From positions 173,530 through 237,529 of the forward strand of contig NW_027192193.1 in NCBI RefSeq assembly GCF_041956535.1: a DNA stretch of 64,000 nt, read 5' to 3'. Under the pieces are notes generated by a model that was not told the origin of the DNA, did no database searches, and worked only from the letters and a program-made list of their open reading frames with translations. A program made the position numbers and the translations under genes. Positions within the stretch are counted from its first letter, which is position 1. Each line of letters starts with the position of its first letter. This DNA is from Calcarisporiella thermophila CBS 279.70. Lineage: Eukaryota; Fungi; Calcarisporiellomycota. Below are positions 1-64,000 of this stretch, one piece after another.

Positions 1-970
1 TGAGCGCCTTTTCGCCTCGGCCGACGGGGACCGAGACGGGAGGATCGACTGGGTGGAGTTTTCCAAGAGCGTGTCGCTCTCGAACCCCTTGGCTCACCCC
101 CTCTACCTTGCTCAGCCACAGATCACGCGGGAGGACCTCAAGGACTACGGTTTGATGGTCCGCCGAGTCACGGAGCTCTGTGACTTTGCGCGGACCTCCG
201 GGGTTCGAGTGATGGTGGATGCCGAGCAAAGCTACTTCCAAGATCTCATCGACGATCTTGTGCTTAGCCTTGCGCCCAGGTACAATCGCACCAGCAAGCC
301 CATCCTCTTCAACACGTACCAAATGTATCTTCGTAAGGGGCTTGCGAAGCTCAAGGCGCACTATGAGTTCGCCAAGCGGTCAGACTATGTGTTCGCAGGA
401 AAGTTGGTGCGAGGGGCGTACGTCTCGCTGGAGAGGAGACGGGCCAAGAGCCTGGGCCTGCCCGACCCCATCCAGCCCAACATCGAGGCCACCCATGCCT
501 CTTATGATGCCGGGGTGGAATTCCTGCTCAACGAGCTGGGGAGGGCCCGCGTACACGGCAAAGTGCCCGCGGTGTTGATGGTCGCATCGCACAATCAGAG
601 CTCGGTCCTCCGGGCGCTTGAGGGCCTACAGCGGAACCAGGTTGCACCCGATTCAGGGCTGGTGTTCTTTGGGCAACTCATGGGCATGTCGGATCAGATG
701 TCGTATTCGCTGGGAAGAATGGGGTACAGCATTTTCAAAGTGGTGGTGAGTATCCTACCTGAGATTGATGTTCAGAAGTTTGCCTTGGCTTGACTAACGA
801 TGTCTATGGAACTCTGTATTTAGCCCTACGGTCGACTCACGGATGTCATCCCGTACCTGCTTCGTCGGCTAGAGGAGAATTCGTCGGCCCTTGCTCCAGC
901 GGCCATAGAGCGTAAGCGATTGGGCAAAGAAATCGTCTCTCGTTTGATGCCTTTCCAGGCGACCCCTTGA
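1..970 (+). CDS. PUT1: Proline dehydrogenase, 3' part (gene starts before the window); exons <1-745 and 824-970
   Basis: Motifs VMVDAEQSYFQ, FNTYQMYLR, GKLVRGAY, MVASHN, FGQLMGMSD. Splicing the intron 746-823 (GTGAG...CTAAC...TAG) restores FKVVPYGRLTDVIPYLLRRLEEN; TGA at 968-970. Confidence 0.93.
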
Positions 971-1065
971 CTCTGCTCTTCAAGGTGAGGTATAGGACGG
1001 TGAGATTGCCCCGGATTATGTATTTACTATGAGTTGATGACATATGTATGTGCGAGTGTGCTATG

Positions 1066-1090
1066 TATATATATATATATATATATATAT
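1066..1090. repeat. (TA)n microsatellite downstream of PUT1
   Basis: About 12 perfect TA units. Confidence 0.9.
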
Positions 1091-2661
1091 CATCTTTCTT
1101 TACATATCTACACTGTAATAAAAGATAATGGAACCGATGAGTAAGGCCAATGGAATAAAGAGCAGTCTTCCCAACTCTGCCTGCCATAGTGCAGATTTTC
1201 TTGGGGGAGGGGATAAGAAGATTTTCAACGATTCACCAAGAGATAGGAAACTCGACCGGATTCAATATCCCGATATGCCTCCTTGCGGGATGGCACAGGG
1301 ACAGCATTCAAGCTTTCGTTCATGCACTGGTTTGGACTAGGTAAAGCAGGCAATCTTTAGCAGAGGATTGCGTAAGCAAGCACCCCCTCTCGAACACCCC
1401 TCGTAGCACTATGCCATTTCCCGCTATCCCATTTCACGAAGGTTAGATAAAAGGATCGGGCTACGTCAGCAGCCTTGAACAAATCGGAAAAGCGATTGGA
1501 GCATGGGTCCCTAGGACGCATATCAGAATGAGATCTTGCATGACCGATTGAGAAGGACAGCCGTCTGCAACCGTTCTAGATCAGGGATGTGGTGCCCGTC
1601 ACCATTTCATATTGTTTTGTGTGTTTTTTCCTACGCAAAAACCCTAAAGGAATCCCCTATACCGGGCGTATGGGCAAGGGGGCTGGCTCCTGCATCTCTT
1701 CCCATGGCTGCACGCGCGTCATCATGAATAAATGGTTAGGGGGTGGGGGTGGGGAAGAGGATGCATAATGCCCCGAATCCAGTGGATGGTTTTTGCCAAT
1801 ATTTCATATGTTCCCAAATCCAGACGAGGACTTTCCGCTATCAGCCAGATCTGCGGGCTATTCCGGAAGAGTCTAGAGAGGGGAGGAGGAGGACGACGGA
1901 TCGCACTAGCGCCAATTCAAGCGCAGGGGTGTGCTAATGCAACCACGGGCCTAAAGTGAGGGCGAAGAAGGAATGTTCTGCGGGAAAGAGCCGGAGGGAA
2001 ACGTCATCGCGAGCCGCCGTCATTTCGATCAAGGCCAGAGGAGAGGGGCGAATTTGCTAGGGCACAAATCGGAGCGCATGCTTGCCTACGAAAATGCACA
2101 TATGAAACCACAAATGAAATTGGGCTCCTTTGGGGCCTCGGTTGCCACCAAAATCGGCCAAGCAAATGGGGCAAGGTTCTCTCCCAAGGCAAACTTTCAC
2201 CTGCAAATTCACCTGACCGCTCTCTGCCCTCCAGCGCCATGCATCCTCGCCCGCCCCTCCTCTTTTATCACAAGGCGGCCCGTCCGCGTGGCGCAGGCGG
2301 GCCCCATTTTTCTCAGCTCCAGCATTGGGAGCAGGTTTGTATTCAAATAAGATTAGTTTGGTGACGGGGAATTTCCCTTTAAACTTTCCTTCCTACTGCT
2401 TCCCCCTCCTCCTCCGCCTCCTTCCTCCTCCTTCTCCTCCTCCTCTTCTCTCTCCCTCTCTCTCCCCCATCTCGCCCGCGTCCTCCTGATCACTCGCATT
2501 GTTAGAAATCCGCAAAAGACTTGATCCAAATCGTGCGCATTCTCCTCCCCTCCCATTCGGTCGTTTCCCCTGATCTCCCTCTCTCTCTTTTCATACACCA
2601 TCATATACCATCAACTCATTGCTGCACTTTACCACTCTTGCTCTCTCCAAAACCCTCCACC

Positions 2662-3513
2662 ATGAACCCGCCAGACGCTGGCTTGGCTCCTGAAAAGCGG
2701 CGCAGCACGCTCTGGCAAAAAGGCGGGCAATTCTTCGCTCGTCGAGCCAATTCCCCCGCCCAAAACACCGGCGGCGAAAAATTAAATGCCGCCCATCTTC
2801 CGGCCTCCCCCACATCCTCAACCGATTCGCCCGTCCCGTTTCTTATATTGCCGGGCGAGCGCAAGGGCACATTTCTAGATTCCTCTAAGCCAGATCTACT
2901 CTTCCGCCTCAATCGCTATCTACAGCAGCAACAGCAGCTGCAGCTGGAGAACCGACAGCCCGCCCCTCCCGGGAATGGTAGACTAGCTCCGGAAGCTTCG
3001 GGATTTTCCACAGCGTCTGAAAGGTCCGTGTCGCCTGTATCTACGCTCCGCCCCCCCGCATCGAGGCCTGCAACTCCATCCTCCATGGCGTATATCTATC
3101 CCACCACCCCAGGATCAACGGTGCGCCAAACGCCTATTGTGGGCCGAAAATTAAAGCTGCCGGATTTTCCGGTGCGGCTTCAGTGCCCGCATTGCTATGC
3201 GGTGGTGACCAGCGAGGTGGAGGCCCGGAATGGATCGATGGTGTGGCTGGCCTCCTTTGGGCTGTGAGTATCGCGCCTTTGACATGATGGCGGCTGCTGC
3301 GAAAGGCTGATTTAGCTCTACTTTTTTAGGCTTGTTTTTACGGTTGTGTTGGCATGGGTGCCCTTCGTCGTGGACGCTTTCAAAGGTAGGCTGACTTGGT
3401 TTTTTTTTCTTTATCCCATCGGAGCGATTTGTTTATTTTCCTGGACTCTCCTAGACGTGGTGCATTCATGTCCAAAATGCCATGAGCGCATTGCCCGCAT
3501 TCATAGGCTCTAG
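2662..3513 (+). CDS. LITAF-like zinc-ribbon membrane-associated protein; exons 2662-3263, 3330-3385, 3455-3513
   Basis: Pro/Ser-rich N-terminus, then PVRLQCPHC, a hydrophobic stretch (VWLASFGLLVFTVVLAWVPFVVDAFK) and DVVHSCPKCHERI after joining two GT-AG introns. This is the classic LITAF CxxC/HxCxxC layout. Confidence 0.88.
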
Positions 3514-4061
3514 AGCATTCAACATAGCATACCGAGACTATTATGAATATAATTATATCAAATCTATATATCATTGTAAACTTCGTCTTATCCAGTTTTG
3601 TTTTTATACTATTTCTTTGAGTTGGCTTGCTGCTGTGAGTCGGAGAGAAGGGCATCGGACATTGCATCCCTCTCGCTGACACCCCCTCTTTCTTCGTCTA
3701 TTTGCTGTGCTCTCCTCTTGCCCACAGCGCACTGTTGTAGTTGAAAATGGAATTTCCGGGCCGGAATATTTACCCCATACTTCTTGAAGTATTCTATTTG
3801 TCACCAAATGGTTATTGTATCCACCTGTATTTCCCCTCCCTTAACTAACCCCCTCTTTCTCTTAAGTATATGGAGAATAAACAAAGCTTGTTGTGTACAG
3901 AGGGCCGTGGATCCGTGGCGCCGGGTGCTGTTTCCGGAAATGGGCGAAGAGCGTCGCTGCAGGCCCTGGAGAGGCTAAACCACACACGCGGTTTCTTATT
4001 TTAATTTTCACGGTTTCCAAAAATTTCATTCGATTGTTGGACGGGGTCCTGATTGGAGGGC

Positions 4062-4106
4062 ACGCGTCCAATTCAAGGTTGGCAGGGAATTTTTTGAGGA
4101 ACGCGT
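4062..4106. promoter_or_regulatory. Two MCB-type ACGCGT elements upstream of kinesin-8
   Basis: ACGCGT at 4062-4067 and 4101-4106, about 410-450 bp before the ATG. Function inferred from the fungal MluI cell-cycle box. Confidence 0.45.
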
Positions 4107-4516
4107 TCACGACTTGACTTTCTCCCATTGTGATTGTTTTCTAATTTCCTTTGTTGTTTACCCTTGGGGCCCCCACGCTGTACTATCTTTATTCCTATAT
4201 TACACTTCTCCAGGCTACCTCCCGTGTATGAAGAAGGTGTGAGCCCTATTTTGATTGATGAGAACGAGCGATTTGCAGGGCCAAATTTAGAGCGCAGTTG
4301 ATTTCTATATATCGATCCTGTTATCCTTCCCATTGTTCCCTCTCCATTTTGTTTCCCAAAGGCCTCTCTGTACTGAACGCACACAGCGGCAGAGGAGCTA
4401 ACTAGTCAAGGGGCTCTTTGCCATAATAGCCGTTTTATCCCGTACCCACTCTCTATATAGTATATCTTGATTGTATTTATCGCCTTGATTGATCTTATAT
4501 CCTTCGGAACATCACG

Positions 4517-7500
4517 ATGCTCGGCTTAGAGGAAAACGCGGCTGATCAAATTCAACAGCCACAGGAGTCGGCCATATTAGTAGCAGGTTGTTTTGCAGCG
4601 CTTACCGCCTTAACTACTCATGCCATGTCTTGTTAACCTCTTCTCCTCCCTCTCTCCCTCCTCCCCCTGTCTTTTGTGTAGTCCGTGTGCGACCTCTCAA
4701 TGAAAAAGAACTAATCCAACTCCATAATGCCCGCATGACTCCTGGTCAATCGCAAAATGCTCAATTCCGTAAAATAATTCATGTTCTCGACAAAAATGTA
4801 CTCGTCTTCGACCCCCCTTACGATGCAGACGAGGACAACCCAAATTGGAACCAGTACCAAAAAGCACTCTCAAAAAAAGAGGAGCGATATGGAATAGGAT
4901 CCAGGCGGTGTAAGGATGTGAGATTTGCATTTGATAGAGTCTTTGGTGAAGAAACCCAGCAGGAAGAGGTGAGTCAACCAGCATTCCTAGCCATCTTTGG
5001 GGCTGTGATTATCCCGTTGGTACTCCACGGGCGGGTGGATCCAAATTCTCATGCTCTCTCTGGCTTATTTTATTACTGCAAACTAGGTGTTTGAGAATAC
5101 TACAAAGGGCCTGATCGATGGCGTGTTGAATGGCTTCAATTCAACGGTGTTCGCGTATGGGGCAACGGGATGCGGCAAGACCCACACCATCAGCGGGACT
5201 CCAGAAAAGCCAGGGATTATCTTTCTAACCATGCGTGAACTCTTTCAACGAATCGAGGAGTGTGCCGACGAGAAAATCGTGCAGATATCCCTCTCCTATC
5301 TCGAGATATACAATGAGCAGATCCGGGATTTGCTTATCAACAACCAGAAGCCGTTGGCGATTCGCGAAGACGAGAAAAAGCGGGTGATTGTGGCTGGGCT
5401 GAGCGAGCATCACCCCAAGGACGTCACCGAGGTCATGAACATGATCCTGAAGGGGAATGCCAATCGGACCATGTCGCCCACCGAGGCCAACGCCACCTCC
5501 TCCCGCTCCCACGCCGTCCTGCAGATCCACGTGAAACAGCGACCCCGGACGGCCGGAGTAAGCGAAGATTTCACCCTGGCCACGCTGAGCCTAATCGATT
5601 TGGCGGGAAGCGAGCGTGCGTCGGTGACCAAGAACAGGGGAGAGCGGTTGCTGGAAGGGGCCAACATCAACCGGTCTCTGCTCGGTAAGTTCACTGCTCT
5701 GCACAGCAGACCTTTTTCTCGTCACTCACCGGGGTGTGATGCACTCTCTAGCTCTCGGCAACTGCATCAACGCCCTCTGCGACGACACTAAGAAGCACCA
5801 CATCCCCTACCGCGACAGCAAGCTCACTCGCCTCTTGAAGTTCTCCCTCGGAGGCAACTGCAAGACGGTGATGATCGTGTGTGTATCGCCCTCGTCGGCC
5901 CACTACGACGAGACCCATAACACCCTCAAGTATGCCAATCGTGCCAAGAATATCAAGACCAAGGTGCATCGCAACCTCATCAACGTCGATCGCCACGTGA
6001 GCCAGTATGTGAAGGCCATCTACGAGCTGCGGCAAGAGGTGGCCGATCTCAAGCGAAAGATCAAAGCTCTGGAGGAGAATGGGGCGGCCGAGGCCGCGAA
6101 GCGGCGGAGTGCCAGCGACCGGGCCGCGGAAGAGGTGGTGAAGAAGGTGCGGGTGTCTTACGAGAGCGCCCTGGCGAAGGAAATGGAGGCGGCTGCCGCG
6201 CAGGCGACGGTCGAGAATTTGCTGCTGCAGCTTGAAGCGCTCGAGCAGTGGATCGCGTCCTACGATGCCCACTCTGCAGAGGACGCGGCGACCAAGCGTG
6301 GCTATCGCGATACCGTGACGGCCTTAGTCATGGAGCTAGAGAGGCATCGCCAGGGAGCGGAGGCCGCCGCCATCTCGAGCCAGAAGAGCGCCGACGTCCA
6401 CTATACTGCAGCCATCAAAGTCGAGCAGGCGGTCAACGACCCGATATCTTTAGAGAGGCTTAACCTGGAGAAACAAAACCTGGAGCTGCAGGTGGAAAAT
6501 GCACGGCTTCAAAGTCAGCTCACGGTATTCCAGCAGACGGCCGCCACGATGGGCGAAGCGGTGAAGAGCTTGATGGCTGCGAATGGCGCATGTCTTGCGG
6601 GGATGAAGCAAGCCATTGATGCCCAGGGTGATGACGGCGTTCGCGGATATTTGGACGGGGTATACAGGGCGTGCATTACGGCGATAACCGAGGCGACAGG
6701 GCGCCAAATGGGACTACAGGGCCTACTGCAGTACGAAGGCATGGGCGTGGTGGATTTTGCTGGGGGGCAAGTTTGGCAAGCGCCACAACAGAAACAGCCT
6801 CTCACCTCACGGTCACACCAGCAATCACAGCAGCGGCAGCGGCGCCACAGTGCTTTGCCCTCTACGCTTGGGAACATTCGCCGCACTCCTTCTGGCCCGG
6901 ACGTCCATGGACGATTCCAACCCCGGCCCACGCGAGTCCATTCCCCCGCCAAGCGAAGACCCATCTTCAATCACGTAGCAAGTCGGCCGCAACTGAGCGC
7001 GCTCTCCTCTTCCTCCTCCTCGGCTACCTCCACTGGCCATGGTACCGGAGCTGGAGCTGGGGCTGTCGGCGTTTCTGCCGCCACTCCCATATCTGGTGCA
7101 GGCACTAATGGGCTTTCTGGCGGAGCCCAGCGCAGATTGGCCAGTACGGGACGCAGTTCAGCTGGCTCTACCGCGTCGTCTGTCACGGAAGCACGGCCTA
7201 ATGGCGAGCAGAAGTTGAGCCCCAGTAAACGGCGTAGTGAGCGCCTGGCGACCAAGCGGACCGGCACTAAAAGGCAAAAAACAAGCGTGCTCGAGGATGT
7301 GCCTGAAGTGGTCGAGGACGAGTACGAGGGCGAGGAAGCGGCCGATGAGTGGAGCGTGGGAGATGAAACGGACAGCCTCATAGCGTCAGCGGCATCCGTC
7401 AACGGCAACGGCAAACCCCACTTACGGGCGGGGATTCTGACACGATCCCAGCAAGCACCGCCGAATGACCAGCTGCCACCACAGCCTCCGGCCGCGAAGA

Positions 7501-8087
7501 AAACGGTCACTTTTGTTGACGAGATCCAGGAATCGATGGCGGTGGCATCGGCCGCCATCACGGGCACATCGCCGGAGGTTATCGAGGAAAACCAGATTCT
7601 CGTGACGCCGAAGAGAGCCCGCCGCGATTCAGGGGGTGGGCCGATCCGGAGTGGCCGCAAGCGCCGATCACTTATCCCCATCGCGCCGCCGAGTGTTGGC
7701 CGCAATGGTGTGAGCCGCGGAAAAGAGAATGTGCAGGAGCAGGCGTTGGAGGGGGAGAGAAGCACAAAGCACAGCTCAAGAAGCTCATTGGACCCCGGGA
7801 AACCTCACCGTAGCTCGATGATGGCCATCCTGGGAACGGCAAGGCCGCGAAGGAGGCAAACCATCTCGGGGAACGACAATGGCGAGCAGCCGCAGTCCCA
7901 GCAGCAGACATCTAGCCAGGGGAGCAAGTCGACGAGCACGTGGAATCCCGGGAGGCCGCTGCGGATCACCTCCGCCGCTTCCCTGGTCAGCGATCTGGGG
8001 ATCAAAGGATTGCCAAGCGTGGACAGCAATGGCGGGGCAGCCATCCGAGGAAAACAAACGGACGGAAAGAAGCCACATTGGCGCTAA
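4517..8087 (+). CDS. KIP3: Kinesin-8 family motor (Kip3/Klp5/6-like), multi-exon
   Basis: ATG at 4517 (MLGLEEN...ESAILVA|VRVRPL), [15 protein letters not shown]-loop [74 protein letters not shown], then a coiled coil and a long low-complexity tail. Confidence 0.93.
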
Positions 8088-8924
8088 GGCAGCTGGTACG
8101 TGGAGTGGATGTACTCTGACATCCTCTATCTCCTCCCCCTCTTACACTCTTGGCGTCGATATCTTAGCGCGCCGCGTTATATCCTAGAGGATTTCCTTTT
8201 AAATTCTGTTTGCATAATTATACATATTTCCTTGTGTAAAAGTTCTCATATTTCTTTTTTATTTTTTTTTTCTTTATTCTTTCGAGTGTCTTTATATTTT
8301 TTTTACTCTCATATATTATCTTTTTTTTTTCCCTCTTCCTTTAAATAATACCAGCTTTCTTCCATTAGCTTTTACGACATTATTGGAATACAGAGTAGGG
8401 AAATGATTACATTTGTATATCGTATGAGAATAGAGGGAAAAGTAAGTCGAATCATGTGGGTCCAATTGCCTATCGAAATAGAGTGCGCCATTAGAATATT
8501 CGAAAACCCTATTCTTCCTTCTCCTAACGATTCCTCATCAAAGAGCACCGAGACTGACACATCCGCTAGTTTAATAGCGATTGTATCTCCCTTGCGCCAT
8601 CCATCGGCTTGCACATGCTTTTCTGGGAACGGCAACCTCATCGCTTGTACGTGGCTACGCCCTCCAAAATCGACCAAAGCCCTTTCTTCCCTGGCCTCGG
8701 TCAATCCCGAGCATCGAGCTTTTACACACTCCGAAAATGGAATACAGTTTATTTCGAGGTATGCGTTGAAATCCGGTCGGTTGACTCCACTCCATTCATT
8801 CTTACTCTCTACATTGTTGCCATGTCCATTCGATGGTGTGTCTTTTTGCTGTTACTATTAGGGCTGGTAGGAGAAAGCGTCGAGCAATTCTTTACTCAGC
8901 GACTCGCCGTAGGTTGTGGGTTAA

Positions 8925-10858
8925 ATGGAGATGACATATATTGTAAGTCCTTTCTCTGCACTTCTCCTCCCCTTGCTTTTCTTCCGCTGCTTAGTCCTGG
9001 CACACGGGCCATTCCATTTTTCAGCTCGAGACACTCACTATGATTTCCCCCCCCCCTCTCACCCCTCTCTCTATCACGCTTTAGGCTATGGAGGTGCGTC
9101 TCCAGAGAATATAGAGCAAATGGATGTGGTCAAACTCACCCTTGAGCAGCCGGAACCGTTCAACGTATCCCGCGCTCCCTGGCGCATCCTCCCAACCCCA
9201 ACGCTGCCGTCGGCTAGTTGGAATTATGCCAAGGTGGTCAATGGCCATTTATTGATCATGGAAGGGTCGATTCAAAGTGGTGACCGAGTCATCGATTATG
9301 ACATCAAGAACGATGCTTGGACCTTCCCCAAGCAGCTCGGGACTCTCCCACTTCGAACCACCATGGGAGCTGTCGACACCGACGGGAAGGTGGTCTATCT
9401 GTCAGGGGGGATAGTCGATGAAGTGACAAATAAGACCTACCCCAAGGATAAGTTCGAGGGAGTGGCCACCATGAGCGTGTACAACCCGGCCACAGCCACA
9501 TGGACGCAATTGCGCAGCGCTTGGAGCCCAACCTACCAGCACAGCATGAACATCCTGCAGGACGGGAGACTCTTGGTCATTGGAGGTCTGCTCTATACAC
9601 CTTCGACCAAAGAACAGTATGCCGCTAAGAGGTGAGTCGAGAGAGCCCCGGATCTTCCCCCTCTTTGTATGGTGCGGTACTAATCACTTTATCGCCCCTC
9701 TACCCCCTGCTCTCTATCCACTCAAAGCCTTGACACCGTCGACGTTTATGATCCAAAAACTCAGTCGTGGCAGAGTTTGGTAACTAGATCCTCCAGCTAG
9801 TCAAATTCTATAAAGTCTGACTTGTTCATTACATCCATCCTCCTAGCCGACTCAAGGGTTTAAGAATCAGACGCGCATTGGCCATTCTGCGGTGACGAGT
9901 AAGTACCCCTCAAGGTTGGATTGACTCTCCCCCATCGTAGAGCTGACTCTATACTCCCGTCAAACAGTGGGAAATAAAATCCTGGTGTATGGAGGTTCGA
10001 CTTATGTATGTATGCCTGTTGGCCATTGGAAGCAGTTTATTGCCTCTCTAACCCCCCACTTATCGCCAGGATGGCATCCTCGCTTCCCCCGACATGTTGC
10101 TCCTCGACCTGTCCACGTCCCCGTACACCTGGACTATTCCCTCGGTAGCCAATTCTCCCAAACCTCGCCAGCTTCATAACGCCTTTTATTATCGGGACAG
10201 GTACATGGTCGTCGCCTTTGGTATGACGGACAGTACACAAGGTCAAATCAGACCGGCCATACCGGACCTACTCGTCCTGGATTCCAAGGAATGGTCGTGG
10301 CTAGATACATTTAGCCCTGCAACGGGAGGACAGCCAGCCCCACCCAATCCAAAGACCACTGCTACCCCTGCGACCGAGAAGAGTGATGGTCCCCGCCCGA
10401 GTTCGGATGAAAATAGGCTCGCGATTGGCTTAGGAGCTGGCCTGGGAGGGGGTGGCCTCTTGCTTGGCGGGTGCGGCCTTCTCGTTTTTGTATTGAGCCG
10501 GCGGCGCAGAAGAAAGCGCGGCGGAAGACGCAACTCCACCTTTAGAACTATCGAGCCTGGTGAGGATCGGCCTGATCTTACTCAAGCCAATCCATTTTAC
10601 TTGCAGACATACAACTCATCCCAGCCTCACTTCGCGCCTTTCAACGCTTCCGTCCAGACTTTAAACGAGAAGCTGAATGAGGCAGACGTCGACAGAAAAA
10701 TTTCAGGGACGTTGCCCACCCTATTGAAGAACAAATTAGATATTCCTGAGGCGAACCCGGCTCCTGGATGGAAACCCGACGAGGTGATAGAGGCCCCGCT
10801 CGTGTCTCCTTCGTCTAATTCGCTGCAGTATAAGAAGCCGGACGAGCGGCATCAATAG
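8925..10858 (+). CDS. Kelch-repeat (beta-propeller) type I membrane protein, multi-exon
   Basis: Hydrophobic N-terminus; kelch-like units VYLSGG...VYNPATATW, HSMNILQDGRLLVIGG...VYDPKTQSW, RIGHSAV...KILVYGG, PRQLHNA...MVVAFG; P/T-rich stalk; TM LAIGLGAGLGGGGLLLGGCGLLVFVL followed by RRRRRKR; cytosolic tail. Confidence 0.8.
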
Positions 10859-11827
10859 GTTTGGTATTTCCTCATTTCTTTTTATTTAAATTGCTTTCTC
10901 CGCCTAATGGGACTTATTCTCATCCTCATCCTCATACTTTATGTCTCTCCTTAAGACTGGGATATTCTGGCCCCATCTCTATCCCCCTACTTGTATTTAT
11001 TACTATTATCTCCATTGAACTAATAAATCTTTTCGGATGGGCATGGCCTTTCTAATTGAATTCTTTCTCTCTTGATATCGATAGGGAGGATTGTCTGTAT
11101 TCGATACTTGGGCCACAACATAACGTCAGGAGTTGAAAAGTTCGAACAGTGTGTGAGCGAGTGAATGTGCCAATAGCGCCAATCTATAGGATGTAGGGAT
11201 AAGACTAGAAGATATTTGATAAATTTTTTTTTGGTCGAGCGAGTTGATATGCTAAGCAGAGTTTCGGCATCCAACTCAAATGAGCACTATCCTTATTTTT
11301 ACATCGTCAGAGGAAAGGCTCAAACCCTTTGGACCTATAGATATGTATGGGCGAAAATTGGCAAGGCAAGATGGTTTAATAATAATTAACATAGGCACTA
11401 ATAGACGCGAACAGTGAAAAGGGAGAATCCAGGATGCTGCACAGGCAAAAGTAAAAAGAAAAACATAGAAAGATATATAATCAGGGCAGCATTGAAGAAT
11501 TGAGATATATAGTCCATCAATACGTCAATCGATCGTCGAAAACAATAAATATTACTCGCGTTCCAAACAATAGGCAAAAAAAAAGTAAGGTCCAGCATTG
11601 AATCGAGAGAAGGTATGCTCAAACTGTCGAGAGAGTGATAGAACGAAATGAGAAGGCGGCACGTTTTTAACAGAAAGTAGGTAAAGGGAACACAAAAAAA
11701 CAAAAAAATATGAGAAACGTATAGGGTATATAAAGAAATTGCATTTATATATAGAGAGAGAAAAGAAGAGAGATATATAATAATTTACAGGGGGGAGGGA
11801 ACAAGCGAAAGTCAAGCCAAAGTTGAT

Positions 11828-12108
11828 TTAGCACAATAAGGTATCGAAACTCATTTTTTGGGAGAGAGGGTTTTGTTCAGATGGTTCGGAAGTAGCGGGT
11901 GGGGAGGCTGCAGGGATACGCGCGGAATTTAATGAGCTCGCACCGGAATCCGAGGAGAGGACGGCGGCTCTGGATTCAGAGGTAGTAGAATAGGTATTGA
12001 TCGAGAGCGGGGGGGAAAGGAGGTTCGAAACCGCCAAGGAGGAGGCAACGGGGGCCAGTTTCTGCGGCTTAGCATCTGAGTGGTGGAGGAGAGAGGGGTG
12101 GGGGGGAA

Positions 12109-12139
<31 letters not shown>

Positions 12140-14110
12140 TTGTTGCTGTTGCTGTAGTGGTAGTAGGAGTGGTTGCTGTTGCTGTTGTTGTTGAGGTAAT
12201 TGAGTTTGACGGGGAAGCGGAAGCGATTTGCTTGACCTGTACCGCCCATCGTCTAGTATAGGAGGAGGCGGTATAAGGGGCGGCTCATTTGCGGTTCTCC
12301 AGTGTGATAACCGCAGCCCTAATCCGTCCGCGCCCACATCTGTGGTGGAGGTGAAGTGGGCCCGTGGATTCTGGTTCGGGTGAGGTTGCTCTGCGCCCCA
12401 CGGGACGTGCACCTGTGCCAGATGGGTTGACGCGGGTGGGGTCCTCGGCAGCCCGGAAGAGGAGGAGGAAGAAGTGCAAAACGGAGATAGGACGGTGGGG
12501 CTACTGCAGAGCACCTCAGGAGTCTTCCCCCCTGGTCGGAGGGGGCTGCTTCGAGGGGGGAAGAGGGGCGGAAGAAATTTGCTGTTTTCGAAGGAGAGTG
12601 GCTCATGACTTCGCTTCAGCAAGGATTTATCCGGCATGGGGATTCCAAATGGGAGCGTGGGCGCATCGTCAGAGGGCGAGATCCTGTGCTCATGGGAGGA
12701 GCGAATGCCGTGTTTTGGATTGTGGAATCCGGCTGGGTGGTGCGAGAATGGTGGCTTTTGAGGGGAAATATTTAAGGCTAGATGTGGCTGCTGTTCGTTG
12801 ATGACGGTGGAGGGGGAGGCCGGCTGATTTGTCACGCTGTTGGCACGCTCAAAGACGGCAATCGCGTACATTCTATCAACCGATTCTGGATTCCTCAAAT
12901 CCGCCCCCAATCCACCCCCGCCAATGGACATCTTCACCTCGAAAGGCTCATACACCTTATCCCTCCTCCTAATGTGAAGCACGTCTGCAAATTGGGGCGA
13001 GGAGTGGGCTGGCACGGACAGGATCGCGGGGTCATGGAGCTGGAAGGTCGAGGAAGACGAGAGCATGGGGCGAGGAGAGGCCGCCGAGGACGATGCGGAC
13101 GATGCACCGGCCACGAACGATGATTCATGGTGACGCGTCATTGCGATGGCGTCCAATAGCGATCTCTGGAGCCTGGAGAGACGCTCTCGATCGTCTGGCA
13201 TGATGAAGTCGTAGAAACTTCTATGCGCTAGCTCGAGAGGATAATAGCCCCATAGCTGGAATATTTCGTCGGACACTCGCGCGCAACACATATCCATGGC
13301 TAGATACATCGTGATGCATGCGTTTTCCTCCCTTGCTCTCCTGGCATGGCGATCACCCTGCGAAGTTGGAGATGGGCTAGCGCTGGTAGCTAGAGACGTG
13401 AATCCCGAGAAGGGCAGCGCGGAGCCCTCTTTTGATAGAGGAAAGGAGTAGGATCTTTGCTGCGGGTGTAGTTTGTGTTGTTGGATAGGGTGTGGGTGAA
13501 CCGGGGGATCCGTATTGAAGGGAGTGGGGGAGGTGGAGGAGAGCTGAACTCGCCTCTCTTTGCCCTTGGGCCGCCCTCGCTTCTTATGCTTGACATCAAT
13601 GCAAGTGTCAATACGCCCCAGCGCGATGCAGCGTTTGCACGGGCGAAACACTATGAGGCGAAGATAGAGTTTGAGAAGCAATCCATAACAAATCGAAATG
13701 AATGGAAAACGAAACGGCTCGTTCATCGACGCAAGAATACATGTTGAATAGGGAAGGGAGAAGGGGGAGGGGAGAAAAGCGATGCAGTATAGCCCCCATT
13801 GCCCATGACATGCCAGCTAGTAGATCACCCCCAACAACTGGTGGCAAAATGTGGAGGCATGATTGCAATAAAACAAATAATAATACTTACAATCGCAAGC
13901 AAGATGCGCCCGCTTACAATTAATGCACGCGCTAGGAACATGGGATTTTAATGGCCGTTTAGATAGTGGGTGCGAATGGGTAGAGGATCGATCTTCATTG
14001 TTGTCATCGTCCGGAAGCGGGGAGCTGGATGGCAAATTAATGGAGCGCTGGGAGATCTCTTGAACGATGTTGGAGCTGCTGTTAATTTCAGAGGAATGGA
14101 AGGATGACAT
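11828..14110 (-). CDS. Zn2Cys6 zinc-cluster transcription factor with PAS-like domain and poly-Q tract; 2 exons, intron about 13652-13890
   Basis: Spliced HVPSACINCKRAHLACD|LFRPCKRCIALGRIDTCIDVKHKKRGRPK. PAS-like ARVSDEIFQLWGYYPLELAHRSFYDFIMPDDRERL. C-terminal KMSFDTLL. Confidence 0.88.
12110..12193 (-). repeat. CAA/CAG trinucleotide repeats encoding poly-Q in the transcription factor
   Basis: (TTG/CTG)n on the + strand; translates as two Q runs. Confidence 0.9.
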
Positions 14111-14950
14111 TGGAGAAAGAGGGGGGGGGAAAGGAAGATGGGTGGGCGGCTAACAAGCCCGGAACAAGAGAATAGATTTCCTCTCGAGGAGATTTAAAAA
14201 AAAAAAATAGAGAAAAATTATTGCGAGAGTGGGAGGTGTACAAAAAGCTTTCTTTTTATTTAACGCAGCAAAACGGTTAATACGCCGTGTGCAGGCAGTG
14301 GTCGGCCGATAGATCATTGTACCTCTTCAGCTCGCCCGGGAATAGGCCGCCGGGAATATGGTAACTGCACAAGAATAAATAAAAAAATCGGCAAATCCTA
14401 ACGCACATCGCCCCATTTGGAGCGGATAATCAGTCTGAATCATCCTCCGGGATTGGACGCGTAGGGAGGGCAGCGTATGAGAATCGAACCAAGGCATGAG
14501 GAGGGGTGATTCAGTTCGAACAAGGTTCCCCTGGGTGGATCGCACCATGAAGGAGCCTCTTCGCAGGAAAGCTCGCCCTCCACTCTAACACTCCACGCCG
14601 AAGCCAGAACCGCAGCGGCCCTCTCTGATACCGCCTCACAAGGCCCCTATCACAGGGTTGGCAGAGCGGAAGCTTTCCCTTGTATAGCACTCTCAGCTCT
14701 GCTTTTCCATTCTGTTAATTTATTAAATAAGAGGATGATTGGAAGCTTAAATCTCTCTCCGGCCAATCATGACTCACACCTTATGGGAAGAAGGTAAGGT
14801 TTTTGGAATGCTAGATCTGATAGCAATCTGAAGGTCAATAAGCCACAGCTGTTCTGAAATCCAAAAATTCAATAGGGCCAGTGCATTCTCGTTCCCTCCC
14901 CTCCCTTGTTGGCCACAGTTTAGCGTAATCCGGGAATAAGTGCTCGTCAA

Positions 14951-15878
14951 ATGAACTTCTTCAACATCGGGTAAGCACTCGTCATCTTCACCGGTACGCA
15001 CTAGCTAATCGTCCTTTGACTAACTGTAGTAGCAAGCTATCCACCAAGGGTAAGGTGAAGAAGTCATCCGCCCCTCTGCCAAAGCCGCTGTTTCTGATGC
15101 CACCCTACGTCAATGCATCGCTTGTCAAGGGAAACTTCCGGAACATCGTGGAGCTGCCCAAATATGTGGACGAAAATGAATGGCTGGCCATCAACGGTAT
15201 TTAGATTTTGTCAGCAACATGGCCCATTGTTCTGCATGATGAACCCCTTTTATTTGATATCTAGTTTCCGATCTTGTCAATTACATCAATCTGTTCTACG
15301 CTTCTATATCTGATTTCTGTACACCACGGGACTGTCCAAGCATGTCTGCTGGCCCGGGGTGAGTCGAGTGTTTCCTAGATTAATGATCTACCATGTCTTA
15401 GAAACTAACCTCTCTTCACTCTCCATCTGCGTGGATTAGTGTTGAATATACTTGGACAGATAACCAGCGCAAAGCCAAAACTCTCCCAGCCCCGCAATAT
15501 GTTGACTATGTCATGACCTCGATTCAAAATATGCTCGAGGATGAAGATACCTTTCCCACAAAAACTGGTTAGTGTTTTTCGATTCAAGAAGCTGCTGATA
15601 AAATTTTCTAACCCCACGAGCCTTCCCTAGGAGGTGAGTTTCCCAAAGATTTCCCATCCATATGCCGTCAGATCTTTCGCCAATGTTTCCGCGTCTTCGC
15701 TCATATCTTCCATCATCACTATGACCGCCTACTGTGCCTTCGTGAGGAGGCACATTTCAACTCACTTTTTGCTCATTTCATCTCGTTTGCACGAGAATTT
15801 AACCTGCTTGATCGGAAAGAGATGGCACCGCTTCAGGAGCTTATTGATCATCTGCAACGGAATGGAGTTATAGTTTGA
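14951..15878 (+). CDS. MOB2: MOB kinase activator, Mob2 type (Cbk1/RAM pathway); 5 exons
   Basis: MNFFNI...KPLFLMPPYVNASLVKGNFRNIVELPKYVDENEWLAIN...CPSMSAGPG...LPAPQYVDYVM...IFRQCFRVFAHIFHHHY...EAHFNSLFAHFISFAREFNLLDRKEMAPLQELI; TGA at 15876-15878. Confidence 0.9.
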
Positions 15879-16129
15879 TTTTCTTTTTTTTTTTTGTGTG
15901 TGCGTATTTCTCTCTCCCTTTCTTCGGAATGGCTAGGAAATCCTTTCCTACTTTCTGTTCTTTTGACACCTTACTACCAGCATTTTCTTTGTTATTTCTT
16001 GGGTGAACTTTTTTTTTTCTTTTCTACTGCCTTTTTGTAAATAATTTATTACGGCCTTCTCATCAATCCAAAATACTCCACTGCTTTTTAACGAAACAGA
16101 AATGGAAAACATGGCAATTTGTATACGTG

Positions 16130-16158
16130 ACGCGTTTTCATTTTGCCCGTCAACGCGT
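16130..16158. promoter_or_regulatory. Paired MCB elements (ACGCGT) upstream of SLD5
   Basis: ACGCGT at 16130-16135 and 16153-16158, 55-85 bp before the ATG of a DNA-replication gene. Confidence 0.65.
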
Positions 16159-16212
16159 CTCTATTTCTTGGAATTGGGTTGTCAGACTTACAACCCTAGA
16201 GTCTTTATTAAC

Positions 16213-17225
16213 ATGGATTCGTTAACATCATCTACCCTCCTGCCTTCCTCTACCCCTAACCCATCCTCTCCTCCTCAGCCCACAGTTGCGTCCGCAATTC
16301 CTGACCTCGATATCGATGAGCTATTGGACGCTCATATGCCGCTGGACGATGACGACCACACTAATCCCGACGTAGGGCTCTTGGCCCAATCCTGGATAAA
16401 TGAGAGAAGCGCACCTGAGATCCTTCCCTACCGTGGTGTACTGGTTGAGAATCTTTTAGAGCTGATCGACAAGCAATCTGAATTGGTGTCGGAGATGTTC
16501 GAAGATCCAACGAGGAGATTCGAGTGCGTCATATACCAAACCGAGATGGAAAGAATACGTTGGCTAATTCGATCTTACTTACGAACGCGACTGCACAAGG
16601 TATGATTGAGCATGTCGCTCTCGCTTATGTGCTATATCCATGTTTAAATGGAGGGTATGTTGATAGATAGAGAGATATGCGACCCATATTTTGAATGATC
16701 CAGAAAGTTTCTCGAGGCTCTCGGACGAAGAGCGTGAATACGTGGAACAGTAGGCTCTCTTCTCATCGCTACTTGTTTATTCTCCGCCGTCCCTAACCAT
16801 TTCACTAGATACCATTCAATAGTATCAGAGCACTATCACAAAGCGTTTCTTTCTCTGCTTCCCGAGGAACAGCGGAAGCAAGATGAAGTGGACAATTTTA
16901 CAGACTTGAGCATGGGTATATTGACTAAATAGCTACGTTTTCTCTGGTGCCTAACTGGAATTCCTCAATTTTCAATGACATGCATAGTTGCAACGCCGTC
17001 ACTGGATGATGCCGTTTTCTGCCGGGTGATGGAGGATTTGGGGGAGGTTGAACTAGAAGGATCGTAAGTGATGGTGCATTTGAATCCTGAAAAGCTATGC
17101 TTACATGGATGTATTCGGACTTTTGCAGAAATGAGTTTGTTGACATGACAACGGGGGACATCTATCTTCTCCGATATAGAGACGTTAGAAAGCTGCTGGA
17201 GCAAGAGCGTGTAAAACTAATATGA
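16213..17225 (+). CDS. SLD5: GINS complex subunit Sld5; 5 exons
   Basis: LAQSWINERSAPEILPY, IYQTEMERIRWLIRSYLRTRLHKIERY, RLSDEE, PSLDDAVFCRVMED, GDIYLLRYRDVRKLLEQERVKLI*. Confidence 0.92.
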
Positions 17226-17564
17226 ACAAAACCTAGTAAATAAAATACATTGACATAGAATGTGTGGTTAGGCGACCCAGCCGATATAACGCAAACGCTA
17301 TGTGTGTATCGTAAAGTGTACAAGCACAACCTGTTCAAAGCATCCCTTCTGCGGCTTTTCGGTGTGAAATGAGATTGGGGTGAGCCATTGTGATATCAAG
17401 CGCAGATGCACCTGTAGCAATAGGGAATAACGAGCATCCTTAAGTCTCTCTAATGGACAAAACGAACTCAATCAAATGAAATGCTTCTAGCTTCATTGCA
17501 TCTAGAACAATCCATATATTTATAGGCTTTATTTTTTCTAATCATCATAGGCCCTCTATGCTCT

Positions 17565-19349
17565 CTATTTTTTTTTCGTCGTAACATTAAATTTAAAGTG
17601 TACAATGTCGCCATCATTCATAGTATAATCTTTTCCTTCTCGCCTTAATTTACCTGCCGCTTTACAACTAGCTTCGCTACCATGCTTCTTCAATTCGTCA
17701 AACGGCATCACTTCCGCGCAGATAAAGCCTCGCTGAAAGTCAGTGTGAATCACGCCGGCAGCAGCGGGGGCTTTCGTGTGTTTCTGTTATTGATAAAAAA
17801 AGTGATACAACGTGAGGATGATGTTGAATAGAACAAGTGAGGAGCAAGGGAACCTACTCGAATCGTCCATCCTCGAACTTCATCGGCTCCAACTGTAAAG
17901 TAGTGTATCAATTGCAATGCTTTGTATCCAGCGACGATGATGTCCGGAAGAGCGGATTTCCCTCCCAGTCTCACTAACTCGGCTGCGCGCTCTGAGGGAG
18001 ACATATCCAAAAGTCGCGCTTCAAAGCTGGCTGAAAATGGTATCAAGATATCGCCTGTGTTGTTTTTTTCAATCCAACGCTTAATTTCCGACACCCTGAT
18101 ATAGATGGATAGTACAATTAAGTCAGGATGGGGAGAGTGTGTCCCTCTTTCAGTGCTTTACCATTTGTTTTTACTCGGCTGGAGATATTCCTGCTCACTC
18201 AAGTTGCAGAGATAGATAACAGGCTTCGCAGTAAGAAGCAGAAGATTGTTGATAACCTCGACCTGGAAAAGGTAGTAGACATTGGTTATTGTGTGGATTA
18301 GAATGAAACTGCAGAGAATAGAACCCAAGGACATTATACCTCGCTGTTAGTCCATTCCCCTTTCCGAACGTCTTGTCCCTCCTGAATATATTTAAACACT
18401 TTGCTAACAGTTTCCTATCATTTCGGGGGAGCAAAAGGTTATTCGTCAACTAAAAACCTAAACCACCATAGAAGGCGATCATGCTCACAAATTCCTCCTT
18501 GGCTTTTTCCGATGCACCCGCGCCCGTTCTGGAAGCTACCCTCTTTAATTCCTCGTACTTCTTCTCTAGGAACTCTTCGTCCTTCAACCTCAACTCCTCG
18601 TGAATGATCTCCAAGTCACGGATCGGGTCGATATTTCCCTCCACATGTACAATATCCGTGTCAGTGAATCCGCGGCAGACATGGTAGATGGCATCTACTG
18701 CACGAATATTGGCCAGAAAGGCATTGCCCAACCCCGCTCCAGAGGCGGCGCCCTTAACAAGCCCAGCTATGTCAATCACAGTGAGGAAGGTGGGGATCTA
18801 GATTCAATATGGTTAGGGTCTGTAGTCACTTTCATGGTTGGAAAAGGTCTCGAAGTATATACTCTAGATTTTGGTTTATACTGCTCGCAAAGCCAGTCAA
18901 ATCTCTCATCTGGAACTTCAACGCGTGCCTCTTCTGGGTCCTAACCAAAGTATGTATTGTATGCACGTCATTTCGAGATAATCACAGCCCCATTAATAAC
19001 ACTCACAATGGTGCAAAAGGGATAATTCTCGGCAGGTACGGAACTACTTGTCAGTGCATTAAAAAATGTACTCTTCCTACAATGACAAAATAATGAATGG
19101 CACCCTTATCTCTACTATCACTCATTTTAACCGAATAGACTACCCAACATTAGGCATGCCGACCACGCCGATCTTCAAATTATTGGAGGGACGTCCCAAA
19201 AGGACGGGTTCTTCTTGGGCTCGATTTTTTACTGAAGATTTCTTTTGCTTTAGTGCAGGCGTGGTATAGGAGAAGGGGCGACGGAAAGAGAGCTGCGGAA
19301 GGAATGAGAAGGATGCTCGAAATCGATGGGAGAGGATTAATAGTGTCAT
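17565..19349 (-). CDS. OLA1: Obg-like ATPase (Ola1/YchF family) with N-terminal extension; about 8 exons
   Basis: [112 protein letters not shown]. Confidence 0.93.
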
Positions 19350-19606
19350 GAGTGATTGCTGATTTTAAATTAGGATAAAGGAAAACGGCTCCGAGTTTCT
19401 TTATTATGAGCAGTCACGGTGGAAGTTCATATTCTGGAGATATAGCATAGTTACTTTCGATTCGCAGACATCGACGCGTTTGCGAACGGAGAGTGGAAAG
19501 GGTCCGGATGAGGGAAAATAAAAACATGTCATTGCGTTTGTGCGAGCATATCCTATTGCACACTTAGGAGGTGAGTAAAGTCAATGTATTTGCTGGTTTT
19601 TCGACT

Positions 19607-19613
19607 TGAGTCA
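19607..19613. promoter_or_regulatory. Gcn4/CpcA-type site TGAGTCA in the shared OLA1/ARG4 divergent promoter
   Basis: Perfect TGA(G/C)TCA about 170 bp upstream of the ARG4 ATG. ARG4 is a canonical general-amino-acid-control target in fungi. Confidence 0.55.
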
Positions 19614-19784
19614 TTTCATATAATTGCAATCTTTATCTAAAATTCATTCTCCGCCTAGCTTTATTACCCCGAGATTAAAAGGGCCAGGATTCCTCGTTTT
19701 TTCTTTTCCCCCCTAATTGCCTAGATTTTATTTCTTTTTCCATTGAGCGAGTTCTCCACAAGCATTTCTTAATCTCTATTCAGC

Positions 19785-21441
<1,657 letters not shown>

Positions 21442-21802
21442 AGCCACGGTAGACCTTTCAGAGCATTTTTTTTTCAATCCTGTATGTTCCTTAATGGATA
21501 GACCTAGACACACAGAGATGGCGTGTGTGTATCTATACAGCGGAGGTTGCCACTCCGCATAACACCTTGATTTGACTAGATAGCAAACTTGTTTCTTAAT
21601 TTGTTTTCATAATTCTTGCATTTAGTAATGATTAAAATTCGAGATAAAGGCAAAACTCAAAAGAGAACTATCCTAAAAAAAATAATGATGAAATTAAAAC
21701 ACTTTATGAAATGTGAAGATCCCTTTGGGGCCAGTATGAGCGCCTAATATTAAAATCGACAGGGCAATTCAGAAAAATAGCGATGAAAAGTGAAAAAAAG
21801 TA

Positions 21803-21874
21803 TGGGACGTGAGAGACTCGAACTCCCAACCTTCCGCTCTGGAGGCGGACGCGCTACCATTGCGCCAACGCCCC
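21803..21874 (-). tRNA. tRNA-Trp(CCA), intronless
   Basis: Reverse complement GGGGCGTTGGCGCAATGGTAGCGCGTCCGCCTCCAGAGCGGAAGGTTGGGAGTTCGAGTCTCTCACGTCCCA. Acceptor GGGGCGT/ACGTCCC, anticodon stem TCCGC/GCGGA with loop CT-CCA-GA, T-loop TTCGAGT; a T-run terminator follows. Confidence 0.95.
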
Positions 21875-21961
21875 ATTGATTTCCATTTTTTGTTGTGGCT
21901 TAAATCATATACATCTAGAAATTTTGGCTCTAATTTTTCCTGTCTGGAAAACATTAATTTT

Positions 21962-22039
21962 GGGGGAGGGTTAGTGTAGTGGACTATCTCTGGGATGCCG
22001 ATGAGAACGGCGTGGGTTCGAATCCCACTTTCCCCACCA
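21962..22039 (+). ncRNA. tRNA-like Pol III head lacking a normal anticodon arm
   Basis: Acceptor-like GGGGGAG/TTTCCCC followed by A-CCA, T arm GTGGG-TTCGAAT-CCCAC, D-like hairpin TAGT/ACTA and hairpin GCCG-ATGAGAA-CGGC. No canonical anticodon stem at the expected position. Confidence 0.65.
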
Positions 22040-22535
22040 GCACTTACTCTTAGTTTGTGACTGCTGTCCACTTGATCAGAAGCTGAGTCTTGATTATTGA
22101 AAAGATCGCCCTTACGATAAGTACAACGATTACATTGGTTTCACATACATGCTATTCACGTCAACTACGATACACGCATATCGATTGAATGTCTATCGAT
22201 CAAGGACCTATATCTCGTTATGTTAAGTCCGTTGACATTAACTTCATGTAATATATGGAAATTAAATAAAAGTTTCCATTAATTGATCAAAAAAAAAAAA
22301 ATCGAACCCCCACCCCACTTCTCATGTTATTCTTTGATATCCACAGTTAGTTGAGTTTCACCATTCCCTTATCTATTTGAGCTGAAAGTCGATATGACCA
22401 ACATATCATTTCGATCTACGATATCACCCAAAGCTTTAACTTTGGCTTCCCTTTCACTTTATTGCTTATAATAATGTAACAATTGTATTTTAGAGTCTTC
22501 CTATACAATAAAGACTCGGCATTGATCAAAAAAAA
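21962..22535 (+). mobile_element. tRNA-derived SINE-like retroposon flanked by a 17-bp target-site duplication
   Basis: Exact direct repeat TGGAAAACATTAATTTT at 21945-21961 and 22536-22552. The element starts with a tRNA-like head (A box TAGTGTAGTGG 21972-21982, B box GGTTCGAATCC 22015-22025) and ends in ATTGATC-A8. An internal ATTGATC-A13 lies at 22282-22301. Confidence 0.75.
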
Positions 22536-22552
22536 TGGAAAACATTAATTTT

Positions 22553-22909
22553 CCGGGCTTTTCTCAGGTCTCAACCGCTATCAATAGTATAGCAATAAGC
22601 AAGCAATATCAAACGGCTACAAAAATAGGTAGAAATCCTTAGGAGAAATCCAACTACAAAAATTGGAGACCAGGGGCAGTACCTGGGTGATTTTGACGTA
22701 GAAGTCTACCCTTTCATTCCCTTCAACTAGATACATCCCAAGGTAGGAATAAAAACCTGGAAAACATTAACCAAATCAGGATGAAATTCACACTCTCTAC
22801 CATTTCTTACATGTATTTCTTGTTTCTGAGGACTATCAAGTCACTATATTAAGAACGAAAAAGGATACTTTTTAATAAAGATCCTCCTAACAAAAAAAAA
22901 CATTAACCA
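22553..22909 (+). mobile_element. Two further short A-tailed inserts (probable 5'-truncated retroposon 3' ends), each followed by another copy of the target sequence
   Basis: 22553-22756 ends AATAAAAAC and is followed by CTGGAAAACATTAACCA (22757-22773). 22774-22900 ends AATAAA...A9 and overlaps AAAACATTAACCA (22897-22909). Confidence 0.55.
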
Positions 22910-23177
22910 TGGGCTACCAACGGGAAATAGTGTCAACTGTCCGTGATGCAGCAATCTGGATTTTCAATCGATCCAGATTAACGATAATAATATACAACAC
23001 CCAACCAAACGAAATAGCACTCGCTGAACAACTAGGACTCGAGATGCAAAAAATTGTTAGGTCCAAAAGTGGTCCGCGTTCATAAGGGATAAAAAAGAAG
23101 ATATCAATGTGCTTTGGTGTAAAGGAAATTGAATACAAGTCCAAGGAGACGAAATATCCTTCATTCAAAACTCTTAA
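22909..23177 (+). mobile_element. Degenerate C-terminal fragment resembling L1/Tx1-clade non-LTR ORF2
   Basis: ...VRDAAIWIFNRSRLTIIIYNTQPNEIALAEQLGLEMQKIV, then after one frameshift KWSAFIRDKKEDINVLWCKGN*IQVQGDEISFIQNS*. By eye this matches the W..W..RN..IF / F...W...V....L.F pattern of ORF2 tails. Confidence 0.4.
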
Positions 23178-23786
23178 CTCCCAACATCGTCTATCTTTTA
23201 ATACTATCCTTTCACCTTTTTAATTTGATTTTAAAAATGAAGGTCAAACCTTACACCTTGTAGCTATTCTTCACTCTGTCTTGCTGTCTAGGTTCAGTTC
23301 CAATGGATACGTTTTTCCTTTTTCAAATTTAAGGATTTGAAGCAAACCAGGGGGAAGAGGGGACGAGATCAGCGCTAGGGCGATCCCCACCCAGGGGCTC
23401 CTACTCCGACCTTTCCCCTCAAAATTAACAAGCCATCAAGCCCCAGCTTTCTAAAGCGAGAGTACAAGGAGCTTTGCGTGGAAAATCGCTATTCCGAGAG
23501 TATCTAAGGCCCCTCACTAGCAATATCCCTGCCCTCGGACTGTTTTCATTCCAAGCTCATACCAATGCTGGTTTCCTAGCAATTGGTAGGACTGGCCGAT
23601 TTTTCAATAAGGGTGAATATACCCTATTTTTTCACTAATTTGATGTAGGTTCATGACTGCGCTGCATTATATAGGGATGACACGAACTGGTGGAAATAAG
23701 AATCAACTTGGTAGTCGAAAATTGAACCGCCACCGCCCCGTCTCCCAAAATTCTCCGTTCACTTGTCATTTATAAGCTAATTCAAC

Positions 23787-24328
23787 ATGAGCTCCCGCAC
23801 CGGGTTCATTCAGATCCGTGATCACGAATTCGAGGATGCCCAATTTGTACCTCCAGAATATCCAGGTCCATAGCAAGTCTGCTCCCGAATCTGCTCCATT
23901 CTAACCTCATCTTCTGACAATGATGCATAGTCCCCTGGAGAGCGATCTTCCTCTCCGTGCTGCTCTTTGTCCTCGGCTCTATTGGGATTGTAATATCCGC
24001 ACTCTTAATGACGGGAATTATCGCGACGGTAAAGAGAAGCACTGATTAATGTAGTGGAGCGCGGCAATGTGTATTGACTCCGTAATTTCATTTTAGAGCG
24101 TCAGTGGAGTACCATTTCTAATTCTTGGCTTACTCTGCTTCATTCCTGGTAAGTCTTGATCAGCCCCTCTTTTCAGCCCTGTCTTCTCCTACCACGGCGG
24201 GGATGCTAAACCCGAATGGCATTCCATTCTCTTTTTTTATTATAGGCTCCTACTACACCTACATCGCTTATTATGCCTACTATGGATACGAGGGATTTGA
24301 TTTCTCTCAGCTACCAGAGCTGGATTGA
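23787..24328 (+). CDS. TMEM230/TMEM134 (DUF872) family small membrane protein; 4 exons, not captured as a whole by the ORF track
   Basis: Spliced MSSRTGFIQIRDHEFEDAQFVPPEYP-VPWRAIFLSVLLFVLGSIGIVISALLMTGIIAT-SVSGVPFLILGLLCFIPG-SYYTYIAYYAYYGYEGFDFSQLPELD*. Confidence 0.82.
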
Positions 24329-24579
24329 ATTCCTCCCCTCACCCCATCTGTAGCTTTTTTATTTCTCCTTTTCTCTCTACTTCTTGTATTTTATTAAATT
24401 TATTCTTCACCACCGATCATTGTCCATTCATTTTCAAGCTTTGGCCCATATTTAATGACGGACTTGGGTTTACTATTCAATGGATATCTTTAAATATTAT
24501 AGAGGAATGAAGAATATGAAACTGATACAGAAAGCTAAACGGATTATCATCCACGTTTTATTTGCGCTCATGAATACCC

Positions 24580-25503
24580 TTAGAAAGCCAGTCCGGCAAC
24601 CAAGGGCACTAGCGCCATTGCAACGGCGGGGGCAAAGCTGTTTGCACCCGAGGACGAAGACGAGGAGGATCCGCCGCCGGAGGAACCAGAGTTGGGCTTG
24701 GCTAATCCCGAGGGTCTGCTGCCACCCTCATCGACTGAGGGCTTGGCATTGGCCTGGGAGGCTGATGCAGCGGCAGTATTAACGGAAGCGGCTGAGGAAG
24801 AGGAGATGGCAGCAGAAGCACCAGACGAGCCAGCGGTGGAGGGAGCGGTCGCAGTGGCTGCAGATGAAGCGCCAGAGGCGACACCGGAGGAGGCCGCCGC
24901 CGAGGAGGCCGAGCTAGCTTGGGGTTCCTGGCGCTTTCTCATGTTCGGGGCGGCAGGAGCCGTTGGTTGAGCGTTGTTCACAGAGGGAGGAGCCTGGGAA
25001 GGCACGGGTGGATCCGGAGGGCAAGTAGGATAGCATGCGGCCGTGGTGATAGTGAAGAGTCCCGAATACGAGACATTGGGATTATCACCTATGGTTCAAC
25101 ATCGCATTAGATGAGGTGGATACTATTATTCTAGTCGGGAGCTCTCAATACAAACCCAAGGTGAGGGAGTACAGATTGGATTCCTTCATGCTGTACGGGA
25201 TGAACCAAGAGAAGTTCCCTGTGGCACCGTCGGCCACCCCGAGAACGGCGACCTGCTGCATAGCAACAGGATCGCCATGCATGAGCTTGACTGTCAAGGG
25301 GCCAGCCGTACCATTAAGCCAAGTGAGAGATTGGTTTGTTCCGGCCTTCCATACGGTTCCTAGGAATGCGGGTGCATCCATAAGCCATGGCGCGTGCAAA
25401 GGATCTGAATCCCAAAGTACTTACCAATAATTGGGTTGGTGATATAGGGGAGGGCGCTGGCGACGCCGGCGAGGGCAACAAGGAAAGACGCGCACTTCAG
25501 CAT
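24580..25503 (-). CDS. Secreted Ser/Ala-rich, probably GPI-anchored cell-surface protein (Kre9/Knh1-like N-terminal domain)
   Basis: Signal MLKCASFLVALAGVASA; YITNPIIGTVWKAGTNQSLTW...LTVKLMHGDP...GNFSWFIP...YSHAI; KR processing site; S/A-rich stalk; hydrophobic C-terminus SGANSFAPAVAMALVPLVAGLAF. Confidence 0.82.
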
Positions 25504-27262
25504 ATTAAATAAATACAATTAACAATAAATAAATAAATGAATGCGAAGGGGGGGGAGGGGAGAATGGAGGACCGTTGCTGGGCGGGGTGTGCGTTTATAA
25601 AAACGCTGGTGCAATCAACGCGACACGGCCACCATTGGCCCGCAAAGTAATTCGGGCTCCGGTGAGTAAAAACTTAGTCTCGCGTGTGTGACATTTCGGT
25701 TAAGAATAGAGAGAGCAGAGGCCTCGGAACGCACCAGGAGGAAGGCGAAACCTTCCGAAAGATCAGGGAGGCCCAAAGATCAGCCCTGGTCCACGGGGTA
25801 TTTGAGATATGGTGGCCTTAGAGGGCGAGCCGCATCGCTTTGGAGCGGCGTCTTTGGCGGGAGGCCGTGTTCTTTAATCAGCGCGAATTTTGAGTTAGAG
25901 ATCTGAAAATAAATAGAAGCTGGTGAGCCCTTTCGGCCATAGACGCTTGCCCCGCTTTGGTTTTAAACTCGGCCGCAAGCCATCCAGGAATGAATTTTCC
26001 ACCAGGAAAAATAAAAATGCTTGTCGCTGTGAATGACACCCCTCCAAGGCTCGAACACCCTTGGCCCGCTGGGGAAATGGGCGGGTAAAGGCGGGAGGAA
26101 GGGAAGCGGCTCCTGGTGCGCGGGTGTGAGGAGAGGAGGAGAGTCCGGCTAGAGGTGGGGAGGCGACGCCAAGCTCCGTTGGAAATCTTCCCACTCATAT
26201 ATGACTAATTGGATAGGCAGAGCTAAAAAGTCTTATCCATTGTCTTGTAGAGTAAGACGCAAAAGCATTGCAAAGGAGAAGAAGAGAAACGGGGTGATAA
26301 GAAACAGAAAATAGGCAGAGTGCAGGGGAAGTGACGGTTATATACTCTTTTAATAAGAACATACATGGATCCATAAACTTGGGGAAATAAGCAATGCATT
26401 AAAAACACATAATTTAGCGGAGGAAAAAAAAAAAGAATGTTGTTGATTTGGCGCTCATCTTGCGAACCCTCGCACACACTATCGTCGACGCTCGAAATAG
26501 CTAGACTGTCCCAGGGCAGCCACCGACACGTCGAATACCCATTCCCCAAAACTCAAGTATCGTTCGATTATCCGACGTACATCACGACTCTCTATTTTGT
26601 TGGTTGCCAAGCTGTAATGAATCATGGAATTAGAATGAGTTACCAGCCGATGCCGGATTGGATTGATCTCCCGGGATGTGAAATAGGGTTAAAACAAACT
26701 ACCTAAGGCCGGTCGATCGCTTAATGCCTGCCAAGCAAGCAGCAATAAGGACTGCGTCGGCAGCAAGGTGGAACAGTTTTCCAAGACCGAACATATCAGA
26801 GACCTGATGCTTCAGCAGCTATATGACGCACAAGAAAGAAGATTCTACACTGGCGCGGAAAAAAGGAGCAGAACAAATGAGCTGTGATTGCCAACAAGGA
26901 GAAAGGAGAGTTTTGTTGAGCTATTAAAGGCTACTAGAGGAGATTGCAAAGAAATAAGCCACACAACCCACACCTCTTCAGTGGCAGATAGCACAGTGAA
27001 GTGTTGTTATATTTGCTGACGTAGCAATTGGATGGGTCGGATCAGTTCTAAATCACTATTTTATTGTAATTTTGGTATTTGAAACTTTTCAAGTCAGTTT
27101 CATAAAGTGTGGTAAGAACACATTTCCATTCAAAGCTTCTTTATCATACATATTTAAAAAATCGAATTACTCATACGCGAATCTAAATAAATGTGGCTGG
27201 TTCCACGTGACTAAAATTCAAGCACATTGGAGAGATTTCCGACAGTATTTTTTGTCGGATAT

Positions 27263-27320
27263 GTATTTTATCTGTATTTTTGGTATTTTATCGGTATTTT
27301 TGTAATTTATCGGTATATTG
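27263..27320. repeat. 20-bp tandem repeat, about 3 copies (GTATTTTATC[T/G]GTATTTTTG)
   Basis: Units at 27263-27282 and 27283-27302, with a degenerate third copy. Confidence 0.7.
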
Positions 27321-28967
27321 ACAGCTAGTGCCAGTATAAAGTGGACAGATGCCGACAAATTTTTTCGAAAGTAGCTATTTAGCTGCGTGTCCGCTTCCCC
27401 CCCTATAAAACTCTGTCGATTTGCTCAGCTGAAAGTTACACTTGATTTTAACTCAACGAGACTCGTTCCCCATAGCCAGATGTCTGGTCGCATTACAACG
27501 TGTACAAACAAAGACCCAAATGCCGACATGTTGCGTCGGTAGCTACCTGACATCTGGAGCTAAAACTCTATTGCGATTCTCTGCGCACACACTGCCGTTG
27601 CGCTCTCTACGAGAATGGTGCCATGGCCGCTACTGCATTTCCGAGGCCGTGTACCTGGCGATTTCCCAAACGGCCGAGCTAATACCTCTTTCCTTATCAA
27701 TACCACGCTGATTTTTACGAGTGCTGGCTTACAGTGCGTTGCGCATGGGAATCAATGGATTCTCTCCCAATATTCCATACCCACCTCTTCTTTCATGAAT
27801 GATAAACCAAAGTGTTGTACATTTCTAACGCAGCATAAATCAAAAGGGTCACCCCCCTCGCTAATGAGGAGGAAACGAGCCGGCCACGCCCGGCCGATGA
27901 AGGATATTGGGTGGTTTGAGCGAGGAAAAGGGATTTGGTAAGCAAATTGTGCAGAGGAATGACAAGCTTCCTAATCCGTCCACCCAGGAATCCCCCAACT
28001 AGGAGTGCAACAAGATCCTCTAAAATAGGAAAGTGAATCTTCCATATTATCCTATCTTGGGAAGTCTCGACGAAATCTTCGAAAAAGGGCCTGAGGTATC
28101 TAGATCAACCGCGCTTGATGGATCTTTCTCCCTGTCGGAGGCTTTGTCAGCTCTACTGCGATATCTCGACCGTTTTTTTTTTTTTTGAAATAGCGGGGCA
28201 TTCTCCCACTAATGTGTGAGTCTTGGATGAAGTAAAATGAAGACAAGTGGGGAGTGCAGAAGCCCTGGTTGCGGATCTGTGTTCGACCCAGCAGCCAATT
28301 CCATTACTCATCGAGATGAGAGCTTGAGTCATCACAAAGGTGTCGGTTAATATGGGACAGTCCTATCCAGTGGGCTGCTTATGGCAGCAAGGATGTACTG
28401 AGCTAGAGCCAGCTCAGGCGGAGGCAGGCAGCAAATGCTGGGCCGAGAGCGGCCCAGCGCTGAGCCGAATTCTGCAAATGGCGGGCCGAGGACGGGCCAG
28501 CTCGTAGCAGGAGAGCGCGAGCTTAGTTTTTCCTAATCGCGCAGCGTGAAACCGACTGAGAGAAAGAGGAGGAAGCTAAGGCCATATTAGGCAAAATTCT
28601 GCTTTTGGGCAATCGTCCTCTCAGAACCCGCTGCGATCTCCGGCACAAATTGACATTGCTGGCCAAACTGGGGAAAAAAGAGCCAGAACCTCACCACCCA
28701 GCAAATTGCCCCGTTTAGGCAAAAGACGGCCTCCCAGGCGGGAGGCCCCCAACCTTATTGAGTTCGCCCGTTATAGCAATATGTGGGTTTGGGCCTGCCG
28801 TCCACCGCCATTGCCCGTTTTGCTGCCTTTCCTTCTTGGTGTATTTTATCCCTCTTCAGTCGGATATAGGTTTGCTTGAAACCTGCTCGACTTGCCTATA
28901 AATATTCTTCTCGCGCTCTCGCCCCCCGCTCGCCGTTCCGTCCTCCCCAGCTGCCATCCCCACCATC

Positions 28968-29510
28968 ATGGAGATCATCAAGCCGCAATCTCCCCAGCGC
29001 ATTAGCCTCCCCCCCATCAGCACCCTCTTCGGCTACTCCCGCCCGCCCGCTTCAGCGCTGCTCACCATCGATTCATTCCAGCATCGGCATGCCACCGCCC
29101 CTCATTCCTCAGCATCGCATACCCCGCCCCCCCTTCATCTGGAGCCACTCTCCCGCGGCCCATCCACGCCCGCCGCTGCCGCCGCCGCCGCCGCCACCGC
29201 CTCCCCCCACTCGACCCAAAAGCTGACCATGGGCAACCGAATTAGCCGGAAGACGCCGGGAAACGGCTACTTTGTCTGGCGTTGCGCGCCCGTCAAGACC
29301 TGCTCTGTGCAAGCGTCCGATTTCGACAAGAGAAAAGAGGCGGGTCGCGGCAGAACGAATTCCACTGCTGCGCAAAAGCAGCGGCCCTCCAAGGGCCTGC
29401 AGGTCCCCCATACCTCTCGATTCAGAGTCATCAAGGATACCAAGCGCTCCACCTATAAGGCCGCGAAACTGGAAAACGTTCGGGCGTGGATTCTTGAAGA
29501 GCGAACATAG
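28968..29510 (+). CDS. Hypothetical 180-aa intronless basic, low-complexity protein with an RISLPPISTL motif
   Basis: TATAAATA at 28897-28904, good ATG context (CATCATGG), GC-rich codon usage, drop to AT-rich sequence after the stop, poly-Ala tract. Confidence 0.6.
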   Translation: MEIIKPQSPQRISLPPISTLFGYSRPPASALLTIDSFQHRHATAPHSSASHTPPPLHLEPLSRGPSTPAAAAAAAATASPHSTQKLTMGNRISRKTPGNGYFVWRCAPVKTCSVQASDFDKRKEAGRGRTNSTAAQKQRPSKGLQVPHTSRFRVIKDTKRSTYKAAKLENVRAWILEERT

Positions 29511-29796
29511 GCGGTGGCAACCGAGCAGCAGCAATCCAATCCTAGTACTTAATGCCTTGTATTTTATGGACTTTATGTATGGTTTTTCTGAATTGTCTGA
29601 ATTTGTTGAACTTTCCCTGTATTTATTTTGCAAATCCTAGTAAAGGCTAGTGGTTTTCCATGGTTGACACCAGGAGACTAGCATTGCATGGCTGGTGAGG
29701 AGGGGGATGTGCAAGGTGCTGCTTGGCTTAGGAACAAAAAAAGCTCAAGGCCCGTGTGTCGATCTAATCTGCACATTCATGGCAAATGCATTTGCG

Positions 29797-30612
29797 TTGC
29801 TCAAAAATGCTCACTCCATCATGGTCCTCTCCATTCTAAAGTCATTCAGCACGGATTCCCAAGTCGAACCACCCTCCAACGTAAATATTCAAGGATTAGG
29901 TCAGGCCTATTGGANNNNNNNNNNNNNNNNNNNNNNNNNNNNNNNNNNNNNNNNNNNNNNNNNNNNNNNNNNNNNNNNNNNNNNNNNNNNNNNNNNNNNN
30001 NNNNNNNNNNNNNNNNNNNNNNNNNNNNNNNNNNNNNNNNNNNNNNNNNNNNNNNNNNNNNNNNNNNNNNNNNNNNNNNNNNNNNNNNNNNNNNNNNNNN
30101 NNNNNNNNNNNNNNNNNNNNNNNNNNNNNNNNNNNNNNNNNNNNNNNNNNNNNNNNNNNNNNNNNNNNNNNNNNNNNNNNNNNNNNNNNNNNNNNNNNNN
30201 NNNNNNNNNNNNNNNNNNNNNNNNNNNNNNNNNNNNNNNNNNNNNNNNNNNNNNNNNNNNNNNNNNNNNNNNNNNNNNNNNNNNNNNNNNNNNNNNNNNN
30301 NNNNNNNNNNNNNNNNNNNNNNNNNNNNNNNNNNNNNNNNNNNNNNNNNNNNNNNNNNNNNNNNNNNNNNNNNNNNNNNNNNNNNNNNNNNNNNNNNNNN
30401 NNNNNNNNNNNNNNNNNNNNNNNNNNNNNNNNNNNNNNNNNNNNNNNNNNNNNNNNNNNNNNNNCGCAACGGGTCTGACCGGTGGACATGATTCTTGAAG
30501 AATTACGTTGGAGGGCGGTTCGAGCTGGGCATCCAGATGCAATGACTTTAGAATAGAGTGGTCGATGATGGGGACATTCTTGAGAGGATGGAGCGAGCAT
30601 CTTTCAGTGCAA
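29797..30612. repeat. Diverged inverted repeat arms flanking the gap (about 29797-29914 versus 30465-30612)
   Basis: Left ATTCTAAAGTCATT...TCGAACCACCCTCCAACGTAA...TTCAAG matches the reverse complement of the right flank ATTCTAAAGTCATT...TCGAACCGCCCTCCAACGTAA...TTCAAG. Confidence 0.8.
29915..30464. other. Assembly gap (550 N)
   Basis: Run of N. Confidence 1.
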
Positions 30613-31235
30613 TGGCTACGCTATGATGAGCGGGGATGAATGGCGGCCGCGTTAGCTGAAGATGCTATGGGAAAGCTAAGCGCCTTTGGCGATGGCGCGG
30701 ATTGAGTAGGGAGAGTGCTGCCGAAGACGGCGGCGGGGAGAAGCAAAGGGGCCTTTTTCCGCTTACTTAAGGTGACTGGCCTCGAAATCCGTGTTAATCC
30801 CGTCTTGGCTGCAAGTCTTCGAGAAACTGCGGTGTGTGTTAGAGTTGAAGTGCATCCTTCTCCCCAGCCCGTGTTACTGGCGAAAAAGTTCGTGGTTTGT
30901 TTTGGAAGGGTGCTACGTCGCACGAAAAAAATGTTTCTGTCGACGTCATCAATTTTATTTTTCTTCTTTTTTTTTTTTGTCCCCTTGTTTTATTTTTTTT
31001 CTGCCCACTGTCCTTCTGCTTCCCAAAATTGAAATCATCGATCCCGCCTTCGCCTTGATCTCTTGTTGTAATTAATCTAACAACCTCTGGCTGGATTGCA
31101 CACGCTTTGCGAAGATCGGGAGACAAGAAAAATCGGCTTTCCATTCATCGATTCGCCCTAATTTTCATTATTCAACCCCTGTTAAATTCTCTTCTCTCTC
31201 TCTCTCTTTCTCTCGCAATTCCCCCTCTTCCACCC

Positions 31236-32892
31236 ATGTCTCCTGCATTGGATAGGTCTCTGGTATCGCTAACCATGCAAAATGAAGCCAAGCCCATTTA
31301 CTCCGCTTCTCCCTTCCCTCTCGATGCCTCTTCTCTAGCAACAGAACAACCCCTCACCTCCCCTTCATCCGCACTAGACATCAAATCCATGCTGAATCCA
31401 GAGCCGGAGTCCCCGCCGCAGAGCGTTCCATCGCCGCCCCGGGCCGCCACCCCTTCATCTAATCCCCCCGAATACTGCTCCACCTCGCCCAGCATCCCCT
31501 CTGCCCCCTATTTCCCCCCCTCCTCATCCGCCCCCCCTTCTCCGCAACTTGCCGAATCAACCTCATCGCCAAGACTATCCTCCACCCCTCATGCAGAAAC
31601 TACGGAATCGAAAATTCAGCTCGCAGCGCTCTCCAGCTCATCTTCATTACCCATAGATTCGCTTCCGGAACAAAACGACCTCTCTCCCACAACATCATCC
31701 GATGGTCGTAGTAGACTTCCGCTCAAAAAGCAATTTCATCGTGGACCGACCCCCGTGGCCACATCCAAACCGGAGGAGCGCCTCATCAACGACATGCCCC
31801 CCCCGCTCAATTCTCCATCCCCATCCCTTTCCAAAAAGCGTCCCGAGCCCCAACCTTCTCATTCCTCTTCAACAGCGCTACCGGACAGCGCATCGACTAC
31901 CTCCGCAAAAAGAGTGAAAACCTCGCACCCCTCTTCGCTGGCAGCAGGGGGGGAGCAGGTGCGCGCGTCTGACTCATCCGAGCTCTATTGCTTATGCCGA
32001 CAGCCCTACGACCCAACCCTATTTATGATTGCCTGCGATGGCTGTGACCAGTGGTATCATGGAGGATGCGTGGGGGTGAACGAAGCTGAGAGTGAGCTGG
32101 TGGACTTGTATTATTGTCCGACCTGCACCGGTGGGTGTTTCTTTTTCCATAGGCTGGTTTTCTAGGTGTAGCTGAATAGTTTTCTTTCCCTCTCCTTTAG
32201 CCACAGGGAAGAAGTCATCCTGGAAGACAAAGTGCTCAAGCCCCTCTTGCCAGAAGCCCGCGCGTGTACCAAGGTCAAAATACTGCTCCGATCAATGCGG
32301 GCTTCATGTCGCAAGGCTTCGGCTACGCCTATTTCAGACAAGGCAACGTCAGCAGGAGCAACAGAAACAGGAGAATAAGCCCAGCGCGGACCTTGGGGTG
32401 TCAAGGGCGGAACGCGACGACCGAAAGCGCCTGACGGCCGTCCGTGACCAGAAGGTCCAGGTCCGCCGGGAGCTGAAGAGCATCGGCGAACGCGCTTCTC
32501 TGTTGAGGAGAGTGATTCAGAACGCAAAGGCGGCCGAGGCCCGTGCAACAGCAGCAGGAGAGGAGGTGGTGTGCGGGTTTCAAGCCTGTTTGGTGAAGGA
32601 GACCCCGGGCGAGTTAGCTTCTCCCCCGCCGGACGACGAGGAGCTCAACAGAGGGCTGGCAGAGGGCATGACGATCGCCAATGAGGAAGGGCTGTGCCGC
32701 GTTCCCCGGCGCAAGTGCTCGAAGCACCAAGGGTGGCAGACGCTCAAACTCGCCGAGTTGGATCAGGACAAGGCCTTCCAAAACCGCCTGCTTGCCGACC
32801 TGGAGCGCGAGGAGCGGCAGCTGATCGCGAGGATGCAGAGGAGGAAAAACGACCTCGCCGCAAGGGTCCTCCACGGGACCGTGGAACACTAG
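31236..32892 (+). CDS. SPP1: COMPASS/Set1C PHD-finger subunit Spp1 (CXXC1-like); 2 exons
   Basis: PHD LYCLCRQPYDPTLFMIACDGCDQWYHGGCVG...YYCPTC; second exon KCSSPSCQKPARVPRSKYCSDQCGL; C-terminal CRVPRRKCSKHQGWQ and coiled coil. Confidence 0.88.
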
Positions 32893-33475
32893 TTTTCTCG
32901 CGCTGCTCCCGGGTTTTTGATCTTTTTTTTTCCTTCCGCTATCTATATATAAAAATGGTTTTCTTCGCTTTTCGGTTTTTTTTTTTTCTTTTCTTTTTTC
33001 AGAGCAGAAAAGGGTGTGACATCACAAAGCTCTCCTCTCTTTCTCTCCCCCCCTTTCTTTTTATATAGGAATCGAAGTTGCATTATATATATTTTTGGGA
33101 CGCTGACACGCTAGCTCATGTATACGCCGCTGTATAGGAGCTGTGTGTGGGTGTCGTTTGCGTATATTCTCACCCTTTCCCCTCCCCTCCTACCTCTCTT
33201 CTTTCTATTTCACCCCCCCTTGATATATATATATATTATTTCTTTTAATTTTTCCTTTGCTCATCTGTATAGTATTATTATTAGTGGTTTTATTGTTTTT
33301 GTATGCCTGCTTCGTCGTTTTTTTTTCTATTTTCTGTCCCCCTCTACTTCTCTCTCTTCGTTGGTTAAAAGGTTTTTTTAAAAAAAATATACATCCACCC
33401 TTATACACGTTAATGAGTTGGAGATGGAATCTCCCTCCACCTTCCCTTCCTGACGATGAAAACAGATCTTGTGTG

Positions 33476-34716
33476 CTAGGCGTCGTAGACCCCCTCCTGG
33501 GTCACCACCCAGCTGGCGACGCGGTCCTCCGGCGGCTTGACCAGCCTCCCGAGGAAGCGGGTCCCCTCCTCGCCCGACGAGTGCCGCGCCACCACCATCC
33601 GGTACTTCACCAGCGGGTTCCACATGCTATTCGCGCCCTCTCCACTCCGGTACTCCAGGTCCACTCCGGCGCCGTCTGACGCTCCCGACGGCGCCCACCC
33701 GATCCCGCCCCCGGCCCCCACCCCCACCCCCTCCAGATCTTCGAGCCTGGGGTGAGGAATCGGAGCCGAGGTCGAAGTAGGGGCTGAGGCCGGGGCCGCG
33801 CCGGGGGCAGAGGCAGAGGGCGGATGGTAGCCGCGGCGGTCCACCGCGTCGATTTTGCGAGTGGTCACGACCAGCGCCAGGCCCCACTCGCGTAGCAGCT
33901 GCTTGAACGCGGGGACAACCTCCCTCTGTGCTGCGCTCTTCCGCGGCCATTTGCCCTCCGTGGGCGGCTGCACCGCACACTCTTCATCCTCCACCTCGGC
34001 CCGATCAAACCACTGGAAGGCGTCCCCCGAGTCCACCACCACCATCGCAAACCGCTCGCCCCTCCCCTGCTCCAAAAAGTACGCCGGCAGCCTCTTCACC
34101 GTGGCCAAGAGCTCAAAGGTGGTGCGCGGTCGCCAAATGTGGATCCGACGCATACATCGGCGAATAAGGGCCCGAATCAATTCCACCGAGGCGGAGGCAG
34201 ATTCCTGGCGAACGCGCGCGACTACATGGTGGTACATCAGCCGAGCAACGCGCGCCGGATCAAACCGGCCATCGCAATCCATGATTGCCACGCTTGCGCC
34301 TCGCCCCCCCAGCGGCACCATGGTGGGCCTAGTGTTTCCGCCGGCGGTGGCCGGCTCGCCGCCTCCCCCGACGCGCTCGCCCACCATCCACTTCGGGGGG
34401 AGACACGTGGTGAGGCACAGGAAGTACACGAGATAGGTTTTGCTGCTGCCGGGCCCCCCATGCAGCTCCAGGACATCCTCCGGGTAGAGCGCGCCTTGCG
34501 GCAGGAGCTCGTCCAGCGAGGAGAGAAAGGTGGGTCCAAGGGTGGCTCCACGCGAGATCCGTGCTCGGGTGAGGAGCTAAAGTTAAATGATGCAATATCT
34601 AAGTCAGAGAGGTCTCTGGGGCTGGATCGCCATCCAGAGGAAAGAAGAGAAAAAGCAGAAGAGTGCCTTACAGAGAGGCCCGATTCCGAGGTTATGCCAT
34701 CGAGATAAGCTTGCAT
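33476..34716 (-). CDS. XRCC2: Rad51 paralogue, XRCC2-like; 2 exons
   Basis: ESGLS|LLTR N-terminus, DVLELHGGPGSSKT Walker A, CLPPKW...LGGRGASVAIMDCDGRFDPARV, RIHIWRPRTTFELLAT, Walker B MVVVDSGDAFQWFDR. Confidence 0.8.
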
Positions 34717-35066
34717 TGTAGCCTCGTCATTGTAGACAACAAAAAACAGGCTAAAGGCGATGGATTTGCTCTAATGTAGCATCAGTTCAGGGCGAGTGGC
34801 GCGCATTGCTCATTGAACACATACAAGCCACAGACTTTGGGGTGGGCAGCACAAAAAATCGGGATGGATTTGTCAAGGTATACTCGGGTGTATTTTGTAA
34901 AATTAAATCACGACCCTCTTCGTTTTCTCCCTCAAAAAACAACACAGACCCATGGCATAGAATGTCACAGAAGGAGATTCCACAGTGGTAGTAGTGTGAT
35001 GATTGGGATACAAACAAAAAAAAAGGATATATATTCACAGAGGGGATCGATGGTTTGCTTAAGCGC

Positions 35067-38000
35067 TCAAATGCTCATCCGCCGCGCAACCTTGCCACGC
35101 CGCACCTTGCGCTCCTTTTCGGCACTCTCCACCACCATGTCGGGAAGCTTCCCCTCCTTCCTCCAAATCCGCAGCTGCTCCTTGCCGTACTCGTAGCCGA
35201 CCTGCAGGATCTCGTCGTATTTCCCAAACTCCAGGGTCCCGAAGTTCTGCACCGGCGCGCGCATGTAAAAGCACCCGGGGGTGGCCTTTGCCTCCTCCAG
35301 CTGCTTCACCGACGAAACGTACGCAAGCCGCGACTGGATATCCGCAATGGTGGGGATGCGGTTGTGCCGGCGGAAGGGGTTAAGCGAGTTCAGGATCACC
35401 CACCACCCAGACAGAGAGTCGCCATAGTTGACGGGCGACGTGTCGTCTGCCGACGCAACGTCCACGGCAAAAATGGTATCGGTGCCAAGGCTCTTCATGA
35501 TGCTCACCTAAAAAGAAGAAAGCAAGCACGGTATACCAGTGTCAGTGATGTACAATTAAACTCTCTCGGTGCCCTCCACCCCCTCTCCCCTCTCCCCTCT
35601 CTCCTCTCTCTCGCCCCCATCCCAACCAGCCGCTCGCAGGTACCTACCGGGAGAATGTCCATGTATCCACCATCAACCAGCATGTTGCCATTGTCGCAGA
35701 GGGGCGGCATGTAGCCGGACAGACTCATGCTCGCCCGCACGTAGCGCCAGGCGTAGCCCGTCGTGTGGACCTCCATCCGACTCCATGTGATGTTGGTGGT
35801 AACGCAAAAGTAGGGGAGCCACATGTCCTCGATCATCGTGTCGAAGAAGCACTTCCAGATCGCGCGGTTGAACTCATGCCCGGTGAACCACGCGGTGACC
35901 GGGTAGGTGAGGTCCGCGAGCTGCCGCCACACGGACGACACCCGCCCGGAAAACATCTTGGCCGGACCGATCACCCCCAGGTGGTCAGGGTACTTGGCAT
36001 AGAGCCCGCCCACAAAGGCGCCAATCGACGTGCCCCCAATCATGTCGATGGGGATCCCCTCCTCCTCCATCGCCTTCAACACCCCAATGTGCGCGATCCC
36101 CCTTGCACCGCCCCCTCCCAGCACCAGCCCCACCGACTTTCCGGTCAGTCTCCGCGCGAGCCGCGCGAAATCGCTGCGGTTCCCCGAGAAGTACGCGGGG
36201 CTCACGGACGTCCCCTTCTTCAGGAACTGGAACTGCGTCAGCTGGCGCTGGTAATACTTCTGCAAGTTCTGTTTGATGCTCACGAGAGTGAGCTTGCGGG
36301 TCAGCCGCGGGGCGTCGTGGCCAGAGAGGATGGGGCGGCGGATCTCGGGCATGCACACGTGGTGGTGCGCGTGGATCCACATGCGGTTCTGGAAAGCGCA
36401 TTAGTTTGGATGCTGTTAGTCCTGCAATGGCCCAATACGGCATGGCGTGCCACTTACCTTTAACCATTTCTGGGTGGAGCCCCTGTCAAAATGCCGGCCT
36501 GCATGCAGCAGGACGAGCTCCTTCCGTGCCGTCGTCTTGGTGTGCAGAAGGAATCGTTCGAATTCGCCGATGGAGGGGTCGTCGTCTCCCAGCCCAACAA
36601 GGAGGATGCAGTCCGCCTGCCGAATGCAGGTCTGCGTCCACGGGGTGTTGACCCCACTGTCCGCCAGGTAGAGCACGATTCGCGCACGCTCCTCCTGCTC
36701 CGCCAGCCAGTTCATGAGCTTGAGTTTCCCCATCTTGGTGAACGCGTGCTTGCCCATCGCCCCGACCACGGTCGTTTGGTTCAGCAGCGTGGTGGTCGCA
36801 CCCACCCCCTCCAGGGCGGTCTTCAATCGCTTCGCAAATTCCGCGACGGGGACCCCCGCGTTCACCGGCAGCAACCCGACTGTCTTCAGGTTCACGTTGT
36901 TCTTGCCGAGCGACTCCTCGGACGACTTGGTCAGTCTCCCCGCAATGACACGCGATATCTGCAGGGTAATTTCTGGGTGGCGCATGGCCAGCGCATTGAA
37001 GAGTGTTTTGGGCATGCGCGCCAGCTCCGTGTCGCGGATCGCGTGCAGCGTCGAGGGACGCGCCGAGCCCACGAGAACCTCAAGCTCGCCAACGCTGTCG
37101 CCCTGGCCGTATTCGCGTTGGATGTCAATGCCGCCCCCAGGCCGCTCGTTGATGGTACGCAGCCGTCCATTGAGAACAATGTAGATGGAGTCCGCAGCGT
37201 CGCATTGGCGGTATATAACGTGTCCCGCATTGACCTGAACCCACTCCATGGCGTAGTCGATTTGAAGCACTAGTTTATATGCATAAAGGTTAGAGAGAAG
37301 AGTCGGGAACTGCCACCGCAGGCGAGGCCGTTCTGGCCGGGGAAAAAAAAAACTCGTGTAAACCTACCCAAAGGGGAAATGGAGGTGATGAGCCGTTTGG
37401 CGAGCGTGAGAAGTACCCGTGGATGACGCTCCATTATACGATCTAAGCTCTCCTTGCTCAAGTAGCCCACGTACGTGTCAGTGCTGGCGCAGATGTTGAC
37501 AAAACTCGGATACCCGCTCAGTGCCGACAGATACCCAGCCAGTCCCCCCGGTTTCACCATAAACACCGAGCGTACATCGCCTCGCTTATTCTGTTTTGCT
37601 TTATCGTTACCAGCCTCCCGGCCTAACCCTCCGGCCTCCGCACTCATTTTACGATCTATCTCACGTCGTAGCCATTCCTTCCGCTCCTGCTGCTGGGTCA
37701 CCGGGGGAGGGTTTGTCTCTTCGGTGTATGGCAAAATGCTACCCTCGGCCGCCCCATCCTCCCTCTTCACAATGGACACATCCAAAAGCCCGTCGATGAC
37801 GAAAAAGAGGCCCACGTTCCGCTCATTCTCGCGCACCAACGTCGAACCTTGTGGGAAGAAGAGCAGCTCGACCTCGTTCTCGAGCTCGCTATTCGTCGTG
37901 GAGGCCGTCTGGGTCGATTCCGTCTCGAAGTCGTCGAAATAGTCGGACATCCCGGCAGGCGCATTGGAACGAGCCCGCCTCCCGGGCCCCGACGCTGACA

Positions 38001-39705
38001 TGCCCGTGGGCGTGGAGGCGGATTTTCTCGGCGGGATGGGCGGCTCGGCCAGCCCGATTGCCCGAGCAATGGCATCCATCACCACATCCCGCAGAGTCAG
38101 GCTATCTTCTGTCTCGGGCAACACGTCGGGGCGTGATTTCTCCGAGGGAGCTATCGAGAGCGGCGAGGTTAACCCCCGCGTGAATTCATCGTCCACCAGA
38201 GCACGTCTCGCCAACGTCGCTTCCCGTAGCGCCTGCCTCGCTTTCCGCCTTCTCAGCGTTGCCAGTCCGCTGTCACTCATTTCGGACGCCGCAGCATTCT
38301 CCATAAATTTGCGTCGCATCCCCTCGAGCACGCTATTGTCGATCAAATTGGGGGGCAAATCGTATCCGGAAATAGCGTTCATCCGGCGCTCGATCCTTAG
38401 TAGCTCGGGAGTGAGCCCAAGATATCGGTTGCTCGTCAGAAAAGTGACGCGCTGGAATCGCGTTAGAATCACTTGCACTATATGGGCCGCCGCATTTGGG
38501 TATTTGCGGGTTAGGCGTCGGAATGCCTCTGCGGGAATCACCGCGAGAGTAGTATCAATGGTGGCGCGCGCAACAAGCAAGTTGGTAGATTTACGGCGAG
38601 CCTGAGAAAGCGTAGAGCCGGCATCGCTCCGGGTATCGGCAAGATATTCCTCCTCAGCAAGGTCGACGCGCGAGGATGCTAGAGAATCGGGTCGAGCATA
38701 TCCTTCAGCGTCGGCTTGGTCGAGCTGTGGGAAGACCGCCGAGAGGTCCTCCGGATCTGGGGATGTGTCCCGCGATCGTGCATCCTTTCCAACTAGCCTA
38801 GGGCTACCCGATGGGTAGGGCTGCTGAGACATGGCCATCGTCATTGGGGTTGCGGACGCCAGATTGGAGGAGGTCCGGCCCTGAGAAATCTTTCTCTCAC
38901 GCCTTGGGTGCCTTCCCGGCCCCATATGCTCCGCCATACTAGCGCCGTTATTGTCATGCTTCAATTTGATGTCCTCGGTGAACAGAGAAAGGATGGTAAA
39001 TAAGCTTGACAATGTGCCTCCGGCGCGCACCTCATTCAGCAGGACAAAATCCGAAGTCGAATCCTCGCCCTCGTCGCTGAAATTGCGATCGGACGCATCC
39101 TCATTGCGTGTAACATAAACCTGCACGCATCCATCGACAACAATGTAGAAAGAACGCTCCTGCTCCGGATCGCGGAACAAGGTATCTCCAGCGATGAGCT
39201 TACGCGTCTGAAGGTGACGCGCCAATTCATGGAAAACCGGCTGCTCCAAATAGCCGAAGATCTTGATCGATTGTAGGAATGCACTCAAAAACTCATCTGG
39301 GTAGTTTTTGAATCCAGGCTTCTCATCATCATTGGCGGTGTCCGGTTGCAGATCGAATGAGGTCTGAAGCTTTACGGTTTCCTGTGGGAGTCGCGAGTAC
39401 TTTGTAAGCAGGCGATATCGCACCACGATGTAGGTTGCAAACATAACCAGGAGCACCACCGCGAGAAGAGTGGTGAAGTTGAGCTGAAGCGTGAAAGACC
39501 ACGTGAGAATGCGGTAGGTGACGATGGGAAGGGTGATGGTTGCGAACGATACGAGGCGATAGAGGAGCGAAGGAAGAGTAGAGAAAAAGATATGGAAAAG
39601 TAGGGCGGAGAGGCTGCCAGAGGAGCGCGCTGGTGCCTCAACGCCGACAGCCGTGGCGACAGTGGGGACACTGTCGAAGACCGAGGCGGAAGTGCTCATT
39701 TCCAT
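35067..39705 (-). CDS. NTE1: Lysophospholipase NTE1 (patatin-like, with cNMP-binding domains); 4 exons
   Basis: N-terminal TM; YPDEFLSAFLQSIKIFGYLEQPVFHEL; cNMP domains; SDFARLARRLTGKSVGLVLGGGGARG, GGTSIG, RYVRASMSLSGYMPP, LVDGGY. Confidence 0.96.
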
Positions 39706-41213
39706 AGTGATTGTGATCAGCGAGAAGGCATAGGAAAAGGGCGAGAGTGTTAAGGAAAAATAAAACTAAAAAGAAAAGATTATATGCCAGCGATAAATAA
39801 AATTTGTGGCAACTTGGAAGGGCATGACGGATTGGTTTTAAAAACGAGTATTGAGTTAGGTTACCACCTCGGAAAGAGTAGTCACAAATTGACATTTCAT
39901 CACCCTATAACTATACTGTTCATAATCTTTCCTTGGAATATGGTCATGAACTCTATTGAAACTAGGCTACAGTACGGGAGATGCCCTTAGACTTTTAATT
40001 CTATCTGTGAAAACGAACTAGGCAGCTAAGCACTGAGTTCACGTTATCCTTTAGCCGCTCTCGTATTCTTAATAAGAGTGAAGAGAAGAGATCCATTTTA
40101 TCCTGGTTCAAGCAAAAAAAAAAGAAAGATCCTCAAGATGGATACATATACCCGACAGGTAGAGTGGAGCACTTGCTCGGGTTCAGTTTAAGTTTCTTTT
40201 CATATATACATATATCAAAGACAAAACTGAAAGTTTGCAATAGGTAATTAAGCAGGACAAAGGGAGATTAGAAATCGAGATTTCCGACGAAACTGATATA
40301 ATGTCCATTTGTCGGAGCGAAAGATTGTTCTGCCTACAAGGCCAATTTGCATTGTAGCTAATGAAAAAAGTCTGAATATGATCATCAAGTGAGGAAGAGT
40401 ATCTTGATGGTGTGAAGTAGTAATACTGTGCAAAGTGTTAGCCATTTGTATGAATCGGCGGAGAGCTTGACGTTGCGCTTTATTCATATTTAAGCATTGG
40501 CACCTTATAATCATAATATTCCTACGGGGAGAGATCCCGAGCTTATTGCCAATATCTCTAAAATTTGGCTAAATTCGACAATTTATGAGTACTATGGTGC
40601 TATTAAGAATCACTTGCACACTTATGCAAACACAGGCTGATTGTAGGAGTTTTCCAATGGTCAAGGGCAGAACGCCACAATATAGAAAGAAGCTATGAGG
40701 AAGCATTGATTGGATCCTCTACAATCATCGACAAGATGGCACGCTGATTGTAGAGCTCATGTATATATATAATCTCCGAGTTAACAAGACAAAGTCTGTA
40801 AGGATGATACATCGAGGTTGACGGTTGTGCCTTCGCGATTTTCTCAGAGCCAATTTCCTGGAGTCTCAATTGTTCAATATTGACCATAGTTGGTGTGTGT
40901 GCTTGGGAACTTAGATTGCAGGAATCTTGTCCCAACGCGATTCCCAAGCATTTGTCTCTTCTGGAAGTCATGCAAGTGCTAACGATGCATATGATATAAT
41001 TTCAAAAAGTGACTGCTATCTCTTCGGCTTTCGGCGGGGACAGGTTTTGCATTTTAAACTTCTCAATAGCAAGGGATACTTAGTTTTTCTTCGGTCGAAA
41101 ACGCCAACTTAAAACGTGAAATTCCATATCGAGTTTTCAAAATTGCACGTAAATTGGGTCTATTTTTTCGTTTCTCATTGCCTCCATTCTCGAAAAATCT
41201 TCACGAGAAAAAA

Positions 41214-42519
41214 ATGAACCCCCATTGCAACCGAATGCCGCGCATTCCACACCTAGCATTGCTCCTTCTCTGCGTGCTTTTCGTTTCTGGCTTGGCTCAT
41301 GCCGACGACCAGAAGGCTCCAGTGGACCTCTTGCCAAAGCAAAATTTCACCGAGCAATCGCTTGCTAATCTCACGCTGGCGCAAGCGCTTAATGAGACGA
41401 TCTCGCGAAACCCGCAATTTACTCAGTTTGCTCAGTTTATAGAGAACCTCAACCTCACCAGCACGCTAAACGATACGTCCAAGAACTACACTGTCTTTGT
41501 GCCCGACTTCTCGGCTCTCGCGGAACAAATCCCGAAACTATTTCGCATCGACAATGCTACGCTCGCGGACATTGCTCGGTATCATATTGTTCCCTGGCTG
41601 TGGCGTAACGACCAGCTCAACAACAGCGTGAGCTTTGCCCAGGCCCTCCTTACCAACCGAACTCGTGTGAATTTGCCGGAAGGGGAAGGCCAAGTGGTTG
41701 GCTTGATCAAAAATGAGAGCGGTTTCTATGTTCACTATGGAAGTGGCACTGCAAAGGTCCAGCAAGCGGATATCACCCTGAAAAACGGGGTGGTGCATAT
41801 CGTTGACAAGGTGAAGTGCTGGCGGCTCCTCTTGCAGTTTTATTGGTATGGCGATTGAGGCGGGGAAACTAACCTGGGATTCGGTGTGTTATTATTAGGT
41901 GTTCACCATCCCACAAAACACGACCGAAACACTGCGTGAGGCCAAGCTGAGCAAGCTCTCGAGCCTGCTTGACCAGGCTAATCTAACCGAGGCCGTCAAT
42001 AACTTTACAGGAATCACCCTATTTGCTCCGAGCGACGAGTAGGTTCCAACCATCTTCCCTTGTCTATTCCAGCACCTAGACTTACTACTTGCGAATTTTG
42101 AAAATAGCGCATTGGATGACGCAGACCTGAAGGATTTGAACCAAACCGAGCTGGTGAACCTGTTGAAGTATCATCTCCTACACCCGGATGTCATTTATTC
42201 AAACCTTGTCTCCGGAAACACCACTATCCAAACCGTCCAAGGCAGTAACCTGACGGCGTTTAACGACACCAAAGGCGTCCAACTACGCGATGCTCAGAAC
42301 AATACCGTGCGCGTGATATCGGCCAACCAACTGACCTCCAACGGAGTAGTGCACGTGATTGACAAAGTTCTCAAACCACCCAACGACACTCTAAATGGCA
42401 CCATGCCCGTCAACCTGGGGATTACCGACTCTCGTGGAGCTCGAAGCGCTGGTTCACAGCTTGTGGCCACTGGAGGATGGATTGCCCTCATCAGTGTAGT
42501 CTACATGTTTTTGTTGTAA
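41214..42519 (+). CDS. Fasciclin (FAS1 x2) cell-surface glycoprotein, probably GPI- or TM-anchored; 3 exons
   Basis: Signal peptide; YTVFVP, RYHIVP, NGVVHIVDKV; ITLFAPSD, KYHLL, NGVVHVIDKVL; many NxT/S sequons; hydrophobic C-terminus. Confidence 0.92.
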
Positions 42520-43626
42520 GAACGCGTCAACGCCAATCTTACGGTAATATGTATTCGATAAAACAGTTTGTACTACTACGAATTAGCCAGATAGCAATGT
42601 TTTTTAATTTGTTGAAATAGCCATGCTTAGTGTCTTCCAATATTTATTTTAATAAAACGCACAGAGTTAACGTATCACTTTTCATTGCATGTGAGATGGA
42701 CACTGGATGTGAAATGGAGCCATGTTGCTCATTCCACGAAGGGGAAATCAGTTATAATAGGAGGTTTCCTATTTTCATACACCATCGAAACTCAAGTAAA
42801 ACATCGAAATATCCCCGTATCGCTACCCAGAATTAAAGGAAAACGAGCCGAAGGGTCGTACGAGGAATAGTCCATTTGAATGAAAAAAGGGTTAAGTCAT
42901 GGTGCAATTAAAGACAAGTACAGGGGATCTTTTTTAACAGTAATATCGTGTATAAAACTATGTATAAATGTCTCTAACATTTTTTTTTTGCTTTGACTCA
43001 TAATGCTTTAATTTTTGCCATTGTGACTTGAAGTCAGAGGTGATCAAAGCCCCTCAATCATGGTTTGGTTGGTTAAGTATTTGGAACTGATAAACATCAT
43101 GTTTGCAACAATATTTTCTGTTTGGGAAAGGGCAGCTGCAAGTGCGACTTTGGTGTTAATAGGGATTAACGGGCTCGAACCATGTTTCCTCCTGGCCATT
43201 TAAGCGAGAGAGCTAACCCTCTCAATAATAGGAGCTTCGTTGAAAGCTTACCAATGGGTTACGAGTAAATCCAGGAAGGCTCCTGGTATTGCTGGTTGCC
43301 CATACTTCCAATCATCATTCGCTCTTCACCTCATTGCGGTCAACGAACATTTTTCGCCTCCATTTTTTCTCGAAGGAGTCGCCTATGGCTAGTACGGAGG
43401 TATTGCAGCCAATCTAAATGCCAGTAAGGGCACCGAACTCTGAAGGGCCATCGCCAAGAACTTTATTGATTGGAGTGCCTCCAGTGGTCCAAAGCCACAA
43501 GCTCTTTTCTGCCTCTCAAACGAACATTCTTTGTCCTGTGAGTAATATAACTTTGTATTATTCCCCAACCGGCATTGTGTTTATATATTGGCATATTATT
43601 CTCAGCATTTTAATCCAATAATCGTT

Positions 43627-46065
43627 ATGCCACCCATCACACTCCGTCCAGAATCTGATTCATCTCCTGATCCAAATTCCCCCGATGCAAAAATTAACCG
43701 TGTAGGCAAAGCATGCCAGCCATGCCGCCGAAAAAAGCAGAAATGTGACGGGAATCGAAATGGTTGCTCGCGTTGCAAAAGACTAGGCATCAAATGCTTC
43801 TTTGAGGCTTTCATCGCACGGCGAGGTCGTCCTCCCGCCCGACACTATGGAGAATGCGAGCAGATACTTTTCGAGGCTAAAAATTCAGTACTCAAGCAGA
43901 TTTCGAAGCACCATAACCAATGGATGCGACTACAACTAGCACTCCCACAGACAGAATGTGCGGTCAGAAGTATAGGGGTACATATCCATATTTCTGAGGT
44001 GGTTGGCTCTCTCGTTTGGGGTTTTGTACTGACTCGATCTCTCCCTTTCACGTTTTAGCCACGGATGGTGGACAAATCCAACTACGAGATAACTTGGTTT
44101 TGGGATTGGGCCCCGGAAAAGAATTTCGATCGTGTGACAAGCCCCAGTATACCTGCCAACGATATGCTCAGCATTCTCATTGCGAAGTTTAGCGCCCTGA
44201 GTGTGGGTGAGCGTATCGTCAAAAATTTTCCCCGCCTTGCCTATGAAGAGTCTGACTTTGCCGAGTATAAGGGAGCCAAAAATCCGCTCGAGAGCCTGAC
44301 AGAGGACCAAGCACTCTACCTGCTCCACGTGTGGTTCAAGCAGCATGTGTTCTGTAACATCCTCAACCAAACGATCATGGTTTCCAACTATCGACGCAAG
44401 CAATTTGATCCATTCCTGTATGCAGTGGTGTTTGCCGACGCCTTGGACATGGTGAACCTCTACAACATGCCAAGGGTGCATCGGCCGGGCTCATTCTTCG
44501 TCGACTATGCGCTCTCGCTGCTGGAGCGGGAGACCTTCGAGCCGTCGCTGCCAAAGCTGCAGGGTCTCTTTCTCCTCTCCATCATATTGATGGACTCGGG
44601 AGAGTCCAGAAAGGGTCTACTGATCGTGGCATTGGCGCGTAGAATGGCGAGCCAGCTGAGAATCCCAGAGCTGGACGATATACTGTTTGGGGACGAGCTT
44701 GACCCCATAGAGCGGGAACTGCGCACCAACATCTGGTGGGCTATGCGAATCGCCTTCTCGTGGGGAGTGTTCCATTCGGGGCTACGGGTGGACAACGAAG
44801 CCATGACTGCACGGGTCAAACTGCCGGTCAAGGATGAGAAAGAATCGGTGCTCTACGAACTGGATCGGAGCCACGGCTTCTGTGCCTCGCCGGAAGACTA
44901 CGCAAACGTAATCCGCACCTTCTACAGTTGCGCCTATCTGATCGTGGTGTTTACGGAGATGTGGATGCAAATCGTCCCGGCTCCTAGCGGCCTTTCCCTG
45001 CTAGGGCCACAAGTTCCCAGGCTGATTGAGGGCGTATCAACCCCATCGCCGCAGGCACTCTCCCGTTTCTCTTCCGATTTGGCCGCGCTTGCCAAGGGGA
45101 TCTCGGGCGAGCACGAGCTGTTGGACGCCGCCCAACTCCTCCTTTCCATCCACACCCTAATCATTCACTCGTACTTTCCAAAGGCTCAGGGCGACCAGCC
45201 CATTTTCATCGAAGAGAACACTCTTCTCCAGTGCTTAGAGCCCGCCGACAGTATAGTGGATTTGGCGGAGAAGGTGCTGGAGGAGCCATCCAGCTTTCCG
45301 CTGCACTCGATTGTGGTCTTCGGGCTCAACACGAGTGCCTGTGTGCATATGCTGATGGCCATGTCCCACGATGACGCCAGACGCGACAGTGCCTCCGAGT
45401 ATTTAAAAAGGACACTGCAAATCCTGAGAAATAGAGAGCTGGTCTGTCCGAATCAGGAGCTTGTCCGCACGATTGAGGATTTCCAGTCCGCCAAAGGGGA
45501 CATCGAAAAAGCGGTGCCGGCCTTGGAGGGCGCACGGGAGTCTGCCATCTCTGTTGTGCTCCCCCGTGTGAAGCTACGGCCGTTGTCCGATGCGGGGACG
45601 CTGGATGAGACAACAAGCACCACGCAGGCCGTCGTGCTGATTCGCATCCCCAAGCAGGCCACGCCGGAAATACAGCCGCTCTCCGCGGCAAATTCTCCCG
45701 AGTCCACCGCCTCCTCCATTATGCTGCCGCTACAAACCGAGACAGAAACCATGCTGCAGTCTCTCCTCGATGCACTTGTTCCCTCATTACCAACCAGGAC
45801 GGGTGACCCTCTCCCCTCGGATGCACTGCCCGCCCTGCATGCCGCAAAGCCTTCCATGACTTCGTACGCTGGGCCTATCTTTGCGGAGCACTTTCCCGCG
45901 TTCAACTCGTTTGATTTCCAGCCGTCCCCTTCCTCAAGCGGGTCTCCGTCCCAGTCAAGCGGGGAAAGGGTGGATCCGAAAGCTACCCCCGAGCAGCAGG
46001 GCGAGCTTATGGCTGCCCTCATCAACCTTGCCACCACGCCCGAGTTCTTCAACATCCTCCAGTAG
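43627..46065 (+). CDS. Zn2Cys6 transcription factor with fungal TF middle-homology region; intron 43963-44058
   Basis: ACQPCRRKKQKCDGNRNGCSRCKRLGIKCFF...RRGRP; PSLPKLQGLFLL, ALARRMASQLRI, IERELRTNIWWAM. Confidence 0.88.
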
Positions 46066-48945
46066 CCAAGCAAGCCTCCAATGGGCACCAGATAGCTCTT
46101 GCACGAGGATCCAATTCCCGAAATGCCTGCATGACGCCGATTACCAGAACCAGGATTCACCCGCGTAGCAGCCCCCCCCCCCCATGGATGTTGCCGCTAT
46201 GAGAGCTGCGTTACAATGGTCACTCTTCCTGTGCTTATTCTATTTACATTTTCTATAATTTAATATATCGCATACTTGCTTTATTTTATTTTTTGGGGGG
46301 GAGGGGGGGAAACCATCTCTCTATATCTATAGCCCTCTACGCCCAGGTGACCTGGACGCTATCTTTTTGTTTGCCTGTCAATAATTGTGTAAACCCACGT
46401 TTTTTTTTTCCATTTATCAAAGTAAATACCACAGACATGCTTTTGCCATTGGACTGAATTTCTGTTATTGGTCGTACTGTACCACAAACACCACCAGGAC
46501 TGGATCGACCCGAAAACTCCAGGCGCACCCCAAGCCATCGTCAGAGCACATTTGGCTGGGGGAATCGAAACGTTCCTCAACGGGGAAGGAGTGTTCAGAT
46601 GGCCCCATTTAGCTAAGCAACTCTTCTTTCTCTCTCTTTCCGCTATTGTGCCATACGGAAGCTCTCCTAGGAGCAACCAGGGGCCACCTTGAAACCTCCA
46701 GCTACCGCAGTGGACACCATTCAAGCTAGTAATGAATTATTTTTTGGGCTTTGCAGCTCTAGGGCGGAGAAGAGCGGTGAGTGTATGAAAAAAGAGCGGT
46801 TTCGTGAAGGAAATTGTGCCCTGCTCGCTAGCCATTTTGAAAGGCGCTCGTGGCATAATGGATATCCATTTGAGCGCAAGATTAGTTTAAACCGCACCCC
46901 TCAACGCTTGCTCTTTGGTCTGTGACACTTCATGTTCATCTATATCTATTTGTATATATGCTGTGTATGATTATTGATGTTGCAAAATTTAATTAGAACC
47001 AAGTCACTGTGTATCTGCTGGTGTGAGACTCTGTGTCTTGGTCATTTTTCCCATAGAAAATTGATCCCCCATTTACCCCCTCTGTGGCCGTATCATGAGT
47101 GCGTGTAGCTTGATCAGGATGGGGCATTTCGGCCGATAATATGTCGGGGCCACGCTGGCATCGCCAGTAGCACAATCCAATGTACCAAGTAATCAAGCGT
47201 CTCGTGGCTGGATTCGATCGAGCAGACCAGATCGACGAATAGCCGCCATCGGTGGCCACCTGTATCCATCCTATCTCCCTGCTGAACCTTGGAGGGGGAA
47301 TGGCCCGATGGATTTGGATGCCAATTGCCTTAACTTCCAAAAACAACTCTAATCCGGAACTCCGATGGTGCCCAATGGTGGACTTGGTGACTTCATGCGG
47401 CTGCACGAGTCCATGGCGGCGGCTTGCTTACGCAACGGTTAGCGAAGGCCTTCGCATACCGTTTAGCCGGTCAACTGCGATGCAGCTCAGAAATAAGGCT
47501 TTCTTTACTTTTCCCCCCAACCCGTCTTTACCTCCTCGTGGGTTGACGACTATATTTAGTCCATATTGAGCTGGCAAGCTGAATTTGCATTTGTTTTTAT
47601 TTTCTTTCGTGCATGCATCCATACGGTGAATTTAGCTAACGAGCCCATACGCCGCAAGCTGCCGGAAAGCGTGTAAACAAAAATGCTCGCGACGCTAGAG
47701 TGCGAGCTAGTTAGCAATAATAGCACAATCTGCGTCTAGGTGGACACCTTTTCTTGGTTCCAGCCATGCCCGCCCCTTCTAATTAGAGCCGGAGAGCATG
47801 GGTGAAGCGGTGGAGAGGCAGACGGCCTTCCCATCATGCAGAACCTGTGGCTGTGAGTTTCCCCTAAGCCTGGTTAATTAGCCTCCTCCATTAGGGCATT
47901 TCTGGAAACCTGTCGCGTGGCTCTTGGCTGGGCCTAGACTCGATGAGGGAGGGGGAGGCAAGGAGGGATGCATCCAGCCGCCTGCGGGTCCTCGCTGGTC
48001 GCCGACAGACGGAGGCAAGGGCAGGCGATGGCGTCTGGGTGAGATTCGTTCGGTAGAAGGTCTTTCTTTCATTTTCCTGGCCTCGGAGGTTTCAGGGGGA
48101 GGCCGGGAGGGGAGGAGGAACACTGAGCAGCCCGGCTCTGAAGGATATTCGACATGTTTCTATACATATGGACCTCCGAAGATCAGTGGTGAGATGCGTG
48201 GATGCAATCAACTAGGGGCCAGATTCTCTGCTAATCAGCATTTAGTAATTCATATTGCTGTTATCTTCAATAATTAGGTTTTACGTTTCACCCTTTTGGT
48301 TGCCTGCCCATGGAGCTCAATCTCGCTTTGTTCTACAGCATCGTTTAATAACCCAGGGCCGCTTATTTTCCGACCATGAGTAATGGGCCATCGGCGGCCC
48401 GCTGCGGGGGGAGGAGAGGAGGGGAGAGGGCTCGCAGCCGGCGGGCCCGTCCAGCGCTCTTCCTCCCCGCCTCTTACCAATCACCCATGTGGTGACGTCG
48501 GTTAAGGAGGCACTCTATGGCGCCCACACGAATCGTTTGCTTCCATTTCCGTTGCAAGTCAAAGCGATCAAAAATAGCCGGCCAATCAGGCGGGCCCCCG
48601 AGCCTATCGAAAAAATTAGAATCGTCTGCCGGCGACACATTGGAAGATAAAATTAACCCTCCGCCACTTTTAAGGGTTACTAAAGTAAAATAAGCATCTT
48701 ACTGTTTTTTAATATGCAACGTCGTACCAATAACAAGATATAAATTGGATTGTCTTTCCTCAGCAACCCATTTTTTTAAATTCCAATTTTTCATTTCCTC
48801 TATCTCGTTCCTCCTCTTCCCTTTCTCTTCCCCATTGGATTCCTCCTATTTATTCATCTTGTAGTTTCTTTACTCTTCATCAGCCTCCTCTCCCCTTACC
48901 CACACGCTACCAAAGCACTCACACTAGAACTTCTACTCTTCAATA

Positions 48946-50147
48946 ATGGTCGCCAAATCACTCTTCCTCTCTCTCTCGCTCGCTGCTCTCGCGGTGGCTC
49001 AGCAGGCCGCCCTTCCCCTCCCCCAGAGCGATGGGGTCCCCACTCCCCTCCAGGAATGGGTTGCCCAAGTCGATATGAGCAAGGTTGCTAACGCCCCCGT
49101 GGGCGCCAAGTGCGGCGAGGCCGGCAACGACCCCTTCTGCCACTGGACCTGCACCGAGTGCCTGCGCACCAACAAAACCGACGTCGCCACCTGCCCGAAG
49201 GGCACTTGGGCCTTGACCTTCGACGACGGGCCGACCGAGTTCACCCCCGCCCTGCTCGACTTCTTGAAGCAGAACAACCTCAAGGTGACCTTCTTCCTCA
49301 TGGGCTCCCAGGTCAGGAAGCTGCCGGAGTTCGTGAAGCGCGCCTTCGCTGACGGCCATGAGCTCGCCGGCCACACCTGGTCCCACACCCCCCTGACCAC
49401 CTTGACCAACGAGCAGATCATTGCCGAGCTCAAGTGGACCGAGGAGGTCATTTTCCAGACCGTCGGAAAGCGCATCAAGTACTTCCGCCCGCCGCAGGGC
49501 GACATGGACGACCGTGTGCGCGACATTGCCGCCCAGCTCGGCTACAAGATCTTCCAGTGGGATGTGGATACGTATGTAGTGTGGATTTTCTTTGCCATCG
49601 GTGACACACGCCGCTAACTCCTTATGCTCTTTTTGCTTGATCTTATTCTAGTAACGATTGGAAGATCCGCACCAAGGAGATCACCATCCCTCAGGTGGAG
49701 GCCAACATTGCCAAGCCCGTCTCCGAGGCCGGCACCCGCCAAACCGGTGTGCTCTCCCTGGAGCACGACCACGCCAAGGAGACCGTGGACGTGGCCATCG
49801 CCAACATCCCCAAGATCATCCAGGCCGGATTCAAGCCCGTGCTCGCCAGCCAGTGCATTGGGGAAGCCTCTGCCTATCGTGACGGAAGTGCTCCTGCCAC
49901 CAATGGCACCTCGCTTGCGCCCTCCGCCAGTGCCGCTGTCTCCTCTGCCGCCGTGAGCGGAACCGTCCTGCCCTCGGCCGCGGCCTCTGGAGCGGCCTCT
50001 ACTGGTGCCCCGGGTGCTTCGCTCGCGGCCCAGAGCGGGGCTGCTAAGCCTTCTTCCTCTGCTCAGGGAGCCAAATCCGACGCTAACCGCATGAGTGTCG
50101 GCATCATGGGACTTGTTGGGGCTGTGGTCGCCTCATTGGCGTTCTAA
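48946..50147 (+). CDS. Chitin deacetylase (CE4/NodB), secreted, Ser/Ala tail, probable GPI anchor; 2 exons
   Basis: Signal peptide; CHWTCTEC; TFDDGP, HTWSH, RPPQGD, DTNDW, LEHD; hydrophobic C-terminus. Confidence 0.94.
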
Positions 50148-50671
50148 ATTATCTTATTTCCTCTCTGCCTATACACATATACATATATATATATATATTA
50201 CTGTTTTTATTATATATATACATACATTGATCTATTTTTTATTTGATAATTTCCCTCTATCAGCACGCACACCGGCATTTCATTTATCCCCGATTCGATT
50301 CACTTTTTTTTTATCTCTTCTCTTCCTCTTTCTCCCTCTTCCCTGTATGTACACGTTTCTATCTAGCAAAATATAAATGCACCTACCGAAGAGGTAGGTA
50401 GGTGTTGGACTCTAAACATTGATCCGGCCGGTGACGGAAACCCTCGTCATCGCCCTATGGATTGGTCCAAAAAAATAAGATTCAGCAGTATTGTAGCCAA
50501 GACCGGGAGAGAAGAATTTCGGGAACAGATCTAAACCTTTCTGCTGGTGTCACCGGCCAAAAAAAGCTTCTCTCCTGATCCAATATTCCCCCCCCTCAGC
50601 TACGTCGGTTGTTTGGATCTTCGACGCTCCCCGTCATCGTCTTTCTCTCCTAGCTGTCATCCGTCGACAAA

Positions 50672-52066
50672 ATGACCAACAAGCCCTACGTCGTGTTTTG
50701 TCGCGGCTTTGATAATGCCCTGAAGGAATTCGACGAGTTCTCCAAGAAATTCAATGTCCAGGTTTGTATAGGCTTGCTCCCTAGGAGGGATGAATTGAGG
50801 GGTGATTCCAACTTATGGCTGCCCTCTGCAGATAATGAACCCCGCCATTTCTCGCGCCGAATTCATCGACGATCTCAAGGCGGGGAAGTTGAACGGCGCC
50901 GTGGCGATTTACAAATCCTACGAGTCCAACTATGTAAGTTCATGAGGCCATTCCGTCCAGTTCGGCGGTTTATTGAGTTGAAGCGGATGCGGCTCGAGTT
51001 GGAGTTCATGGCTGATCCCACTGTCTCATGTTCTTAGACCATCGGCCGATTCGATCAAGAAATCGTGGACCTCCTCCCCGATTCTCTCAAAGTGGTGGCC
51101 TACCGTGGTGCCGGGTATGACAGTATTGACGTCGAAGCTTGTGCAAGAAAAGGTGACATCCCGCGCTAACCTTACTGGTTTCACTCGGGGAGAGCCACGC
51201 TAACCTATCCCACGCTCTAGGGATTTGGGTCACCAACACCCCCGGTGCCGCCAGTGATAGCACCGCCGATGTCGCCATGTGGCTGGTCATCAGTGTGATG
51301 CGCAATATGTGGGCGGCCCAATTGAGCGTGCACCGAGGCAATTGGAAGCATGGGTGGGAATGCGGCTACAATCTGCGTGGCCGCACCCTCGGGATTCTGG
51401 GGCTGGGCCTCATCGGGCAGCAGTTGGCAGTGCGGGCCAACAGCTTTGGAATGCGAGTCATCTACAATAAGCGGACGCCCTTGTCGGCCGAAGGTAGGCC
51501 GTCTTCAGCTGGAAATTCCCCATTTCCTCTGCGCCAGAGCTCACCCCGTTTTTCTCTTCTCCCCTCTCTTCGTTTCCCCTCCTTCGCTTGCTCCCCGTGT
51601 TTCTCGACGCCCCTATTTTGAATGGGTAGAGGAGCGGAAATGGAACGTCCACTATGCCGGGTTTGAAGCGCTGCTCTCGCAGGCCGACGTGGTGGTGGTG
51701 TGCTGCCCGCTGACCCCCGAGACCCGCCACCTCCTCAGCGACGCGCAGTTTGCGCTCATGAAGCGCGGGGCGCACGTGGTGAACATCGCACGGGGAGCCG
51801 TGATTGACGAGGAGGCGCTGGTGCGCGCCCTGAAGAGCGGGCACCTCGCCAGCGCGGGCTTGGATGTGTTCGAGCATGAGCCGCAGATCCACCCCTACCT
51901 GCTGGAGAGCGAGCGGTGCATGGTGTTGCCCCACGTGGCCGGGCCGACCCATGACACTCACTATCGGATGGAGGAGCAGGTGATGGAGGCCATCGAGAGC
52001 GCGTGTGAGGGCCAGGTCCCCCCGCTCTATCATGTGAATTGGCCGCAGAATATACCAAGACCTTAA
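50672..52066 (+). CDS. D-isomer-specific 2-hydroxyacid dehydrogenase (glyoxylate reductase-like); 5 exons
   Basis: GAGYDSIDV, VTNTPGA, LRGRTLGILGLGLIG, CPLTPETRHL, VNIARGAVIDEEAL, GLDVFEHEP, LPHVAG. Confidence 0.93.
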
Positions 52067-52309
52067 GGGGCCGATCCCGGGCACGGGAAGCCACCTCCTC
52101 GCCTTTAATACGAACCCGGTTGGTTACAACATACAATAATTTATTAGAGATAATGCTCGATCTTTGTTATTCTACTCTCGCTTAAATAATAAAAAAGTGG
52201 TTTGACATGAAATGTGTATCATCAAGTGGTATATCAATGGAAGGGAGAGGCAGAGGGGTGGCTAAGGAGGGGAAGAAGGGGGAGGAAGACGAGGAGGGGG
52301 AGGAGGGCT

Positions 52310-53110
52310 CTAGCGCCTCTGTAGCTCTCTGAGGAAGGCGGCGTCCTTCTCGGGGGACCGCTCGTTGGAGAACGAATCCTGCTCGTCGCTCTCGAGCTTG
52401 TCTCGGAACTGTTTGGACGGAGAGAGCTTCCATCTGCGGAAGATGAAGATGCCCACCGCCGCGGCCACGATGACGCACGCGACCGCGATCCCTACGGATA
52501 TGAATCTGGGTGCGGGGGAAAAAGAGGGAAAAGAGGGTTAGACGTCGCCAAGTATTTGAATAGCGCCAGGCCAGTGGGCCACTCACTGAGTGTTATCTCC
52601 CCCAGAATCGGCTGCCTTTTGGTTTGCTGAACTCACGGAAGTCGCCGGCGACGACGGGGCGAGGGGGGAGGAGGAGGAGGCCGGAGCGTTTGGGAAGTCC
52701 GCGGGCGGGGTGGGCAAAGAGGCCCGGATGTAGCTAGTGCTGGTGGAGGTGCCTTTTTGTGAGGGATTGGGGAGTGGGGCTGGGATGCTGGGCTTTACTG
52801 TGACGGTCGCCACCGTTCTCGTGGAGATCCCCGGGATCACGGGGTCGGGATTCTTGGGATTGGGGGACGGATTCTTATCATCCCGCGTAGTCTTGTCTGG
52901 CGGGGTTTCGGGGCCTTTTGTCTTCTCGGGCTCCTTCGATTCGGGTTTCGATGGAACTGGGGTTTCTTTTTCCGTGGTGGGAGCCTCGCTCTTGGGAGTC
53001 GAGGCAGGGGCCTCCTCCTTAGCTGATGTAGGGCCTTTGCCATCATCCTGAGATGCTTGGCGGCGCTGAAGCTGATGGCGGGGGAATTTGCGCTTGGATT
53101 GATACGGCAT
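52310..53110 (-). CDS. Single-pass membrane protein with P/T/S/K-rich ectodomain (Mid2-like topology); 2 exons, start uncertain
   Basis: Low-complexity exon, then FISVGIAVACVIVAAAVGIFIF-RRWKLSPSKQFRDKL...AFLRELQRR*. Confidence 0.7.
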
Positions 53111-54199
53111 GATGACGGCGCCTAATGAGAGAAGTGGAGAGGGGCGTGAGCAGGCAGAGGAGAGGCGAGGGGGAAGCGAGGAGGGCGGCGTCCAGGCGGG
53201 CACCGAGCAGGGCAATAAAAGGCTGTGGCACGCACCCCAACCTTAAATCCAGGCCCGCCAATGGCATCTGCGGTGCTGATGGAGGGGAGCTGAGCGGGTG
53301 CCTGCTGAGCTGGTTCTATTTTTCTACGATCTGAGCCTCTTTTCCCCCCGCCAGCCTTCGCGGTGGACCAATCTGGGCGATCCGCTGCTGTTTTTCATTT
53401 TAGCGGAGAGCCTCCAGCCAAAACACGCTGGTTTGTGGCCGGGCGCCCGGCTGCCATTGACTCGCGAGGGCTGGCCGTCTCTGCCAGCCCTGCGGCTAGG
53501 CGCTCTCCCTGGCGCATGAATGGCGTCGTGGATGCAGACAGCAAGGCGGGAGGCCGCTGCCGCTCCTCGCATCGCCGGTTGCGCGCACGAGAGCTAGGAG
53601 GTTTGGCCTCGGGCCTGTCCCTAAGCAACGCCGCGTTGCAATGGGGAGGGGAGAGGGCGTCGGCACCGAATCCCGGAAGCTTCTTCCAGATCCTCGATTC
53701 GGATCCAAGAGCCCAGAAGGGCGAGCACACTCTCCGGAGCGTGACTGCCCGGTGCCGATTATGGAGAAAGGCTCACAAGGGCAATTTGTGTTCCATTGCA
53801 GGGCGATGCTCGGCTGAGATTCAAAAACCCTATTTTCTTCGCCAAACGTGGTAAGCAGAAATTTTATTGCCGGCCGCGGTTGTTCTGTTTTTCGCGACCT
53901 TGCGCCTGAGGATCGGCTGTGCCCTCGCGCTTCCCGACCGCCCTCCATCGCCTGCCGGATCGCCAAGCTCAGCATTCCGAAGATTAGAAAAACCGCGGAA
54001 TCCGCGCATCCGCATCTCTTGGTTGTTCCGTGATTGGCAACCGGATTGATCCAAGACTTTCTCTTTCGAAGCCTCAACCGTATTAGCCGGCTTTCTTATT
54101 GCCGCTCGACTTTCCGCTCGTGGGCCCGCCCCAATCCTTCCTCCCTCCTCGCTTTTTTTGCTAATCCATTCAGCCCGATTCTCTTTCGGACGATCGACG

Positions 54200-58537
<4,338 letters not shown>

Positions 58538-60949
58538 GCTGGAGTTCGATTCATAGCCTTGGTAGGCTTGTTAATGTTATTTGTATACCATTCCATCTGC
58601 CTTGATTGCGGCTAAATTGTTTTGTTTTTCCCTATTGCTTGCTATGTTTATGCTCCATTTCTGTTGATATTCGATAGATTTTCTAACTCTATATTACTAT
58701 ATACTATTCTAATGTCCATATTATATTCTCTACGCTCTGTGATACTTTGAATTGGCAGAAGAGTACGATGAGCAACGACCCACGACCTGCTTTGGCTATT
58801 GCTTTCGGAGCGTAATAAAGGCCTATTTAATTTGTGAAGGTGCGACCGTATATCTCGGGTTCTCTGCTCTAATTGAAGCAGAGAACCCGAAATCCCCTAT
58901 CCCATTTCCATTCGGCCCTCCCATAATGGTCCAATGCTTGTCTGTGGCTTAGATGCTTTGTTTACACAACCGGTGGCTCACTATAAAAGCACGTCGAGGA
59001 ACGCGCTCCCCCTCCTCTTTCCTTACACCTTGGCGTTGGTCACTTAGGACTAACCGTCTTCGCACTCTTTTAGAATGTGCGATGGTGAACGGAGCAAGGG
59101 AAGATCTCAGCGGGTTTAAAAGACATGGGTGGAACTTTTAGTGCTGATATCCTTGTAAGAGAGCCTGCTACATTTATTTTTTTTTTTCCATTTTTCTTTC
59201 TTTTTTTTTTTTCATTGTTTTCGTTTTCGTTTCGCTAATTCACCAACAACGCGCATTCGTTATAAGGTAGGCCGCTATTTCCTTTCTTTTTTCCCTTTTT
59301 GAGCCTTGAGATGATAAAAGCATTACAGACCTGTGCTGATTTCAGCATGAGGATAAACATGTTGCCTCTTATAACTGAGGGTTTCCTTTTGTTTTGTTTT
59401 CTTTTGTATAAGCATGCGGAATGTGGAATATTAACCTCCGGTTTCTTGATTGCATTGTTTAGGTAAAGTCTCGCCAGTAATGAGGACAATGGATAATAAG
59501 AGTCAATAAAAACTTCTTTTCAATAACTTTTTGTGGACAAATAAACAAAAAACTTTTAGTGACCTAAATGATGTAGCAAATAGAATAGTGCATTTTATTT
59601 GGATTAAAATGGATTCTAGCTAAAGAAACTTTGGCTTTTTAACCGGGAAATGCAATAGTAAACAGAGAAATTATTTGCTTGTAACAATATATGGTCCATT
59701 GTCGGATACTCGGTTACAATCTCCTACAGCGATATCAGATTCTTCCTCATTGAATTGAGCCCATGTTTTGGTGCTCATTCCGCCCAGAATCTACGGCCGG
59801 TGATGAGTTTACAAAGTCATTGACGGGATGCTTCCTCTGTGCGAATTCAGCCCTTTACAGAGTTTGGCAAGTTTGCGCGGGAAAGGCGTGTATAACTGTA
59901 CATCAGGATGGATAGCGTAGTTTTTGTAATAAACATAGCGGGAGAGAAGCGCTTCCGTTATACTCTTTCAAAAATAGGCTCAATTACATCTATCTACGCG
60001 TTAATGAGAGCCATTTATTGGCCAAATATATATGATCTCCTTTTCTTATGAAATAGGAGGCGATTTATTCACCGGTGCATAGGAGCTGGCTCGTACCTCC
60101 GTCGTCGTCTCTCCATTGAGTGTTTCTCAAGTATCTCTTAAAAAAGATCATTGACTACAAGCATGTAAAGTAAATTGAGAGGTGAACTGCACTCTCTCTC
60201 ATTTACTCTTCACTCTACATCGCAAATACCTCTCTCTGGTTGTGATTTGAATACTGTTTCCCTTTTCCATTCTCTCACTAGTATTTTCCATTCTGCACGT
60301 TTATTTCTCGATTTCCTGTCCTGTATTGATCGGCTAATCTCTCTCTCCACTGTTTGTGGCTCGGATTAGATTAATTTCTATAAAAGTCGGTCATTATATA
60401 AGGCCAAGGCAAACCTACAGTATTTGGTAATGATGGGAAAGCTATTGTATGATCAAATCAAGTGCTGCCGGATCTCTTGACTTGCATTTGTCCAGATGAA
60501 ACGTGAAATGACCCCAGGCCACTAACCAAAGTAGAGCTCCTAAAAGTCCTCATCGCTTTAATTTTTTGCTTTTATGGTTTAGTTCAATAGCTCAGTGTCC
60601 AATGAAAGCGATATTTTCTTGTTGAACCCCTAGCTTAATCGAGCTCTCTCTGCATGAAGCATCAATAGGTGTTTATTAATATGTTATGGGCTAGATCTAA
60701 CTAACACTTTAATTGCTGCTTTCAACGCTGAGTCGCAAGCTCGATTTCACTCTCAGGAAGCTTATAAATAGGTCGAAAACAACCGTATTATGCTAGTGTA
60801 CGATTGCCAGGCAGCTTAGCTTCCCTCTTTGCTCAAATCTAAGGGCACTACACTTTCCATCTCATTTTATACTGGTATATCAATTTTGGTTATTCAATGC
60901 CGATAGATTATTCTATTTTATTTTGTAACCACCCTTCAGTGGATATCGA

Positions 60950-61276
60950 ATGAACACCTTGTTATTATTGCTATCATTGCTTGGTGGCCTCTTGGTAGAG
61001 GCAACCACCATCAGACTATGGAATGGACCAGGTTGCAACACCATTCTGGGAAGTGTGGTGCAAACCATCTCGGCCTGTGGCTGCCATCCAATCTCTAGCG
61101 GGAGCACTTGGTCCATCGATGTGTCCTTTACTGGGCAAACGGTGGCAGCGTATAGTGACGGCGATTGCAGACAAAGAGTCGGAGAGGTAGCGGATCACTC
61201 CTCATGCTACAACACACCTTTGAAGATATACAGTGTTTGCATCGACTGTGGAGAGTTTGGCAATTGCAATAACTAG
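60950..61276 (+). CDS. Small secreted cysteine-rich protein, MiAMP1 (beta-barrelin) antimicrobial peptide family-like
   Basis: Signal MNTLLLLLSLLGGLLVEA; mature WNGPGCN...SACGCHPI...FTGQTVAAY...C...C...SVCIDC parallels MiAMP1 WSGPGCN...SKCGCSAI...YTGQTAALY...C...C...SIFIQC; intronless. Confidence 0.8.
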   Translation: MNTLLLLLSLLGGLLVEATTIRLWNGPGCNTILGSVVQTISACGCHPISSGSTWSIDVSFTGQTVAAYSDGDCRQRVGEVADHSSCYNTPLKIYSVCIDCGEFGNCNN

Positions 61277-62761
61277 ACAGTCGAGGCTATTAAATGCGCT
61301 ATAAACCGTTAATCAAATTGGCTAGAAGCTACTCATTCTTACATGCAGCCAAGCTTATTATATTTAGAATTTGAAATACATAGCAGTTGGAGCTTAAAAA
61401 TAATGGATAGTTGTACAATTATTCCTCCTCTATCGTCTTCTTTTAAATCAATGCTACCTCCAAGTTGGATGAAGGGAAATCCCTTTCGTCTTTTGAATCT
61501 TGAATACAATCGAAATCCTTTACTTAAAATGGCAAAGAACTGACTCTATATTAATTAAAAAAGGACTCGAGATTGACTAAAAGTGAGGAAGGAAAAACAA
61601 AATGCTGTTGGCCTTCCAGGCAAAATTTGGTTTGAAACCAAGTTGGAAATGCAAGCTCTTGGACAGTTTTAGGTTCTTAATTGATTCGAAGAAAAGATAG
61701 CCATTTCTCTGCAGAGAGTTGATATGAAAGTCGTGTTGTCACAGGCCACTCTGTAATGGGATGCCTTGTCGATTTCGCTTAAGCCGTCGCATACGCTAGT
61801 ATTAATCAAAGAAATAAACTGACTCCAAATCAACTAAATTAATTATGGACAATGGCTAGTGAATGTTGCTCCATTTTTTATCAAAGAATCCTCTGGCCCC
61901 ATTTGTATGTACGTCAATAAATAGAGTGGACTGCTGGCCATTATACCTTAACTTGGATTCTGAAAAACTATTGGGTCCAAGTTTACACCTTCATGTTCAT
62001 AATAAATAATGGCCATACCATTTCAAGCCATATAAGCAAAACCGACGAACGAAAACAGTATTAAACTTAGGTCGATCATTTGCCTCGATTTCAAAAGAAG
62101 AGGCTCAATTTGTTTTTCAATGTTTTTGATTCACTGAATTCTTTTCCCTCTCTCGGCTGCATGATTTGATCCCTTAGGGAAACAACCTCTACATTCTCAT
62201 GGCTTATACTTGCGATTTTATAGTATTCGGAATATATATATGTTTTCCCGGGAAACCGAAAGCCATATTTTAATCACTATAGTTATTCGATTCTGGGTAC
62301 TGGAAGAATATTTGTATCATCTCCGTAAAAATAAATATATCATTTCATAATCTGGCACTCGCAATATCATAGTTGGTTTATTTATAATATGAGTATCCTG
62401 GAGCAGTTCATCTGTCGCATTGGGTTTTCAATGCATATCCTTGATGGCACCATCACCGTGGAACGTCAAAATATCACCAATCATATTTCAGTCCTAATAA
62501 TATTCAATTCATTTTCCACGTATTTCTTATTACTCCTGTAAAGCCGCCAAGGCAGGTGGCTTTACATCTTATACTATTGTGTCTGTCTCATGTTAGAATA
62601 CATAAAAAAAGGGCACTCGGATCAAGATTTTTTTCGAAAAATCTCTTTCCCGCCCTATTCTCTTCAGTATATATATACTCTTTTGCACGCAAAATATTGA
62701 ATTTGATGATCTTACAATCCAATTTTCTCTTTCAGCCCTACTTCTACTTAGGTTATTAACT

Positions 62762-63142
62762 ATGTCCCAGGAGAAGCAACTACCAGCCCCTCCTTATCGA
62801 TTTATTCCACAAGTCAATCTTCCGGCTGACCGTTCAATCTCACCCCCTCCTCTTTCACATCCATACCTCTACGCCACCCCATATGCTAATGACAGGATGC
62901 CTCAACCAAATCCTGCGATTTCGCAACCTCCACGATAGTACCTAGAAATGTCCTCCCCTTACAGTCCATCCATTCCCTCGGGAGAACAATACAGCATAGT
63001 TTCCATTCCACCTCAACCACTAGTGTTCTCACCTCCACTAGTGCCTGTACAGCCTCAGTCAACACTGCCGAATTTACACTCGTATGTAGGCATCCCACAC
63101 AATAAAAAGTTTCTCTATATACTCCTGGGTAGGTCCAAATAG
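62762..63142 (+). pseudogene. Pro/Gln-rich reading frame interrupted by an in-frame TAG, immediately upstream of PMP3
   Basis: MSQEKQLPAPPY...ISQPPR*YLEMSSPYSP...; TAG at 62936-62938, with the same frame and composition on both sides. Confidence 0.4.
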
Positions 63143-63154
63143 TAACCAAAAGTA

Positions 63155-63439
63155 ATGGGTGATACTCTGGCTTATATAACTATGATAGCTCTCATTTTCC
63201 CACCACTACCACTTATCATGGCTGGAGCATCAACCGAGGAGGTTTGCGTCAACAGTAAGTTGGGCTGTTCAAATTTTTCTTAAAAGCACAATGCTAACTT
63301 TGAAACTAGTCCTATTGACACTGATATCCTTTGGCCTTTTCGGTAAGTAAGATGTGCACGTTGTGTGAGTGTAAGCGGATATTGATAAAAGCGACTTTTA
63401 GGAATCATTCATGCGCTTATCTACATAAGTAACCATTAA
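63155..63439 (+). CDS. PMP3: Pmp3/YqaE plasma-membrane proteolipid; exons 63155-63254, 63310-63342, 63402-63439; missed by the ORF track
   Basis: Spliced MGDTLAYITMIALIFPPLPLIMAGASTEEVCVNILLTLISFGLFGIIHALIYISNH*, showing the FPPL, NILLT and GIIHA family motifs and two GTAAGT...AG introns. Confidence 0.82.
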
Positions 63440-64000
63440 TTTTGTCACACACCTGCGCTCTAGGAAATTAATTTGCTTTCAACGGCTGGCGGATTAATGC
63501 GTTCCATATGTATTAAATACGCGAAAATTGGTAATCTATTGCTCTGTGAGTGGGTGATTATGTGTTTTATTATGAAAACAATAGGGAAATTGTGTTAATA
63601 TGTGCTAATGTGCATTATCTTTATGAATATTTTTTCAAGGACGAAATAAACTGTACTACTCGCCCCTACAAAAAAAATATCATAACGAAATTTGTTAGAA
63701 AGTATAAATAAAACAATGATTTACCTCGATAAATCATAGTGAAATTTGATCAAATCAGGGGTGTAAGACTGATAAATTTGTAAAATTGGATAGTGGTTTT
63801 TCACGTGATATTAAATAACTGGCTGTAAACCTCTAGTTGCGAGTAATTAACGCTATGATATTGGTGTTTGAGATAATTCAATTTCGAAGTAGAGAATTAG
63901 GTTAAGTAAATCTGGCCCTAAAAAATCATCGTTCAGTTTGACTTGGCCCAGCTCCACGGCCGAAATCAATATTACGTTCTAAAATTATTATTACCTTTGT

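Follow-up and report, generated by a model that had tools for sequence, protein, structure and literature searches.

The locus examined here raises the question of why four copies of one short motif lie in a row upstream of a single tRNA gene, with sequence modules between them. It is contained in a stretch of 64,000 nucleotides (the window) from the fungus Calcarisporiella thermophila CBS 279.70. An initial annotation, made from the sequence alone, had proposed serial target-primed insertions of a non-LTR retrotransposon at a fixed site 70–90 bp upstream of the tRNA-Trp gene, which delivered at least three successive cargoes of unrelated modules, the youngest nearest to the tRNA. The features of the locus are listed below with their coordinates and strands.

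21802–21875 (−), tRNA-Trp gene, anticodon CCA (ARAGORN; 67.6 bits with the Rfam tRNA model), the Pol III gene marking the target
21876–21943 (no strand), unique spacer of 68 bp from the tRNA 5′ end to duplication copy 1, without repeat coverage
21944–21961 (+), duplication copy 1, the upstream copy of the pair flanking the youngest insertion; its first 14 nt are original flank
21962–22301 (+), SINE-1, 340 bp; tRNA-like head at 21962–22039 with an A box, a perfect B box, and a terminal CCA
22253–22279 (+), hairpin carrying AAUAAA at the SINE-1 3′ end, with the A13 tail at 22289–22301
22302–22307 (+), TCGAAC, flank of another locus (contig 22), between the SINE-1 tail and module 2
22308–22535 (+), module 2, a 228-bp element derived from a LINE 3′UTR; terminal hairpin (by folding), ATTGATC, and A8 tail
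22536–22552 (+), duplication copy 2, identical to copy 1 at 17/17 nt; the next layer begins with its final four T
22549–22756 (+), SINE-2, a second tRNA-derived SINE, 5′-truncated and without a tRNA-like head; 90% identity to positions 1030–1209 of locus L054
22757–22773 (+), duplication copy 3
22774–22896 (+), last 123 bp of a LINE family C (LINE-C) 3′UTR; terminal hairpin with AAUAAA and A9 tail; 93% identity to locus L031
22897–22909 (+), duplication copy 4
22905–23181 (+), oldest layer, a decayed 5′-truncated LINE-C copy; 83–85% identity to loci L035, L029, L058, and L014

The four motif copies (13–18 nt) were found with exactly the sequences and positions annotated, and each downstream copy is preceded, as had been claimed, by an A-rich tail (A8 at 22528–22535, AATAAAAAC at 22748–22756, and A9 at 22888–22896). 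A 12-mer core of the motif occurs exactly three times inside 830 bp. When one mismatch or fewer was allowed, the window contained four matches against 0.44 expected, and none of 100 shuffles reached four. The 13-mer occurs eight times across the 28-Mb genome, three times at the tRNA-Trp locus and five times as scattered singles, and the motif was not found in 82 other fetched loci of the genome, though these are rich in the same elements. These distributions led us to conclude that the motif is a locus-specific duplication and not an internal part of an element, one of the outcomes that would have refuted the initial annotation. Another such outcome, single-copy modules, was also not observed, as each of the five modules has multiple genomic copies. 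In the window, the elements have their 5′ ends at −83 to −87, and the target-site duplications (TSDs) begin, on the tRNA side, at about −69 to −73; these values refine the proposed distance. The four motif copies are nested TSDs from four retroposition events at one 4-bp spot, −83 to −87 from the tRNA-Trp.

All of the modules are directed away from the tRNA-Trp, as annotated, and the youngest layer adjoins the tRNA with the older layers farther out. The order, youngest first, is SINE-1 with the 228-bp LINE 3′UTR piece, the truncated SINE-2, the last 123 bp of LINE-C, and the decayed LINE-C; going outward, divergence from the nearest relatives is about 2–3%, 10%, 7%, and 16%. The estimate of at least three cargoes is hence refined to four events, the first two modules forming one composite. 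The description of the modules as unrelated failed: they comprise a tRNA-headed SINE, a LINE 3′UTR-derived element, a truncated SINE-2, and two pieces of one LINE family.

The composite nature of the youngest layer is indicated by its junctions. SINE-1 and module 2 are bounded by a single perfect 17-bp TSD. At locus L002, TCGAAC is part of the 16-bp TSD of module 2, and the other module 2 copies begin 6 nt later. The nested TSDs at L002 and the TCGAAC junction led us to regard SINE-1 plus module 2 as one insertion. Copies of module 2 (loci L003, L017, L040, and L002) show 95–98% identity and a common 5′ end, and the module resembles the 3′UTR downstream of the LINE ORF at L003. As a point against, the window composite and L002 differ in the subfamily of their SINE parts, and the 5′ 270 nt of the window composite look like a different SINE subfamily. 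This mismatch suggests template switching or gene conversion.

In the older layers, longer SINE-2 copies (L054 and L069) reach 5′ into a tRNA-like T-arm/B box. Longer LINE-C copies, in L035, L029, and L014, align at their 3′ ends with the segment 22774–22896. The oldest layer retains about 88 codons of the C-terminus, disrupted by a frameshift and stops, matches L031 at the protein level, and has its ORF stop at 23175–23177. Neither a fifth motif copy nor an A-run was found downstream of this layer, leaving its 3′ end undefined.

SINE-1 is a tRNA-derived SINE: it is short, non-coding, and multi-copy, and it possesses an A-tail, TSDs, and A and B boxes; its transcription by Pol III is inferred. 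The genome contains 311 candidates, at least 40 scored copies of which show 94–98% identity. Copies differ from the consensus by 1–6% with intact TSDs, and the window copy shows 11 differences from a 30-copy consensus. SINE-1 has a perfect B box, GGTTCGAATCC, and an A box with 10 of 11 positions matching; no T4 run is present. The head gave a match to the tRNA clan and a cloverleaf-like fold. In another copy, the head scored 24.4 bits with the Rfam tRNA model, below the 29-bit cutoff, and we therefore regard it as tRNA-like but not as a tRNA gene. A search for its parent among the sampled tRNAs found no close match (best, 52/75 nt).

A possible link between SINE-1 and LINEs lies in the 3′ ends. 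Hairpins with differing stem sequences are present at the 3′ ends of SINE-1 and three LINE-type tails, and the hairpins of SINE-1 and the LINE-C tail both gave z = −2.9. An abundant LINE-type tail family has the same combination of hairpin, TTGATTGATC, and A-tail as SINE-1; in the tail family most similar to SINE-1, 22 of 24 nt ahead of the A-tail are identical. A cross-comparison of tail and reverse transcriptase (RT) match coordinates revealed no RT within reach of this SINE-1-like tail family at any listed copy.

The geometry of the window was observed genome-wide. The heads of 24 of the 37 5′-intact SINE-1 copies lie 73–97 bp upstream of a tRNA gene (median 83.5 bp, sd 4.6), all 24 in divergent orientation and representing 18 anticodons. 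The probability of this association by chance is about 1e-74, assuming about 300 tRNA genes, and random placement relative to tRNA genes, a further outcome that would have refuted the initial annotation, was not observed. Three of the 37 copies had no detectable Pol III gene inside 1.5 kb. The possibility that tRNA-plus-SINE units were duplicated by segmental duplication or gene conversion, without independent insertions, has some support in that tRNA genes are clustered and some have common upstream flanks. However, the 18 anticodons, and the TSD and distal flank that differ for each SINE copy, all but exclude it.

To sample tRNA genes blind to repeats, 40 genes were picked on tRNA score alone from 63 listed tRNA loci. 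In fourteen of them, a SINE or LINE begins between −66 and −95, and six have an unread sequence block starting at −76 to −95. A repeat or unread block starts at −70 to −95 in at least 21 of the 40. Repeat boundaries in this sample form a sharp peak at 70–89 bp. Occupancy by library elements around 62 tRNA genes was 0% at −1 to −60 and about 55% from −90 onward; by strand, upstream occupancy was 0.55 divergent versus 0.02 same-strand, and downstream occupancy was about 2%. LINE fragments begin at the same place, LINE-A at −82 of a tRNA-Lys and LINE-B at about −78 of a tRNA-Arg. A presumed same-orientation LINE-B at −95 showed no LINE likeness upon inspection and is unclassified.

Three other explanations of this fixed position were considered. 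First, insertions may occur at random and persist only upstream of tRNA genes, where they do no harm. With 28 Mb, the genome is compact and dense in genes, and strong purifying selection against insertions is thus expected. However, selection cannot yield 5-bp precision, 100% divergence, an empty region from −1 to −60, and an empty downstream side. In addition, the young SINE-1 copies have had little time for selective sorting. We consider this explanation very unlikely. Second, a sequence-specific endonuclease may recognise a conserved motif upstream of tRNA genes, and LTR-like modules of about 70 bp are indeed common upstream of many of them. Against this, the TSDs of about 11–19 bp that each SINE-1 copy carries have no common sequence, and no shared motif was found in the TSDs and flanks of 29 copies. 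Insertions occurred in unique DNA (the window) and in three different LTR-like families, and inside one such family the nucleotides hit differ while the distance to the tRNA is constant. This explanation is likewise very improbable.

Third, the position may be set by chromatin, the endonuclease cutting where the first nucleosome positioned upstream of an active tRNA gene has its edge. The shaping of yeast Ty1 integration by nucleosome surfaces provides a parallel, and −83 lies outside the usual TFIIIB footprint. Four 5S rRNA genes were found, none near any listed element, with their flanks unread; this also favors the nucleosome-edge explanation and, if real, counts against a simple tether to TFIIIB only. 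On the other hand, a single sharp peak (sd 4.6 bp) with strict orientation and no periodic multi-peak pattern is not what this explanation leads one to expect, and all four window layers are at the 4-bp spot though each insertion alters the DNA on the distal side. We regard positioning by nucleosomes as unlikely, although it is less firmly set aside than the other explanations.

The RT-bearing fragments at tRNA sites support the annotated assignment of a non-LTR agent. They are L1-like (E = 3e-68 against human L1 ORF2p across 574 aa, which is by far the top solved-structure match) and contain a zf-RVT domain. The nearest database proteins are metagenomic L1-type ORF2s, 37–42% identical, and the closest relatives have APE, RVT_1, and zf-RVT domains plus an ORF1; their metagenome contigs (P0001–P0003; 4–5 kb) contain no tRNA but are too short to inform. 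An ORF1-like sequence is present at locus L042. The tRNA-targeted elements display the hallmarks of target-primed reverse transcription, namely A-tails, variable 5′ truncation, and TSDs. The search for full-length APE–RT elements, which the initial annotation had suggested, identified an APE match and an RT match in one intact-looking 1372-aa open frame on the minus strand of contig 3, at about 773.8–778 kb, of which the frame and flanks are unread. Further APE-bearing copies are located on contigs 32, 26, and 23. Among the loci read, no intact autonomous LINE adjoining a tRNA was found, the copies being 5′-truncated or unread, and no APE domain was detected, APE occurring only in database relatives and unread genome coordinates; the PF14529 endonuclease model gave no match. 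The autonomous partner of the SINEs is inferred, as is any tether to Pol III factors.

With these two components inferred, the locus probably serves as a landing pad for a non-LTR system with position-specific insertion, consisting of L1-type LINEs and at least two tRNA-derived SINE families, upstream of tRNA genes. The LINEs would encode ORF1 and an ORF2 that combines endonuclease, RT, and zinc-finger domains. Both LINEs and SINEs would use target-primed reverse transcription to insert upstream of Pol III-transcribed tRNA genes, at a set distance from them. The tRNA sense strand would be nicked first, about 68 bp before the mature 5′ end, and the second nick would lie about 15 bp farther out; these two positions would place the element 5′ end at about −83, with the A-tail facing away from the gene and a flanking TSD of about 11–19 bp. 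The site would be recognised by its distance from the tRNA gene and not by its sequence, so that a new insertion would recreate the target and the next event would enter the proximal TSD copy. The predicted outcome is an ordered stack with nested TSDs and the youngest element beside the tRNA. Purely by analogy with Dictyostelium TRE5-A, the LINE particle may gauge the distance through a tether to TFIIIB/TFIIIC of the Pol III initiation complex. Transcription of SINE-1 is presumably driven by the A and B boxes inside it, and its capture presumably relies on the LINE-like 3′ hairpin and A-tail. The youngest window event probably mobilised a read-through product consisting of SINE-1, 6 nt of foreign flank, and a neighbouring LINE 3′UTR piece.

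TRE5-A, together with TRE5-B/C and Polysphondylium NLTR-B, is an L1-type element having ORF1 and an ORF2 with APE, RT, and a zinc finger. Its insertions lie upstream of tRNA genes at a constant distance and are transcribed in the opposite direction; they carry an oligo(A) tail and a TSD, and repeated insertions form clusters at tRNA genes (PMC5911963, PMC5006619). The fungal elements share the L1-like RT, the fixed upstream distance, the opposite orientation, the A-tail, the TSD, and the stacks at tRNA genes, and thus exhibit TRE5-like targeting behaviour in a fungus; kinship with the TRE clade is not claimed. The differences are the distance (about 83 bp versus 40–54 bp for TRE5 or 39–64 bp for NLTR-B), the host (a zygomycete-grade fungus versus an amoebozoan), and the dominance of at least two tRNA-derived SINE families among the fungal copies at the site, which is not reported for dictyostelids in those two papers. 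TRE5-A also targets 5S genes, of which no sign was seen at the four found in the fungus.

Ty3 (as well as Ty1/2/4, S. japonicus Tj1, and Yarrowia Ylt1/Tyl6) likewise represents fungal retrotransposons using Pol III genes as safe havens. These are LTR elements employing an integrase, with Ty3 at the start site and Ty1 in a broad nucleosomal window, whereas the present system shows target-primed reverse transcription, A-tails, and a single peak at −83. Stringent LINE/SINE pairs such as eel UnaL2/UnaSINE1 and the T+ SINEs resemble SINE-1 in the tRNA-derived head with A/B boxes, the LINE-like 3′ stem-loop, and AAUAAA just ahead of the A-tail; those SINEs are dispersed, whereas SINE-1, with its partner LINE unidentified, is strictly targeted to Pol III genes. 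The youngest layer carries a downstream flank and a neighbouring element with the SINE, as in L1 3′ transduction and chimeric retrocopies, but the mobilised unit is a Pol III-type SINE in place of L1.

For Rhizopus, Ma et al. 2009 report only co-localisation of Ty3/gypsy elements with tRNA genes. In the literature searched, we found no paper that describes tRNA genes as LINE/SINE targets in early-diverging fungi, and the claim that this is undescribed held within that scope. To our knowledge, no tRNA-gene-targeting non-LTR elements have been studied outside the social amoebae. A bolder reading, toward which we lean by a narrow margin when its parts are taken jointly, is that a fungal L1-type lineage evolved a Pol III tether independently of the dictyostelid TREs, with its own anchor (−83), and that this was inherited by at least two tRNA-derived SINE families on about half of all tRNA genes, forming a second tier located farther out than a Ty3-like one at −15. 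If true, it would be the first description from fungi of a non-LTR/SINE system that targets Pol III genes in a position-specific way.

The targeting of tRNA genes is a textbook case of retrotransposon safe havens in compact genomes, and how the Pol III machinery positions a LINE particle is still unclear. A second system, with a fungal host, another spacing, strict orientation, young copies, and small SINE partners, should allow the necessary features to be tested independently. Such a compact LINE/SINE pair with natural site specificity should also be useful for studying or engineering targeted insertion, and the findings explain ordered repeat stacks beside tRNA genes in the annotation of early-diverging fungal genomes. 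As separate observations on the tRNA flanks, the LTR-like modules of about 70 bp are common to many tRNA genes, and this genome has, besides the LINE/SINE layer, a Ty3-like layer whose LTR-like ends lie at −10 to −17.

The DNA upstream of the tRNA-Trp(CCA) gene was resolved into a stack of five modules and four copies of a short motif.

Features of the tRNA-Trp locus (window coordinates)
21802-21875, minus strand: tRNA-Trp(CCA)
21944-21961, 22536-22552, 22757-22773 and 22897-22909: copies of the motif, a target-site duplication
21962-22301: module 1, SINE-1, 340 bp
22308-22535: module 2, a 228-bp element resembling a LINE 3'UTR
22549-22756: module 3, a 5'-truncated copy of SINE-2
22774-22896: module 4, the last 123 bp of the LINE family C 3'UTR
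22905-23181: module 5, a decayed, 5'-truncated LINE-C copy

The sequence and the motif copies are as described in the initial annotation, whose reading from the sequence alone, that retroposons were inserted serially upstream of tRNA-Trp, is supported and extended here. The 12-nt core of the motif occurs exactly three times inside 830 bp, and allowing at most one mismatch gave four matches in the window against 0.44 expected, a number reached by none of 100 shuffles. The reading would have been refuted if the motif were an internal part of an element. This did not apply: the motif was not found in 82 other loci examined, all full of the same element families, and the 28-Mb genome contains the 13-mer just eight times, including three at the tRNA-Trp locus, so the motif is a locus-specific duplication.

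The first 78 nt of SINE-1 resemble a tRNA. This head has an A box, a perfect B box, and CCA at its end, and scored up to 24.4 bits on the Rfam tRNA model, slightly below the cutoff. The element contains no run of four T, and its 3' end consists of a 9-bp hairpin that includes AAUAAA, followed by a short linker and the A-tail. A genome search scored 40 copies with 94-98% identity out of 311 candidates. Module 2 has its own hairpin, ATTGATC, and A-tail, and its 5' end is common to several copies. Longer copies of SINE-2, a second tRNA-derived SINE, at two other loci (L054 and L069) continue 5' into a tRNA T-arm and B box. Module 5 retains about 88 C-terminal codons with the ORF stop at 23175-23177; its 3' end is undefined, with neither a further motif copy nor an A-run downstream.

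The duplications give the order of insertion. The starting flank was ...CTGGAAAACATTAA followed by the LINE-C fragment. Module 4 was inserted first, duplicating AAAACATTAACCA; module 3 second, duplicating CTGGAAAACATTAA; and a unit of SINE-1 plus module 2 third, duplicating TGGAAAACATTAATTTT, the last four T of which are the first bases of module 3. The earlier remark that adjacent motif copies have common ends held, and is accounted for by this nested order. All four element 5' ends lie 83-87 bp from the tRNA-Trp 5' end. Divergence from the nearest relatives is about 2-3%, 10%, 7%, and 16% going outward, a rise that fits roughly with a youngest layer nearest the gene.

No duplication copy separates modules 1 and 2. 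The same pair is found upstream of tRNA-Leu(TAG) at another locus, L002 (1478-2100; contig 22, 567.8-568.4 kb), where nested duplications indicate assembly in situ: module 2 is flanked by a 16-nt duplication ending in TCGAAC, and SINE-1 by AAATCGAACCC, which extends across the TCGAAC-ending flank into the first bases of module 2. The window composite (21962-22535) has the same TCGAAC at the junction of the SINE A-tail with module 2, but is flanked solely by its own 17-nt duplication. Modules 1 and 2 therefore arrived together, as a retro-copy of a read-through product of L002 or a sibling locus. The two composites differ at 22 sites in the first ~270 nt of their SINE copies versus 5 in the remaining 304 nt (Fisher p = 2.5e-4), and the 5' ~270 nt carry different subfamily-diagnostic bases. 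A template switch between SINE RNAs, or gene conversion at a later time, could account for this mismatch.

The distance and orientation of SINE-1 relative to tRNA genes were examined in 30 loci chosen by SINE-1 similarity and 40 loci around tRNA genes, which yielded 37 copies with an intact 5' end. Twenty-four of these start 73-97 bp upstream of a tRNA gene 5' end (median 83.5, mean 83.2, sd 4.6), all pointing away from the gene, next to tRNA genes with 18 different anticodons. The chance probability is about 1e-74, assuming about 300 tRNA genes. Among the other 13 copies, four have N sequence across the greater part of the 200-bp stretch expected to hold the tRNA, one is at a contig end, and several lie behind another element in a stack; for three of the 37, no Pol III gene was detected within 1.5 kb. 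For one of the copies in a stack (L005), nested duplication again showed serial use of one site, and an N block begins at the expected tRNA place. Each SINE-1 copy is flanked by a separate duplication, roughly 11-19 nt long, and these duplications have no sequence in common. The data contradict both a sequence-specific endonuclease and duplication of whole tRNA-SINE units as the source of the arrangement.

When the element library was applied to 62 tRNA genes, a set that takes in SINE-selected loci, occupancy was 0% from -1 to -60 and stepped to ~55% between -71 and -100. By strand, it was 0.55 for divergent versus 0.02 for same-strand elements, and ~2% downstream. Among 40 genes picked by tRNA score alone, 14 had a SINE or LINE start at -66 to -95, and six more had N blocks starting at -76 to -95. 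Library-free repeat boundaries likewise peaked at 70-89 bp, with 349 of the ~640 alignment ends that lie within 400 bp. Random insertion followed by selective survival is contradicted by the data.

N blocks starting 76-95 bp upstream of six tRNA genes (among loci L031-L070, e.g. L051, L045, L039, L050, L053, and L066) begin at the insertion-start position, and others beside SINE copies (L005, L010, L017, L023, and L030) cover the expected tRNA place; real occupancy of tRNA genes is therefore probably above that counted. At locus L031 (1200-2900; contig 17), two opposite stacks meet tail to tail, the left one from tRNA-Thr and the right one likely from a Pol III gene beyond the examined DNA. 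This arrangement accounts for the rare elements that lie on the same strand as a tRNA gene and far upstream of it.

The insertions show the hallmarks of target-primed reverse transcription. Their target is defined by position and not by sequence, their orientation is strict, and sites are used serially. The geometry places the first nick near -68 on the sense strand of the tRNA and the second near -83, and by analogy with TRE5-A (PMC5911963) the LINE particle may be tethered to the TFIIIB/TFIIIC complex. It cannot be excluded that a chromatin edge sets the insertion position instead. The targeting behaviour resembles that of TRE5, here in a fungal host, but the spacing is different and the partners include tRNA-derived SINEs. 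We consider TRE5-like behaviour in a fungus very likely, although the autonomous element and the Pol III tether have not been shown.

The genome contains Ty3/gypsy elements and non-LTR RTs, and the stacks include non-LTR RT fragments from three or more families. A LINE-A fragment, for example, begins at -82 relative to tRNA-Lys(CTT), and a LINE-B fragment at about -78 relative to tRNA-Arg(TCG). The best-preserved ORF (locus L075) contains RVT_1, with zf-RVT in the adjacent downstream frame, and matches human L1 ORF2p (E = 3e-68 across 574 residues) far above its R2 match. Its nearest database relatives, with only 37-42% identity, have APE, RVT_1, and zf-RVT with ORF1 in front. ORF1-like sequence was found in one stack, and an APE match and an RT match share one open frame of 1372 aa on contig 3. 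No RT was found near any listed copy of the tail family closest to SINE-1, and thus its autonomous partner was not identified. The terminal hairpins of SINE-1 and three LINE-type tails differ in stem sequence and are alike in layout; SINE-2 lacks one. At locus L059 (1580-1643; contig 12), an inverted 62-bp LINE-tail fragment directly adjoins a 5'-truncated LINE-B copy at its 5' end, as expected from twin priming (5' inversion) of the kind seen in mammalian L1.

Modules of ~65-85 bp starting with TGTTAC, TGTTGC, or TGTTGG were also observed, at a distance of 10-17 bp upstream from the 5' end of the mature tRNA.

LTR-like modules at other loci of the genome
L015 1431-1500; L019, L018, L029, L003, L008: family one
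L006, L024, L056, L064, L068: second family
L025, L013, L010: third family

They may be the outer ends of LTRs from Ty3/gypsy elements that integrated where Pol III transcription starts, a placement like that of yeast Ty3. LINE/SINE insertions interrupt them at around -83, the exact nucleotide differing between loci, and tRNA genes thus appear to bear two tiers of targeted retroelements. At tRNA-Trp, TGTTGTGGC (window 21891-21899) starts 16 bp upstream of the gene, with the position and start typical of these modules; it had no match in any other locus examined, and the likeness may be chance. No more than four 5S rRNA genes were scored, and two of these stand in tandem 408 bp apart (contig 31, 280129-280655). 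No listed SINE or LINE coordinate is near any of the four (coordinates only, flanks unread), raising the possibility that 5S genes are not targets.

In the list of a 2018 review on targeting to Pol III genes, non-LTR cases come from dictyostelids only and the fungal cases are LTR elements only, and Ma et al. (2009) described co-localisation of Ty3/gypsy elements with tRNA genes in Rhizopus. The literature search, made in one library and no proof of novelty, found no paper joining 'upstream of tRNA' with Mucor* and nothing on LINE/SINE targeting in early-diverging fungi. Proteins encoded in the window indicate a zygomycete-grade fungal host that lacks close sequenced relatives, and a feature search returned Mucoromycota clusters. 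The window also encodes, at 37270-39705 (minus strand), an 811-aa open frame corresponding to the N-terminal cyclic-nucleotide-binding part of an NTE1-type lysophospholipase. This protein has at most 43% identity to any database protein, including those of Endogonales, Mortierella, Glomeromycotina, and Basidiobolus, so the genome is isolated among sequenced fungi.

The tRNA genes occur in pronounced clusters (contig 8 at 936-1123 kb; contig 29; contig 10 at 204-214 kb; contig 24 at 86-89 kb), often as copies of one isoacceptor placed head-to-head or in tandem at spacings of a few kb, and retroelement stacks seem to fill the DNA in between.
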